From NCBI RefSeq assembly GCF_054482525.1, contig NZ_CM137006.1: a DNA stretch of 64,000 nt; one strand, written 5' to 3'. This document shows positions 1 to 64,000 of the stretch, piece by piece. The notes beneath the pieces are model-generated. The model did no database searches. It had not been told where the DNA came from and worked only from the letters and a program-made list of their open reading frames with translations. The translations under genes and the position numbers were made by a program. How positions within the stretch are numbered: position 1 is the first letter of the stretch; each line of letters begins with the position of its first letter.

Positions 1-1
1 A

Positions 2-481
<480 letters not shown>

Positions 482-555
482 ACTCCAGGCAAGTTAGTTT
501 TAAAAAATGACTCACAGGGACATCACGTCCTCAATTCAACTCGGGAAGAAATGCA

Positions 556-1143
556 ATGAAAAAAAAGGTTCTGGCAATAGCTCTGGTAACGGTGTTTACC
601 GGCATGGGTGTGGCGCAGGCTGCTGACGTAACAGCTCAGGCTGTAGCGACCTGGTCGGCAACAGCCAAAAAAGACACCACCAGTAAACTGGTTGTGACGC
701 CACTCGGTAGCCTGGCGTTCCAGTATGCCGAAGGCATTAAAGGTTTTAACTCACAGAAAGGTCTATTTGACGTAGCTATCGAGGGTGACTCAACGGCTAC
801 CGCCTTTAAACTGACCTCACGTCTTATAACCAACACCTTAACCCAGTTGGATACCTCAGGTTCCACACTGAATGTGGGCGTGGATTATAACGGCGCGGCA
901 GTCGAAAAAACTGGCGATACCGTGATGATCGATACCGCCAACGGCGTACTGGGCGGCAACCTTAGCCCACTGGCTAACGGTTACAATGCCAGCAATCGTA
1001 CCACCGCACAGGATGGTTTCACTTTCTCCATCATCAGCGGCACCACCAATGGTACCACCGCAGTAACCGATTACAGCACTCTACCGGAAGGCATCTGGAG
1101 CGGCGACGTTAGCGTACAGTTCGACGCTACCTGGACCAGTTAA
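556..1143 (+). CDS. ecpA: E. coli common pilus major subunit EcpA (MatB)
   Basis: 195 aa, signal peptide [22 protein letters not shown], Thr/Ser/Gly-rich pilin-like body; first structural gene after ecpR. Confidence 0.88.
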
Positions 1144-1199
1144 TTTCTCTGATGTACCAGCAGGGGTACCCCCCTGCTTTATTCCTGGACGGAATTGTT

Positions 1200-1868
1200 A
1201 TGAAAAAGCACCTTCTGCCTCTCACTCTGCTGTTTTCCGGAATATCTCCGGCCCAGGCGCTGGATGTCGGCGATATATCATCGTTTATGAACAGTGACAG
1301 CAGCACGCTGAGCAAAACGATCCAAAACAGTACCGACAGTGGCCGCCTCATCAATATCCGTCTCGAACGGCTCTCTTCACCGCTTGACGACGGGCAGGTT
1401 ATCGCAATGGACAAGCCGGATGAGTTGCTACTCACTCCCGCCAGCTTGCTGCTACCCGCCCAAGCCAGCGAAGTGATCCGCTTCTTCTATAAGGGACCAG
1501 CAGATGAAAAAGAGCGCTACTACCGCATTGTCTGGTTTGATCAGGCCCTCAGTGATGCGCAGCGCGATAATGCCAACCGTAGCGCTGTGGCCACTGCTTC
1601 CGCCCGCATCGGCACCATTCTGGTCGTCGCACCCCGCCAGGCGAACTACCACTTTCAGTACGCCAACGGCTCCCTGACAAATACAGGAAATGCGACGCTG
1701 CGGATCCTCGCCTACGGCCCCTGCCTGAAAGCCGCCAATGGTAAGGAGTGTAAAGAGAATTACTACCTGATGCCGGGCAAGTCGCGTCGTTTTACCCGCG
1801 TGGACACGGCGGATAACAAAGGACGGGTTGCACTTTGGCAGGGTGATAAGTTCATTCCCGTGAAATAG
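1200..1868 (+). CDS. ecpB: Periplasmic pilus chaperone EcpB
   Basis: Start trimmed to [20 protein letters not shown] signal peptide inside ORF 1152..1868; operon position; paralogous to ecpE (shared YYRI motif). Confidence 0.82.
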
Positions 1869-1893
1869 ATAGCTGTGCAGATGGATAACGACA

Positions 1894-4419
1894 ATGCCTT
1901 TACGACGGTTCTCCCCAGGACTGAAAGCCCAGTTTGCCTTCGGCATGGTCTTTTTGTTCGTTCAGCCCGATGCCAGCGCTGCTGACATAAGTGCGCAGCA
2001 AATAGGTGGGGTGATTATTCCGCAGGCCTTCAGTCAGGCGCTTCAGGACGGCATGAGCGTCCCGCTCTATATTCATCTTGCCGGTAGCCAGGGTCGCCAG
2101 GACGATCAGCGAATCGGCAGCGCTTTTATCTGGCTGGATGATGGACAGCTACGCATCCGGAAAATACAGCTTGAAGAGAGTGAAGATAACGCCAGTGTCA
2201 GCGAACAAACTCGACAACAGCTGATGGCTCTGGCGAACGCCCCGTTCAATGAGGCCCTTACCATCCCCCTGACTGACAACGCGCAGCTGGATCTCAGCTT
2301 GCGCCAACTGCTGCTGCAGCTGGTGGTCAAGCGCGAAGCGCTGGGCACTGTACTACGCTCACGTAGCGAAGACATCGGGCAGTCCAGTGTTAACGCCCTC
2401 AGCAGTAATCTGAGCTATAACTTCGGCATCTATAACAACCAGTTGCGTAACGGCGGGAGCAACACATCCAGCTATCTGTCGCTGAATAACGTTACAGCAC
2501 TGCGCGAACATCATGTGGTGCTCGACGGCTCGCTGTATGGGATCGGTAGCGGTCAACAGGACAGTGAATTATATAAAGCGATGTATGAACGCGATTTTGC
2601 TGGTCACCGATTTGCCGGTGGAATGCTCGACACCTGGAACTTGCAGTCCTTAGGGCCGATGACCGCCATTTCAGCAGGGAAGATTTACGGCCTTTCCTGG
2701 GGAAACCAGGCCAGCTCCACCATCTTCGACAGCAGCCAGTCAGCCACGCCAGTGATCGCCTTTTTACCGGCGGCGGGCGAAGTACATCTCACCCGTGATG
2801 GGCGGCTACTAAGCGTTCAGAACTTCACCATGGGCAATCATGAAGTGGATACCCGGGGTCTACCGTACGGTATTTACGATGTGGAAGTTGAGGTGATCGT
2901 TAACGGTCGCGTGATCAGCAAACGCACTCAACGGGTCAATAAGCTGTTTAGCCGGGGGCGCGGCGTCGGTGCACCACTGGCGTGGCAGATATGGGGTGGT
3001 AGCTTTCATATGGATCGCTGGTCGGAAAACGGGAAAAAGACGCGACCAGCTAAAGAGAGTTGGCTGGCAGGTGCCTCGACCTCCGGCTCACTGAGTACGC
3101 TTAGCTGGGCGGCAACGGGATATGGATACGATAATCAGGCGGTGGGTGAAACCCGTCTGACGCTGCCGCTTGGGGGAGCGATCAACGTTAACCTGCAAAA
3201 TATGCTGGCCAGTGACAGCTCATGGAGCAACATCGCCAGCATCAGCGCCACTCTACCGGGAGGCTTTAGTTCGCTGTGGGTTAACCAGGAAAAAACCCGC
3301 ATTGGCAATCAATTGCGACGTAGCGATGCCGACAACCGTGCAATCGGCGGCACACTCAACCTGAACTCACTGTGGTCGAAGCTGGGCACATTCAGCATCA
3401 GCTACAATGATGACCGCCGTTACAACAGCCATTATTACACGGCAGATTACTATCAAAATGTCTACAGCGGTCCCTTTGGTTCGCTTGGCCTGCGGGCCGG
3501 TATTCAGCGCTATAACAACGGCGACAGCAGCGCCAATACAGGGAAATATATCGCTCTCGATCTCTCGCTACCACTGGGCAACTGGTTTAGCGCAGGGATG
3601 ACCCATCAAAACGGCTACACCATGGCAAACCTGTCAGCACGCAAACAGTTTGATGAAGGAACCATTCGCACTGTTGGTGCCAATCTGTCACGAGCCATCT
3701 CCGGCGATACCGGTGATGACAAAACCCTCAGCGGTGGGGCGTATGCACAGTTCGACGCTCGTTACGCCAGCGGAACGCTGAACGTCAATAGCGCGGCGGA
3801 CGGCTACATCAATACCAATTTGACCGCCAACGGCAGCGTCGGCTGGCAAGGTAAAAACATCGCTGCCAGCGGGCGGACCGATGGCAATGCTGGGGTGATA
3901 TTCGACACTGGCCTGGAGAACGATGGTCAGATCAGCGCCAAAATCAACGGGCGGATTTTCCCGCTTAACGGCAAGCGTAACTATCTCCCGCTCTCTCCCT
4001 ATGGAAGATATGAGGTGGAGTTACAGAACAGCAAAAACTCACTCGACAGTTACGATATCGTCAGCGGTCGCAAAAGCCATCTGACTCTCTATCCAGGCAA
4101 TGTCGCTGTCATTGAGCCAGAGGTGAAGCAGATGGTTACCGTCTCCGGTCGTATCCGTGCGGAAGACGGCACACTGCTGGCTAACGCACGGATTAACAAC
4201 CATATCGGCCGAACCCGAACCGATGAAAACGGCGAGTTTGTCATGGACGTGGACAAGAAATACCCCACTATCGATTTTCGCTACAGTGGCAATAAAACCT
4301 GCGAAGTGGCACTGGAACTCAACCAGGCGCGCGGTGCCGTCTGGGTCGGTGATGTGGTCTGCAGCGGCCTCTCATCGTGGGCGGCGGTGACGCAGACAGG
4401 AGAAGAGAATGAGAGTTAA
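1894..4419 (+). CDS. ecpC: Outer-membrane usher EcpC
   Basis: 841 aa, signal peptide, usher-like size and Gly/Ser/Tyr-rich beta-barrel composition; operon position. Confidence 0.85.
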
Positions 4420-6052
4420 CCTACTGATAGCGATGATAATCTTTGCGCTAATCTGGCCTGCAACCGCGCTCAGAGCGGCAGTGAGCAAAACAACCTGGGC
4501 GGATGCTCCGGCACGCGAGTTTGTGTTTGTCGAAAACAACTCAGACGACAACTTTTTCGTCACGCCTGGCGGGGCGCTGGATCCGCGCCTGACCGGTGCC
4601 AACCGCTGGACCGGTTTAAAATACAATGGTTCAGGAACCATCTATCAGCAAAGTCTCGGCTACATTGATAACGGTTACAACACCGGCCTTTATACCAACT
4701 GGAAGTTTGATATGTGGCTGGAAAATTCACCAGTTTCATCTCCTTTAACTGGCTTGCGCTGCATCAACTGGTACGCAGGGTGTAATATGACCACCAGTCT
4801 TATCCTGCCGCAAACCACCGACGCCAGTGGATTTTATGGCGCGACGGTGACCAGCGGCGGCGCGAAGTGGATGCACGGCATGTTGTCAGACGCGTTTTAC
4901 CAGTATCTGCAACAAATGCCCGTCGGCAGCAGCTTTACAATGACCATCAATGCCTGCCAGACCTCTGTGAACTATGACGCCAGCAGCGGCGCACGCTGTA
5001 AGGATCAGGCCTCCGGCAACTGGTATGTTCGCAACGTCACCCATACGAAAGCAGCAAATCTGCGGTTGATAAATACCCACTCGCTGGCGGAAGTATTTAT
5101 CAACAGCGACGGAGTACCGACTCTGGGCGAAGGGAACGCCGACTGCCGGACGCAAACCATCGGCAGCCGTTCAGGATTAAGTTGTAAGATGGTTAACTAT
5201 ACCCTGCAAACAAACGGACTCAGCAACACCTCAATCCATATATTCCCGGCGATCGCCAACTCGTCGTTAGCCTCGGCCGTCGGGGCGTACGATATGCAGT
5301 TCAGTCTGAATGGCAGTTCATGGAAACCGGTGAGCAATACCGCCTATTACTACACCTTCAACGAGATGAAGAGCGCAGACTCGATCTATGTTTTCTTCTC
5401 GAGCAACTTCTTTAAGCAGATGGTGAACCTCGGGATCAGCGATATCAACACCAAAGATCTATTCAACTTTCGCTTTCAGAACACCACATCACCGGAGTCT
5501 GGCTGGTATGAATTTTCTACCTCCAACACGCTGATTATCAAACCCCGTGATTTCAGCATCAGTATTATCTCCGATGAATATACTCAGACACCGTCGCGGG
5601 AGGGATATGTCGGCAGCGGCGAGTCGGCACTCGATTTCGGCTATATCGTAACCACCAGCGGTAAAACAGCTGCCGACGAAGTGCTGATCAAGGTGACCGG
5701 ACCCGCGCAGGTGATTGGCGGACGCTCCTATTGTGTCTTCAGCTCCGATGACGGTAAGGCGAAAGTACCGTTCCCGGCGACGCTTTCCTTTATTACCCGC
5801 AACGGAGCTACAAAAACCTACGATGCCGGGTGCGATGATAGCTGGCGGGATATGACCGATGCGCTGTGGCTGACTACACCGTGGACTGATATCTCTGGCG
5901 AAGTGGGGCAGATGGATAAGACCACTGTCAAATTTTCGATTCCAATGGATAACGCCATTTCGCTGCGTACGGTAGATGATAACGGCTGGTTTGGCGAAGT
6001 CAGCGCTTCAGGAGAGATTCATGTTCAGGCGACGTGGCGTAACATTAACTAA
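4409..6052 (+). CDS. ecpD: Pilus tip adhesin EcpD
   Basis: 547 aa with signal peptide; overlaps ecpC stop (translational coupling); operon position. Confidence 0.82.
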
Positions 6053-6731
6053 GGCCCTGCTGACAGCGGTCTGTATGCTGGCGGCACCTTTGACACAGGC
6101 GATTTCGGTCGGCAATCTGACATTTTCGCTGCCGTCCGAGACTGACTTTGTCAGCAAACGTGTAGTGAATAACAACAAAAGCGCACGGATATACCGTATT
6201 GCCATCAGTGCTATTGATAGCCCGGGCAGCAGTGAATTGCGCACCCGACCGGTGGATGGTGAACTACTTTTCGCCCCCCGCCAGCTGGCGTTGCAGGCTG
6301 GTGAGAGCGAGTATTTTAAATTTTACTATCATGGTCCACAGGATAACCGCGAGCGCTACTACCGGGTCTCATTTCGCGAGGTCCCCACTCGCAACCAGAC
6401 AAGACGCAGCCCAACCGGCGGCGAGGTCAGCACGGAGCCGGTGGTGGTGATGGATACCATTCTGGTAGTACGACCACGTCAGGTTCAGTTTAAATGGTCC
6501 TTCGACCAGGTGACAGGAACGGTAAGTAACACCGGCAACACGTGGTTTAAGCTACTGATTAAACCAGGATGTGATTCGACCGAAGAGGAAGGCGACGCCT
6601 GGTATCTACGTCCGGGAGACGTTGTTCATCAGCCTGAGTTACGTCAGCCGGGGAATCATTATCTGGTCTATAACGACAAATTCATTAAGATTAGCGATTC
6701 CTGTCCGGCTAAGCCCCCTTCGGCGGACTAA
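6021..6731 (+). CDS. ecpE: Pilus chaperone EcpE
   Basis: Start trimmed to [27 protein letters not shown] inside ORF 5976..6731; paralog of EcpB. Confidence 0.78.
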
Positions 6732-7043
6732 GACTTATCCATCGGTCGAGGGAAGAACTCCACCTCAGAGACTCAAAAATCGTTTAAATAATGTGGAAGC
6801 GATCGTCAATGTCACCTGTAACGATGGGCTTTCTCATATGTACACCATAGTGTTCAGGAGACACGGAAAGGTACCAGGCAGCCTGCTAACGAGTGGTTTA
6901 TTCACGAATTAGTACGTAAAATCGGTAACGGCTGGAAATCATTCAATACTCACACTATCGAAAGTTCCCCAGCCAACCGCGGTACGTTCTTACATACGAT
7001 GTACCGCTGTTCTCTTTACGATTTAAAGCTGTACTGGTGAATT

Positions 7044-7373
7044 ATGAGCAATCTGAATCCATGCATGACGTGTGGTGCCTGTTGTGCATTTTTCCGCGTC
7101 TCTTTTTACTGGGCCGAAGCCGACGATGCTGGCGGTACCATTCCCGCCAGGCTCACGGAACAAATATCCCCTTTTCACCGATGCATGAGCGGTACCAATC
7201 AGAAAAACCCCCGATGTATTGCCCTTGCAGGAACACCGGGCAAAAATGCCTGCTGCACGATATATAAAAATCGATCGTCCACGTGCAGAGAATTCGCCAT
7301 GTCTGGTGAGAACGGAGTCGTCAATGAGGCTTGCAATCGTGCAAGAGCTAAATACGGGCTGACACCGTTATAA
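7044..7373 (+). CDS. ykgJ: Cys-rich UPF0153-family putative Fe-S/zinc protein YkgJ
   Basis: 109 aa with CxxCxxCC motif ([10 protein letters not shown]) and later CC pair; conserved position between ecp and yagU. Confidence 0.78.
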
Positions 7374-7396
7374 ATATGCAATAATTAATTGCACTG

Positions 7397-7430
7397 CCCC
7401 GCCAGCTATAATCGCGGGGCTTCGTTTTTC
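7397..7430 (+). terminator. Rho-independent terminator after ykgJ
   Basis: GC stem ccccgc...gcgggg followed by cttcgttttt. Confidence 0.5.
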
Positions 7431-7579
7431 AGGGATAACAAAACCCGAAACTTCTTCCATCTGCCAGCAACAATGCCTCTTCCTCTATAGTGTTCTCCGG
7501 ATCTACAGCATCCTGAAGTAGCGCGATGTACTCACTAGCTATCTGTTTCAGAAAGTAAAAAGCAATGTTTTTAACCTAT

Positions 7580-7612
7580 AAAAATGGCGCTGTATTTGCG
7601 CCATTTTTATTA
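7580..7612. terminator. Hairpin terminator downstream of yagU, probably bidirectional
   Basis: aaaaatggcgc-tgtatt-tgcgccattttt: perfect stem flanked by A-run and T-run. Confidence 0.5.
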
Positions 7613-7621
7613 TTCAATGCA

Positions 7622-8236
7622 TTATCTGTTTGAGCCTAAAGGGATCTCAGGGTCTGGCTCATGAGTAATTCTGTTTCGTAAATCTCTGCGAATAATTTCA
7701 ATGGACCAGAACCAGACTAAATGTCCAAAAATTTCAGAAACATTCTCATACCACGGGAGATCAAACAGAGGTGGCGTCAGTCCCATGAGAGGGAATGAAA
7801 TCATATGAACAAAAAGTTGGGCTAAAGCACCTGCCAGTAAGCCCTGCCAGAGTTTAATTTTTGGAAATACTTCAGCGACCACACAATAACCGACAGCAAA
7901 CACTATCGAAAAGATAATGTGCGTAACACCAACCCAGTTAAAGACATGCCCGGCAAAGGTATAAACAGCCGCATTGGGATCTGTCAGTCCCAACCAATCC
8001 CGAAGAAAAATGTACGGAGGATTGAGAAAGTTACGGGAGCAATCAATTTGGCCTGCAGCCCTGATTAATGATTCCGGGCCACACGCTGCATTAAACATAT
8101 CCACCGGGCTACGTGGCGGCAATGGAACTTCAGCCCCCCACTTCACAAATGCGGAAACAACGCCAGCAATCAGCCCAATGAATGCAGCAAGACCATAACG
8201 TCTGCGGTTCGGTGGAGTTTGTTCAAATATATTCAT
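7622..8236 (-). CDS. yagU: Inner-membrane protein YagU (DUF1440)
   Basis: 204 aa with several hydrophobic helices; matches remembered YagU; conserved position next to the pao operon. Confidence 0.82.
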
Positions 8237-8642
8237 ATCTACCCTGCTTGTACCATTATGTTATACACCTCTTCAGGAGTATTCATAAAACAAGACAAAT
8301 GTAAAGAACTGTATTGTTTTGTATAACAAAATAGTTTCCTAATCGCCAATGAATATAAGCACCATCATTTCTCCCTATTTTTATGTTAGAAGTGACAAAG
8401 ATTTGTAGGGTGATGCAGAGCTGACAATCACAGGTTTCCTTATCGGTTTTTGCATCGCACAACTAAAGCAATAAACGAGCTCCCGTCATCGGCGAATATG
8501 AATTAATTAGCCGGGCTCATAGCTGCATTCGCGTTTTAAGAATAATCCTCCTGCTCTCACCGACTATGCTTAACATTTAAAAAAGCATCAGCACTCTCGC
8601 AACGCTCTCTTATTTTCCCCTTTAGAATACCGGAGGCCTGGT

Positions 8643-9332
8643 ATGAGCAACCAAGGCGAATACCCCGAAGATAATCGGGTTGGGAAGCACGAGCCGCACG
8701 ATTTTAGTTTGACCCGTCGCGATCTGATTAAAGTCAGCGCCGCAACGGCGGCGACCGCCGTGGTTTATCCTCATTCTACGCTTGCAGCAAGCGTTCCGGC
8801 AGCTACACCCGCGCCCGAGATAATGCCCCTGACACTTAAGGTGAACGGCAAAACCGAGCAGTTGGACGTTGATACCCGAACCACGCTACTGGACGCTTTG
8901 CGTGAAAATCTGCATCTGATCGGTACCAAGAAAGGTTGCGATCACGGGCAGTGCGGAGCCTGTACCGTGCTGGTCAATGGTCGCAGGCTTAATGCCTGCC
9001 TGACGCTTGCAGTCATGCATCAGGGGGCAGAGATCACCACCATTGAAGGCCTGGGTTCACCAGAGAATCTTCACCCCATGCAGGCGGCCTTTATCAAGCA
9101 TGATGGCTTCCAGTGCGGCTACTGCACCTCCGGGCAAATTTGCTCATCAGTTGCGGTGCTAAAAGAGATTCAGGACGGCATTCCCAGTCACGTCACGGTC
9201 GATTTGGTTTCCCCTCCAGAAAGAACGGCCGATGAGATCCGTGAACGTATGAGCGGCAACATCTGTCGCTGTGGTGCATACGCTAACATCCTTGCCGCCA
9301 TTGAAGATGCTGCGGGGGAGATAAAATCATGA
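8643..9332 (+). CDS. paoA: Periplasmic aldehyde oxidoreductase 2Fe-2S subunit PaoA
   Basis: Tat signal ([16 protein letters not shown]), ferredoxin-type cysteine motifs ([24 protein letters not shown]). Confidence 0.9.
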
Positions 9333-10285
9333 AGGCGTTTACCTATGAACGAGTGAACACCCCGGCCGAGGCGGCACTTAGCGCTCAGCGCGTACCCGGC
9401 GCAAAATTTATCGCTGGCGGGACCAATCTGCTGGACCTGATGAAGCTGGAAATTGAAACGCCAACCCACCTTATCGATGTGAACGGGCTCGGGCTCGATA
9501 AGATTGAAGTGATCGACGCGGGTGGGCTGCGCATCGGCGCACTGGTACGGAACACCGACCTGGCAGCTCACGAGCGCGTGCGTCGTGATTACGCGGTACT
9601 CTCCCGCGCCCTGCTCGCTGGCGCGTCTGGTCAGTTACGCAATCAGGCAACCACCGCAGGTAATCTGCTCCAGCGCACGCGCTGCCCCTATTTTTACGAC
9701 ACCAATCAGCCCTGCAATAAGCGCCTGCCCGGGAGCGGCTGCGCGGCACTTGAAGGCTTTAGCCGTCAGCACGCGGTGGTAGGCGTAAGCGAAGCCTGCA
9801 TTGCCACCCATCCGAGCGATATGGCGGTCGCAATGCGGTTGCTGGATGCGGTGGTGGAAACCATCACGCCGGAGGGAAAGACTCGCAGTATCACACTGGC
9901 TGATTTTTATCACCCTCCGGGAAAAACGCCGCACATTGAAACCGACCTGCTTCCCGGTGAGCTTATCGTTGCGGTGACGTTACCTCCGCCGCTCGGCGGA
10001 AAACATATTTACCGTAAGGTGCGCGATCGCGCCTCCTACGCCTTTGCCCTGGTATCGGTCGCAGCGATTATTCAGCCTGACGGCAGCGGGCGCGTCGCGC
10101 TGGGCGGAGTAGCACATAAGCCCTGGCGCATTGAGGCTGCGGATGCTCAGCTATCCCAGGGGGCGCAGGCCGTATATGACGCGCTGTTCGCCAGCGCCCA
10201 TCCCACCGCTGAAAACACCTTTAAACTCCTGTTGGCGAAGCGAACGCTTGCCTCCGTACTGGCTGAAGCGAGGGCACAGGCATGA
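9329..10285 (+). CDS. paoB: Aldehyde oxidoreductase FAD-binding subunit PaoB
   Basis: 318 aa, start overlaps paoA stop; FAD-binding CO-dehydrogenase-like medium subunit ([13 protein letters not shown]). Confidence 0.9.
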
Positions 10286-12480
10286 AATTTGATAAACCCG
10301 CAGGGGAAAACCCGATCGATCAGCTGAAGGTTGTCGGTCGTCCCCATGACCGCATCGACGGACCGCTGAAAACTACCGGCACGGCACGCTACGCCTACGA
10401 ATGGTATGAAGAAGCTCCCAACGCCGCCTATGGCTATATCGTCGGTTCCGCCATTGCCAAAGGACGCCTCACCGCCCTCGATACGGACGCCGCGCAAAAA
10501 GCGCCGGGCGTACTGGCTGTCATTACCGCCAGTAACGCCGGGGCACTCGGCAAAGGCGACAAAAACACCGCCAGCCTGTTAGGCGGCCCCACTATTGAGC
10601 ACTATCATCAGGCCATTGCGCTGGTAGTGGCTGAGACCTTCGAACAGGCGCGAGCGGCGGCCTCGCTGGTGCAGGCGCACTATCGCCGTAATAAAGGAGC
10701 TTACTCCCTGGCGGACGAAAAACAGGCCGTCAGTCAGCCGCCGGAAGACACGCCCGATAAAAACGTTGGTGACTTTGACGGGGCTTTCACCTCCGCTGCG
10801 GTGAAGATTGATGCTACCTACACGACCCCGGACCAGAGCCATATGGCGATGGAGCCGCATGCCTCGATGGCCGTCTGGGATGGAAATAAGCTTACCCTCT
10901 GGACCTCAAATCAGATGATTGACTGGTGCCGCACCGATCTGGCAAAAACGCTGAAAGTGCCCGTGGAGAATGTGCGTATTATCTCCCCGTATATCGGTGG
11001 AGGGTTTGGCAGCAAGCTGTTCCTGAGAAGCGATGCGCTGCTGGCGGCCCTCGCCGCCCGTGCGGTGAAACGTCCGGTTAAAGTGATGCTCCCCCGCCCC
11101 ACTATTCCCAATAACACCACGCACCGCCCCGCCACCCTTCAGCACTTGCGTATCGGTGCCGACCAGAGCGGGAAAATCACTGCTATCTCACATGAAAGCT
11201 GGTCCGGAAACCTGCCCGGCGGCACGCCGGAAACGGCGGTACAGCAAAGCGAATTTCTTTACGCAGGGGCGAATCGTCATATCGGCCTGCGGCTCGCCAC
11301 GCTTGATTTGCCGGAAGGGAACGCCATGCGTGCGCCCGGCGAAGCCCCCGGTCTGATGGCGCTCGAAATCGCGATCGATGAACTGGCGGAAAAAGCGGGC
11401 ATCGATCCCGTCGAGTTTCGCATCCTGAATGACACTCAGGTTGACCCCGCCGACCCGACGCGCCGCTTCTCTCGCCGTCAGCTTATCGAGTGCTTGCGCA
11501 CCGGAGCGGATAAATTTGGCTGGAAGCAGCGCAACGCCACACCCGGACAGGTACGCGACGGAGAGTGGCTAGTCGGCCACGGCGTCGCGGCGGGCTTTCG
11601 CAATAATCTGCTGGAAAAATCGGGGGCTCGGGTTCACCTCGAACCAAACGGCACCGTTACCGTGGAAACGGACATGACCGACATTGGCACCGGCAGCTAC
11701 ACCATTCTGGCCCAGACGGCAGCGGAAATGCTTGGCGTACCGCTGGAGCAGGTTGCGGTTCACCTCGGCGATTCCAGTTTCCCGGTTTCTGCGGGGTCTG
11801 GTGGACAATGGGGCGCAAATACCTCCACCTCCGGCATTTACGCCGCCTGTGTGAAGCTTCGCGAAATGATTGCCTCGGCAGTCGGGTTTGATCCTGAGCA
11901 GTCGCAGTTTGCCGACGGCAAGATTACCAACGGTACCCGAAGCGCCATGCTACATGAGGCCACCGCAGGCGGCAGACTGACAGCGGAAGAGAGCATTGAA
12001 TTCGGAACACTGAGCAAGGAGTACCAGCAGTCGACCTTTGCCGGGCATTTTGTGGAGGTCGGCGTGCATAGCGCGACGGGAGAAGTTCGGGTCCGGCGTA
12101 TGCTCGCTGTGTGTGCTGCAGGACGCATCCTGAATCCGAAAACTGCACGCAGCCAGGTCATTGGCGCAATGACTATGGGCATGGGTGCGGCACTGATGGA
12201 GGAGCTGGCGGTGGATAACCGTTTGGGCTACTTCGTTAATCACGATATGGCGGGGTATGAGGTGCCGGTCCATGCGGATATCCCAAAACAGGAGGTGATT
12301 TTCCTGGATGATACCGACCCCATCTCCTCCCCGATGAAGGCCAAAGGTGTCGGTGAGCTGGGCCTGTGCGGCGTGAGCGCGGCTATCGCCAACGCGGTGT
12401 ATAACGCCACCGGTATTCGGGTACGGGATTATCCCATCACTCTGGATAAGCTGCTCCATAAACTGCCGGATGTGGTTTAA
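10282..12480 (+). CDS. paoC: Aldehyde oxidoreductase molybdopterin subunit PaoC
   Basis: 732 aa xanthine-dehydrogenase-family large subunit; start overlaps paoB stop. Confidence 0.9.
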
Positions 12481-12489
12481 GGAGGAACA

Positions 12490-13446
12490 ATGTCATACTC
12501 GCTTTTTGACAAAGACGAGCACTGGCATAAGCCAGAGCAGGCGTTTCTCACCGATGACCACCGGACCATTCTGCGCTTCGCCGTAGAGGCGCTAATGTCC
12601 GGTAAAGGAGCGGTGCTGGTGACGCTGGTGGAGATACGCGGCGGCGCGGCGCGCCCGCTCGGGGCTCAGATGGTGGTGCGCGAAGATGGTCGTTACTGCG
12701 GTTTTGTCTCTGGCGGCTGCGTGGAGGCCGCTGCCGCTTTTGAAGCGCTGGAGATGATGGGCTCAGGCCGCGATCGCGAAATTCGCTATGGCGAAGGTTC
12801 GCCGTGGTTTGACATCGTTCTGCCCTGCGGCGGTGGGATCACGCTGACGCTCCATAAACTACGCTCGGCACAGCCTCTGCTCGCCGTGCTGAACCGCCTG
12901 GAACAGAGAAAACCGGCGGGTCTGCGCTACGATCCGCAAGCACAATCGTTGGTGTGCCTGCCCACGCAAACCCGGACGGGCTGGAATCTCAATGGCTTTG
13001 AGGTGGGGTTCAGGCCATGCGTCAGGCTGATGATTTACGGACGTTCTCTTGAGGCGCAGGCAACCGCGAGTCTTGCAGCAGCCACAGGCTATGACAGCCA
13101 TATCTTCGATCTTTTTCCGGCCTCAGCCAGCGCTCAGATCGATACCGATACGGCGGTCATTTTGCTGTGCCATGATCTCAACCGGGAGCTGCCAGTGTTG
13201 CAGGCCGCGCGAGAAGCAAAACCCTTTTATCTCGGCGCATTGGGCAGCTATCGAACCCACACTTTACGTCTGCAAAAGCTCCACGAGCTGGGATGGTCCA
13301 GGGAGGAGACAGCGCAAATCCGGGCACCCGTCGGGATATTCCCCAAAGCCCGGGATGCGCATACTCTGGCACTCTCCGTGCTGGCAGAAGTCGCCTCTGT
13401 ACGTCTCCATCAGGAGGAGGATTCATGCCTGCCCCCGTCGTCCTGA
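12490..13446 (+). CDS. paoD: Molybdenum cofactor insertion chaperone PaoD (XdhC family)
   Basis: 318 aa XdhC/CoxI-like; last gene of the pao operon. Confidence 0.85.
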   Translation: MSYSLFDKDEHWHKPEQAFLTDDHRTILRFAVEALMSGKGAVLVTLVEIRGGAARPLGAQMVVREDGRYCGFVSGGCVEAAAAFEALEMMGSGRDREIRYGEGSPWFDIVLPCGGGITLTLHKLRSAQPLLAVLNRLEQRKPAGLRYDPQAQSLVCLPTQTRTGWNLNGFEVGFRPCVRLMIYGRSLEAQATASLAAATGYDSHIFDLFPASASAQIDTDTAVILLCHDLNRELPVLQAAREAKPFYLGALGSYRTHTLRLQKLHELGWSREETAQIRAPVGIFPKARDAHTLALSVLAEVASVRLHQEEDSCLPPSS

Positions 13447-13520
13447 TCCTTGCGGCCGGGCGTGGAGAGCGCTTTCTCGCCTCCGGGGGAAATACCCATA
13501 AATTAAGAGAAAAATCTGCA
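13437..13520 (+). pseudogene. N-terminal remnant of a MobA/MocA-like molybdenum cofactor nucleotidyltransferase
   Basis: Frame starting at ATG 13437 reads MPAPVVLILAAGRGERFLASGG (LAAGxGxR nucleotidyltransferase signature), then loses similarity and terminates; overlapped by 3' end of the convergent MFS gene. Confidence 0.35.
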
Positions 13521-13625
13521 GTAGCCGTTTTAGAAAATCACCTAAATCGTTTAAAAGAGCACCCAACCCATAGTGGGCGCTCATCGCCTTGTGTAACTTA
13601 TTCAGCAACGCGCGCCCTCGCCGGA

Positions 13626-14819
13626 CTAAAGCGCACCGGCCTTCTGGCGTGCGGTAACAAAGGTCAGTACGCCAGCGCAAAGGAGCAGCACGCTACTCAT
13701 AGCAAACGTGCTCTGCCAGCCAAGGCGGTCAAATACGATGCCTCCTGCTGTTGATCCAAGGGCGATGGAGAGCTGAATCACCGCGACCATGAGCCCGCCT
13801 CCGGCTTCGGCGTTGTCAGGCAACGTACGCGCAATCCATGTCCACCATCCGGTTGGCGCGGCGGTGGCCAGCATGCCCCAGAGTCCTAACAGCAGCGAGA
13901 CCGTCCAGACGTGATGCCCGGTCAGCATCAGACCGATAGCAATGACGGCCATCAGTCCGGGTATGGCCATCAGCGTGGGGTAGAATTTTCTGTTGAGAAA
14001 TGCCGAAACAACCAGCGTGCCAATAAAACCGGCCACGCCGATAATCAGCAAAATCAACGACAAGCCTAAGGAATTAACCCGTGTCACCGACTCCAGAAAC
14101 GGGCGCACATAGGTGAATAGTGCAAACTGCCCCATGAAAAACAGGCAGCAGGCTATCATGCCGACCACAACCATGCGGCGGCTAAATAAGCGGAATACCG
14201 CGCCACATGAAGTGTGGCTTTTATTCGCATCCATGCTTGGCAGGCTGATGCACTGCCAGATAAAGGCGACAACCGCGATGGGCACCAGGCACAAGAAAGC
14301 GCCTCGCCATCCGACCGTAGCCCCCAGATAGCTTCCCAGCGGTGCGGCCACGACCGTCGCCAGCGCATTACCGGCGTTGAAAATTGCCAGCGCACGCGTG
14401 ACCTGATGCTGCGGCACCAGACGAATCGCCGTTGCCGCTGACATCGACCAGAATCCGCCAATAGCCACACCAATCATCGCACGACCGACCATATACATCA
14501 GATAACTGGAAGCCAGCGCAATAATAAGCCCCGATACGGCCATCAGAACCGTCATCCCCAGCAGCAGGAACTTACGATTCATCTTTCCAGCTAGCGTTGA
14601 AAGCGTCAGGCTGGTCAGAACCGCCAGCGCGCCGGAGATAGCAATCCCCTGCCCTGCCAGCCCCTCCGTCACGCCTAAATCGCGGGTAATCGGCGTGAGC
14701 AGGCTGACGGGCATAAATTCAGAAGCAATCAGCACAAACACGCACAGGGTCATGGCAAAAATACCGCCCCAGTATGCGCGCTGATGATGAGGTGATAGTG
14801 TTTGGCTTAGTGTCGACAT
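13626..14819 (-). CDS. MFS family transporter, about 12 TM
   Basis: 397 aa, highly hydrophobic with regularly spaced helices, MFS-like motifs. Confidence 0.8.
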   Translation of the reverse strand: MSTLSQTLSPHHQRAYWGGIFAMTLCVFVLIASEFMPVSLLTPITRDLGVTEGLAGQGIAISGALAVLTSLTLSTLAGKMNRKFLLLGMTVLMAVSGLIIALASSYLMYMVGRAMIGVAIGGFWSMSAATAIRLVPQHQVTRALAIFNAGNALATVVAAPLGSYLGATVGWRGAFLCLVPIAVVAFIWQCISLPSMDANKSHTSCGAVFRLFSRRMVVVGMIACCLFFMGQFALFTYVRPFLESVTRVNSLGLSLILLIIGVAGFIGTLVVSAFLNRKFYPTLMAIPGLMAVIAIGLMLTGHHVWTVSLLLGLWGMLATAAPTGWWTWIARTLPDNAEAGGGLMVAVIQLSIALGSTAGGIVFDRLGWQSTFAMSSVLLLCAGVLTFVTARQKAGAL

Positions 14820-14894
14820 AGTGAAATTTCACAAAGATCAGGATAAAAGCCACCAGCCTATGGCCGGTGGCTTTGCATCAATTCAGGAGAGGTT

Positions 14895-16031
14895 TTATTT
14901 CAGTTTGGTCTGGAAAAATTGTTCGAACTTCGCGAAAGGTATTTTTCCGGCCACGTTATCGTACAGGTCCACGTGATTTGCCCCTGGTACCACCACCAGC
15001 TCTTTGTCGTTACTGCCAACCACCTTGTAAGCATCTTCAGCAAAATAGCGTGAATGCGCTTTCTCACCGGTCACAATCAGCGTCGGGATGGTGATTTCAC
15101 TGGCGTAGCTCAACAGCGGCATATTCATAAATGACAGCGGCATCGTTGCCGTCCACGCCCCGGTAGAGTTAACGGAACGTTCGTGGAAGCCGCGCGGCAT
15201 GCGATAGTAGTCAAAGAACTCTTTCAGTACCGGATGAGGATTTGCCGGCAGCGTTTCTGGCAGAATGCGCTCGCCCGCACTGACCTTGCCGTTGCTGTCG
15301 ACATTAATATCATGACCACCGTGAGCGAACGTTCCGCTCTGCGCATCCTTCCAGCGCTGTTCATTCAGATATTGCAGAACGGCACGACGGTCGGCGGTAG
15401 AATAACGGTCTTTGCCATCCCCCACACCATGACCCATCGCCCGGCTCATGTCATACATCACGCTGGTAGCTACCGCTTTAACGCGGGTATCCATCGCCAC
15501 GTCGTTCAGCGCCATGCCGCCCCAGCCACAAATACCGAGCAGCCCGATACGGTTGCGATCTACCTCTTTTTGCAGCCCTAAGAAATCCACCGCCGCGCTG
15601 AAATCTTCAGTGTTGATATCCGGTGAGGCGACGTTTCGCGGATAGCCGCCGCTTTCCCCGGTGTAAGAAGGATCGAACGCCAGGGTAACAAACCCTCGTT
15701 CCGCCAGCGTCTGCGCATACAAGCCGCTGGATTGCTCTTTCACCGCGCCAAATGGCCCACTGACCGCAATCGCCGCCAGCTTGCGATCGCCACGGTCTTT
15801 AGGCAGGTAAAGATCGCCCACTAAGGTGATGCCATATCGGTTCGGGAACGAGACTTTACGGTGATCGACTTTCTGGCTCTCGGCGAACGTTTTATCCCAT
15901 TTATCTGCCATGGACACAGGGGCATTAGGATTGGTTGAATCAGCATAACTCATTGTCGTGACTCCACTTAATGATGCGAAAAGCAGCATGGTCGGCATCG
16001 CGGTTTTTAGCGTGCGGGTGAAGGCTTTCAT
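14895..16031 (-). CDS. Secreted alpha/beta-hydrolase fold protein
   Basis: Start trimmed to MKAFTRTL signal peptide; GxCxWGG nucleophile-elbow-like motif (GICGWGG); 378 aa. Confidence 0.65.
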   Translation of the reverse strand: MKAFTRTLKTAMPTMLLFASLSGVTTMSYADSTNPNAPVSMADKWDKTFAESQKVDHRKVSFPNRYGITLVGDLYLPKDRGDRKLAAIAVSGPFGAVKEQSSGLYAQTLAERGFVTLAFDPSYTGESGGYPRNVASPDINTEDFSAAVDFLGLQKEVDRNRIGLLGICGWGGMALNDVAMDTRVKAVATSVMYDMSRAMGHGVGDGKDRYSTADRRAVLQYLNEQRWKDAQSGTFAHGGHDINVDSNGKVSAGERILPETLPANPHPVLKEFFDYYRMPRGFHERSVNSTGAWTATMPLSFMNMPLLSYASEITIPTLIVTGEKAHSRYFAEDAYKVVGSNDKELVVVPGANHVDLYDNVAGKIPFAKFEQFFQTKLK

Positions 16032-16218
16032 AAAAATCCCCATAAAAAACAACAGAGAGATACAGGTTTCCGACGGACAACGCTGCGGTGCTTTACTTTG
16101 ATGGGGTCATTATAGTGAGCAGAATTAGTGCTGATTAGGGGGCGATTAATGCTAAGATTAATACCATATTGTTATAAATTAATGCGGAGATTGCCGGCAT
16201 GAAGGGGGGGATGTTTCA

Positions 16219-17103
16219 ATGGCGAAAAGGGAGAACTACAACGAGCTGTACCTGTTTATGCAGGTGGTGCGGGAAGGCAGCTTTACCGCAGCGGCTCAGC
16301 GGCTGGGTCTTGCTCAGTCAGGAGTCAGCCGTTCTGTTCGCGAGCTTGAAGAAAGGCTGGGCGTCCAGCTGCTAGTGCGCACCACGCGTAAACTGTCGCT
16401 GACACAAGCAGGCGAGCAGCTCTACCAGAAGACGGCATCTGGATTTGAAATGTTAGATCTTGGGCTTGCCACGCTGGCGCACTATCGAGAGACGCCCTCC
16501 GGCACGGTGCGTATCAATGCCAGCCAGCACGCGATTGATAAATGCCTGCTGCCAAAGCTGGCGGTATTTAAACAGAGATATCCTGATATCCGGCTTGAAC
16601 TGATAAATGAGAGCCGGTTCGTCGATATCATCGAGGAAAGATTCGATGCAGGTGTCCGCCTGGGGCCTGAAGTCGGCCAGGGTATGGTCGCGGTACGCAT
16701 CACGCCCGATATGGAGATGGCAATTGTGGGGACTCCGGAACATTTTCGTCGTTATGGTTTTCCGCAAACCCCGGCGGATTTAAAGGCGCATCCCTGTATC
16801 GCCTATCAGTTTGCCGACGGCAGCGTATACCAGTGGGAACTCAATCAGGATGATAAAAAAATCACTCATCGCCCTGAAGGGCAATGGGCCCTATCCGACA
16901 GCTATATGGAAGCAGAAGCCGCCCGGCTGGGCCTCGGATTGGCCTATGTTCCTGTTGAACTGGTCGCGGATGATTTAGAACACGGTAACCTTATCAGGGT
17001 GTTGCAGCGTTACAGCCTGCGAATGGAGGGATTGTTTCTCTATTACCCTCATCGCAACGTCTCCCCCGCTCTGCGGATGGTCATTGATACATTGAAAATC
17101 TGA
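16219..17103 (+). CDS. LysR-family transcriptional regulator
   Basis: N-terminal HTH (FMQVVREGSFTAAAQRLGLAQSGVSRSVRELEERLGVQLLVR), 294 aa; divergent from the hydrolase gene. Confidence 0.85.
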   Translation: MAKRENYNELYLFMQVVREGSFTAAAQRLGLAQSGVSRSVRELEERLGVQLLVRTTRKLSLTQAGEQLYQKTASGFEMLDLGLATLAHYRETPSGTVRINASQHAIDKCLLPKLAVFKQRYPDIRLELINESRFVDIIEERFDAGVRLGPEVGQGMVAVRITPDMEMAIVGTPEHFRRYGFPQTPADLKAHPCIAYQFADGSVYQWELNQDDKKITHRPEGQWALSDSYMEAEAARLGLGLAYVPVELVADDLEHGNLIRVLQRYSLRMEGLFLYYPHRNVSPALRMVIDTLKI

Positions 17104-17793
17104 ACGTTAACAACGACCGACTCTTTACTGTGCAAAATTGTGTCAGGTAGTCCCTCTGCGTTCAATTCCAGGGTCTGTACACCCTGCTTTGAGCGAGAAA
17201 GAGGGGACTATCCAGCAATGGAGATCACCCAAAAGAAAAAACCACCTGGCTCCCTCGACAACCTTCATCCAGGCATTTAGCCTCAATCAACATTTTTATA
17301 TCTGTCAGGTTACTTCATGATGAAAACTGATCATTATCGTTGTTTTTGTTGCAATAGTAGAATACGCGTATTTATTCCTCCATCTCTATTAATAACGGCA
17401 ATAAACTGTTCACTTCACTGATATTTAAAATATGTATCCTTTTCAAGCTGTTCAGCGGCGTAAGAAAAAGCATTAATTATGAATTCGACGATTTAACCAT
17501 TTCAGTCTGATTGGTAATCATCTGTGATTAATGCTGGTCTATTGATTACGCCAGCATTAACCGCTTAGGGATGTATTCTTCCTGTTCATATAGCCCTCGA
17601 AAAAGAGAGAAAATAAAACTGTGTCCAATATTAATTTACCACTCCAGACCGAAGCATCGGTGGGATTAGCAGGACGACTGGTACAGAAGGATGGTATAGC
17701 GTCATTTGTCGGGCATTCCATTGCCATAATAATGACAATTTTGAATCAATAGACATGCTTCTTGATCATGTCTTAAAAATTAGACCATGAGCC

Positions 17794-18024
17794 TTACGAA
17801 GCATCATTTTTACTGACTGGTATTAACTTTGCTATCATATAAACTCTATTCTTAAAAAACGCGCCCAGAATTTTATATGATTTTCCTTGTTTTGCTGCCT
17901 GTAAAGAAATTTCTTTTTCAGTGCTGTCGATGGTTGAACCGACGGCAGTAATCGTTTTGGCGACGCTACTGAAGGATATTAAAGACAGTGTAACCACAAC
18001 AATTAAAGAATAGATAATATTCAT
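17794..18024 (-). CDS. Small secreted DUF1471 (YhcN/BhsA-like) protein
   Basis: Start trimmed to MNIIYSLIVVVTLSLISFSSVA signal peptide; about 76 aa; AT-rich context. Confidence 0.4.
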   Translation of the reverse strand: MNIIYSLIVVVTLSLISFSSVAKTITAVGSTIDSTEKEISLQAAKQGKSYKILGAFFKNRVYMIAKLIPVSKNDAS

Positions 18025-18239
18025 GCTAATTCTCCTGACAATTGAGAGGATGAGTTTTATATACAAAGGCATTAAATATGAGTCATGTTTACTCCCTGTG
18101 AAAATAATCTTACTGTAATTAAACCTTCATCTCCTTCGGAGTGAGCAATGCATAATATAATGCATCTTGCTATTCAAAACAGTGGATATAAATTTTCCTT
18201 CCGACCTATTTAATAAAACGTGAATATAAAAGTTATTCT

Positions 18240-18791
18240 TCAGTTTGCAGATGCAGTAGGTCTGATGGTAATTTCGGTTGTATCAACGCTTTCGGGAGAT
18301 TCAATAATATGCCTTACAGCACGGGCAATATCCGCGGGTTGAAGTGCAACAGAACGGTAGGCGTCTATTGACTTCATGGTTTCCACATGGGTAATGGTTG
18401 AAGCCAGTTCACTTTCTACAACCCCAGGATTTACGCAGGTCACACGGATTTTCGAGCTTTCCTGCCGTAAGCCATCCGAAATAGCCCGTACTGCAAATTT
18501 TGACGCGCAATAGACTGCGCCTGTGGGCACAACAGAAAGGGCACCAATAGAACCAAGATTGATTATCTGACCGGAACCCTGTGCTTCCATCACCGGAAGT
18601 ACAGCGCCAATTCCCCAAAGTACACCTTTGATATTCACGTCAATAGTGAGTTCCCATTCATCTTGTTTTCCTGCTGCAAGCGGTGAAAGCGGCATAACGC
18701 CCGCATTATTGATAAGAACATCAACTCGCCCCCAGCTATCCAGCGCTGCTTGCACGAAATCTGCCATGGACTGTCGGTCTGTGACATCCAA
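18240..18791 (-). pseudogene. 5'-truncated short-chain dehydrogenase/reductase (SDR)
   Basis: Carries central and C-terminal SDR motifs (NNAG, catalytic YxxxK as YCASK) but lacks the N-terminal TGxxxGxG Rossmann segment; abuts the integrase fragment. Confidence 0.7.
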
Positions 18792-18796
18792 CTTGC

Positions 18797-18962
18797 ATTT
18801 TCAGAAATGGGAGGCTGGGAGTCTATCGAAATGGTTCGTCGATATGCTCACCTCGCGCCTAATCACCTTACCGAACACGCACGGCAAATAGACTCAGTCC
18901 TGAACCCATCGGTCCCAAATTTGTCCCAGTCAAAAAAAAAGGAAGGTACTAATTATGTGTAA
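18797..18962 (+). pseudogene. C-terminal fragment of a tyrosine integrase
   Basis: [28 protein letters not shown] matches the conserved integrase C-terminus (catalytic Tyr in RYAHL); only about 55 codons remain. Confidence 0.6.
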
Positions 18963-18970
18963 CTTATTGA

Positions 18971-18992
18971 TTTAAATGGTGCGATAATAGGA
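18971..18992. repeat. Distal att-like direct repeat (degenerate copy of tRNA-Thr 3' end)
   Basis: tttaaatggtgcgataatagga matches tttgaaatggtgccgataatagga at 42535..42558 with two single-base gaps. Confidence 0.5.
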
Positions 18993-19170
18993 ATATAACA
19001 CACCACATATATTCTTTGATAAATATGACTATTTTCTTGTTTCATCTTTATAAATGCCCCCTTTTGTGCCCCCACCTTGTTTTTCATGCGACTCGATGAG
19101 ACTTTCATCGAGTCGTTAATCTCATCAAATTCTTCACGTATCGTGGAAACCTTCGCAGATCTCCATCCCC

Positions 19171-19539
19171 TCACAGCCGTGATCGGCTAAGAACAATATT
19201 ACTTACCTCCCTGTAAGAACACCGGCTCATCAGCCCGCACGCTTTCCTGGCTTGAAGAATGTCTGTCGCAGTCAAATATGGTGCTTGTACCTGAGAGGTA
19301 AATCCATTGCGATCAATACGAACTAACTCATATTTCTCTACCAGAAAGTTAACGGCATTAGCCAGAGTGATACCGGCATCGATATGCTCCTTTATAACGG
19401 TTTCATCGCTAAAAGGTGTGTCGCTTAGCATTAGGCCATAGTGCTGCTCAAGCAGACGAGTAAGTAACATTTGCCAGATTGCAACGGGCGACAGACAGGG
19501 CTTCGCCGCCCGCGAAATTGTAGCAGGTAGATTTTTCAT
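19171..19539 (-). CDS. cbtA: CbtA/YeeV/YkfI-family toxin (type IV TA)
   Basis: Start trimmed to [36 protein letters not shown], closely resembling remembered CbtA/YeeV; ATGA overlap with upstream antitoxin. Confidence 0.8.
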
Positions 19540-19877
19540 GTTTGCTCTCGTGAAATTTGTTTGCGCTGAGGGGGATAAATGGCGATGTATACGTAGCCGC
19601 AACTACCAAGGGTATCGGCTTCGCAGGTGAAACCGTTGTGGTACAGGGTGACACAGTGGGCATGGCGGGGATTCATTTCACCAGTGGTCAGCATCGATTC
19701 CATCTGACTGATAAAATGTGGAAATACGACATCCAACTTCAGGCTTTCGGCATCACTAAACTTACCGGTGATACTTGCCCGGTCAGCCAGATAGTGCAGC
19801 CGGTTGCCCTCCTGCACCAGACGTGCTCCCAGGCACGGCGTGATATCCCGCTGCAGGCCCCATGTGGGGTTGCTCAT
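19536..19877 (-). CDS. cbeA: CbeA/YeeU/YfjZ-family antitoxin
   Basis: 113 aa; [20 protein letters not shown]...[14 protein letters not shown] matches the YeeU family. Confidence 0.8.
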
Positions 19878-19894
19878 TTATAACCTCTTTATTG

Positions 19895-20116
19895 TCAGTT
19901 CAGGGTAATACTCACCAGACAGGTATAAGGTCCGTTGCGATCCTGGCGGCGTTCGACGTATACCGCCAGCACACTGGAAATGTCAGGAACCACCTTAACG
20001 GTGTATTGACAGACACTGCCATGCCACTGGTATCTGCCAGTGCAGAATCGAACAATGCGGGAGGCCGGATGCTGACGGTAAATCGTCATCGCCAGGCGTT
20101 TACTGATAATTTTCAT
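19895..20116 (-). CDS. DUF987 protein (YeeT/YkfH-like)
   Basis: MKIISKRLAMTIYRQHP...YQWHGSVCQYT resembles YeeT; conserved position upstream of cbeA. Confidence 0.65.
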   Translation of the reverse strand: MKIISKRLAMTIYRQHPASRIVRFCTGRYQWHGSVCQYTVKVVPDISSVLAVYVERRQDRNGPYTCLVSITLN

Positions 20117-20124
20117 GTAATACC

Positions 20125-20604
20125 TCAAAGCAGACCATGTTCAGCGAACGACAATATCTGCGTACCACCGACGATAAGGTGGTCGAGCACCCGGATCTCC
20201 ACCAGCATCAGTGCATGTAACAGTCGTTGAGTGATAGCCTTGTCGGCCTGGCTTGGAGTCACTTCTCCGGACGGGTGGTTATGGGCAAATATCACCGCCG
20301 CCGCATTAAAGTACAGCGCGCGTTTCACCACCTCGCGAGGATGAACCTCAGTGTGACTGATGGTGCCGGTAAAGAGCGTTTCGTGGGCAAGCAGCTGGTT
20401 CTGGTTATTGAGGTACAACACGACAAACACTTCGCGCTCAAGGGGGCCCATTTTCAGCCTGAGCCAGTCGCGGGCAGCCTGAGTCGAGGTGAATGCCACA
20501 CCCGGTTCTAGCAAGTGCTGGTCAAGCAGAACCAAGGCTCGCTTAATGGTACGCAGTGCTGGTAACGGCAGTTCAGGTGTAAACATAGTCAGTTGTTTCG
20601 CCAT
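20125..20604 (-). CDS. RadC-like JAB-domain protein (YeeS/YkfG-like)
   Basis: JAMM-like motif HNHPSGEVTPSQADKAIT; 159 aa. Confidence 0.75.
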   Translation of the reverse strand: MAKQLTMFTPELPLPALRTIKRALVLLDQHLLEPGVAFTSTQAARDWLRLKMGPLEREVFVVLYLNNQNQLLAHETLFTGTISHTEVHPREVVKRALYFNAAAVIFAHNHPSGEVTPSQADKAITQRLLHALMLVEIRVLDHLIVGGTQILSFAEHGLL

Positions 20605-20980
20605 AGCAAATATCCTTAATTAAAGGTGGTGAGAATGACACTGGATTCGGCACGACAGGCGTGATGGTCGTATTCGAGTAGGAAGATGGTAATATGATTG
20701 CGGAATGCATGAGGAAACGAAGCCAGCAATGACCCAGTGACTCACACCCAATCACAGTGTTAAAAATAAAAAAATCCCGCAATCCAGCGAGGATTGCATT
20801 GGGATAATATCTATCTGTAATTATTTAGAAAAAATGTTTTTTTTCTGAGGTCTATTATAAATTTTTTTCGTTCAGAAACTTCTCGGATATGATCATCTGC
20901 TGAGTACCAAGAACGGACATTGTACCCAATAGTGAGTTAATCATTGGAACGTTGATCACCCCAATTGAAAATTTTCACAA

Positions 20981-21003
20981 TATCCAATATCCAATATCCA
21001 ATA
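20981..21003. repeat. Short tandem repeat (tatccaa x3)
   Basis: tatccaatatccaatatccaatat read directly from sequence. Confidence 0.6.
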
Positions 21004-21032
21004 TATCGGTGTAGAGGGCTTCTCTCTTAAAC

Positions 21033-22230
21033 TGATCCTACCCGCGTAATGTGGACACGCTCCTAAGCGAGATTCTGGTTTTCAAACTGTTTCGGGCTGA
21101 GGCCGCCATAATCGCTGTGACGCCGCCAGCGATTGTAATCGCACTTAATCCGCCGTCCGCATGATTTCCCGGCTGATAAAGCGTTCTCCGTGGATACACT
21201 CGACTTTTAACGAGTGTAAGAAGCTTTCCGCACAGGCATTATCATAACAGCAACCTTTTGCGCTCATGCTGCCATGCAGATTATGTCGTTTCAGCAGAGC
21301 CTGATAATCCGCTGAGCAGTACTGCCCGCCACGGTCGGTGTGAATTCGCCGCCACAGCGCCATCTGCAGTGCATCACAGGCAAGTTCTGCCGTTATTTGC
21401 GAGGACACCAACTAGCCAATAATAGCACGCGACCACCAGTCTATAACCACGGCAAAGTATAACAAGCTTTCATCGATGCGAAGGTACGTGATGTCACCAG
21501 CCCACTTCTGGTCCGAGCCACTAGATCTGAAGTCCTGCTTCAGCAGATTCTCCGGCACTGGCTGGTCGTGAGCACAGTAGATTAACGGGCTGAACAGACG
21601 TGAGGTTTTTGCCCGCAGGCCCTGACGACGCGAACTGTTGCTATCGTTTTGATGTTGTATTCCGGCGGCTCGTCTGCAAGACGAGCCGCACCATAACGCT
21701 GTTTTGCCTCAACGAATACCTTACAGACAGCTTCATTGAAGACGCACCGGAACTGTTGCCGATGGCTCAGTTGGGGACGACGCAGACACCAGGTATACCA
21801 GCAGCTGTGCGCCACGCACAGCACCCGACACATAGCTTTGATACTGAACTCAACCTGATATTTTTCGATAAAGATATACTTCATTTCAGGCGCTACGCGA
21901 AGTATGTCGCGCCCTTTTGGAGAATAGCCAACTCATTATCCCGCTCAGCCAGTTGACGTTTGAGGCAGGCAATCTCCGCTGCTTGTGCGCTCTCTCTCAG
22001 AGGATATTGTCTGGTGCAGTTGTTTGTAGAGCTGGGAATCGTAAAGGCTGAGTTCACGGGCGGTAGTGGCCACACCGAGACGTTCGGCCAACTTAAGGGC
22101 TTCTTCACGAAATTCAGGCGTGTGTTGTTTGCGTGACTTTTGTTGATTGATGCTGATTTTGTCATGTGAGCTACCTCTGATTGAGAGTTTACTCGCTTAG
22201 TCCCGTGTCCACTATTGGTGGGTAGGATCA
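21033..22230 (-). mobile_element. Degraded IS3-family insertion sequence (frameshifted orfA, interrupted orfB)
   Basis: Terminal inverted repeats tgatcctaccc (21033) and gggtaggatca (22220); ORFs 21893..22231, 21582..21884 and 21145..21411 match InsE C-terminus ([23 protein letters not shown]) and InsF N- and C-terminal parts, but not as continuous frames. Confidence 0.75.
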
Positions 22231-22579
22231 TTATTGATCAAAGATCAAGATGTGCAAAAATTCCCAAGTAAAGCCTTATCTGAACCTTCCGTTTTGTTAG
22301 CACATCTGACATTATTATTCAGTCAAATCCCTTCAGTTGATTGAGTTCAAAGGCGGTAGCTATGCTGATTTGCATTACTGTAAAACTTTTAAAGCAGAGG
22401 TTTATATAGAATTGCTCTGTTGAATAAATTAGTAGGTTCACATGGATTTTGAGTTCACCAAGCATGACAACTTGCGTTCTTCAAGCGATCCTGAGAAGCC
22501 TATTATATTAGTGTACAAGATGCCTCACGTGGCACCACTGAATTTTACATTAGACTCTATCCATTAAAACGATAAAATT

Positions 22580-24313
22580 ATGTACATAGCAAAAATTAAA
22601 TTTACAAATTTCAAATCATTCAAAGAGATGTCTTTTGAGTGCAATGATAAATTCAACATAATTGTTGGTGAAAATAATATTGGTAAAAGCACATTATTTG
22701 AGGGGGTAAGTTTATGGAAATATGCTTATGACAACCTTATTCAAGAAAAAAACAAAAACAAATTCTACAAAGCTTCAACTAACTACTACATTACCTATTC
22801 TACACTCGATCAAATAAGACTTGTTGACGATATTGATATTTTTAACGACCCAAAGAATAGCTCCGCATCAATATGCATTACAATTAAAGATGAACAAAAT
22901 GAATTTGATTTAGAGATTAGATTTGAAAAGCCAGGGATTAAAAATTCATACTTACGGATATTTAATAGCAATGGTTCTGATAATGACACACAGTTTTCAA
23001 ACTTTGAACGATTCTCAAACTATATAAAAGAAAAGGATTGCACTCTAAAAGATGCCATTTACATTTACCAAACAAGACCAATATCAACTATTTTTAGAGA
23101 TGAGCCATTTTACAATAATGCGCAGATAGAGAAAAAAATAAATATTGGAAAGTCACATGATGTCTTAAGGAATAAAATATTAAAAACCGAAAATACTCAA
23201 GCCACAAGGGTTGCACAAAAATTTGAAAATCTTGAGATTCGCCTACAAAAAGTCCTTGGTGAAAACTATATCTTAAAATTTAAGAATAGAAATCGAATCG
23301 ATGATGAGTATGTTAAAATAACTGCAACAAAGGAAAACGGGAAAGAATTGGAAATATCACTTATGGGTAGTGGTTTTTTGCAAGTCTTAGAGATATTTTC
23401 AACAATTGAGTATATGGAAAAGAATTCAACCGGTATTAACCTCATTCTTATCGATGAGCCTGATTCACATATCCACTCAAATTTACAAGCAAATTTAATT
23501 GACGAACTAAAGCAACAAACAGCATGTCAAATTTTTGTCATAACACATAATGACAGACTAACATCAAAAGCTAATGAAGGTGAGCTTTTTTATCTAAATC
23601 AGATAGTTAAGGATCTTGGTTTATTGTCTCACCTTGAAATATCTGATTATTCAAAAGTTAAAGATGGTCTAGCTAATGTACTAACAGCTATAAATGATGG
23701 AGATGAAACACCCATTGTTATAACTGAAGGAAAAACGGACCAGAAAATTTTAACAACTGCTTGGGAAAAGCTAAACCCAGGAACTCCTATGCCTTTTAAA
23801 ATAATTTCATCCGGCATTCAAATTGAAGAGGAAAAAAGAACTGGGTGCGCAGAGGCAGTTAGAAGATCTTTAGAATACATTTCAACATTAACTGATAGAA
23901 CAATTATCGGTTTATTTGATAATGATCGGGAGGGAAATGAGCAGTTCAAAGGATTAAATCGTTCTATTTTTGAACCTCATGACCTGCAAAATAACTCCCG
24001 AAAACATCAGATAAAAAATATCTATGGGCTTATTCTTCCCGTTCCTGTGCATAGAGAACGTTTTGTACAAAACAATTCTTTAACGCAGCGTTACTTCGTA
24101 ATTGAACAATATTTCCAAGATGAAATATTACTACAGCATAACATGAAAGGTGAGTCAATATTAGGTACTGAGGTATTTTTTGTTAATGACTCAAGAAAGA
24201 ATGAGTTTTCAGAGTCAACCAATGACCTTCCGGTAGAATGCTTTGGGGATTTTAGTATTTTATTCGATAAAATTTCCGATTTATTGGCTAACAATAGACC
24301 AGAAAACACTTGA
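22580..24313 (+). CDS. OLD-family ATP-dependent endonuclease (ABC-type ATPase + C-terminal TOPRIM)
   Basis: Walker A GENNIGKST, Walker B/H-loop LILIDEPDSHIH, TOPRIM glutamate IVITEGKTD and DxD motif FDNDREG; 577 aa; strongly AT-rich codon usage. Confidence 0.7.
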   Translation: MYIAKIKFTNFKSFKEMSFECNDKFNIIVGENNIGKSTLFEGVSLWKYAYDNLIQEKNKNKFYKASTNYYITYSTLDQIRLVDDIDIFNDPKNSSASICITIKDEQNEFDLEIRFEKPGIKNSYLRIFNSNGSDNDTQFSNFERFSNYIKEKDCTLKDAIYIYQTRPISTIFRDEPFYNNAQIEKKINIGKSHDVLRNKILKTENTQATRVAQKFENLEIRLQKVLGENYILKFKNRNRIDDEYVKITATKENGKELEISLMGSGFLQVLEIFSTIEYMEKNSTGINLILIDEPDSHIHSNLQANLIDELKQQTACQIFVITHNDRLTSKANEGELFYLNQIVKDLGLLSHLEISDYSKVKDGLANVLTAINDGDETPIVITEGKTDQKILTTAWEKLNPGTPMPFKIISSGIQIEEEKRTGCAEAVRRSLEYISTLTDRTIIGLFDNDREGNEQFKGLNRSIFEPHDLQNNSRKHQIKNIYGLILPVPVHRERFVQNNSLTQRYFVIEQYFQDEILLQHNMKGESILGTEVFFVNDSRKNEFSESTNDLPVECFGDFSILFDKISDLLANNRPENT

Positions 24314-25088
24314 TACTGTACTGCATTTTCCATATCGAGCTAAAACGGACCATTCGCTTTTAAAGTGATTACGGCATACGGGACAGATTTTCCTTAAAGC
24401 AAACGTCTCCTTCACGCCCTGAGACATTCGACATTAAGTAAGAACGGGGGTGCGCCTCGAGTGCCAGCAAATATTTTGCTTCGTCGTAGCGGGTTCTGGT
24501 CATCCAGCAGCTGTAAATGATCCTTATCCATTTATACGCCAGAGCCCAAATGGCTGATTGATGCGATTTTCCTTTTCTTCGCAGCTCTTACTAATAAAGT
24601 CTGGCCCAGAATGATGAGTTAATCGTCTTTGCAGCCCATTCCACGAATGTCTGTCGGACGAGCTCCGCACATTGCCAACATCAGTGTACCCAAGATTTCT
24701 GGCCGCTTTGTTCTGTCACCGGAAAAATACCTGCGTAGTTTTGAATTTCTTCAGCGCAGTTTAACTGGTCACGGTTACTTGAAGAAAGAAACTGACCACT
24801 GCGCTCGTCGTTCGGAAGTGCCAGGGCTATCGGTGGATATTAAGGGAAACCTGACAGCCGGAGGTAATCAGGGTTATTAATGCCGTCAGTGTGGGCCCCG
24901 CTACCAGTGAAACACTAATGTATTGATTAAGTTTCATATTCTTCCTTAATGAAAATAAGCATGTTTTCTTTTGCTAAATCAGTCGTCGTTGGCGATGAAA
25001 CCGGCTCACACATCACGCGATTGTTAAATGAAAAAGCCCCTATTGCGTGAGCAACAGGGGCTATATTTATTTTGTGTCTATAGAGGCA

Positions 25089-25499
25089 TCAGTAACCAGT
25101 TTTAACCTTGTACATCAATAGTGTTTTACTGCCCCGGACAATTTTCACATACAGGGCATTATCTTTCGTGCCTCGCACAAAACCGGCCTGCACATCGCCC
25201 TTACAGTCACCACCGTCGTAAGGAATATTGACACCTGTCTGACGCACCAGATCAATAACCCCGAAGCTTAAGTCCTCACAGGCCGGGCCCGGCAGGTCCT
25301 GAATCAGGGCAAATTTATGGTCGTCGCTGACACCGGTCAGTGAGCACATGGAGGTATTGATGTCGTTTCCCTGGCACCAGTACTCCTGACCGGGATTATC
25401 TTTATCCATCAGACTTGCCGGAAGCTGAGCGGCACCGGCACTGAAGGCGGCAAGTGACAGAATGAGGGCGGGTACAGCAGAGGTCATTATTTTCAGCAT
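25089..25499 (-). CDS. Hypothetical secreted Cys-containing protein
   Basis: Signal peptide MLKIMTSAVPALILSLAAFSAGAA; 136 aa. Confidence 0.5.
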   Translation of the reverse strand: MLKIMTSAVPALILSLAAFSAGAAQLPASLMDKDNPGQEYWCQGNDINTSMCSLTGVSDDHKFALIQDLPGPACEDLSFGVIDLVRQTGVNIPYDGGDCKGDVQAGFVRGTKDNALYVKIVRGSKTLLMYKVKTGY

Positions 25500-25565
25500 G
25501 GTTTTCTTCCTGAATTAATCCAGCCCGCTGTCGGGCAAAATGAGGGAGGTTGGTATCGGGTATTA

Positions 25566-26003
25566 TCAGAAGCGCCGGTAGCGAAACAGCTCTTTGCCCT
25601 GGTAAAGTGCCACCAGGTCGTCATATTCCGGCTTCTTCTGGTTGGGCTTAAAGGTCACTACCGTGCCCGGACGGCACAGATCTTTTACGGTGAGACCGAA
25701 TTTCCTATCCGGAGTAATGGTGAATCCCTTCGACACATCGTTGTGCATGATAGTTATCCAGCCCCACAGGCCGCCTTCGCAGTCCTTAAAGGGTGCTGAA
25801 CGAACTGTTACCATCCCACCCAGGCGGTCAACAGACATGGCTTCACATTTTCCGGTAACCTGTCGATGCGCATCACACCAGAAAATATTCCCGTTGTTGT
25901 CATTGACGACTGCAGGTAGCGTTCGGTTATAAGGCTGAGCCTGAGCGCCCACACAGAGCAGAAGGCTGCCGGTAATACCCAGTACTTTAATCAGTGTTTT
26001 CAT
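25566..26003 (-). CDS. Hypothetical secreted Cys-containing protein (possible paralog of 25089..25499)
   Basis: Start trimmed to MKTLIKVLGITGSLLLCVGAQA signal peptide; similar size and Cys/Trp spacing to the neighbour. Confidence 0.5.
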   Translation of the reverse strand: MKTLIKVLGITGSLLLCVGAQAQPYNRTLPAVVNDNNGNIFWCDAHRQVTGKCEAMSVDRLGGMVTVRSAPFKDCEGGLWGWITIMHNDVSKGFTITPDRKFGLTVKDLCRPGTVVTFKPNQKKPEYDDLVALYQGKELFRYRRF

Positions 26004-26044
26004 TACGTTGGTCCTTAACAGAGAAAGAATCAGGTAGCAGTCAT

Positions 26045-26581
26045 TCAGGCCCAGACGGTCAGGCCCAGCATCAAAAGCCATACCCAGAAGTAAGCCGGTT
26101 TCTGACCGAGAGTTTTCGCCCGCCGCCACAAATAGAACGGCACCAGCCAGGCCAGTTTGCCGAACGTGGTAGTGTCCACTCCGGCCTTACGAAGGCGTCG
26201 TTCATCGAGATACCCCAGAGCGATATTGAGCAGCAGCGTGATAAACCAGTACTGCCCACCCGAGACGGCATCATATGCCTCGTCAAATGACATCCCGCTC
26301 AATCCTGCAGTCCACAACTCCAGCGCGTAGCCAATGAAGGGAGCAAATGCAAGCGTCCACACAACGCCACCCGGAATGCGGTTCCCCGTCAGCGCTGGCG
26401 GTGTGGTGCTGTGGAGCAGCGCCGAAGCCAGCGGGGTGGCGGAGACCGGTTGCCAGTCCGGCATGCCCTGTCGCCACACCAGCGTGGCAGCGGTGAGTTC
26501 ACCGCGCTTAATCAGGTTAGTGATGTCGTCTTCGGTCACATTGTCGTGACGTATGCCATTTTTCTCGTAATGCCAGGTCAT
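26045..26581 (-). CDS. Membrane protein with N-terminal DUF4339/GYF-like domain
   Basis: N-terminus WHYEKNGIRHDNVTEDDITNLIKRGELTAATLVWRQGMPDWQPV followed by hydrophobic helices. Confidence 0.5.
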   Translation of the reverse strand: MTWHYEKNGIRHDNVTEDDITNLIKRGELTAATLVWRQGMPDWQPVSATPLASALLHSTTPPALTGNRIPGGVVWTLAFAPFIGYALELWTAGLSGMSFDEAYDAVSGGQYWFITLLLNIALGYLDERRLRKAGVDTTTFGKLAWLVPFYLWRRAKTLGQKPAYFWVWLLMLGLTVWA

Positions 26582-26606
26582 TGTTTTTCCTTCTTAACAG
26601 AGGTAA

Positions 26607-27317
26607 TTAAATCAGTGTATTGCCATGCTCCTCCTCAGAGGGCCCATGAGACAGGACTTCGCGAATACAGCTGAAGTGCGGAAGAGCCCGAATAAAGCCC
26701 GCCTGTGTGGTTAACTGGCTGAGACGTTTTCGCGGGGTAAAAGTGGTGTTCAGGACTGTCACCGCATGGATGGTCGCCAGAGGGTGCACAGTGATATGCC
26801 CGTTAAGTTCACCGGTGAGGTACCAGCAGCCGTCGAGTGATATCAGGCGGTACGGAGCCAGCCCGTCACAGCGCTCTCCCTCGGCCAGCAGCAGTACCCG
26901 CTGGCAGGCGGTAATGGCACTGACGAGACGGTAGAACACCAGTGAGATGGTCGGTGACACAGACTGTGGCGGCTGCCATACCAGACACGGCATCCCTCCC
27001 GCAGTGAGCAACATGCCCGCCAGACGCCGGTCCAGCCCCGGAAAAATATCGGCCAGTCCGGCCCGGTGTGCGAAGGTCAGCGCATCAAGCTCCCCCTGTA
27101 CGCCCCCACCGGTGCTGCGCAGGCGGCATTGCCCCCGTCGATACTCAAGGTCGAGGTACATCAGCCGTTCGCGAAAATCCCGTCGCAGGGTACGGACTGA
27201 CACACCAAACTCTGCAGCCAGCCGCGCCATGTTCAGCGTTTCACCGGCAACCAGGCGGCTGATTATCAGTGACAGCCTGACAGCCAGCCGGTCATGACGG
27301 CGATCTGCCTGTGTCAT
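26607..27317 (-). CDS. HTH + WYL-domain transcriptional regulator
   Basis: N-terminal HTH (LNMARLAAEFGVSVRTLRRDF) and WYL motif (LISLDGCWYLTGE). Confidence 0.7.
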   Translation of the reverse strand: MTQADRRHDRLAVRLSLIISRLVAGETLNMARLAAEFGVSVRTLRRDFRERLMYLDLEYRRGQCRLRSTGGGVQGELDALTFAHRAGLADIFPGLDRRLAGMLLTAGGMPCLVWQPPQSVSPTISLVFYRLVSAITACQRVLLLAEGERCDGLAPYRLISLDGCWYLTGELNGHITVHPLATIHAVTVLNTTFTPRKRLSQLTTQAGFIRALPHFSCIREVLSHGPSEEEHGNTLI

Positions 27318-27525
27318 CTTAAATCTCCGTAATAATTAACTGACTGAATATGAAATGATTCTAAAGAGGGGGGCGGACAGGGTATGGACACGGAATGAAC
27401 TATTTTTTATCTGCCACCGGAAGCAGGTCTGACGCGGTGCTCCGTGAAATACGATGAAAAAACACCCAATCAAATGGAGGTAAAACGGACAGGGAGTGTC
27501 CTTTCCCAACATACTGATAACAAGC

Positions 27526-28365
27526 TCAGGACTGAAATCCACTCAACATCGCTTCTGCCATCACCCAGAGAGCCCGGTTGAGCTTCACATCTCCGTCGAT
27601 ACCACGCACGGCGCGGGTATGCGTTCGCCCGCCTTTCGCACTCCGACCACTGAGCCCGCCCTTAATCAGGTTCTCCTGAATACGCTGATATGTGGTCCAC
27701 AGATCATTGCTCTCATCCTGCCAGCGGCGTGGGGAGAGTATCTGAGGTGCTGTCACTGGCTGGTGGTCCTCACCGAAACGGTACGTCAGTGCAGCCTGTG
27801 CCAGAGCCTGTTGTGCAGGTGGCGGCAGCATCAGCGACTGCATGGCATCCCGCTTCTCTTCCACACGGTCAAAAATACCCAGTACTTCATACGCCCCCTC
27901 AATCACCTGACTCACAACATCTCCTTTGTGCGGCACACGCACCTCGCCAAACGACTCACCGCAGACAAGCCCGTTCTGGCATACCGCGCGGAATAATCCC
28001 GGCAGCATCTGATACGAGCTGGTGCCGTCATGAGAGTTGAGCAGAATGATTTCCGGGACTTGCTTGCCGGTAATTTGCCCCTCCCGACGCAGGCGCAGCA
28101 TGTGCTTTGTGTGGTCGCGGCGACCTGGGTCACGCACTCTGGTCTGACAGGCAAAGAAGGGCTGAAAGCCTTCGCGCTGCAGACTGTCGAGGAGAGAAAT
28201 CGTGGGTATATATGTGTACCGTTCACTGCGAGATTCGTGTTTGTCCTCGCTGAAAACACTGGGCACTACACGAAATAGCTCTTCGCGGGTTAACGGACGG
28301 TCACGACGGATAAGATTTGATGCGCCAAAGCGCGAAGCCAGACGGGTCATAAGCAGACTCCTCAT
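27526..28365 (-). CDS. DUF932-family protein (YfjQ/YafZ-like)
   Basis: 279 aa; resembles the CP4-type prophage proteins YfjQ/YafZ; sits next to the YfjP-like GTPase as in CP4-57. Confidence 0.55.
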   Translation of the reverse strand: MRSLLMTRLASRFGASNLIRRDRPLTREELFRVVPSVFSEDKHESRSERYTYIPTISLLDSLQREGFQPFFACQTRVRDPGRRDHTKHMLRLRREGQITGKQVPEIILLNSHDGTSSYQMLPGLFRAVCQNGLVCGESFGEVRVPHKGDVVSQVIEGAYEVLGIFDRVEEKRDAMQSLMLPPPAQQALAQAALTYRFGEDHQPVTAPQILSPRRWQDESNDLWTTYQRIQENLIKGGLSGRSAKGGRTHTRAVRGIDGDVKLNRALWVMAEAMLSGFQS

Positions 28366-28445
28366 GATGGGAAAATAAAGACAGAAAAGCCCTACCGCTC
28401 AATCGCGGCAGGGCTCAGGAAACTACGGGTTAGAAGGGTTAATGT

Positions 28446-29309
28446 TCAGAAGAAGAAGTTCCAGACTGCACGAGCGACCGATACCACGATGTCGCGTACA
28501 GACTGGATGACAGTCCGAACCGGGGACGGTATCAGGGGCATGGAACTTACTGTATCCAGTACCGAGCCGACCGTTTCACCAAAATCGTCGCGGGCTTTTT
28601 TATTAATGGCATCGGTACGAAGTGGATCACTAAGCTGTACCGCCACCGGACTACTGGCCTCCCGCGGCAGGCAATGAATCATCCGTTCAGCCATTACCCG
28701 CAGCCCCCATTGCAAACGTACCGACACCGCACAGACAGGGTTAACAGGTTGGAACAACTCATGCAGTAGACAGATTTTGCGGCTGATATTTTGTTTCTGC
28801 TCTGTAGACAGCTTTTCACCACCGCTGGTGGGTTCAACCTTGTCGGACTGACTGATAACAAACAACACCTTATGCCGGTATGCTTCACCAATCACCTGCA
28901 GGTAAAAATGTTCATCCACCGCTAGTGCTCGATCATCGGCCTTAATCAGCCACAGTACCAGATCGAGTTGCGTCAGTTGCTGGCGATACATCGCAGCATA
29001 TTCCGCATCACGACTTTTGCTTTCACCGACACCGGGCAGATCTACTATGGTCATAAAGCGTTCGCCAACTTGCAGGCGAAAGCGCAAAGGTTCGCGTGTG
29101 CAGGCGCTCACATCGCTGACCGGAGAGATTTTTCCGGCAAACAGCGCATTACAGAGTGATGATTTACCCGACCCGGTTTTCCCCATAATGCCGATCACCG
29201 GCTCATAGTGAGTAAGCTGGTTTACCTGTTGCAGAATACGCTCTGATGCCCACTGCGGCAGGCCAGAAAGCGATTGCTGCAGCGACTGCAAACCTTCAGA
29301 TTTTTTCAT
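28446..29309 (-). CDS. GTPase, YfjP/YkfA/YeeP family
   Basis: P-loop GIMGKTGSGKSSLCNALF, DLPG switch motif; start trimmed to MKKSEGL. Confidence 0.75.
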   Translation of the reverse strand: MKKSEGLQSLQQSLSGLPQWASERILQQVNQLTHYEPVIGIMGKTGSGKSSLCNALFAGKISPVSDVSACTREPLRFRLQVGERFMTIVDLPGVGESKSRDAEYAAMYRQQLTQLDLVLWLIKADDRALAVDEHFYLQVIGEAYRHKVLFVISQSDKVEPTSGGEKLSTEQKQNISRKICLLHELFQPVNPVCAVSVRLQWGLRVMAERMIHCLPREASSPVAVQLSDPLRTDAINKKARDDFGETVGSVLDTVSSMPLIPSPVRTVIQSVRDIVVSVARAVWNFFF

Positions 29310-29431
29310 CACGGTTCCTCTGAAATAAAAAAAACGGCAGAACAATGGAGTTCAGCCGTTAATGAGGTATGTTCAGGGTAATGATATATATCTGTTTCTT
29401 TTTCAGATAAACCCGCGCAATCGATTAGAGA

Positions 29432-30490
29432 TCAGGAATGCGCCCTGACTTTTTCTGTTTTTACCATTAATCCGGCATACTCACGTTCAATAAGTGAGGA
29501 CATTAAATCTGACTCAGACTCACCATATATTTCTGACAGTCTGGCGAGTTTCTTTTTAGTTCTGGCTGAAATTTTTATTGTCATATCGTTCTCTTTAGAC
29601 TGTCTGCGAAACAGTTTCTGATCCCAGGCTTTTTGCAGTTCACCCATCAGGACTGCTTTATGTCGCAGGGGAGAGCGCGGAAGCGTCAGTAAATCAGCGA
29701 AGTTCTGACTCATTTTTTTTCGATTTCCCTTTAAATAACTCAGTTGCTCATGAGTCCAGCCCTCCCACTGATCAAAAGTAGCACAAATAAAAAGCCAGCG
29801 TTGATAGTTATTCAGCGGATTTATCGGAGGGCAAACCGCCTTCTTTTTCATCAGGTTCCATACCCACAAGCACTGTTTTTCATCATTGATATCCAGCCAT
29901 GAAAAAGCTTCAGGAAAGTCACCACAGGCCTGTCCCCATGCAGTATTTATTGCTTTTATTAGCTTGCGCCGGGTTTCAGTTTCTGCATCACAGAGTTCTC
30001 TTAATACACACTCAAAAACATCATCAACTCCAGTTGCCATTTCCCTCATGAATGGTGAGTAAATCCCATTGGCGTAATAAAAATCTGGCGGCATCATCTT
30101 TTTTGGAGTGGACATTTTACCCAGGGTTGATTTTTCAGAAGCTGATTCAAGGTTTGTGTTTAATATGTTTTCTAACAGCTCATCACCTTCATAACCCTTA
30201 CCTTCATTTGTTTGATTAAAATTAAATTCTGGCATCATTCCTGGAAGTGTTGCTGCTTTATTTTTTTCAATACTTAGCTCAATTGACTCCGTCCCCAGAG
30301 CCCTAGCAGATATCTGACTGGGTTCGTCTATATGATCCTGGCGAACAACTGCTGACCTCCACTCACTCAGAAAACGAGCAATATAGAAAAAATAGAAACA
30401 TGCGGCACGGGGATTTTTATCAAGCCACCTCAGCTTCTTTTTTAATAACTTGTATTTTTCTTGAGCGCCCAGCGCCTTCTCTTTGCTCAT
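29432..30490 (-). CDS. Hypothetical protein with C-terminal ribbon-helix-helix-like segment
   Basis: 352 aa; C-terminus MTIKISARTKKKLARLSEIYGESESDLMSSLIEREY looks like a CopG/RHH fold; no other recognisable motif. Confidence 0.45.
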   Translation of the reverse strand: MSKEKALGAQEKYKLLKKKLRWLDKNPRAACFYFFYIARFLSEWRSAVVRQDHIDEPSQISARALGTESIELSIEKNKAATLPGMMPEFNFNQTNEGKGYEGDELLENILNTNLESASEKSTLGKMSTPKKMMPPDFYYANGIYSPFMREMATGVDDVFECVLRELCDAETETRRKLIKAINTAWGQACGDFPEAFSWLDINDEKQCLWVWNLMKKKAVCPPINPLNNYQRWLFICATFDQWEGWTHEQLSYLKGNRKKMSQNFADLLTLPRSPLRHKAVLMGELQKAWDQKLFRRQSKENDMTIKISARTKKKLARLSEIYGESESDLMSSLIEREYAGLMVKTEKVRAHS

Positions 30491-31466
30491 TATTCACCCA
30501 GATTCAGTTTCCATTAATGATGTCATTATGATGTAAAACCATAGGCAATCAACAGGAAAAAATGTAATTTCAAGAGTGAGTAATGATGAATCAATGTATT
30601 TTTTTCGTAGTAGATTCGTAGTAAGATATCGCGTGGCAAAACACTAATTATCAACAGGTTGTAAGTGCTCCCTTCCTCAGACTACCATTACCAATATGGG
30701 ACTGCAGTATGAAGACCCTGGCATGTGAAGTTAAACAACAACGACATGACATTCGTGATGTTGCCATGCGTTGGGGAGTGCAAATCAAACGACCTGCGTC
30801 ATTCCTTCATCAGGATTTCTGCTACCCTGATAGGGTCAGCACCTCCGCACACTTCGTGACAATCGCAACATCAGATGACACCCGATGCGATTGCTGATAT
30901 CGCATTCGTGTTGTTTTCGATAATTAAGGTTAATTAATAATATAGTGCATAGTGCCTGCCCTTTCTCATCCATGCCCCATTTTACCCTTGGACCGTGTTT
31001 CAACATATTTACATTCAGTACCTGTTTCTCCACGCGCTATCTTCCCTGCAAAAAAAAACAGTACCAGGCAATCCTTTGAGCAAAAACCAAAGGATTACTG
31101 AAATACAAAAACACTACCCATCTTTCCAGAATATTATCCCTGATGATTGCCTTCTCAACATGATTAATCACCACCTTAATCAGATGCTGGAACGTTACTC
31201 AAAGATTCTGGCTTTTCGCATGGACTTCAGTTACCGGAAAGGAATCAATAGGTATATCCGTAATTCCGCCCTTGAAATATAGGATGTTCTTCGCGAGTTA
31301 ATGCCATCCATTTTAACCAAAGATGCGTCTGTGGCTGTTTTTGGGCGTTAGAATGGACAAGAGAAGGTGCAGTGCACTCACATGCCATTTTTTATATCAA
31401 TGGACAAAATCATAAGAAATCATTCCCTTTTGTACTGGAGGCAAAAAGCATGTGGTTAAAAATCTC

Positions 31467-31490
31467 GAAGGAAGAAGGAAGAAGGAAGAA
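31467..31490. repeat. Tandem hexamer repeat (gaagga x4)
   Basis: gaaggaagaaggaagaaggaagaa read directly, in the non-coding region upstream of alpA. Confidence 0.6.
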
Positions 31491-31783
31491 TAAAATGGTG
31501 TCCGGCGGATAGTTATCACAGGGATACTATAAACAGAATAGTGGAATAAAAAAATGAGGTTGATGTGCAGAGTTTGAGACGGATAGCCAGCTATCAGACA
31601 AAAGAAGACCAGAAATATGGATTACCAATATGGGGATACAACGAAATTAATTTGCCCGCCAGACAGGGCAGACCGAGGAAGTTTAGTTAGTTTTTTACAG
31701 CAGCACCGGTTGCTATGCCGGAGTGGGTAGTAGTAATTCATCACTGGACTCCGGTACTTATTTAGCTACCGGAGAATCAAATC

Positions 31784-31996
31784 ATGACCAGTAAACCTTC
31801 CTTGTCCGAAGACCAGTTCGTTGATATGGCTTTTATCACCCGCCTGCTGGGGGTCAGCGATAAATGGATTTACCGACTCATTAAGGATGGCATATTTCCA
31901 AAACCCATCAAACTGGGACGAAGCTCCCGCTGGTTACAAAGCGAAGTCGAAGCCTGGCTGCAGGCCCGTATTGATGCATCCCGCCCTCAACACTAA
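31784..31996 (+). CDS. alpA: AlpA-family phage regulatory protein / excisionase-like
   Basis: 70 aa; VDMAFITRLLGVSDKWIYRLIKDGIFPKPIKLGRSSRW is the classic AlpA HTH. Confidence 0.8.
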   Translation: MTSKPSLSEDQFVDMAFITRLLGVSDKWIYRLIKDGIFPKPIKLGRSSRWLQSEVEAWLQARIDASRPQH

Positions 31997-32097
31997 ACCC
32001 TTTCCCGTTCGTTAACAAACAAGTGCGCCATCTCATATCCGCTCCTTGCGGAGGCTTACGTCTGCATGTCAGTTACTCATTAAAGGAATATCAGAAA

Positions 32098-32630
32098 TGA
32101 ACAATTCACCCTTACTCAACCATTACCAGGCCTGGCTGGATGATTTTACCCGCGTCAGTCTGTTCCACGGTTTATGCCAGAAGCACATCTCGCAGTGGCA
32201 CAGGCTGGCGATAACCGCCTGCCCGATGCCAGGCAGTAGCGTAACAGAAGTCGTCATTCCACAGTGTCTGCTGCCGGTTACCCGCACCAGTCGACTGGGA
32301 TCATGTACTGTCGCCCCCGGTCTGACTAAACACATCGATTATGCCCTTCTGCCCGGTGTGCTGCTCAGCGAATGTTATCGACTGGGGAAAAGTCGGCTGG
32401 CAGACCAGTTACAGATGTTATTCCGGCTTAATGTACAGTCCGGTATGCGCCAGGCGCTGATCCTGCTGTGCTGGTGTGAGCTGGCAACAGGTAAGGATAT
32501 GGAGGAATGGTATGCGCTGCATCTGCCACTGCCTGACACGCTGACGCAATGGTTGGCAGTAAAACAGCGGGCATACCGGGGACTGAAGACGCTGACTGAC
32601 GGTTACATTCGTGCCACCCAGCCGATGTGA
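32098..32630 (+). CDS. Hypothetical protein
   Basis: ORF with start trimmed to MNNSPLLNHY; no recognisable domain; operonic with alpA. Confidence 0.4.
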
Positions 32631-32640
32631 GGGACGGATA

Positions 32641-33024
32641 ATGCTGATACCAAAATGCTATATTGCACAGCGTAAAACCGGTGAGATTTTCGCTGTCAGC
32701 CAACTGAATTCAGGCGATGAAGAGTGGTTCTGCCATCACTGCCAGTGCCCGTTGATTTTCCATTCCCCCACCATAACGTCACCGCCCTGGTTCGAACACG
32801 ACATACTTCAGGGACAACCAGAAGCACTGTTGCAATGCCCCTATCTGGCCCCCGTCAATGCAAAGCCTTCAGCGGTGGCTAAGCTACAGCGCCTTCTGGC
32901 ACAACTCCCACCGGTCATCACGACCACACAATGGCAATGTACCATGTGCGGCCTGTCATATTGCGGCGAGAAGTGCTGCCCTCAATGTAGAAAAGGGATA
33001 TATAGTCGGGAGATACGAATTTAG
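32641..33024 (+). CDS. Cys-rich putative zinc-ribbon protein
   Basis: CHHCQC and CTMCG...CCPQC cysteine pairs; 127 aa. Confidence 0.4.
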   Translation: MLIPKCYIAQRKTGEIFAVSQLNSGDEEWFCHHCQCPLIFHSPTITSPPWFEHDILQGQPEALLQCPYLAPVNAKPSAVAKLQRLLAQLPPVITTTQWQCTMCGLSYCGEKCCPQCRKGIYSREIRI

Positions 33025-33351
33025 TGATACGTACCAGGCAATCATGGGATTGATTGGTACACCAGAAAGTTATTATATGGGGGCATATAACTTCGGAGTA
33101 AAAATCAATCACTTTCTATCATCCGGCCCCTGGTGCTTGTGGATTCGTAATTCATAAACCATGACGGGTTGGTAATATTAATTAACCAACTGATATATAA
33201 ACAATATTATCTCATTGTCACGCTCATATACGGTTACTCATACACGACAGCCTTAATTGCTGGCATCACCCTTTAAATCCTTAATCCCTTTAACAGCCCA
33301 TTGCGGGTAAGGCTTTGCCCTGCCCGTAATTTATTACCCAAGGAAAATTAT

Positions 33352-33963
33352 ATGTTTGACAATATCTGTCTCGATAGACGGCATGCACCATTCAACACCA
33401 CTTACCTACAGCGTATTCTACGCGTTATAGATAACGCGACTGCAGAGCATGCACGGACGATGGCAGTTCGGGTAGACCTGCGTCTTCCTGACAATATGCT
33501 CATTAACCGACAGGGCCTGATATCTCGTTTCATTGAATCCCTTGATGCAAAGATTGCAGCGCGCTACAGAAGTAAGTTGAAGCAGGGTAAACGAACATAT
33601 CCATGCCACCTTCGCGATGCCTGGGTTCGGGAGGTGGGTGAGATTAATCAGAAATCGCATTACCACATGGTGTTGTTCGTGAATAACGATACATTCAATG
33701 GGCTGGGGAGTTACAAAGAAGATGGGACGGGCCTGGCGTCCTTGATACGAGAGGCCTGGCTGAGTGCTTTACAGCTTAGTCACCGCCCAGAGCACTGGAC
33801 GCTAGCCCACTATCCCGATAATCCACTTTATTTTCTGGATATTAATTCCGCTGGCTACAAAGAGTCTTATGACCAACTGACGTTTCGGTTAAGTTATTTT
33901 GCGAAGGAACGCACCAAAGATTACAACAGGGAGGAACGTTCATTCGGATGTAGCCAGGGCTGA
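33352..33963 (+). CDS. YagK/YfjJ-family (inovirus Gp2-like) protein
   Basis: Start trimmed to MFDNICLD; resembles CP4-57 YfjJ / CP4-6 YagK. Confidence 0.55.
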   Translation: MFDNICLDRRHAPFNTTYLQRILRVIDNATAEHARTMAVRVDLRLPDNMLINRQGLISRFIESLDAKIAARYRSKLKQGKRTYPCHLRDAWVREVGEINQKSHYHMVLFVNNDTFNGLGSYKEDGTGLASLIREAWLSALQLSHRPEHWTLAHYPDNPLYFLDINSAGYKESYDQLTFRLSYFAKERTKDYNREERSFGCSQG

Positions 33964-34753
33964 ATTCGGTACATCGTTTTGCTGGTGGCACTATATTTGC
34001 GCCACAACGCCATAGTGTGTCAACCACACCGCTATTCCCCTCACAATACCGTTAAACCATTCAACCACATGGCGTCAGTCTGCCCATCAAGGGCGGCTTA
34101 CACCTGCTTGCAGAAGTCGGATTATATTTGACGCCAACGACGGTAATAGTCGTTTGACGAGCGCCAGAACGGTACAGAAAGATATATAGTATCGTAGGCA
34201 GGCTTGATACCCCTGTTATCGTGCAGTCTTGGCACTGCGCTTGGTTCGGATACCATTACTAGGGCAAAAAGCACTGTGTGGTCTGTGGTATCGGGAAATA
34301 TAGCACGGAAGAATCAAACTGGCTGATGAATGACACCAGAGCGCCTGCGTGAGGTCCACCGTATTTCCTCCAACCAACACAGAGAAAAAATCATAATGAG
34401 CTACCACCAGTTAATCATCACAAATACAAAGTCGGCGGACAGTGCACGCATTCACCACGTATTACAGCAACCCGGATGGTTTCGAAATACAATTGGCAGC
34501 GTTGAAAGAGGTTGCATTGCAAATGGTTTTTTCAGTGATGACTGCCTGCAGTGACCTGTTTAAATGATCACTGTCACGTTATCTGGATTGCGCAGTTGCT
34601 TGGGTTGCAGTATGTCTCATCTTAGACTGTGTTGATGTTATTGTTGAGATCAGCACTCCGGCAGATGGCCAAATTCAGTAAACCACTTCAAAAGGCACAT
34701 TTATGCAACCTCATCAGCGGTGACCCGTAAAAATTGCAAATTAAGGAGCAATA

Positions 34754-36853
34754 ATGAACCGAGAGCAAGCCCAACAACTGCTGCAGACTGCTTTGGCTAA
34801 CCCTGCTGCTGAATTTCGTGATGGTCAGTGGGAAGCCATTGATGCATTGGTTAATCGTCGTCAGAAACTACTGGTTGTACAGCGTACCGGCTGGGGTAAG
34901 AGCTCGGTTTATTTTATTAGTACTAAAATCTTCCGTGACCGCGAGATGGGGCCTACGATTATTGTATCGCCACTGCTTGCATTAATGCGTAACCAGATTG
35001 ATTCAGCGCAGCGTTTGGGAATAGTTGCCGAAACAATGAATTCGGCTAATAGGGAGGATTGGCAGGCTGTAACTCAACGAATTCTCAATAACCAAATAGA
35101 CTGTTTGCTCATTTCCCCAGAGCGGCTAGCAAATGATACCTTTATTGAGACGGTCCTTCAGCCCATTGCCGATCGAATCGCCCTAATGGTAATTGACGAA
35201 GCACACTGTATTTCAGATTGGGGTCATGATTTTCGTCCTGATTATCGCCGTATCGTAAATATCCTTCGTCAATTGCCCGCCAACACCCCAGTACTAGGTA
35301 CGACTGCAACTGCCAATAACCGAGTTGTTGACGATATCCAAGCCCAGCTTGGGGATATACAAATCCACCGAGGTCCTCTTACTCGCGAAAGCCTCGCTCT
35401 GCATACAATGTCTTTACCCGATCAGGCATCTCGTTTAGCTTGGCTCGCCCAAGTTATTCCGATGCTACATGGAACAGGCATTATTTACGCATTAACAGTT
35501 CGTGATGCCGAGCAGGTGGCAGAATGGTTGAGCATGCACGGTATAGTTGCCATGGCATACCACGGTAGCATCGAGGCTGAAGGTTTTGAGAACAGCAATG
35601 CTTACCGTCAGTACTTAGAAGAATTGTTACTTAACAACCAGCTTAAGGTTTTAGTAGCAACGACCGCGTTGGGTATGGGTTATGATAAACCTGATTTAAG
35701 TTTTGTAATCCATTACCAAGCTCCGAGTTCAATTGTTGCATACTACCAGCAGGTGGGTCGGGCTGGGCGCGGTATTGCTCATGCAACAGGTGTACTGATG
35801 TCGGGGATAGAAGATAACGACATCCATGATTTTTTCCGTGATTCTGCATTTCCATCGGAGGATCAAGTTAACGATATTCTTCGAGTGTTGGAAAATAATG
35901 ATGGTCTATCACTCCGCAACATCGAGGAAAAAACTAACCTACGCCACGGCCAGATTGAGAAAGTACTTAAGTTACTGAGTGTAGAAAATCCAGCCCCCAT
36001 CATTAAAAATGAAAATCGTTGGGTTAGGACCACAGTTCGCTATCAAATGGATCATGCCCGAATTGCTCATTTGACAGGACAACGTATTCAGGAATGGGAA
36101 GAGGTTCAAGCGTACCTTACCGACACTGGATGCAAAATGGCATTTCTACGTCGTTCTCTGGACGATCTCGACCCAACTCCATGTGGTAAATGCTCGTCCT
36201 GTATTGGTCAACCAATTATAAATCAAATCATTGACCCTGCTTTGGTACATCGTGCAGGGACTTTCCTAAAACATGCAGAAATGCCGATTACTCCAAAAGC
36301 TCAGGTAGCAGCTAATGCTTTTTTGCAATATGGCTTCAGCGGCAATTTGCCACAGCAGATTAGAGCACAAGAAGGTCGAGTGTTGTCTCGCTGGGGAGAT
36401 GCTGGTTGGGGACGGTTAGTAGCCGATAATAAACGTGCAGATCACTTTGATGATGAGCTAGTGGTTGCTATGGCCGAGATGATTCAGCAGCGTTGGCAAC
36501 CGAATCCAGCGCCACAATGGGTATGCTGTGTACCTTCACGCAATCATGTACAATTAGTCCCTGATTTCGCTCGCCGCTTGGCGGCATGTTTGAGGTTGCC
36601 TTTTTTCAATGCCATCAGCAAGGTTAGAGATAACCAACCTCAAAAGGGGCAACAAAACCGTTTCCATCAATGCCGCAATCTGGACGGTGCTTTTGAGATA
36701 AATCAACCTCTACCTAACACACCGGTTCTACTTGTAGATGACATTGTAGATTCAGGCTGGACGTTAACTGTCATCGCAGCACTCCTACAACGCGCAGGTA
36801 GTGGTAAAGTATACCCTGTTGCACTTGCTTCATCTTCGGTAAAAGACTCATGA
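34754..36853 (+). CDS. RecQ-family helicase fused to a C-terminal phosphoribosyltransferase-like domain (PsyrT-like)
   Basis: Helicase motifs GWGKS (I), DEAH (II), TATA (III), QQVGRAGR (VI); C-terminal type-I PRTase motif VLLVDDIVDSGWTLT. Confidence 0.8.
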   Translation: MNREQAQQLLQTALANPAAEFRDGQWEAIDALVNRRQKLLVVQRTGWGKSSVYFISTKIFRDREMGPTIIVSPLLALMRNQIDSAQRLGIVAETMNSANREDWQAVTQRILNNQIDCLLISPERLANDTFIETVLQPIADRIALMVIDEAHCISDWGHDFRPDYRRIVNILRQLPANTPVLGTTATANNRVVDDIQAQLGDIQIHRGPLTRESLALHTMSLPDQASRLAWLAQVIPMLHGTGIIYALTVRDAEQVAEWLSMHGIVAMAYHGSIEAEGFENSNAYRQYLEELLLNNQLKVLVATTALGMGYDKPDLSFVIHYQAPSSIVAYYQQVGRAGRGIAHATGVLMSGIEDNDIHDFFRDSAFPSEDQVNDILRVLENNDGLSLRNIEEKTNLRHGQIEKVLKLLSVENPAPIIKNENRWVRTTVRYQMDHARIAHLTGQRIQEWEEVQAYLTDTGCKMAFLRRSLDDLDPTPCGKCSSCIGQPIINQIIDPALVHRAGTFLKHAEMPITPKAQVAANAFLQYGFSGNLPQQIRAQEGRVLSRWGDAGWGRLVADNKRADHFDDELVVAMAEMIQQRWQPNPAPQWVCCVPSRNHVQLVPDFARRLAACLRLPFFNAISKVRDNQPQKGQQNRFHQCRNLDGAFEINQPLPNTPVLLVDDIVDSGWTLTVIAALLQRAGSGKVYPVALASSSVKDS

Positions 36854-38175
36854 ATGTATCTAACTTATTGTCAAAAACAGCCCAGGCGACCTTACTTCTG
36901 ACTAGTTATTTTTCTAAAGCAACTAGCGAAAACGCCAAACCACTTTCCAACGCCGAATGGGGACGTTTTGCGCTATGGTTGAAAGAAAAAGCAGTTACGC
37001 CAGCTGACTTGTTGGACTCTGATCCTCAAACCTTACTGAATGGCTGGTACGACTCCCGTATCAGTACGGATCGGATCATTGAGTTGATGAATCGAGGACA
37101 TAGCCTCGCTTTGGCTATGGAGAAATGGCAACGGGCAGGCTTGTGGGTAGTGACACGTTCTGATCCAGAATATCCATGGAGATTAAAACATCGGCTTAAA
37201 ACAGACTCTCCCCCTGTTTTATTTGGCTGTGGCAATAAAGCCTTATTAAATAGAGGGGGATTGGCTGTCATTGGTTCTCGAAATGCCAATGCATCAGACC
37301 TTACTTTTACTGATCACATCGGCGTTAAAGCTGCGGACGAAAATATAGCTGTTGTATCTGGTGCTGCACGTGGAGTAGACGAAACAGCCATGTTAGGTGC
37401 AATGAGGCAAGGTGGAGTTGTAATCGGGATTTTGGCAGATAGCCTGTTAAAAGCTGCGACTAGTGCCAAATGGCGCAAGGGGCTTATGAATGACCATGTT
37501 GTGCTAATATCCCCTTTTTACCCTGAGGCTGGTTTCTATGCGGGAAATGCCATGGCTCGCAATAAATATATCTATTGCTTGTCGGATAGTGCATTGGTTA
37601 TTCATTCTGGTCGAAAAGGTGGAACAATTAGTGGGGCAGAGGAAAATCTTAAGAAAGGATGGGTGCCACTATGGGTCAATCCAACAACCGATCTAGATTC
37701 AGCTAATGCTGACTTAGTGAGCAAAGGGGGACATTGGTTGCCAAGTGATAGTAATGGCCTATCCATCGAGAATTTGCTTAAAAATAATGACAGATCAAAA
37801 ATGCAGTTAAAAGCAGAGCCCCAAGATCTTTTTTCAGAATTGTCGCATCCAGAATTAATTATTGGATCTGCAGAGAAATCGTCAACTCAAGCTCTCGAAA
37901 AAGATTGGACTGCTACTATTAATGAAGAAACTCCCAACCTAATAACTACGGAAAAAAAATTAGAGGAAAAAGAGTTAGATGTAAATCCTATAGACTTTTA
38001 TCTGCTATTCAGGACAGAATTACAGCGATTGGCCGAACATCCAATTACAGTAGATAGGTTGACAGAAGTCACTGGGTTGAATAAATCGCAAGTGCTTGAT
38101 TGGTTGAAACGTGCTGAACAAGATGGTTTGGTAAAAAAACTAAACCGTCCTACAAGATATCAATTAAATGAGTAG
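36850..38175 (+). CDS. DprA/Smf-like Rossmann-fold protein with C-terminal winged helix (PsyrA/ShosA-like)
   Basis: DprA core LAVIGSRNA...VVSGAARGVDETAMLGA...GGTI; ATGA start/stop overlap with the upstream helicase gene. Confidence 0.75.
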   Translation: MNVSNLLSKTAQATLLLTSYFSKATSENAKPLSNAEWGRFALWLKEKAVTPADLLDSDPQTLLNGWYDSRISTDRIIELMNRGHSLALAMEKWQRAGLWVVTRSDPEYPWRLKHRLKTDSPPVLFGCGNKALLNRGGLAVIGSRNANASDLTFTDHIGVKAADENIAVVSGAARGVDETAMLGAMRQGGVVIGILADSLLKAATSAKWRKGLMNDHVVLISPFYPEAGFYAGNAMARNKYIYCLSDSALVIHSGRKGGTISGAEENLKKGWVPLWVNPTTDLDSANADLVSKGGHWLPSDSNGLSIENLLKNNDRSKMQLKAEPQDLFSELSHPELIIGSAEKSSTQALEKDWTATINEETPNLITTEKKLEEKELDVNPIDFYLLFRTELQRLAEHPITVDRLTEVTGLNKSQVLDWLKRAEQDGLVKKLNRPTRYQLNE

Positions 38176-38356
38176 TAACAGGCTTTAATGAAGCAACTAT
38201 AACCGGTTTGGCCTTAATGATTTTTAGTTAAGCTTGGGCATATAAAAGTTTAGAATTGATATAATGGTATTCAATTACATTAGTGTTGAGCTAATGTAAT
38301 TGATCCTGATTTAAATATCATCTATCAGAATTGAACAATTTTACATAGTTTATACT

Positions 38357-39346
38357 TTATGTCTTTCTTTCAAGTGCAACTCCTAGATCCGCTGCCATTT
38401 TTTGGATTAGCCTCCAATCTAGCGGCCATTCTTTTTCTAAAGTAGATCTCCGTCTTTTGATTAACCAGTAAACGAAAATAACAACGCTTTGTTCAAAGAA
38501 ACTACTCCCTTCTTTGCCATCCTGAATTAGTAGTTCGAGCTCAGGAGTCTCTTCTATAAATTGATGTAATCTTTCTATCGTATCGGGTTTGATCACTTCT
38601 TTAAATGTATCTAGAATTAATAAAGTCGATTTTTGATTGTTTGGTTTATTCTTTGTTAAAGCTATGTAGATATTATCTAAAGTTCGCTGAATTCCTGCGT
38701 AACCATCAGATGCTGCGTTAATTGCTTTCGATACTGAACAGAAAAAATCATCCGTAGTTTCTATTAACGCCATGCTTTTTGCTACAGTTCTATGTATATC
38801 TGGTTCAACTATAGTTTTTGCTTTATATATGGCATCATGAGTTAACTCGGCATAGGCATGTTGTAATAAAGATCTAACCTGTATCTCACATGGAATGCCT
38901 TGTTCAATGATAACTCCATTATAATCAAAGGATTCTTTTGCAGTTACTATAAAATGTACGGATTGATACGTGAAAATTAATGGTGTATTTAATCTTTCTT
39001 CTTCGTAGTGTCTTGATGTCTTATAATGCCATTTATTACTACTTTTTATTATTTCACATATTTCATCTATATCTGAAGTAAGTAAAACGACAAACCTGAT
39101 GCCAACTTTATCTTCAATCTCTTGGTAGGGGTTTTTGTATGATTTTTCTTTTCGATGAAAAGCTTTATCGATTAGAGATGTCTTTTCTTTTATTCTCGGT
39201 GTCGCAGGTTGCTTGAGAAAGCTATTGAGGTCCCGCTCTTTATTTTCTGAGAGTTCTTTGCAAATATTTGAGACGACAAAATCTCCCCATGCTTTATACA
39301 TGGGTAGTTCTTTTTCCCAAAGTTGCGAAAACTCTAATTCATTCAT
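38357..39346 (-). CDS. RelA/SpoT-fold nucleotidyltransferase (toxSAS-like)
   Basis: Synthetase-domain signature PRIKEKTSLIDKAFHRKE, GIRFVV, YQSVHFIV and CEIQVRSLLQHAYAELTHDAIYK (EIQIRT..QHxWAE..H..YK); AT-rich. Confidence 0.7.
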   Translation of the reverse strand: MNELEFSQLWEKELPMYKAWGDFVVSNICKELSENKERDLNSFLKQPATPRIKEKTSLIDKAFHRKEKSYKNPYQEIEDKVGIRFVVLLTSDIDEICEIIKSSNKWHYKTSRHYEEERLNTPLIFTYQSVHFIVTAKESFDYNGVIIEQGIPCEIQVRSLLQHAYAELTHDAIYKAKTIVEPDIHRTVAKSMALIETTDDFFCSVSKAINAASDGYAGIQRTLDNIYIALTKNKPNNQKSTLLILDTFKEVIKPDTIERLHQFIEETPELELLIQDGKEGSSFFEQSVVIFVYWLIKRRRSTLEKEWPLDWRLIQKMAADLGVALERKT

Positions 39347-39354
39347 TAATTAGC

Positions 39355-40446
39355 TCATTCCTGAAGGGTTATCTTGTCCTTGATGAGGATTGTTGTCCAC
39401 TCAGCAGGTTTACCATCTTTATCGAGTTCACCTATAGTAGATTCAATTACAATATGGCTTTTAAAAACTTCCGCAGGGGCTGTGATTTTTATATTTTTAC
39501 TAAAGTTAAGCTTTCTTGTTTTTAATTTGCTTTCAATATGCTCGTTGTCTCTTGTGAAAGAGGTTTGTGGTATACCAGATTCATGAGCATACTCAAGATA
39601 AAGATCCTTAATACTATCATCAAAAAATCTTTCAGCATAATCTTTAGCTGAAATTACATCCGATTTTTCATGTTTAAGATATGTAACTAATGCATTTTTA
39701 AGCACATTTTTCTTTTCCTCGCTGACATCCAATTCATTAAGAAATTCACTCGTTTTTTCATAGAAATTCTTTGTTGTGCGGGCACTTGTTTCTGGGTAAC
39801 CGCAACCTAAAAAATTTTGATAAAAATATTGTGCTGCAGCTTTACCATCCGACTTACTGATTTGATAGTCAGAAATCATCACATCCCAAGATTTATTAAG
39901 ATCAGTATTATCAAGAGAATTGGTTGATTGGAAAAAACCGGCAGTTTTATAAAGTTTTGTGGATGGTGTAAGTAATATTTCTTCAACGAATTTTAATGAT
40001 ATTTGGCCCGTTTTATCGTCGATTACTTTTTCATATGCACTATAAATATCAGCCTTGATAATTCCAATGAATTTTCTTTTATTTACACCATAGTCGCCAG
40101 AAAAGATTACTACAATTCCGCCTGGAATTGCTCGTCTTGTCTGCGCATCTGCCAGTTTATTAGCTATTGTGTAAGTCTCATCAATATAATCCTCTCCCTC
40201 TTTATCAATTAAAGTTGTAGCAATATAAGGAACATAATCTTTTCCATGCTCCTTTATTTGCATTTTTACGGCTTTAGAACCATCACCTAAAGCGTCGATT
40301 ACTCGTGATTTAAAACCTTGCAAGGCATCAGCATCAAATTTTATAAATGAAGAACCTCTTGTTGGTTCTATTTTGTTTCCTTCTTCGTCGCGCTGATGAA
40401 TTTGGTGGATAATTATTTTGTTAATATTCATTTTGCTGATATTCAT
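39355..40446 (-). CDS. NA37-family nucleoid-associated protein homolog (YejK/NdpA-like)
   Basis: Similarity along the whole length to remembered YejK: N-terminus INKIIIHQIHQRDE vs INQIALHQLIKRDE, and central and C-terminal blocks; AT-rich. Confidence 0.65.
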   Translation of the reverse strand: MNISKMNINKIIIHQIHQRDEEGNKIEPTRGSSFIKFDADALQGFKSRVIDALGDGSKAVKMQIKEHGKDYVPYIATTLIDKEGEDYIDETYTIANKLADAQTRRAIPGGIVVIFSGDYGVNKRKFIGIIKADIYSAYEKVIDDKTGQISLKFVEEILLTPSTKLYKTAGFFQSTNSLDNTDLNKSWDVMISDYQISKSDGKAAAQYFYQNFLGCGYPETSARTTKNFYEKTSEFLNELDVSEEKKNVLKNALVTYLKHEKSDVISAKDYAERFFDDSIKDLYLEYAHESGIPQTSFTRDNEHIESKLKTRKLNFSKNIKITAPAEVFKSHIVIESTIGELDKDGKPAEWTTILIKDKITLQE

Positions 40447-40463
40447 TTCTGTGTAGTTCCATC

Positions 40464-40931
40464 TTATTGATTATCTGATTTTATATTTTTGCTTTCAATA
40501 TATTCTTTGTGAATATTATTCCATTCTTGACTGTCTTTTTCCCAAATAGATTTATATTCATCAAAAAGACTATCAATATCTGACTGGGTTACATCTTCTT
40601 TGGATTTTAAGTAATTAACTTTGTTTCTAAGTTGATACATGGCTAGCAAAGTAGCTTTTTGCCTAAACCATAATTTTTGATAATCAAATCTTGCAGTCCA
40701 CCCACTAACTAGAGTAAGACAGGCACTCACAATAAGAGCAGAATTTTTCTGTATTTTTTCATATCCAGATAAATCGAAGGCTAATATCAGTGTAGTAATA
40801 GTGCTCAAAAATATAGTCATGAAAAAAAATATTTTTAATTTTTTTTTATTCCATTTCGCCTTGCACTTTATTATGTTGATACTTTTATGGATTTCATCCA
40901 GTAAAAACTGTTGAGAAGATGTTATAGACAA
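40464..40931 (-). CDS. Small 2-TM membrane protein, SLATT-like
   Basis: Two hydrophobic helices (FFFMTIFLSTITTLILAF, ALIVSACLTLVSGW) followed by a charged helical tail; first gene of the three-gene operon. Confidence 0.5.
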   Translation of the reverse strand: MSITSSQQFLLDEIHKSINIIKCKAKWNKKKLKIFFFMTIFLSTITTLILAFDLSGYEKIQKNSALIVSACLTLVSGWTARFDYQKLWFRQKATLLAMYQLRNKVNYLKSKEDVTQSDIDSLFDEYKSIWEKDSQEWNNIHKEYIESKNIKSDNQ

Positions 40932-41175
40932 TTATCTCACCTGAAATATTTTCACATTGGTAATAAAACTACTCGCACTAACTGGTATGAGCTCATACCA
41001 GTTAGTGCGAGCATGGCTACCGCATTTGATGTGCTCAACAGCTTTGTATTGAGATACTTTTAACAATGTTGTATTTAACTAGCTGATACTATTAATTATA
41101 AATGAGAATCAGAGCAAAAACGAGCGGTAGGTAAGATATAGACCGAAAGCATATAAAACCATAAATATCAAATCA

Positions 41176-42378
41176 TTACACTACCGCATGTAAGATTCTA
41201 CGTACAGAGTGTAGATCAATCAAATAGTCTGAATACCACTGCATCATCTCTCTTCGCCCCTCCAGATATTGCGCATGGTTGTACGTCCCACGAATCGCAT
41301 TCTTATCGACATGCGCAAGCTGGGTTTCAATCCATGCCGTGTTGAACCCTTCCTCGTGCAAAATCGTACTCATCGTGTGACGGAAACTATGCCCCGTTAC
41401 CTTCCCCGTATACCCAATCCGTTTGAATACCTGATTAATACTCGCTTCACTCATCGTTTTACGTGGATCATTGCGCCCTGGGAACACCAAAGGATATTGC
41501 CCGGACATTACTTTGAGCTGTTGTACGATTTCTAGCGCTTGGGTAGAGAGGGGTACAAGATGGGGCCGTTTCATCTTCATACGCTCTGCAGGTATTTCCC
41601 ACACCGCTTTCTCAAGATCAAACTCACTCCAGAAAGCACCTCGAAGCTCGCCAGTACGAACTCCCGTAAGGATAAGCAGACGAGCGGCAAGAACAACTAA
41701 CGGGCTTCCTGTATAACCTGCGAGAGCTTTAAAGAAGTCTGGTAACTCCTCTACTGACAGGAAGGGATAATGCTTCGATTCATGCCCTGACATCGCGCTG
41801 GTTAGGTCCGCTGCAGGATTGTATTCCGCGCGACCTGTAACGATGGCATAACGAAAGACTTCGCTGCAGCGCTGGCGAACCTTCTTGGCCTTCTCTGTCG
41901 CGCCACGGCTTTCGATTCGACGCAGCACATTAAGCAGAACCAGCGGTTTGATTTCATTCACTGGCAGTTGGCCGATATAGGGGAAAATATCTTTATTGAA
42001 GGCTTCGATAATATCGGAGGCATAGCCTTCTGACCACCGGCTCACCTTAGTACCGTGCCACTCAAGCGCCACAGACTGGAACGTGTTGTTGAGCTGCACA
42101 TCGCGAACCAGCTTTTCTTCTTTCTTTGCGAAAGACGGGTCGATACCCTCGGCCAGCTTTTTCTTGGCTTCATCACGCAGAGCCCTCGCTTGTGCAAGGG
42201 AAACAGCCGGATAGACCCCAAAAGCCATACGCTTCTCTTTTCCATTGAAGCGATATTTCATTCGCCAGTATCGAGAACCAGAGGGAACGACTTCAAGATA
42301 CAAGCCAGCACCATCTGCCAGCTTATAGGCTTTCTCTTTGGGTTTAGCAGCGTCTACCTGTCGCGCATTAAGCTTCAT
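41176..42378 (-). CDS. P4-type tyrosine integrase
   Basis: Start trimmed to MKLNARQV; catalytic motifs GVRTGELRG, HSFRHT, LAHVD..RGTYNH; immediately adjacent to the tRNA-Thr 3' end. Confidence 0.85.
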   Translation of the reverse strand: MKLNARQVDAAKPKEKAYKLADGAGLYLEVVPSGSRYWRMKYRFNGKEKRMAFGVYPAVSLAQARALRDEAKKKLAEGIDPSFAKKEEKLVRDVQLNNTFQSVALEWHGTKVSRWSEGYASDIIEAFNKDIFPYIGQLPVNEIKPLVLLNVLRRIESRGATEKAKKVRQRCSEVFRYAIVTGRAEYNPAADLTSAMSGHESKHYPFLSVEELPDFFKALAGYTGSPLVVLAARLLILTGVRTGELRGAFWSEFDLEKAVWEIPAERMKMKRPHLVPLSTQALEIVQQLKVMSGQYPLVFPGRNDPRKTMSEASINQVFKRIGYTGKVTGHSFRHTMSTILHEEGFNTAWIETQLAHVDKNAIRGTYNHAQYLEGRREMMQWYSDYLIDLHSVRRILHAVV

Positions 42379-42534
42379 TGGGGGCATCTCCCTGGACCGA
42401 ACACAGAATGCCCCCACTTATGCCCCCAACTGCGACTTGATTTCGGTTGAGTCCAGTTGATAACAGGAGATAAGATACGGGCCAGAAACCGCAGTATACG
42501 GGCTTTTAGTTGATTTCGGTAGACTTGGGAAGAG

Positions 42535-42558
42535 TTTGAAATGGTGCCGATAATAGGA
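42535..42558. repeat. Proximal att-like repeat overlapping the tRNA-Thr 3' end
   Basis: tttgaaatggtgccgataatagga; partner at 18971..18992. Confidence 0.5.
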
Positions 42559-42617
42559 GTCGAACCTACGACCTTCGCATTACGAATGCGCTGCTCTACC
42601 AACTGAGCTATATCGGC
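42542..42617 (-). tRNA. thrW: tRNA-Thr (anticodon CGU)
   Basis: Reverse complement reads GCCGATATAGCTCAGTTGGTAGAGCAGCGCATTCGTAATGCG...TTCGACTCC...CACCA: cloverleaf arms, CGT anticodon in the loop, encoded CCA. Confidence 0.85.
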
Positions 42618-42731
42618 CCTGAAAGGACATGTTCACGAACGTGAATCACGGTGGACAAGGTTAAAACTAACCGGGCGATGCGTCAATGGCCTTGTGAATC
42701 AAATGGCTACTTTTGCATCACCCGATTTTAT

Positions 42732-43985
42732 TTACGCACGAATGGTGTAATCACCAATGCCGATCCACTTGTAAGTGGTCAGCGCTTCCAGCCCCATTGG
42801 GCCACGCGCGTGGAGTTTTTGTGTGCTTACCGCCACTTCCGCGCCCAGTCCAAACTGGCCGCCGTCGGTAAAACGCGTAGAGGCGTTAACGTAAACAGCG
42901 GATGAATCTACTTCATTAACAAAACGCTGGGCGTTGCGCATATCGCGGGTCAGGATCGAATCGGAGTGTTGTGTGCCGTGTTCACGAATATGAGCGATGG
43001 CATCGTCAAGATCGCTGACGATTTTGACGTTCAAATCTAATGACAGAAACTCATCGTCATACTCTTCAGCTTTAACAGCAACCACCTTCGCGGGACCTGC
43101 CTGCAATTGCGTCAGTGCGGTAGCATCGGCGTGTAACGTCACACCGCTTTCAGCCATCTGTTTGCTTAACACAGGCAGGAAGCTATCGGCGATGTTTTTA
43201 TTCACCAGCAACGTTTCTACCGTATTACATGTGCTCGGACGCTGAGTTTTCGCGTTGACGATTACTTTCAGGGCTTCAGCGATCTCTGCACTTTCATCAA
43301 CGTAAATATGGCATACGCCTATACCGCCTGTGATCACCGGGATTGTCGACTGTTCGCGGCACAGCTTATGCAGGCCAGCGCCTCCACGCGGGATCAGCAT
43401 GTCGATGTATTTATCCATACGCAGCATTTCACTGACCAGCGCGCGGTCAGGATTATCAATCGCCTGTACTGCACCTGCCGGTAAACCACAAGAGTTCAGG
43501 GCGTCCTGAATCACCGCCACCGTTGCAGCGTTAGTGCGGCAGGTTTCTTTGCCACCACGCAGGATCACCGCGTTACCCGTTTTCAGGCACAGCGAAGCGA
43601 CATCAACCGTCACGTTCGGGCGCGCTTCATAAATCACGCCAATCACCCCCAGCGGTACGCGACGACGCTCCAGACGCAGACCGCTGTCCAGCACACTACC
43701 ATCAATCACCTGCCCCACCGGATCGGCGAGATTACACACCTGGCGCACATCGTCGGCGATGCCTTTCAGCCGTGCGGGCGTCAGTGCCAGACGGTCAAGC
43801 ATCGCTTCGCTAAGGCCATTGGCACGCGCGTCAGCAACATCCTGGGCGTTAGCGTTGAGGATGATTTCGCTTTGAGCTTCCAGTTCATCGGCGATTTTTT
43901 CCAGCACACGATTTTTTTCGCGGCTGGAGAGTTGCGCTAATTTATACGAGGCTTGCTTCGCGGCAATGCCCATTTGTTCCAGCAT
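42732..43985 (-). CDS. proA: Gamma-glutamyl phosphate reductase
   Basis: 417 aa aldehyde-dehydrogenase-like; matches ProA; adjacent to proB. Confidence 0.9.
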
Positions 43986-43996
43986 CGGCCTGCTCC

Positions 43997-45100
43997 TTAA
44001 CGGGTAATCATGTCATCACGGTGAACGGCAACCGGGCCGTATTCATATCCCAGTATTGCATCAATTTCTTGCGAGTGGTGTCCGGCAATGCGGCGTAATG
44101 CATCGCTGTTGTAACGACTGACGCCGTGGGCGATATCGCGACCTTCGAGGTTGCAAATGCGGATGACTTCACCACGCGAGAAATTGCCAGTCACGCTTTT
44201 AATACCTTTCGGCAACAGGGAGCTGCCGCGTTCAAGAATGGCGGCGGTTGCCCCTTCATCTACCGTGATTTCACCCGCAGGTGGTGCACCGAAAATCCAG
44301 CGTTTACGGTTTTCAAGCGGAGTCGCCTGGGCATGAAACAGCGTACCGACGGAAATGCCTTCCATCACATCACCAATAACGCCCGGCTTGCTGCCCGCGG
44401 CAATAATGGTGTCGATACCCGCACGGCAAGCCACGTCCGCGGCCTGCAATTTGGTACTCATGCCGCCAGTTCCGAGGCCTGAAACGCTGTCACCGGCAAT
44501 CGCGCGCAGTGCGTCATCAATGCCGTAAACATCTTTAATCAGTTCTGCCTGCGGATTGCTGCGCGGGTCAGCGGTATACAAACCTTTTTGATCGGTCAGC
44601 AGCAACAGTTTATCGGCACCCGCCAGAATCGCCGCCAGCGCAGAAAGGTTATCGTTATCGCCGACCTTAATCTCTGCAGTAGCGACAGCATCGTTCTCAT
44701 TGATCACCGGAACGATATTGTTATCGAGCAACGCACGCAGGGTGTCGCGGGCGTTCAGGAAGCGTTCACGGTCTTCCATATCAGCACGGGTCAGCAGCAT
44801 TTGCCCGACGTGAATGCCATAAATAGAAAACAGCTGTTCCCACAGTTGAATCAGTCGACTCTGCCCTACCGCCGCCAGCAGTTGTTTCGAGGCGATAGTC
44901 GCTGGCAGTTCCGGGTAACCCAGGTGCTCACGTCCGGCGGCGATCGCGCCCGACGTCACAATAACAATCCGATGCCCGGCGGCATGTAACTGCGCGCACT
45001 GGCGAACAAGTTCAACGATATGGGCACGGTTCAGACGGCGCGATCCGCCTGTTAGCACACTGGTGCCGAGTTTTACCACCAGCGTCTGGCTGTCACTCAT
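43997..45100 (-). CDS. proB: Glutamate 5-kinase
   Basis: 367 aa amino-acid kinase domain with C-terminal PUA; matches ProB. Confidence 0.9.
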
Positions 45101-45387
45101 GATTCTCTGCCATTCAATTTTAGGAAAAATGATATCAAACGAACGTTTTAGCAGGACTGTCGTCGGTTGCCAACCATCTGCGAGTAAAGCATGGTGTTTT
45201 GTTGCGCGGGATCAGCAAGCGTAGCGGCAGTTGTTTACGCTTTTATTACAGATTTAATAAATTACCACATTTTAAGAATATTATTAATCTGTAATATATC
45301 TTTAACAATCTCAGGTTAAAAACTTTCCTGTTTTCAACGGGACTCTCCCGCTGAATATTCGCGCGTTAATTAAAATCAGGAATGAAA

Positions 45388-46443
45388 ATGAAAAAGAGCA
45401 CTCTGGCATTAGTGGTGATGGGCATTGTGGCATCTGCATCCGTACAGGCCGCAGAAATATATAACAAAGACGGTAATAAACTGGATGTCTATGGCAAAGT
45501 TAAAGCCATGCATTATATGAGTGATAACGACAGTAAAGATGGCGACCAGAGTTATATCCGTTTTGGTTTTAAAGGCGAAACACAAATTAACGATCAACTG
45601 ACGGGTTATGGTCGTTGGGAAGCGGAGTTTGCCGGTAATAAAGCGGAGAGTGATACTGCACAGCAAAAAACGCGTCTCGCTTTTGCCGGGTTGAAATATA
45701 AAGATTTGGGTTCTTTCGATTATGGTCGTAACCTGGGCGCGCTGTATGACGTGGAAGCCTGGACCGATATGTTCCCGGAATTTGGTGGCGACTCCTCGGC
45801 GCAGACCGACAACTTTATGACCAAACGCGCCAGCGGTCTGGCTACTTACCGTAACACTGACTTTTTCGGCGTTATCGATGGTCTGAACTTAACCCTGCAA
45901 TATCAAGGGAAAAACGAAAACCGCGACGTTAAAAAGCAAAACGGCGATGGCTTCGGCACGTCATTGACATATGACTTCGGCGGCAGCGATTTCGCCATCA
46001 GTGGGGCCTATACCAACTCCGATCGCACCAACGAGCAGAACCTGCAAAGCCGTGGCACAGGCAAGCGTGCAGAAGCATGGGCAACAGGTCTGAAATACGA
46101 TGCCAATAATATTTATCTGGCAACTTTTTATTCTGAAACGCGTAAAATGACGCCAATCTCTGGCGGCTTTGCCAATAAGACACAGAACTTTGAAGCGGTC
46201 GCCCAATACCAGTTTGACTTTGGTCTGCGTCCGTCGCTGGGTTATGTCTTATCGAAAGGGAAAGATATTGAGGGCATCGGTGATGAAGATCTGGTTAATT
46301 ATATCGACGTCGGTGCTACGTATTATTTCAACAAAAATATGTCGGCATTTGTTGATTATAAAATAAACCAACTGGATAGCGATAATAAGCTGAACATCAA
46401 TAATGATGATATTGTCGCGGTTGGCATGACCTATCAGTTTTAA
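45388..46443 (+). CDS. phoE: Outer-membrane phosphoporin PhoE
   Basis: Signal peptide [37 protein letters not shown] porin N-terminus, C-terminal F. Confidence 0.9.
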
Positions 46444-46450
46444 TGGATAT

Positions 46451-46473
46451 TGCCGGATGTGATGCATCCGGCA
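46451..46473. terminator. REP-like hairpin between convergent phoE and crl
   Basis: tgccggatg-tgat-gcatccggca palindrome; no clear T-run. Confidence 0.35.
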
Positions 46474-46481
46474 CATTTCAC

Positions 46482-46940
<459 letters not shown>

Positions 46941-48185
46941 TTAACACAAACGTTTTTCGATCCAGTCTGTGATTTCCTGAAGACCTTTGTCAAAATTCCG
47001 ATACACCGGGTTAAATGGGATCTCTAATAATTTACCGTCAGCAGATGATGAGGTGATTAAGCGTGAGTCCTCTTCCGGGCTGAACGGATCGTTCTTCCAG
47101 TAGCCTGATAACATTGGCGTTGGGCAGCGACGCCCCAGCAATCCTTGCACTTTTAATGAATAACGATTCAGCTCCACGCGTAACGCTTCGTCGGAAGCAT
47201 CATGCATCCCCAAACGACTCGCCAGAACGTCAAGATACATTTCCGGCACCTGTTGCTGGCACTTAAAATCACTCAACAGGGTATGAACTACCGGACCAAG
47301 ACAGGCAACCGCTTTCAGACGCGGCGATTCAAGGTATGCCAGACGCACGGCAACGTTAGCGCCGAAACGGAAACCAAAGGCCGCGACGCGAGTATGATCT
47401 ACCCACGGTACGTTAGGCAGCGCCTTTAAGACGTGCTGATGCAACAGGCTGGAGTCCTGGGTGAGCTTCCATTTTGAAGAAAAGCCCACCGACGGCATAT
47501 CAATAGTCAGCATCGCAATGCCGCGCGGCGCAAAATAACGTTCATACAGGCTGTAATAGTCCGTCTGCATCGCATCCAGACCACCACACATTAATACTGT
47601 CGGGAACGGGCCATCGCCTTTCGGCATATGCAAAAAGCCGGTGATGGGCGCACCGCCGGGTACGGTAAACTCCATCTGCCGCATCGTGCCCGGCAGACGT
47701 TGGGCGGCCTCTTCATAGGCACGGTTTGACAAAGCCTGCGCTTGCTCGGCCAGATCATCTCCTTTCAGATGAGGATAGGCGGCAATGTTGTACAACGTAG
47801 CCGCATGCAACCAGTGACGACCACTGAGTTGCGGATCTTCTTCCGCACAGGCTTTTTGTTGCCACACCATCGCCTGGGTGGCCCACTCATAAATCCAGTT
47901 GCCGCCGCGGTAGCCAATTACCGTATCGTATAAATCATCGTCGGTACGTTCGGCATCGCTCATCACAATACGCGCCTGGACGTCGAGGATTTCACGTGGG
48001 TCAATGCCGCGCCAGATCCACATCAGACGGTTAATCATGCGATACCAGTGAGGGATGGTTTTACCATCAAGGGCCGACTGCACAGGCGGTTGTGCGCCGT
48101 GATTAAAGCGGCGAACTAGCGTCGAGGTTTCAGGATGTTTAAAGCGGGGTTTGAACAGGGTTTCGCTCAGGTTTGCCTGTGTCAT
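46941..48185 (-). CDS. frsA: Esterase FrsA
   Basis: 414 aa alpha/beta hydrolase; matches FrsA; conserved synteny. Confidence 0.85.
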
Positions 48186-48276
48186 GGATGCAGCCTCCAG
48201 AATACTTACTGGAAACTATTGTAACCTGCCTGAAGTTAAAAAGAACAACGCCCGGCAGTGCCAGGCGTTGAAAAGA

Positions 48277-48735
48277 TTAGCGACCGGAGATTGGCGGGAC
48301 GAATACGACGCCCATATCCCACGGCTGTTCGATCCAGGTATCTTGCGGGATATCAACAACATAATCATCAACCAGCGGGCGACCGGCCGGTTTTGCGAAG
48401 ATGGTGACAAAGTGCGCTTTTGGATACATTTCACGAATCGCAACCGCAGTACCACCGGTATCCACCAGGTCATCAATAACGATGAAGCCTTCGCCATCGC
48501 CTTCTGCACGTTTCAGCACTTTAAGCTCGCGCTGGTTGTCGTGATCGTAGCTGGAAATACAAACGGTATCGACATGACGAATACCCAGTTCACGCGCCAG
48601 TAACGCACCCGGTACCAGACCGCCACGGCTTACGGCAATAATGCCTTTCCATTGTTCAGAAGGCATCAGTCGGCTTGCGAGTTTACGTGCATGGATCTGC
48701 AACATGTCCCAGGTGACGATGTATTTTTCGCTCAT
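48277..48735 (-). CDS. gpt: Xanthine-guanine phosphoribosyltransferase
   Basis: 152 aa; PRTase motif [13 protein letters not shown]. Confidence 0.9.
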
Positions 48736-48995
48736 GTGAAGTGTCCCAGCCTGTTTATCTACGGCTTAAAAAGTGTTCGAGGGGAAAATAGGTTGCGCGA
48801 GATTATAGAGATCTGGCGCACTAAAAACCAGTATTTCACATGAGTCCGCGTCTTTTTACGCACTGCCTCTCCCTGACGCGGGATAAAGTGGTATTCTCAA
48901 ACATATCTCGCAAGCCTGTCTTGTGTTGACAACATTTTCTGCTAACCCTGTGACCTGCAATACTGTTTTGCGGGTGATCGACAAGGAGACTTAAC

Positions 48996-50453
48996 GTGTC
49001 TGAACTGTCTCAATTATCTCCACAGCCGCTGTGGGATATTTTTGCCAAAATCTGTTCTATTCCTCACCCGTCCTATCATGAAGAGCAACTCGCTGAATAC
49101 ATTGTTGGTTGGGCAAAAGAGAAAGGTTTCCATGTCGAACGCGATCAGGTAGGTAATATCCTGATTCGTAAACCTGCTACCGCAGGTATGGAAAATCGTA
49201 AACCGGTCGTCTTGCAGGCCCACCTCGATATGGTGCCGCAGAAAAATAACGACACCGTGCATGACTTCACTAAAGATCCTATCCAGCCTTATATTGATGG
49301 TGAATGGGTTAAAGCGCGCGGCACCACGCTGGGTGCGGATAACGGCATTGGTATGGCGTCTGCGCTGGCGGTTCTGGCTGACGAAAACGTGGTTCACGGC
49401 CCGCTGGAAGTGCTGCTGACCATGACCGAAGAAGCCGGTATGGACGGTGCTTTTGGCTTACAGAGCAACTGGTTGCAGGCTGATATTCTGATTAACACCG
49501 ACTCCGAAGAGGAAGGTGAAATCTACATGGGTTGCGCGGGGGGTATCGACTTCACCTCCAACCTGCATTTAGATCGTGAAGCGGTTCCAGCTGGTTTTGA
49601 AACCTTCAAGTTAACCTTAAAAGGTCTAAAAGGCGGTCACTCCGGCGGTGAAATCCACGTTGGCCTGGGTAATGCCAACAAACTGCTGGTGCGCTTCCTG
49701 GCGGGTCATGCGGAAGAGCTGGACCTGCGCCTTATCGATTTCAACGGTGGCACACTGCGTAACGCCATCCCGCGTGAAGCCTTTGCGACGATTGCTGTCG
49801 CAGCTGATAAAGTCGACGCACTGAAATCTCTGGTGAATACCTATCAGGAGATCCTGAAAAACGAGCTGGCAGAGAAAGAGAAAAATCTGGCATTGCTGCT
49901 GGACTCTGTTGCGAACGATAAAGCTGCCCTGATTGCGAAATCTCGCGATACCTTTATTCGTCTGCTGAACGCTACCCCGAACGGTGTGATCCGCAACTCC
50001 GACGTGGCAAAAGGTGTGGTCGAAACCTCCCTGAACGTCGGTGTGGTGACCATGACTGACAATAACGTAGAAATTCACTGCCTGATCCGTTCTCTGATCG
50101 ACAGCGGTAAAGACTACGTGGTGAGCATGCTGGATTCGCTGGGTAAACTGGCTGGCGCGAAAACCGAAGCGAAAGGCGCGTATCCAGGCTGGCAGCCGGA
50201 CGCTAATTCTCCGGTGATGCACCTGGTGCGTGAAACCTATCAGCGTCTGTTCAACAAGACGCCGAACATCCAGATTATCCACGCGGGCCTGGAATGTGGT
50301 CTGTTTAAAAAACCGTATCCGGAAATGGACATGGTTTCTATCGGGCCAACCATCACCGGTCCGCACTCTCCGGATGAGCAGGTTCATATCGAAAGCGTTG
50401 GTCATTACTGGACACTGCTGACTGAACTGCTGAAAGAAATTCCGGCGAAGTAA
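48996..50453 (+). CDS. pepD: Cytosol non-specific dipeptidase PepD
   Basis: 485 aa M20-family peptidase; GTG start. Confidence 0.9.
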   Translation: MSELSQLSPQPLWDIFAKICSIPHPSYHEEQLAEYIVGWAKEKGFHVERDQVGNILIRKPATAGMENRKPVVLQAHLDMVPQKNNDTVHDFTKDPIQPYIDGEWVKARGTTLGADNGIGMASALAVLADENVVHGPLEVLLTMTEEAGMDGAFGLQSNWLQADILINTDSEEEGEIYMGCAGGIDFTSNLHLDREAVPAGFETFKLTLKGLKGGHSGGEIHVGLGNANKLLVRFLAGHAEELDLRLIDFNGGTLRNAIPREAFATIAVAADKVDALKSLVNTYQEILKNELAEKEKNLALLLDSVANDKAALIAKSRDTFIRLLNATPNGVIRNSDVAKGVVETSLNVGVVTMTDNNVEIHCLIRSLIDSGKDYVVSMLDSLGKLAGAKTEAKGAYPGWQPDANSPVMHLVRETYQRLFNKTPNIQIIHAGLECGLFKKPYPEMDMVSIGPTITGPHSPDEQVHIESVGHYWTLLTELLKEIPAK

Positions 50454-50509
50454 TTATTTGATTTGCTGCCGGATGGCGTTTAATCGCCTTCCGGCAGTTT
50501 CATCCTTCA

Positions 50510-50767
50510 TTATCCTTCGATAAAAGCCATCCCTGTAAATGTCCGTCGCGGGTTGCCACGTTCAATTTGATGATGGAACATTCGCCACTGCGATTTCAGC
50601 GCCGCGCTATTTTCCTGTTGCTGTTGTTCCAGCTTCCAGGCAATCAGCAATCGCGCCAGCCGCTTGTTAGCATGCCCAGAAACCAGTTTTTGCGCCCATG
50701 ATGAGGCCGATACGGACTCGGACAAATCCACTGAATAGTGCCGCACCAACTTTCGCTTAATGCCCAT
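50510..50767 (-). pseudogene. prfH: Possible release-factor-homolog (prfH-like) fragment
   Basis: Short ORF in the position where K-12 carries truncated prfH; no GGQ motif seen, so assignment is positional. Confidence 0.3.
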
Positions 50768-50809
50768 GCGTTATCGCCATCCAGAGAAATCAGCGCCGAA
50801 CGCAGCGTG

Positions 50810-51076
50810 TCAGAGTAGCGGCCCGTTTCTGTTTCCAGCACCGTTACCGCGACGTCTTGCCGGGTAAAAACGGCCTGCGGAGAAGAACGCTGCGCCAATC
50901 GGGTAGCCGCGTCCGGGGTGTAAATCTGGCATCCCTACTACGCGCTGCATGTTGGGTAAATTTGCCGTGGTGTGTAATTGTTGGATCGCTAAACTCTCGA
51001 TCCACAGGCCATCAGATGCGATGGTAAATACCGCATCGGATAAGGGACGAATAGATTTGCCCATGTACCATCCCAT
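50810..51076 (-). pseudogene. ykfJ: RtcB-like RNA ligase fragment (ykfJ-like)
   Basis: [17 protein letters not shown] resembles a conserved RtcB active-site segment; ORF only 88 codons. Confidence 0.5.
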
Positions 51077-51308
51077 TTATACTCGTCATACTTCAAGTTG
51101 CATGTACTGCGACTCGAATTATTTAGAGTATATAAATATAAAAATCAGGAAATGGCAGACGAATCCAGGGCAAGAAAAAAGAATTAATCCTGGAAAGGTC
51201 TGCAAAGAGTCATTGATAAAGGATTTGTCATGATTTACCTCCTTGCAGTTTGTGGAATAAGAAAACGCGCACATACCAGGCGGGTGTTATTTTCATTGCA
51301 AGCTGAAT

Positions 51309-51761
51309 TTAATGTTGCGGTTTATATCGCATAGAAAAATTAGTAAACCACGCTCCCCTGCATTCAACGCGCTGCTGCTTAACTGTCTGAAAACCATAAC
51401 GTTCAAAAAAGGGTTTTGCGGTTATGCTTGCGTCCACCGTAAGTTCGGATTCAGACTTAATCAAAGGTTTTAACAAAGCGCTGGCAACCCCACGGCGGGT
51501 GTATTCAGGGTCAACAAATAACATATCGATATAGTGTTCAATGCGGGAAATAAAACCAACCGGTTGTGCATTAATGATCGCAACCCATACTTGTGATTTC
51601 GCGAGTTTCTCCTTCCAGCGAGATTCGTCAATCTGCGCCCAGGCGGCAATTTGTTGTGGTGAATAATGCTGACTGGCGGTCATCGTAACCGCTCTAAGGA
51701 AAATAGCGCATAGTTGCTGAAAATCGCCAGGCTGATAGTTTCTTATTTGTATGTTATTCAT
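51309..51761 (-). CDS. yafP: GNAT acetyltransferase YafP
   Basis: 150 aa GNAT fold; conserved dinB-yafNOP position. Confidence 0.8.
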   Translation of the reverse strand: MNNIQIRNYQPGDFQQLCAIFLRAVTMTASQHYSPQQIAAWAQIDESRWKEKLAKSQVWVAIINAQPVGFISRIEHYIDMLFVDPEYTRRGVASALLKPLIKSESELTVDASITAKPFFERYGFQTVKQQRVECRGAWFTNFSMRYKPQH

Positions 51762-51770
51762 AATATAAAT

Positions 51771-52169
51771 TCAAAAACGCATGCGAAACGCTTCTGCCAT
51801 TTTCCCAATTTTATGCATTTGGTTGTTATCTCGAGCCAGTTTATGAGGTTCAGGTTTCAGAATGGCAATGAGCAACCATGCTTGCTCATCAAACGCACCC
51901 TGACAATATACCAAATGCGCTTCGTCATTCGTTCTGCTGAATTGGCGCAACTGTGGCGGAAATGGATTATTCACATTTGCCAGATGAATATGAGCAACTC
52001 GCTCAAATTTGATTAATGGCCAGGTAAACGAGTCGTCGTAGAGTGCATCGCGACCAAATATATCTGGCAAAACACCGTCACGCTTATAGGAAATAAAATC
52101 CGCCGTTAACGCATCAAGTTCCTCTGCTGTAAGTTGCAGGCAAATAAGTTTTGTTTTGAATACCCGCAT
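51771..52169 (-). CDS. yafO: Ribosome-dependent mRNA interferase toxin YafO
   Basis: 132 aa; matches YafO; follows yafN. Confidence 0.8.
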   Translation of the reverse strand: MRVFKTKLICLQLTAEELDALTADFISYKRDGVLPDIFGRDALYDDSFTWPLIKFERVAHIHLANVNNPFPPQLRQFSRTNDEAHLVYCQGAFDEQAWLLIAILKPEPHKLARDNNQMHKIGKMAEAFRMRF

Positions 52170-52171
52170 CC

Positions 52172-52465
52172 TTATTCCTTAAAGTCATTGAAATCATCAT
52201 CCGTCATATCATTAAGATATTGTTCAGCGCGGCGTGTAATTTCCTCTAATCTTGCGGCACTCGGACGGAAGCGCGCCTTAACCAGTTTTTTCTCCTCTTG
52301 TTCAGCAAGCATGTCCATTAACGCTTCGAATGCGCTGGCACTTAAGAGATATCCTGCGGGGCGATTATTAGAAAGAACCGCAACTGGTTGATCAATAAAG
52401 TATTTAGCTGGGTTTTTACGTAACTCAGTGATATTGACCGATTTTTCAGCGAGAATTCGATGCAT
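52172..52465 (-). CDS. yafN: Antitoxin YafN (Phd/YefM family)
   Basis: 97 aa; N-terminal Phd-like fold. Confidence 0.8.
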   Translation of the reverse strand: MHRILAEKSVNITELRKNPAKYFIDQPVAVLSNNRPAGYLLSASAFEALMDMLAEQEEKKLVKARFRPSAARLEEITRRAEQYLNDMTDDDFNDFKE

Positions 52466-52516
52466 ACAGTGATCCCCTCATAATAATGCACATCAGAATA
52501 GACATAATAGTATACA

Positions 52517-53572
52517 TCATAATCCCAGCACCAGTTGTCTTTCCATTTGAGGGTCAAGCAACGTCACATGCAGCCCCACCAGTCGCACACCGCGCCCGCC
52601 GCGGCGTTCATCCCAGGTTTTACGCGCGGTGGCGATTAGATCAGCTTTATTCAGCCGCGGCCAGACGTGCTCCTGAGTGGTTTGCTGAAAATCATCAAAC
52701 TTTAATTTCACCCCCTGGCGAGCAATCAGTAAATCAGGTTTCACCTTTGCCAGACGGCGTTCAAGTTCCGGATACAGCCGCTCGATAATCGCTTCACATT
52801 CAGACCAGTGATGAATATCTTCCGCCATCGTGCGTTCCACGCCGACGGATTTTCGCAACCGTTCGCTGTTAACATCGCGTTCGTCAATCCCCTGACTACG
52901 CTCCCACAAAATGCGGCCAAATTTGCCAAAGCGTTTAAGCAGCATCACCAGATCACACTTTTGTACATCACCGCAGGTCCGCAGCCCCATCGCTTCCAGT
53001 TTTGCCGCCGAGACTTTGCCGACGCCGGGGATTTTTGCCAGTGGTAAGGTTTGTAAAAATGCCGGAACTTCTGCCGGCGTAATCACAAACTGGCCGTTGG
53101 GTTTATTCATGTCGGAGGCGATTTTGGCGAGAAACTTTACTGGTGCCACGCCCGCAGACGCCGTCAGTTGCAGCTCGCTGAAAATCGTCTGGCGGATTTC
53201 CTGGGCGATGAGGGTCGCAGAACCGTGGCAATGGACGCTATCAGTGACATCGAGATAGGCTTCATCCAGTGACAACGGTTCAATACGCGAGGTGTAGCGC
53301 GAGAAGATTTCACGGATATGATTTGAGGCTTCTTTGTAGGCGTCAAAGCGCCCCGGAAGCAAGGTGAGATGTGGGCATAATTTGAGCGCCATCCCTGTCG
53401 GCATAGCGCTACGTACGCCAAATTTACGCGCGGGATAATTGGCGGTGCTGATCACCCCCCGACGTTCGCGGCTGCCGCCAATAGCAATAGGGATATCGCG
53501 CAGGGCGGGATTGTCGCGCATCTCCACCGCTGCGAAAAAGCAGTCCATATCCACATGAATGATTTTACGCAT
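52517..53572 (-). CDS. dinB: DNA polymerase IV
   Basis: 351 aa Y-family polymerase, N-terminal [19 protein letters not shown]. Confidence 0.9.
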
Positions 53573-53586
53573 TGCTCACCTCTCAA

Positions 53587-53606
53587 CACTGGTAAAGTAT
53601 ACAGTG
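53587..53606 (-). promoter_or_regulatory. LexA (SOS) box upstream of dinB
   Basis: Minus-strand reading cactgtatactttaccagtg fits CTGT-N8-ACAG with one mismatch. Confidence 0.6.
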
Positions 53607-53642
53607 ATTTCAGGGTTTGAGAAATGCGTAAAGATTCAGCAT

Positions 53643-54533
53643 CTAGCGCGTTCGCTGCGAATGCACCTGCTGCTTATCCAGCTTTTGCACCAGCGGCTGC
53701 ACCACTTTATCCCCATGCTGACCAAAGTATTGATACAGCGTATCGGACGCACTTTTGGTCAGCACCATAATCTCAATGCGTCGGTTGCCCGCGCTTTGCG
53801 GATTTTTCGCGTCCAGCAGCATCTGGTCCGCCATCGCGCTCACCTGCATCACTTTATCTTCCGGCATTCCGGCCTCTTCCAGCACCCGACGAGCCGAAAG
53901 CGCGCGATCGCCCGAAAGGTTCCAGTTGTTGTAGATATTGTTTTTGTAGGCCATCGCATCGGTATGCCCGGTAATAATAATTTTGTTATCGAGCGAGTCG
54001 AACACTGGCGCGAGCTCCACCAGCAAAGTTTTAAAGAACGGCATAATCTGTGCGCTGCCGCGTTCAAACATATTGCGGTTCTGGTCATCTTTAATCAGCA
54101 CGCGCAGTCCCTGGGGAACAATCTCCATCTCCAGATTCGCTTCCATATGTGCATCACGGGCAATGGTGTTGATACTGGTCGCCAGCTCGCCAAGCTCAGT
54201 GGCTGATTTCTTCTTCAGCAGCGCCGTTTTCTCATTGACGTCACGCGCTTTTTTCTCCGTCTCTTCCGGCACCGCCACGGTGGCAGGTTTTGGCGGATGA
54301 GACGGGCTGATTTTATTTAACGGCGACAACCCGCCGCCATTGAAAATCGACTGCCCGTGCAGCGCGGCGATAATGCTTTCACGCTCGGATTTACTGACGC
54401 TGTTGACAATCAACTTTATCGTCGTCACCAAAGGGGCCGAGCGTATTTCCGAGGTTTCTGCCCGCTTTACCTTAGACGCGATGCCCGGTAAACAGATGGC
54501 GATTGACGCCGATCTTAACGCTGGGTTGATCAA
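53643..54533 (-). pseudogene. lafU: Flag-2 lateral flagellar motor MotB-like relic (lafU)
   Basis: OmpA/MotB-like C-terminal domain present but N-terminal TM segment absent; 5' end runs into the lfhA fragment. Confidence 0.6.

Positions 54534-64000: not shown

What the first reader, a model, noticed from the sequence alone, without database searches (positions are those of the whole stretch)
34754..38175. RecQ-helicase-PRTase fusion translationally coupled to a DprA-like gene (PsyrTA/ShosTA-like module)
The 699-aa protein combines a complete RecQ-type helicase core (GWGKS, DEAH, QQVGRAGR) with a C-terminal type-I phosphoribosyltransferase motif (VLLVDDIVDSGWTLT). Its stop overlaps the start of a 441-aa DprA/Smf-fold protein that ends in a winged helix. 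This architecture matches the toxin-antitoxin pairs reported as PsyrTA and ShosTA, later linked to phage defence; here it is island cargo.
Basis: partly seen in the sequence, partly recalled or inferred. Interest (0 to 1): 0.7.

Follow-up and report, generated by a model that had tools for sequence, protein, structure and literature searches.

The report
Known PsyrTA (RqlHI) toxin-antitoxin defence pair

Summary
ORFs 34754-36853 (699 aa) and 36850-38175 (441 aa) overlap by ATGA. All quoted motifs are present.

PADLOC profiles match both proteins over their full length: PsyrT 1045 bits and PsyrA 563 bits.

The pair is a homologue (64% and 48% aa identity) of E. coli RqlH/RqlI. In that system, RqlH alone is genotoxic through its PRTase domain (D663, conserved here), and RqlI binds and neutralises it. 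PsyrTA has also been reported as an anti-phage system.

The window is E. coli SCU-102. The pair lies in an island at tRNA-Thr (thrW), beside an NA37/RelA-SpoT/SLATT operon that resembles the recently described type I PANGU defence.

This allele occurs in 1 of 5426 complete E. coli genomes. It is 90-99% identical in Klebsiella and Yersinia. In other bacteria, 67-73% relatives sit inside or beside type I restriction operons.

Verdict: a correctly identified, already known system. The phage trigger and the PRTase substrate remain unknown for the whole family.

The parts
34685..34753 (+). Short conserved leader of the cassette, with the Shine-Dalgarno AAGGAG at 34743-34748, 5 nt before the psyrT ATG
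   Evidence: Sequence read. In an alignment of six loci from different genomic contexts, similarity begins only about 70 bp upstream of the ATG, and AAGGAG is invariant. The consensus scan found no promoter in this stretch.
34754..36853 (+). psyrT / rqlH: 699-aa toxin made of a RecQ-like SF2 helicase fused to a C-terminal phosphoribosyltransferase domain
   Evidence: ORF. PADLOC PsyrT 1045 bits over the full length. 64% identity without gaps to CFT073 RqlH. RefSeq WP_001078521.1.
34811..35818 (+). Helicase core (aa 20-355): motif I GWGKS (K49), motif II DEAH (D148), motif VI QQVGRAGR
   Evidence: Pfam DEAD 4e-23 and Helicase_C 4e-13. PDB sequence hits to RecQ cores, 6e-52. K49, E149, H151, Q332 and G338 are invariant, and D148, R336 and R339 are at least 90% conserved, in 51 diverse homologues.
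36131..36202 (+). Tetracysteine RecQ-type zinc-binding cluster (C460, C477, C480, C483)
   Evidence: Pfam RecQ_Zn_bind is weak (E 0.045, aa 442-483). All four cysteines are at least 90% conserved in 51 homologues.
36209..36850 (+). ComF-like PRTase domain (aa 486-699) with the PRPP-loop VLLVDDIVDSGWTLT (D662, D663)
36850..36853 (+). ATGA start/stop overlap (translational coupling)
   Evidence: The same TCATGAATG junction is present in 7 related loci. CFT073 has a 1-nt TGATG overlap instead.
36850..38175 (+). psyrA / rqlI: 441-aa DprA-like antitoxin
   Evidence: ORF. PADLOC PsyrA 563 bits over the full length. 48% identity to CFT073 RqlI and 68% to a plasmid copy. RefSeq WP_001103161.1.
37126..37728 (+). 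DprA / SLOG Rossmann-like core of PsyrA (aa 93-293). The conserved helical N-terminal domain (aa 1-92) precedes it.
   Evidence: Pfam DNA_processg_A 1.2e-39 and LDcluster4 (SLOG) 1e-8. PDB sequence hits to DprA 3uqz (1e-11) and ShosA 9vzo (3e-10). Dense invariant columns in 26 homologues.
37729..37983 (+). Hypervariable, acidic, predicted-disordered linker of PsyrA (aa 294-378)
   Evidence: pLDDT 21-48. Only 11-36% identity in loci where the flanking domains are 58-86% identical. Variable in the alignment.
37984..38172 (+). C-terminal winged-helix domain of PsyrA (aa 379-441)
   Evidence: Model pLDDT 71-80 with H383-394, H401-408, H412-424, E428-431, E436-439. Weak Pfam HTH_29/MarR_2/DprA_WH hits. 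Conserved block in the alignment. The equivalent HTH region is dispensable for antitoxin activity in RqlI (PMC4670107).
38357..40931 (-). Context, not part of PsyrTA: convergent three-gene operon SLATT (40464-40931), NA37 nucleoid-associated protein (39355-40446) and RelA/SpoT-like synthetase (38357-39346). It is a type I PANGU-like neighbour defence system.
   Evidence: Pfam hits. NCBIfam SLATT_1 86.9 bits, above the cut-off of 41. Architecture described in bioRxiv 10.64898/2026.04.06.716658. It travels with psyrTA in Klebsiella and Yersinia but not in other contexts.
41176..42617 (-). Context: island tyrosine integrase (41176-42378) and its target tRNA-Thr(CGU) thrW (42542-42617)
   Evidence: Annotation. 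ARAGORN. The same integrase (93-95% nt identity) sits at thrW in 214 E. coli genomes with different cargo.

Best explanation
This is an intact two-gene PsyrTA (= RqlHI) toxin-antitoxin-type module. It is carried as horizontally acquired cargo in the variable slot next to the integrase of a thrW (tRNA-Thr) island of E. coli SCU-102.

Shown here:
- Both genes are full-length family members.
- Every catalytic motif that was mutated in the published E. coli work is present (helicase K49 and D148, PRTase D663 within DIVD).
- The genes are translationally coupled.
- The pair moves as a self-contained cassette between defence-type contexts.

Taken from published work on a 64%/48% identical E. coli homologue (PMC4670107):
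- PsyrT/RqlH expressed alone induces SOS, filamentation, mutagenesis and loss of viability.
- This toxicity needs the PRPP-binding loop of the PRTase domain together with the rest of the protein.
- Helicase-dead mutants remained harmful, with loss of viable cells that RqlI did not rescue.
- PsyrA/RqlI binds RqlH and neutralises it through its N-terminal and DprA-like regions. The C-terminal HTH is dispensable.

Inferred: in uninfected cells the PsyrT-PsyrA complex is inert. Phage infection removes the restraint. This could happen through abundant phage ssDNA or replication intermediates that engage the helicase and the DprA-like ssDNA binder, or through loss of a labile antitoxin after host shut-off. 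The ComF-like PRTase domain then damages or blocks DNA replication, which aborts the infection. The acceptor substrate of the PRTase and the phage trigger are unknown for the whole family.
For: Family identity:
- PADLOC PsyrT 1045 bits and PsyrA 563 bits, both full length.
- Pfam domains.
- 64% gap-free identity to CFT073 RqlH and 48% to RqlI.
- Motif positions and their conservation in 51 homologues of 35-74% identity.

Coupling and cassette behaviour:
- ATGA overlap here and in 7 related loci.
- Conservation between contexts starts only about 70 bp upstream of the ATG.

Defence-type contexts:
- Nested between hsdS and hsdR of type I R-M on an E. coli IncF plasmid and in Aeromonas.
- Directly upstream of a type I R-M operon in Yersinia.
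- In the region between integrase and backbone genes of related islands in Enterobacter.
- Beside a PANGU-like operon here and in Klebsiella and Yersinia.

Foreign origin:
- GC 46% and 42%, against 54% for neighbouring proA.
- This allele is in 1 of 5426 complete E. coli genomes.

Literature:
- Toxicity, rescue, interaction and D663 (PMC4670107).
- PsyrTA reported as phage-defensive, with a psyrA deletion that could not be transformed (bioRxiv 10.1101/2022.05.11.491447).
Against: Nothing was tested on this allele. It is only 64%/48% identical to the characterised E. coli pair, so toxicity and neutralisation are extrapolated.

Defence is not universal. An E. coli PsyrTA deleted in its native strain NILS69 and expressed in K-12 gave no detectable protection against the phages tried, and it caused a growth defect (bioRxiv 10.1101/2024.12.20.629700).

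Many bacteria, nearly all of them Gram-positive, have RqlH without RqlI. That fits poorly with an obligate toxin.

No promoter or terminator was found by the consensus scans. The trigger step is pure inference.
Confidence: 0.8

Rival explanations
1. The pair is a pure addiction (post-segregational killing) module. It stabilises the thrW island or plasmids and gives no protection against phages.
For: It behaves like a toxin-antitoxin pair (PMC4670107). It sits on mobile elements, including a conjugative IncF plasmid. A native E. coli PsyrTA gave no measurable phage protection in one systematic study.
Against: It is repeatedly nested inside or placed beside type I restriction operons, and it occupies cargo slots where other genomes carry defence systems. 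PsyrTA is reported as protective in heterologous assays. The common E. coli copy sits between gntU and yhgN with no mobile element to stabilise.
Confidence: 0.12
2. The pair is a cooperative DNA-transaction machine rather than a toxin and an antidote. Helicase, ComF-like PRTase and DprA-like protein together would process ssDNA (repair, recombination, or handling of incoming foreign DNA), and toxicity would appear only when the partnership is unbalanced.
For: All three modules have counterparts in the natural-transformation ssDNA pathway: ComFA helicase, ComFC PRTase and DprA. The PRTase model is closest to ComF. Weak NCBIfam matches to the ComF family and its E. coli member GntX. This is the model the RqlHI authors proposed, and it was also noted in PMC5512222.
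Against: Deletion of rqlHI produced no fitness phenotype, and no transformation was detected. The patchy, mobile distribution and the restriction-operon nesting are typical of conflict systems, not of housekeeping repair.
Confidence: 0.06
3. psyrTA and the convergent SLATT/NA37/RelA-SpoT operon form one five-gene composite system. For example, the SLOG-like PsyrA would sense an alarmone made by the RelA/SpoT enzyme, with SLATT as the membrane effector.
For: The five genes are kept together at 90-99% protein identity in E. coli, Klebsiella quasipneumoniae and Yersinia enterocolitica, in Yersinia at a different chromosomal site. SLATT domains are named for their association with SLOG domains, and PsyrA has a SLOG-type match.
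Against: The three occurrences belong to one island lineage with the same integrase, so they are not independent. psyrTA relatives of 67-73% identity occur without the trio in five other contexts. NA37 plus a toxSAS, with or without SLATT, is described as a self-sufficient system. The two units are convergently transcribed.
Confidence: 0.03
4. These are ordinary housekeeping RecQ and DprA genes, or a DpdF helicase of a 7-deazaguanine DNA-modification (Dpd) cluster.
For: RefSeq names them 'RecQ family ATP-dependent DNA helicase' and 'DNA-processing protein DprA'. Several PADLOC DpdF models hit the helicase, up to 299 bits.
Against: All three equivalog scores fall below their cut-offs: recQ 274 against 640, dprA 87 against 191, and DpdF 138 against 550. 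The protein has a PRTase domain in place of the RecQ C-terminal region. No other dpd genes are nearby. The locus lies in a strain-specific island.
Confidence: 0.01

Closest known systems
RqlH/RqlI of extraintestinal pathogenic E. coli F11/CFT073 (Russell & Mulvey 2015, PMC4670107). This is the PsyrTA family of Sberro 2013 and Millman 2022, represented by PADLOC models PDLC03928 and PDLC03927.
   Same: Same two-gene order with a start/stop overlap. Same domain architecture in both proteins. PsyrT aligns end to end without gaps (64% identity), with K49, D148 and DIVD663 at identical positions. PsyrA is 48% identical, with the same N-terminal, DprA, linker and HTH layout. Both PADLOC profiles match over their full length.
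   Different: It is a different allele clade. About 31% of complete E. coli genomes (1677 of 5426) match the query at only 60-80% nt identity; the sampled matches, including CFT073, are RecQ-family helicase plus DprA pairs at 63-66%. In CFT073 the pair sits between the core genes gntU and yhgN. This copy is unique to one strain, lies in a thrW island, and has its nearest relatives in Klebsiella and Yersinia. The overlap is ATGA rather than TGATG. The linker in PsyrA is about 40 residues longer.
ShosTA (ShosT PRTase toxin with ShosA DprA-like antitoxin; PMC11961720, PMC12961424)
   Same: A PRTase-containing toxin whose toxicity needs PRPP binding, leading to DNA-replication stress and filamentation. 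A DprA-like antitoxin encoded downstream. Reported as phage-defensive. The ShosA profile matches the DprA core here at 3.6e-25. The ShosT profile weakly matches the PRTase core at 4e-6.
ComFA/ComFC/DprA ssDNA-handling proteins of natural transformation (H. pylori ComF, PDB 7p0h)
   Same: The same three kinds of module: an SF2 helicase, a ComF-type PRTase and a DprA fold. ComF is the best structural match of the PRTase domain. Weak NCBIfam matches to the ComF family and its E. coli member GntX.
   Different: Here the helicase is RecQ-type and fused to the PRTase. The locus is mobile and is not linked to any uptake machinery. The DprA-like protein scores below the DprA equivalog cut-off. No role in transformation was found for RqlHI.
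Mycobacterium smegmatis RqlH (Ordonez, Unciuleac & Shuman 2012, as cited in PMC4670107 and PMC5512222)
   Same: The same RecQ-like helicase with a tetracysteine cluster and a PRTase domain. Per, the 2012 paper (read only through these two citing papers) characterised it biochemically as an ATPase and duplex-unwinding helicase whose PRTase domain is dispensable for both activities, and its title states 3'-5' translocase activity.
   Different: The mycobacterial gene stands alone, without a DprA-like partner, as in nearly all Gram-positive bacteria.

Membership tests
PsyrTA / RqlHI | Toxin matches the family profile over its whole length | tested here: met
   PADLOC PDLC03928 PsyrT: E = 0, 1045 bits, residues 2-698 against model positions 2-688 of 689.
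PsyrTA / RqlHI | N-terminal RecQ-like SF2 helicase with intact motifs I, II and VI, plus a tetracysteine zinc cluster | tested here: met
   GWGKS 46-50, DEAH 148-151, QQVGRAGR 332-339, and C460/C477/C480/C483. Pfam DEAD and Helicase_C. NCBIfam recQ_fam subfamily 245.7 bits, above the cut-off of 219.8.
PsyrTA / RqlHI | C-terminal PRTase domain with the acidic PRPP-binding loop (the DIVD663 of RqlH) | tested here: met
PsyrTA / RqlHI | DprA-like antitoxin encoded immediately downstream that matches the PsyrA profile | tested here: met
   PDLC03927 PsyrA: 7e-170, 563 bits, residues 2-440 against 2-397 of 398. Pfam DNA_processg_A 1.2e-39.
PsyrTA / RqlHI | Operon order toxin then antitoxin, with abutting or overlapping genes | tested here: met
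   ATGA overlap at 36850-36853. The same junction is present in 7 related loci.
PsyrTA / RqlHI | Toxin alone is toxic (SOS, filamentation), and toxicity depends on the PRTase loop | not testable with these tools
   Shown for F11 RqlH, which is 64% identical (PMC4670107). Testing this allele needs expression in vivo.
PsyrTA / RqlHI | Antitoxin binds and neutralises the toxin | not testable with these tools
   Co-immunoprecipitation and rescue were shown for RqlH/RqlI (PMC4670107).
PsyrTA / RqlHI | Protects against phage | not testable with these tools
   Reported for a PsyrTA operon in Millman et al.. No protection was seen for another E. coli copy. Genomic context here is typical of defence loci.
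ShosTA | ShosT architecture: N-terminal pyrophosphatase-like domain, non-canonical PRTase, and no helicase | tested here: not met
ShosTA | ShosA-type DprA-like antitoxin | tested here: inconclusive
   ShosA profiles match only the DprA core (aa 88-270): 86.9 and 40.3 bits, against 563 bits for PsyrA. ShosA chain 9vzo matches at 2.8e-10, similar to true DprA. The fold is shared, but the family is different.
Housekeeping RecQ | Reaches the recQ equivalog score and has the RecQ C-terminal/HRDC region | tested here: not met
   TIGR01389 274 bits against a cut-off of 640.2. NF008279 215 bits against a cut-off of 1015. The match stops at about aa 370. A PRTase domain replaces the C-terminal region.
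Competence protein DprA/Smf | Reaches the dprA equivalog score | tested here: not met
   TIGR00732 87.2 bits against a cut-off of 191.15. NF008007 65.7 bits against a cut-off of 495.
DpdF (Dpd 7-deazaguanine DNA-modification system) | Reaches the DpdF equivalog score and sits in a dpd gene cluster | tested here: not met
   NF041063 137.7 bits against a cut-off of 550. The PADLOC DpdF hits are partial. No dpd neighbours.

The most novel reading that the evidence does not exclude
The ComF-like PRTase domain of PsyrT may act on DNA rather than on free bases. In this reading the RecQ-like motor exposes ssDNA, and the PRTase uses PRPP to modify or covalently engage nucleobases in it. The DprA-like, SLOG-fold PsyrA would shield the ssDNA or reverse the lesion. 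That would make PsyrTA a DNA-directed phosphoribosylation defence. This is essentially the unproven model of Russell & Mulvey. My only addition is that the domain is structurally nearest to the ssDNA-handling ComF and not to ShosT or the salvage enzymes.
Probability: 0.2. Interest if true: 0.6.

Novelty: already known. Interest (0 to 1): 0.15.

Why it matters
It matters mainly as a check on annotation. RefSeq calls these genes 'RecQ family helicase' and 'DprA', which hides a toxin-antitoxin/defence module that current defence-system profiles recognise at once.

The locus adds one well-preserved, divergent allele with all catalytic residues intact. It also shows a neat natural arrangement: PsyrTA back to back with a PANGU-like NA37/alarmone-synthetase/SLATT operon, in the variable cargo slot of a thrW island that is shared between Escherichia, Klebsiella and Yersinia.

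It does not open a new question. The family-wide open questions remain: which molecule the PRTase modifies, and what phage signal releases it. This allele would be as good a model as any for studying them.

Tried and rejected
- Island ends. I searched for a second copy of the tRNA-Thr 3' end (27-mer, up to 3 mismatches) and for direct repeats across 16500-42700. No attL-type repeat was found. The distal end of the island is eroded, with an integrase fragment, IS remnants and truncated ykgR in the annotation, so I give no exact left boundary.
- Expression signals. The sigma-70 and terminator consensus scans over 33900-38500 found fewer sites than shuffled controls, none in the 200 bp before psyrT and none after psyrA. 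The promoter is therefore unassigned.
- Full-length PsyrA model. Mean pLDDT was only 53, from a shallow alignment of sequences mostly 66-90% identical to PsyrA (one at 52%). I did not use it for a fold search, and I took from it only the confident C-terminal and N-terminal segments.
- Sequence search of the PRTase region against the PDB. It gave only marginal PRPP-synthetase and HGPRT hits (E 0.011 or weaker) and no ShosT or ComF. The relationship became visible only by fold comparison.
- Phage genomes. There is no full-length PsyrT in 50,697 phage records, only RecQ-core matches, so I dropped a prophage-cargo reading.
- DpdF, ordinary RecQ and ordinary DprA were considered and rejected on curated score cut-offs.
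- A five-gene composite with the neighbouring operon was considered and judged unlikely, because psyrTA occurs without that operon in five independent contexts.


Full report
**What is in the sequence**

The stop of the first overlaps the start of the second in the tetranucleotide ATGA.

A strong Shine-Dalgarno sequence (AAGGAG, 34743-34748) lies 5 nt before the first ATG. There is no comparable site before the second gene. That fits translation of the second gene by coupling to the first.

The quoted motifs are at GWGKS 46-50, DEAH 148-151, QQVGRAGR 332-339 and VLLVDDIVDSGWTLT 658-672. A RecQ-type cysteine cluster lies at C460/C477/C480/C483.

**Domains**

- *First protein.* Pfam gives DEAD (4e-23), Helicase_C (4e-13) and Pribosyltran (2e-5, aa 599-686).
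- *Second protein.* Pfam gives DNA_processg_A (1.2e-39, aa 93-293) and a SLOG-type match. The helix-turn-helix matches at aa 393-438 are weak.
- *Second-protein model.* The full-length model is poor (pLDDT 53). Its C-terminal 60 residues are moderately confident (71-80) and have winged-helix topology. Residues 311-381 are predicted to be disordered.

**Family assignment**

PADLOC profiles match both proteins end to end: PsyrT at E = 0 and 1045 bits, PsyrA at 7e-170 and 563 bits. ShosA profiles match only the DprA core at 87 bits. On the PRTase domain alone, PsyrT scores 259.7 bits and ShosT 24.9.

Curated NCBIfam cut-offs rule out ordinary RecQ (274 against 640), ordinary DprA (87 against 191) and DpdF (138 against 550).

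PsyrTA is the same system as RqlHI. Against RqlH and RqlI of uropathogenic E. coli CFT073, the window proteins are 64% (no gaps) and 48% identical. K49, D148 and the DIVD663 loop sit at identical positions.

In an alignment of 51 homologues of 35-74% identity, the helicase motifs, the four cysteines and the PRTase DD/SxWT motif are invariant or at least 90% conserved, and all are present here.

The family is large. The 150 best 50%-identity clusters are nearly all full-length helicase-PRTase proteins, and some are fused to long N-terminal extensions.

**What is already known (literature)**

Russell & Mulvey 2015 (PMC4670107) reported the following for RqlH and RqlI:
- RqlH without RqlI induces SOS, filamentation, mutagenesis and loss of viability.
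- Toxicity needs the PRTase domain and specifically D663, but the PRTase domain alone is not toxic.
- Helicase-dead K49A and D148A proteins remain harmful, and RqlI only partly rescues them.
- RqlI co-immunoprecipitates with RqlH.
- The N-terminal and DprA-like parts of RqlI are needed for neutralisation, and its HTH is dispensable.
- In Gram-negative bacteria the two genes are nearly always paired with rqlH upstream.

Millman et al. list PsyrTA among newly validated anti-phage systems and could not obtain a psyrA deletion.

A study of native E. coli defences found no protection from one PsyrTA and found a growth cost.

The resemblance to the ComFA/ComFC/DprA competence proteins has already been noted.

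For ShosTA, structures and mechanism are published. ShosT is a pyrophosphatase-PRTase that binds PRPP and disturbs purine metabolism. ShosA is a DprA-like dimer that acts through ssDNA and RecA without binding ShosT.

**Genomic context**

The window is 100% identical to the chromosome of E. coli SCU-102, a human commensal. The pair lies in an island inserted at tRNA-Thr(CGU) thrW next to proA, which carries:
- a tyrosine integrase at 41176-42378;
- CP4-type backbone genes (YagK/YfjJ-like, AlpA-like, DUF932, RadC, CbeA/CbtA);
- IS debris.

GC content is 46% for psyrT and 42% for psyrA, against 54% for proA.

At megablast level this allele is in 1 of 5426 complete E. coli genomes. A further 1677 genomes match at only 60-80% nt identity; the sampled hits, including CFT073, are RecQ-family helicase plus DprA pairs at 63-66%. 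In CFT073 that copy sits between gntU and yhgN.

The same integrase occupies thrW in 214 genomes with other cargo. SE11, for example, carries an ABC-three-component/DUF3732 system there. The integrase-proximal region is therefore a variable cargo slot.

**Related loci elsewhere**

- PsyrA relatives of 99% identity (Klebsiella quasipneumoniae, same proA/thrW site) and 90% identity (Yersinia enterocolitica, different site, same integrase) carry the same block: psyrT-psyrA convergent with RelA_SpoT-NA37-SLATT.
- Relatives of 67-73% identity occur without that trio:
  - between hsdS and hsdR of type I restriction operons on an E. coli IncF plasmid and in Aeromonas;
  - directly upstream of a type I operon in Yersinia;
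  - in another island with different integrase-proximal cargo in Enterobacter;
  - alone next to ssb in Providencia.
- The 4-nt overlap is kept in all of these loci, and the toxin is 699 aa in each except the IncF plasmid copy, which is 710 aa.
- Similarity between contexts begins only about 70 bp upstream of the ATG. The two genes therefore move as a compact, autonomous cassette.
- PsyrT is more conserved than PsyrA in the same loci (79-86% against 68-73%). The PsyrA linker is hypervariable at 25-36%.
- No full-length PsyrT is found in 50,697 phage records.

**How it most likely works**

*Shown here:* an intact, coupled toxin-antitoxin gene pair with every experimentally important residue conserved, carried in defence-type mobile contexts.

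*Taken from the homologue:* the PRTase domain is the genotoxic effector, and both the helicase domain and direct binding by the DprA-like partner restrain it.

*Inferred:* infection relieves the restraint. This could happen through phage ssDNA or replication intermediates acting on the helicase and the DprA-like binder, or through decay of the antitoxin after host shut-off. The resulting replication stress then aborts the infection.

The PRTase acceptor and the trigger are unknown. The structural proximity to ComF leaves open the possibility that the domain engages ssDNA directly.

I put the family identity at about 0.97 and the defence-by-abortive-toxicity mechanism at about 0.6. The stated confidence of 0.8 refers to the combined statement that this is a functional PsyrTA/RqlHI toxin-antitoxin-type module.

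**Rivals**

- A pure addiction module remains possible (0.12).
- A cooperative DNA-processing role is less likely (0.06).
- A five-gene composite with the neighbouring operon is unlikely (0.03).
- Housekeeping RecQ/DprA or DpdF are excluded by curated cut-offs.

**Verdict**

The system is already known, it was characterised in E. coli itself, and standard defence-system profiles recognise it. Interest is therefore low (0.15).

The most notable by-product is the neighbouring SLATT/NA37/RelA-SpoT operon. Its architecture matches the type I PANGU defence described in an April 2026 preprint.

Noticed in passing
window 38357-40931 (- strand): A three-gene operon: SLATT membrane protein (40464-40931), NA37/YejK-like nucleoid-associated protein (39355-40446) and a RelA/SpoT-type small alarmone synthetase-like protein (38357-39346). 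GC is 32.7%. The architecture matches 'type I PANGU' (a NAP sensor with a GRel toxSAS effector, and SLATT in some operons) from bioRxiv 10.64898/2026.04.06.716658. PADLOC 2023 gives only a weak candidate hit (PDC-S33). At 85% nt identity or more it is unique to SCU-102 among 5426 E. coli genomes. It is conserved next to psyrTA in Klebsiella and Yersinia.
   Followed up: partly
window 22580-24313 (+ strand): A solitary 577-aa OLD-family ATP-dependent nuclease. It gives partial matches to PADLOC NsnB, GajA, AriA/AriAB, PtuA and AbiL models (best 1.8e-22). It has no partner gene, is flanked by IS3/transposase remnants, and lies in a 34-37% GC patch. It may be a single-gene OLD-type defence nuclease.
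   Followed up: partly
window 41176-42617; loci L015 and L016: The thrW integrase (93-95% nt identity) is shared by 214 complete E. coli genomes, but the adjacent cargo differs. SE11 carries an ABC-three-component/DUF3732 system, and SMS-3-5 carries other genes. The integrase-proximal slot of this island family therefore behaves as a variable defence hotspot.
   Followed up: partly
window about 18800-22200: The distal end of the island is eroded. It holds an integrase fragment (18803-18961), a CbtA/CbeA(YeeU) type IV toxin-antitoxin pair (19171-19877), DUF987, RadC and a frameshifted IS3 transposase. No att-type repeat of the tRNA-Thr 3' end was found.
   Followed up: partly
proteins P0261, P0274, P0280, P0282, P0285: Some helicase-PRTase homologues (41-45% identity over the full PsyrT length) sit at the C-terminus of much longer proteins, 926-2597 aa. 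They carry large N-terminal extensions of unknown content and may be polyvalent-protein-like fusions.
   Followed up: no
PADLOC models PDLC02866 and PDLC02869: Two short PADLOC models named DpdF (255 and 74 positions) match the PRTase domain of PsyrT strongly (58 and 116 bits). They appear to be built from RqlH-like fragments and could cause mislabelling of PsyrT-type proteins as DpdF.
   Followed up: no
L002 13938-15233 (E. coli CFT073): The RefSeq start of CFT073 rqlI is annotated 94 nt inside rqlH, giving 431 aa. Alignment with this clade and the published 400-aa length point instead to the ATG that overlaps the rqlH stop by one base (TGATG at L002 14031).
   Followed up: partly

Follow-up and report, generated by a model that had tools for sequence, protein, structure and literature searches.

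Fragments of an rtcB2-prfH operon between pepD and yafP on an Escherichia coli chromosome

PrfH enters the A site of ribosomes that carry a break in the 16S rRNA between A1493 and G1494, made by ColE3-CT or CdiA-CT(ECL) (PMC9304027). The 3'-phosphate of A1493 is recognised by the PrfH residues F9, G10-P12, R83, H86, R88 and R189, and peptide release is carried out by the GGQ motif, the Q122N and Q122E mutants being inactive (PMC9304027). Once release has freed the 30S subunit, its 16S rRNA is resealed by RtcB2, with H294N serving as the inactive control (PMC9304027). E. coli ATCC25922, which has an intact operon, is protected from ColE3; BW25113, in which the operon is truncated by the deletion termed A below and by no other, is ColE3-sensitive, and knockouts of its truncated genes have no phenotype (PMC9223846). 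A deletion of approximately 1000 nt in E. coli K-12 was described by Baranov et al. 2006 (PMC1586002) and is mentioned again in PMC9304027. Here we describe the same locus in a 64-kb stretch of DNA, called the window throughout, the source of which is an E. coli chromosome.

Identity and position of the fragments

The initial annotation had proposed a decayed rtcB-prfH module, represented by two short minus-strand ORFs, one of them with an RtcB-like segment, at a site where other enterobacteria carry an RtcB paralog and a release factor H. Both ORFs were present exactly as described (85 and 88 aa), the quoted RtcB-like motif was located in the longer one, and the expectation about relatives was borne out by strain JNEC-KY208, which holds an intact pair between pepD and yafP. 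The locus and its ORFs are as follows.

48996-50453, plus strand: pepD, intact flanking gene (ORF list; PGAP annotation of identical genomes)
50510-51064, minus strand: rtcB2-prfH remnant, three fragments between pepD and yafP
50510-50767, minus strand: ORF of 85 aa; TIGR03072 (release_prfH), E = 1.1e-15, profile positions 143-200 of 200
50644-50898, minus strand: ORF; TIGR03072 (release_prfH), E = 1.7e-26, profile positions 31-94 of 200
50810-51076, minus strand: ORF of 88 aa; NF007153 (RNA ligase RtcB family), E = 4.1e-30, ORF residues 5-73 against profile positions 1-69 of 379
51309-51761, minus strand: yafP, intact flanking gene (NF007338, E = 1.7e-97, full length; PGAP annotation)

The arrangement is that of the E. 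coli rtcB2-prfH locus: the flanks are pepD and yafP (the last gene of dinB-yafN-yafO-yafP), the coding strand is opposite to that of pepD, and rtcB2 lies upstream of prfH. The 88-aa ORF also matched TIGR03073 (release_rtcB) in NCBIfam with an E-value of 2.1e-28, and Pfam RtcB (PF01139) with an E-value of 3.6e-5 and 23.6 bits. The cut-offs for full-length members are 407 bits for NF007153, 166.65 bits for TIGR03072 and 27 bits for PF01139. The NCBIfam scores were 105 bits for the RtcB ORF and 93.0 and 57.7 bits for the PrfH ORFs; since all three are far below the full-length cut-offs, the ORFs are fragments. With Pfam alone, the PrfH pieces gave no match and the RtcB match was sub-threshold, and their identity needed the NCBIfam equivalog models together with direct tblastn using intact orthologues.

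For tblastn, the queries were the intact RtcB2 and PrfH of JNEC-KY208 (L001), an E. coli genome with a complete operon. This search, which the initial annotation had proposed, returned E-values of 8e-44, 4e-47 and 3e-35 and placed three fragments, not two, each in its own reading frame. The fragments and the junctions between them are listed below.

50858-51064, minus strand: rtcB2 5' fragment, codons 1-69 of 369 (tblastn, E = 8e-44; NF007153; PGAP pseudogene in identical genomes)
50858-50864: junction of deletion A, 997 bp, imperfect 7-bp microhomology TGCCGGG
50671-50862, minus strand: prfH middle fragment, codons 32-95, rRNA-recognition domain (tblastn, E = 4e-47; TIGR03072 positions 31-94)
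50672-50675: junction of deletion B, 169 bp, 4-bp microhomology ATGC
50510-50680, minus strand: prfH 3' fragment, codons 149-204 and stop codon (50510-50512), in the third frame (tblastn, E = 3e-35; TIGR03072 positions 143-200)

Homology puts the rtcB2 start codon at 51064 (MGKSIRPL...) and not at the upstream ATG at 51076. No further copy of RtcB2 or PrfH was found elsewhere in the 64-kb window, and the spacer ORFs at 50949-51233 (plus strand) and 51119-51274 (minus strand) had no family match. No promoter-like sites lay on the minus strand in the yafP-rtcB2 spacer, the scan of 50400-51800 giving no more hits than the shuffled-sequence count; this promoter and terminator scan is uninformative on transcription in either direction.

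The two deletions and the residues they remove

In JNEC-KY208 the order is pepD - prfH (615 bp) - rtcB (1110 bp) - yafP, and rtcB and prfH overlap by 4 bp as a translationally coupled pair. The deletions in the window were mapped by blastn offsets and by a five-allele MAFFT alignment against this intact allele, and both are established by that alignment. Deletion A removes RtcB2 residues 70-369, the overlap of the rtcB2 stop codon with the prfH start codon, and PrfH residues 1-31; its length is 990 bp by non-overlapping BLAST blocks and 997 bp when the 7-bp microhomology is counted. It is the K-12 deletion already published (PMC1586002). Deletion B removes PrfH residues 96-148, including the GGQ at 120-122, and is also frameshifting.

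The end points of deletion A were identical in the K-12-like allele L003, in L006, in L007 and in the window. Since they are equal in every truncated allele examined, the data fit a single ancestral event. Deletion B was absent from L003 and L007 and present, with identical end points, in the more divergent L006. Two microhomology-flanked deletions destroyed the operon, deletion A probably as one ancestral event and deletion B presumably later, in a sub-lineage.

The rtcB2 fragment has clear N-terminal homology (65 of 69 residues, 94%, identical to intact E. coli RtcB2 by tblastn), and a full-length match of approximately 369 aa above the cut-off is lacking, 300 of the 369 residues being deleted. 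As 997 is not divisible by 3, the N-terminal part of RtcB2 reads into prfH DNA out of frame; in the 88-aa ORF, residues 1-69 (ending FYPA) are followed by an out-of-frame tail of 15 residues derived from prfH DNA. In RtcB2, VGNDIGCGM (residues 71-79) is aligned to a conserved segment, VGFDINCGV, of an RtcB of solved structure, and both NDIGCGM (residues 73-79) and H294 lie within deletion A, so that the active site is missing from the fragment.

For PrfH, residues 32-95 were 62/64 identical (97%) to the intact protein and residues 149-204, at 50680-50513, 53/56 identical (95%), both by tblastn; 84 of the 204 residues are deleted. The protein lies in two pieces in different frames, neither of which approaches the 166.65 bits of a full-length member. 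The middle fragment keeps R83, H85, H86 and R88 and is without a start codon of its own. Residues 1-31 of the recognition domain are gone, and R83, H86 and R88 stand in one frame and R189 in another; given that the pocket residues are split between frames, no single polypeptide can hold the whole pocket. The intact JNEC-KY208 PrfH is nearly identical to chain 8 of PDB 7SA4 (E = 7.8e-135), and its GGQ, with Q122, falls within the segment that the 169-bp deletion removed from the window.

Deletion A cost RtcB2 the segment aligned with DIxCG and His294, and PrfH the F9-P12 wall of the pocket for the A1493 3'-phosphate, together with the prfH start codon and the coupling of its translation to rtcB2. 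Deletion B took the GGQ with the catalytic Q122 and shifted the frame. As read from the alignment, no catalytic residue of RtcB2 or PrfH survives. Since deletion B removes the GGQ, a hydrolase-competent PrfH fragment is impossible here, unlike in K-12.

Allele frequency, annotation and surroundings

The deleted segments were used as queries against 5426 complete E. coli genomes. A query spanning the junction was unsuitable, as nearby pieces are joined and deleted and undeleted alleles look alike. The 990-bp core of deletion A was present in 2715 of the 5426 genomes and absent from approximately half; the 169-bp segment of deletion B was present in 4756 and missing from approximately 670 (12%). 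About half of sequenced E. coli thus carry a pseudogene of this kind, and the case in the window is ordinary.

In strains 1190 and 19KM1776, whose alleles are identical to that of the window, PGAP marks the two genes as pseudogenes. The prfH entry reads 'frameshifted; incomplete; missing N-terminus', and the RtcB-family CDS is flagged as incomplete and as a pseudogene. In the identical genomes L002 and L005, the PGAP note on the RtcB fragment states that 'mutations in this gene result in a compromised ability for drug-inducible mexXY expression'. This note is a carry-over from the Pseudomonas aeruginosa homologue ArmZ/PA5471 and is misleading for E. coli.

Differences from the K-12-like allele number 17 in the 555 sites of the three fragments (5/162, 5/186 and 7/207) and 0 in the 110 sites of the adjacent pepD end and spacer. 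Every change specific to the window (Y4S, D19G and V63A in RtcB2; R179W in PrfH) is non-synonymous. This pattern appears to fit relaxed constraint, the counts being too small for a formal test.

Two repeats flank the fragments.

50466-50497: 16-nt inverted repeat, 88% complementary, 0 nt between the arms (repeat search)
51078-51132: short ERIC-like palindromic element, 25-nt arms and 5-nt loop (repeat search)

The inverted repeat sits between the convergent ends of pepD and prfH and is identical in 5/5 alleles, while the pseudogene fragments vary; it is probably a hairpin terminator shared by pepD and prfH, or a pepD terminator still under constraint. The ERIC-like element lies 14 bp upstream of the rtcB2 start codon, outside the gene fragments. 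In the K-12-like allele, 72 extra bp occur at the centre of the palindrome (L003 2385-2456) and contain both ERIC-PCR primer sites with 1 mismatch each, and the palindrome at 51078-51132 is the shell of an ERIC-type repeat. The 72-bp core is absent from both the window and the intact-operon allele of JNEC-KY208. Deletion B accompanies the core in L006 and is found without it in the window; the resulting four allele combinations imply recombination or repeated gain or loss of the ERIC core. A candidate isrH RNA at 51076-51142 was rejected, its match being sub-threshold and explained by the ERIC-type repeat; the other Rfam match was a chance similarity to a snoRNA.

Several features of the wider region were also recorded. 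The window has yafO (51771-52169) and yafN (52172-52465); JNEC-KY208 (L001 3577-5081) is without the yafN-yafO toxin-antitoxin pair, dinB being followed directly by yafP. At 53643-56112 the window carries a K-12-type remnant of the Flag-2 lateral flagella, with lafU abutting a 5'-truncated flhA/lfhA pseudogene. Strain 1190, although its rtcB2'-prfH' allele is 100% identical, keeps a complete Flag-2 cluster downstream of dinB, indicating that the Flag-2 and rtcB2-prfH lesions are unlinked and that the region is mosaic. A tRNA-Thr(CGT) at 42542-42617 (minus strand) is adjoined by an integrase-sized ORF of 413 aa at 41176-42417 (minus strand). Collinearity with strain 1190 ends at 42209, within this ORF, so the island of the window at the tRNA-Thr integration site differs from that of strain 1190.

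Interpretation and comparison with known systems

Given the clear homology to functional genes and the lesions incompatible with function, with PGAP flags on identical alleles, we are highly confident that the chromosomal rtcB2-prfH operon of E. coli survives at 50510-51064 as a non-functional remnant. The pseudogenisation proposed at the outset, with nothing but fragments left, is therefore upheld by tblastn, alignment and PGAP alike. The term 'decayed' holds for the outcome and fails for the mode, which was two discrete deletions (997 and 169 bp) and not diffuse decay. The feature is already known: it is the K-12-type rtcB2'/prfH' pseudogene pair plus a further deletion.

Considering that the catalytic residues are gone, that the pocket is split and that the BW25113 data (PMC9223846) concern a truncated operon of the same kind, we infer that the locus is functionless. 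To judge from its sequence, it would give no protection from ribotoxins that act on the decoding centre, such as colicin E3, and would be subject to neutral drift. By comparison with PMC9223846, no protection from ColE3 is to be expected at this locus.

It could be argued that the deletions arose in sequencing or assembly and that the true genome has an intact operon, but nothing was seen that favours this. The 1001-bp sequence of the locus is 100% identical in strain 1190 and matched by 34 records at an identity of at least 99%; 19KM1776 and SCU-102, two further independent complete genomes, match the 8-kb stretch around the remnant at 100% identity; and the divergent L006 shares the end points of the 169-bp deletion. 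We regard such an artefact as practically negligible. That the true content of the locus is a non-coding element, either a small RNA resembling isrH or a regulatory hairpin of the ERIC type, with the protein similarity being secondary, is very improbable. It would draw on the 25-nt arms of the inverted repeat at 51078-51132 and on the sub-threshold minus-strand match to isrH, which reaches 26.8 bits where the gathering score is 45 (E = 2.8e-5). However, this match covers positions 151-218 of the 280 in the model, lies outside the fragments in the spacer between rtcB2 and yafP, and coincides with the arms of the repeated ERIC-type element, the left arm of which has further matches at other sites in E. 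coli genomes. Nor would a non-coding element explain why the proteins match within 50510-51064 at E-values of 1e-35 to 1e-47.

A further alternative is that the fragments are still used, with an RtcB2(1-69) peptide or a truncated PrfH being functional, or that the truncated allele is maintained by selection owing to a cost of the intact operon. In favour, truncation is very common, about half of the complete E. coli genomes lacking the deletion-A segment; in RtcB2 the start codon and first 69 codons remain open, and an ORF of 84 or 88 aa could be translated; and, according to a reviewer of PMC1586002, the K-12 PrfH fragment can be over-expressed. Set against this, the over-expressed fragment went to inclusion bodies (PMC1586002), and knocking out the truncated genes gave BW25113 no phenotype in the presence of ColE3 (PMC9223846). 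The catalytic parts are all lost, namely the RtcB2 region with H294 and the PrfH GGQ with Q122; the PrfH pieces lack a start codon and stand in different frames; and the extra 169-bp frameshifting deletion and the window-specific non-synonymous changes are as expected without constraint. We therefore consider residual use highly unlikely. In the same vein, there is a slim chance that the truncated allele is not neutral debris, the deletions having been favoured repeatedly or RtcB2(1-69) with its tail forming a small protein with a new role. If the deletions were selected, the intact module might be costly or be exploited by some toxin or phage, to give examples, and the allele series (intact, A, and A with B, the ERIC core being present or absent in each) would then be a record of selection and not of drift.

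With the locus taken as a non-functional remnant, the strain is predicted to be, like K-12, without a chromosomal repair defence against toxins of the colicin E3 type. The relevance of this prediction is limited to studies of competition by colicins or contact-dependent inhibition, and the finding otherwise matters mainly for correct annotation. The approximately equal split between intact and truncated alleles in E. coli offers a natural contrast for the ecology of ribotoxin defence, a contrast already implicit in published work.

Among the related systems, P. aeruginosa has a homologous two-gene arrangement, armZ (PA5471, RtcB-like) with PA5470 (prfH). ArmZ is an anti-repressor of MexZ; there is no sign of such a role in E. 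coli, and the copy in the window is a fragment. The intact RtcB2-PrfH module of ATCC 25922 and CFT073 (PMC9304027, PMC9223846; PDB 7SA4) is orthologous DNA at the same locus. Relative to the intact E. coli module, the fragments in the window are 94-97% identical in protein, with all catalytic residues lost and the frames broken. The rtcB2'/prfH' remnant of E. coli K-12 resembles that of the window in its position between pepD and yafP, in the end points of the 997-bp deletion and in the retention of RtcB2 residues 1-69. The K-12 pair is named ykfJ and prfH (b0235/b0236). The window differs from K-12-like strains in being without the 72-bp ERIC core upstream of rtcB2, and from K-12 in carrying the extra 169-bp frameshifting deletion that took the PrfH GGQ region.
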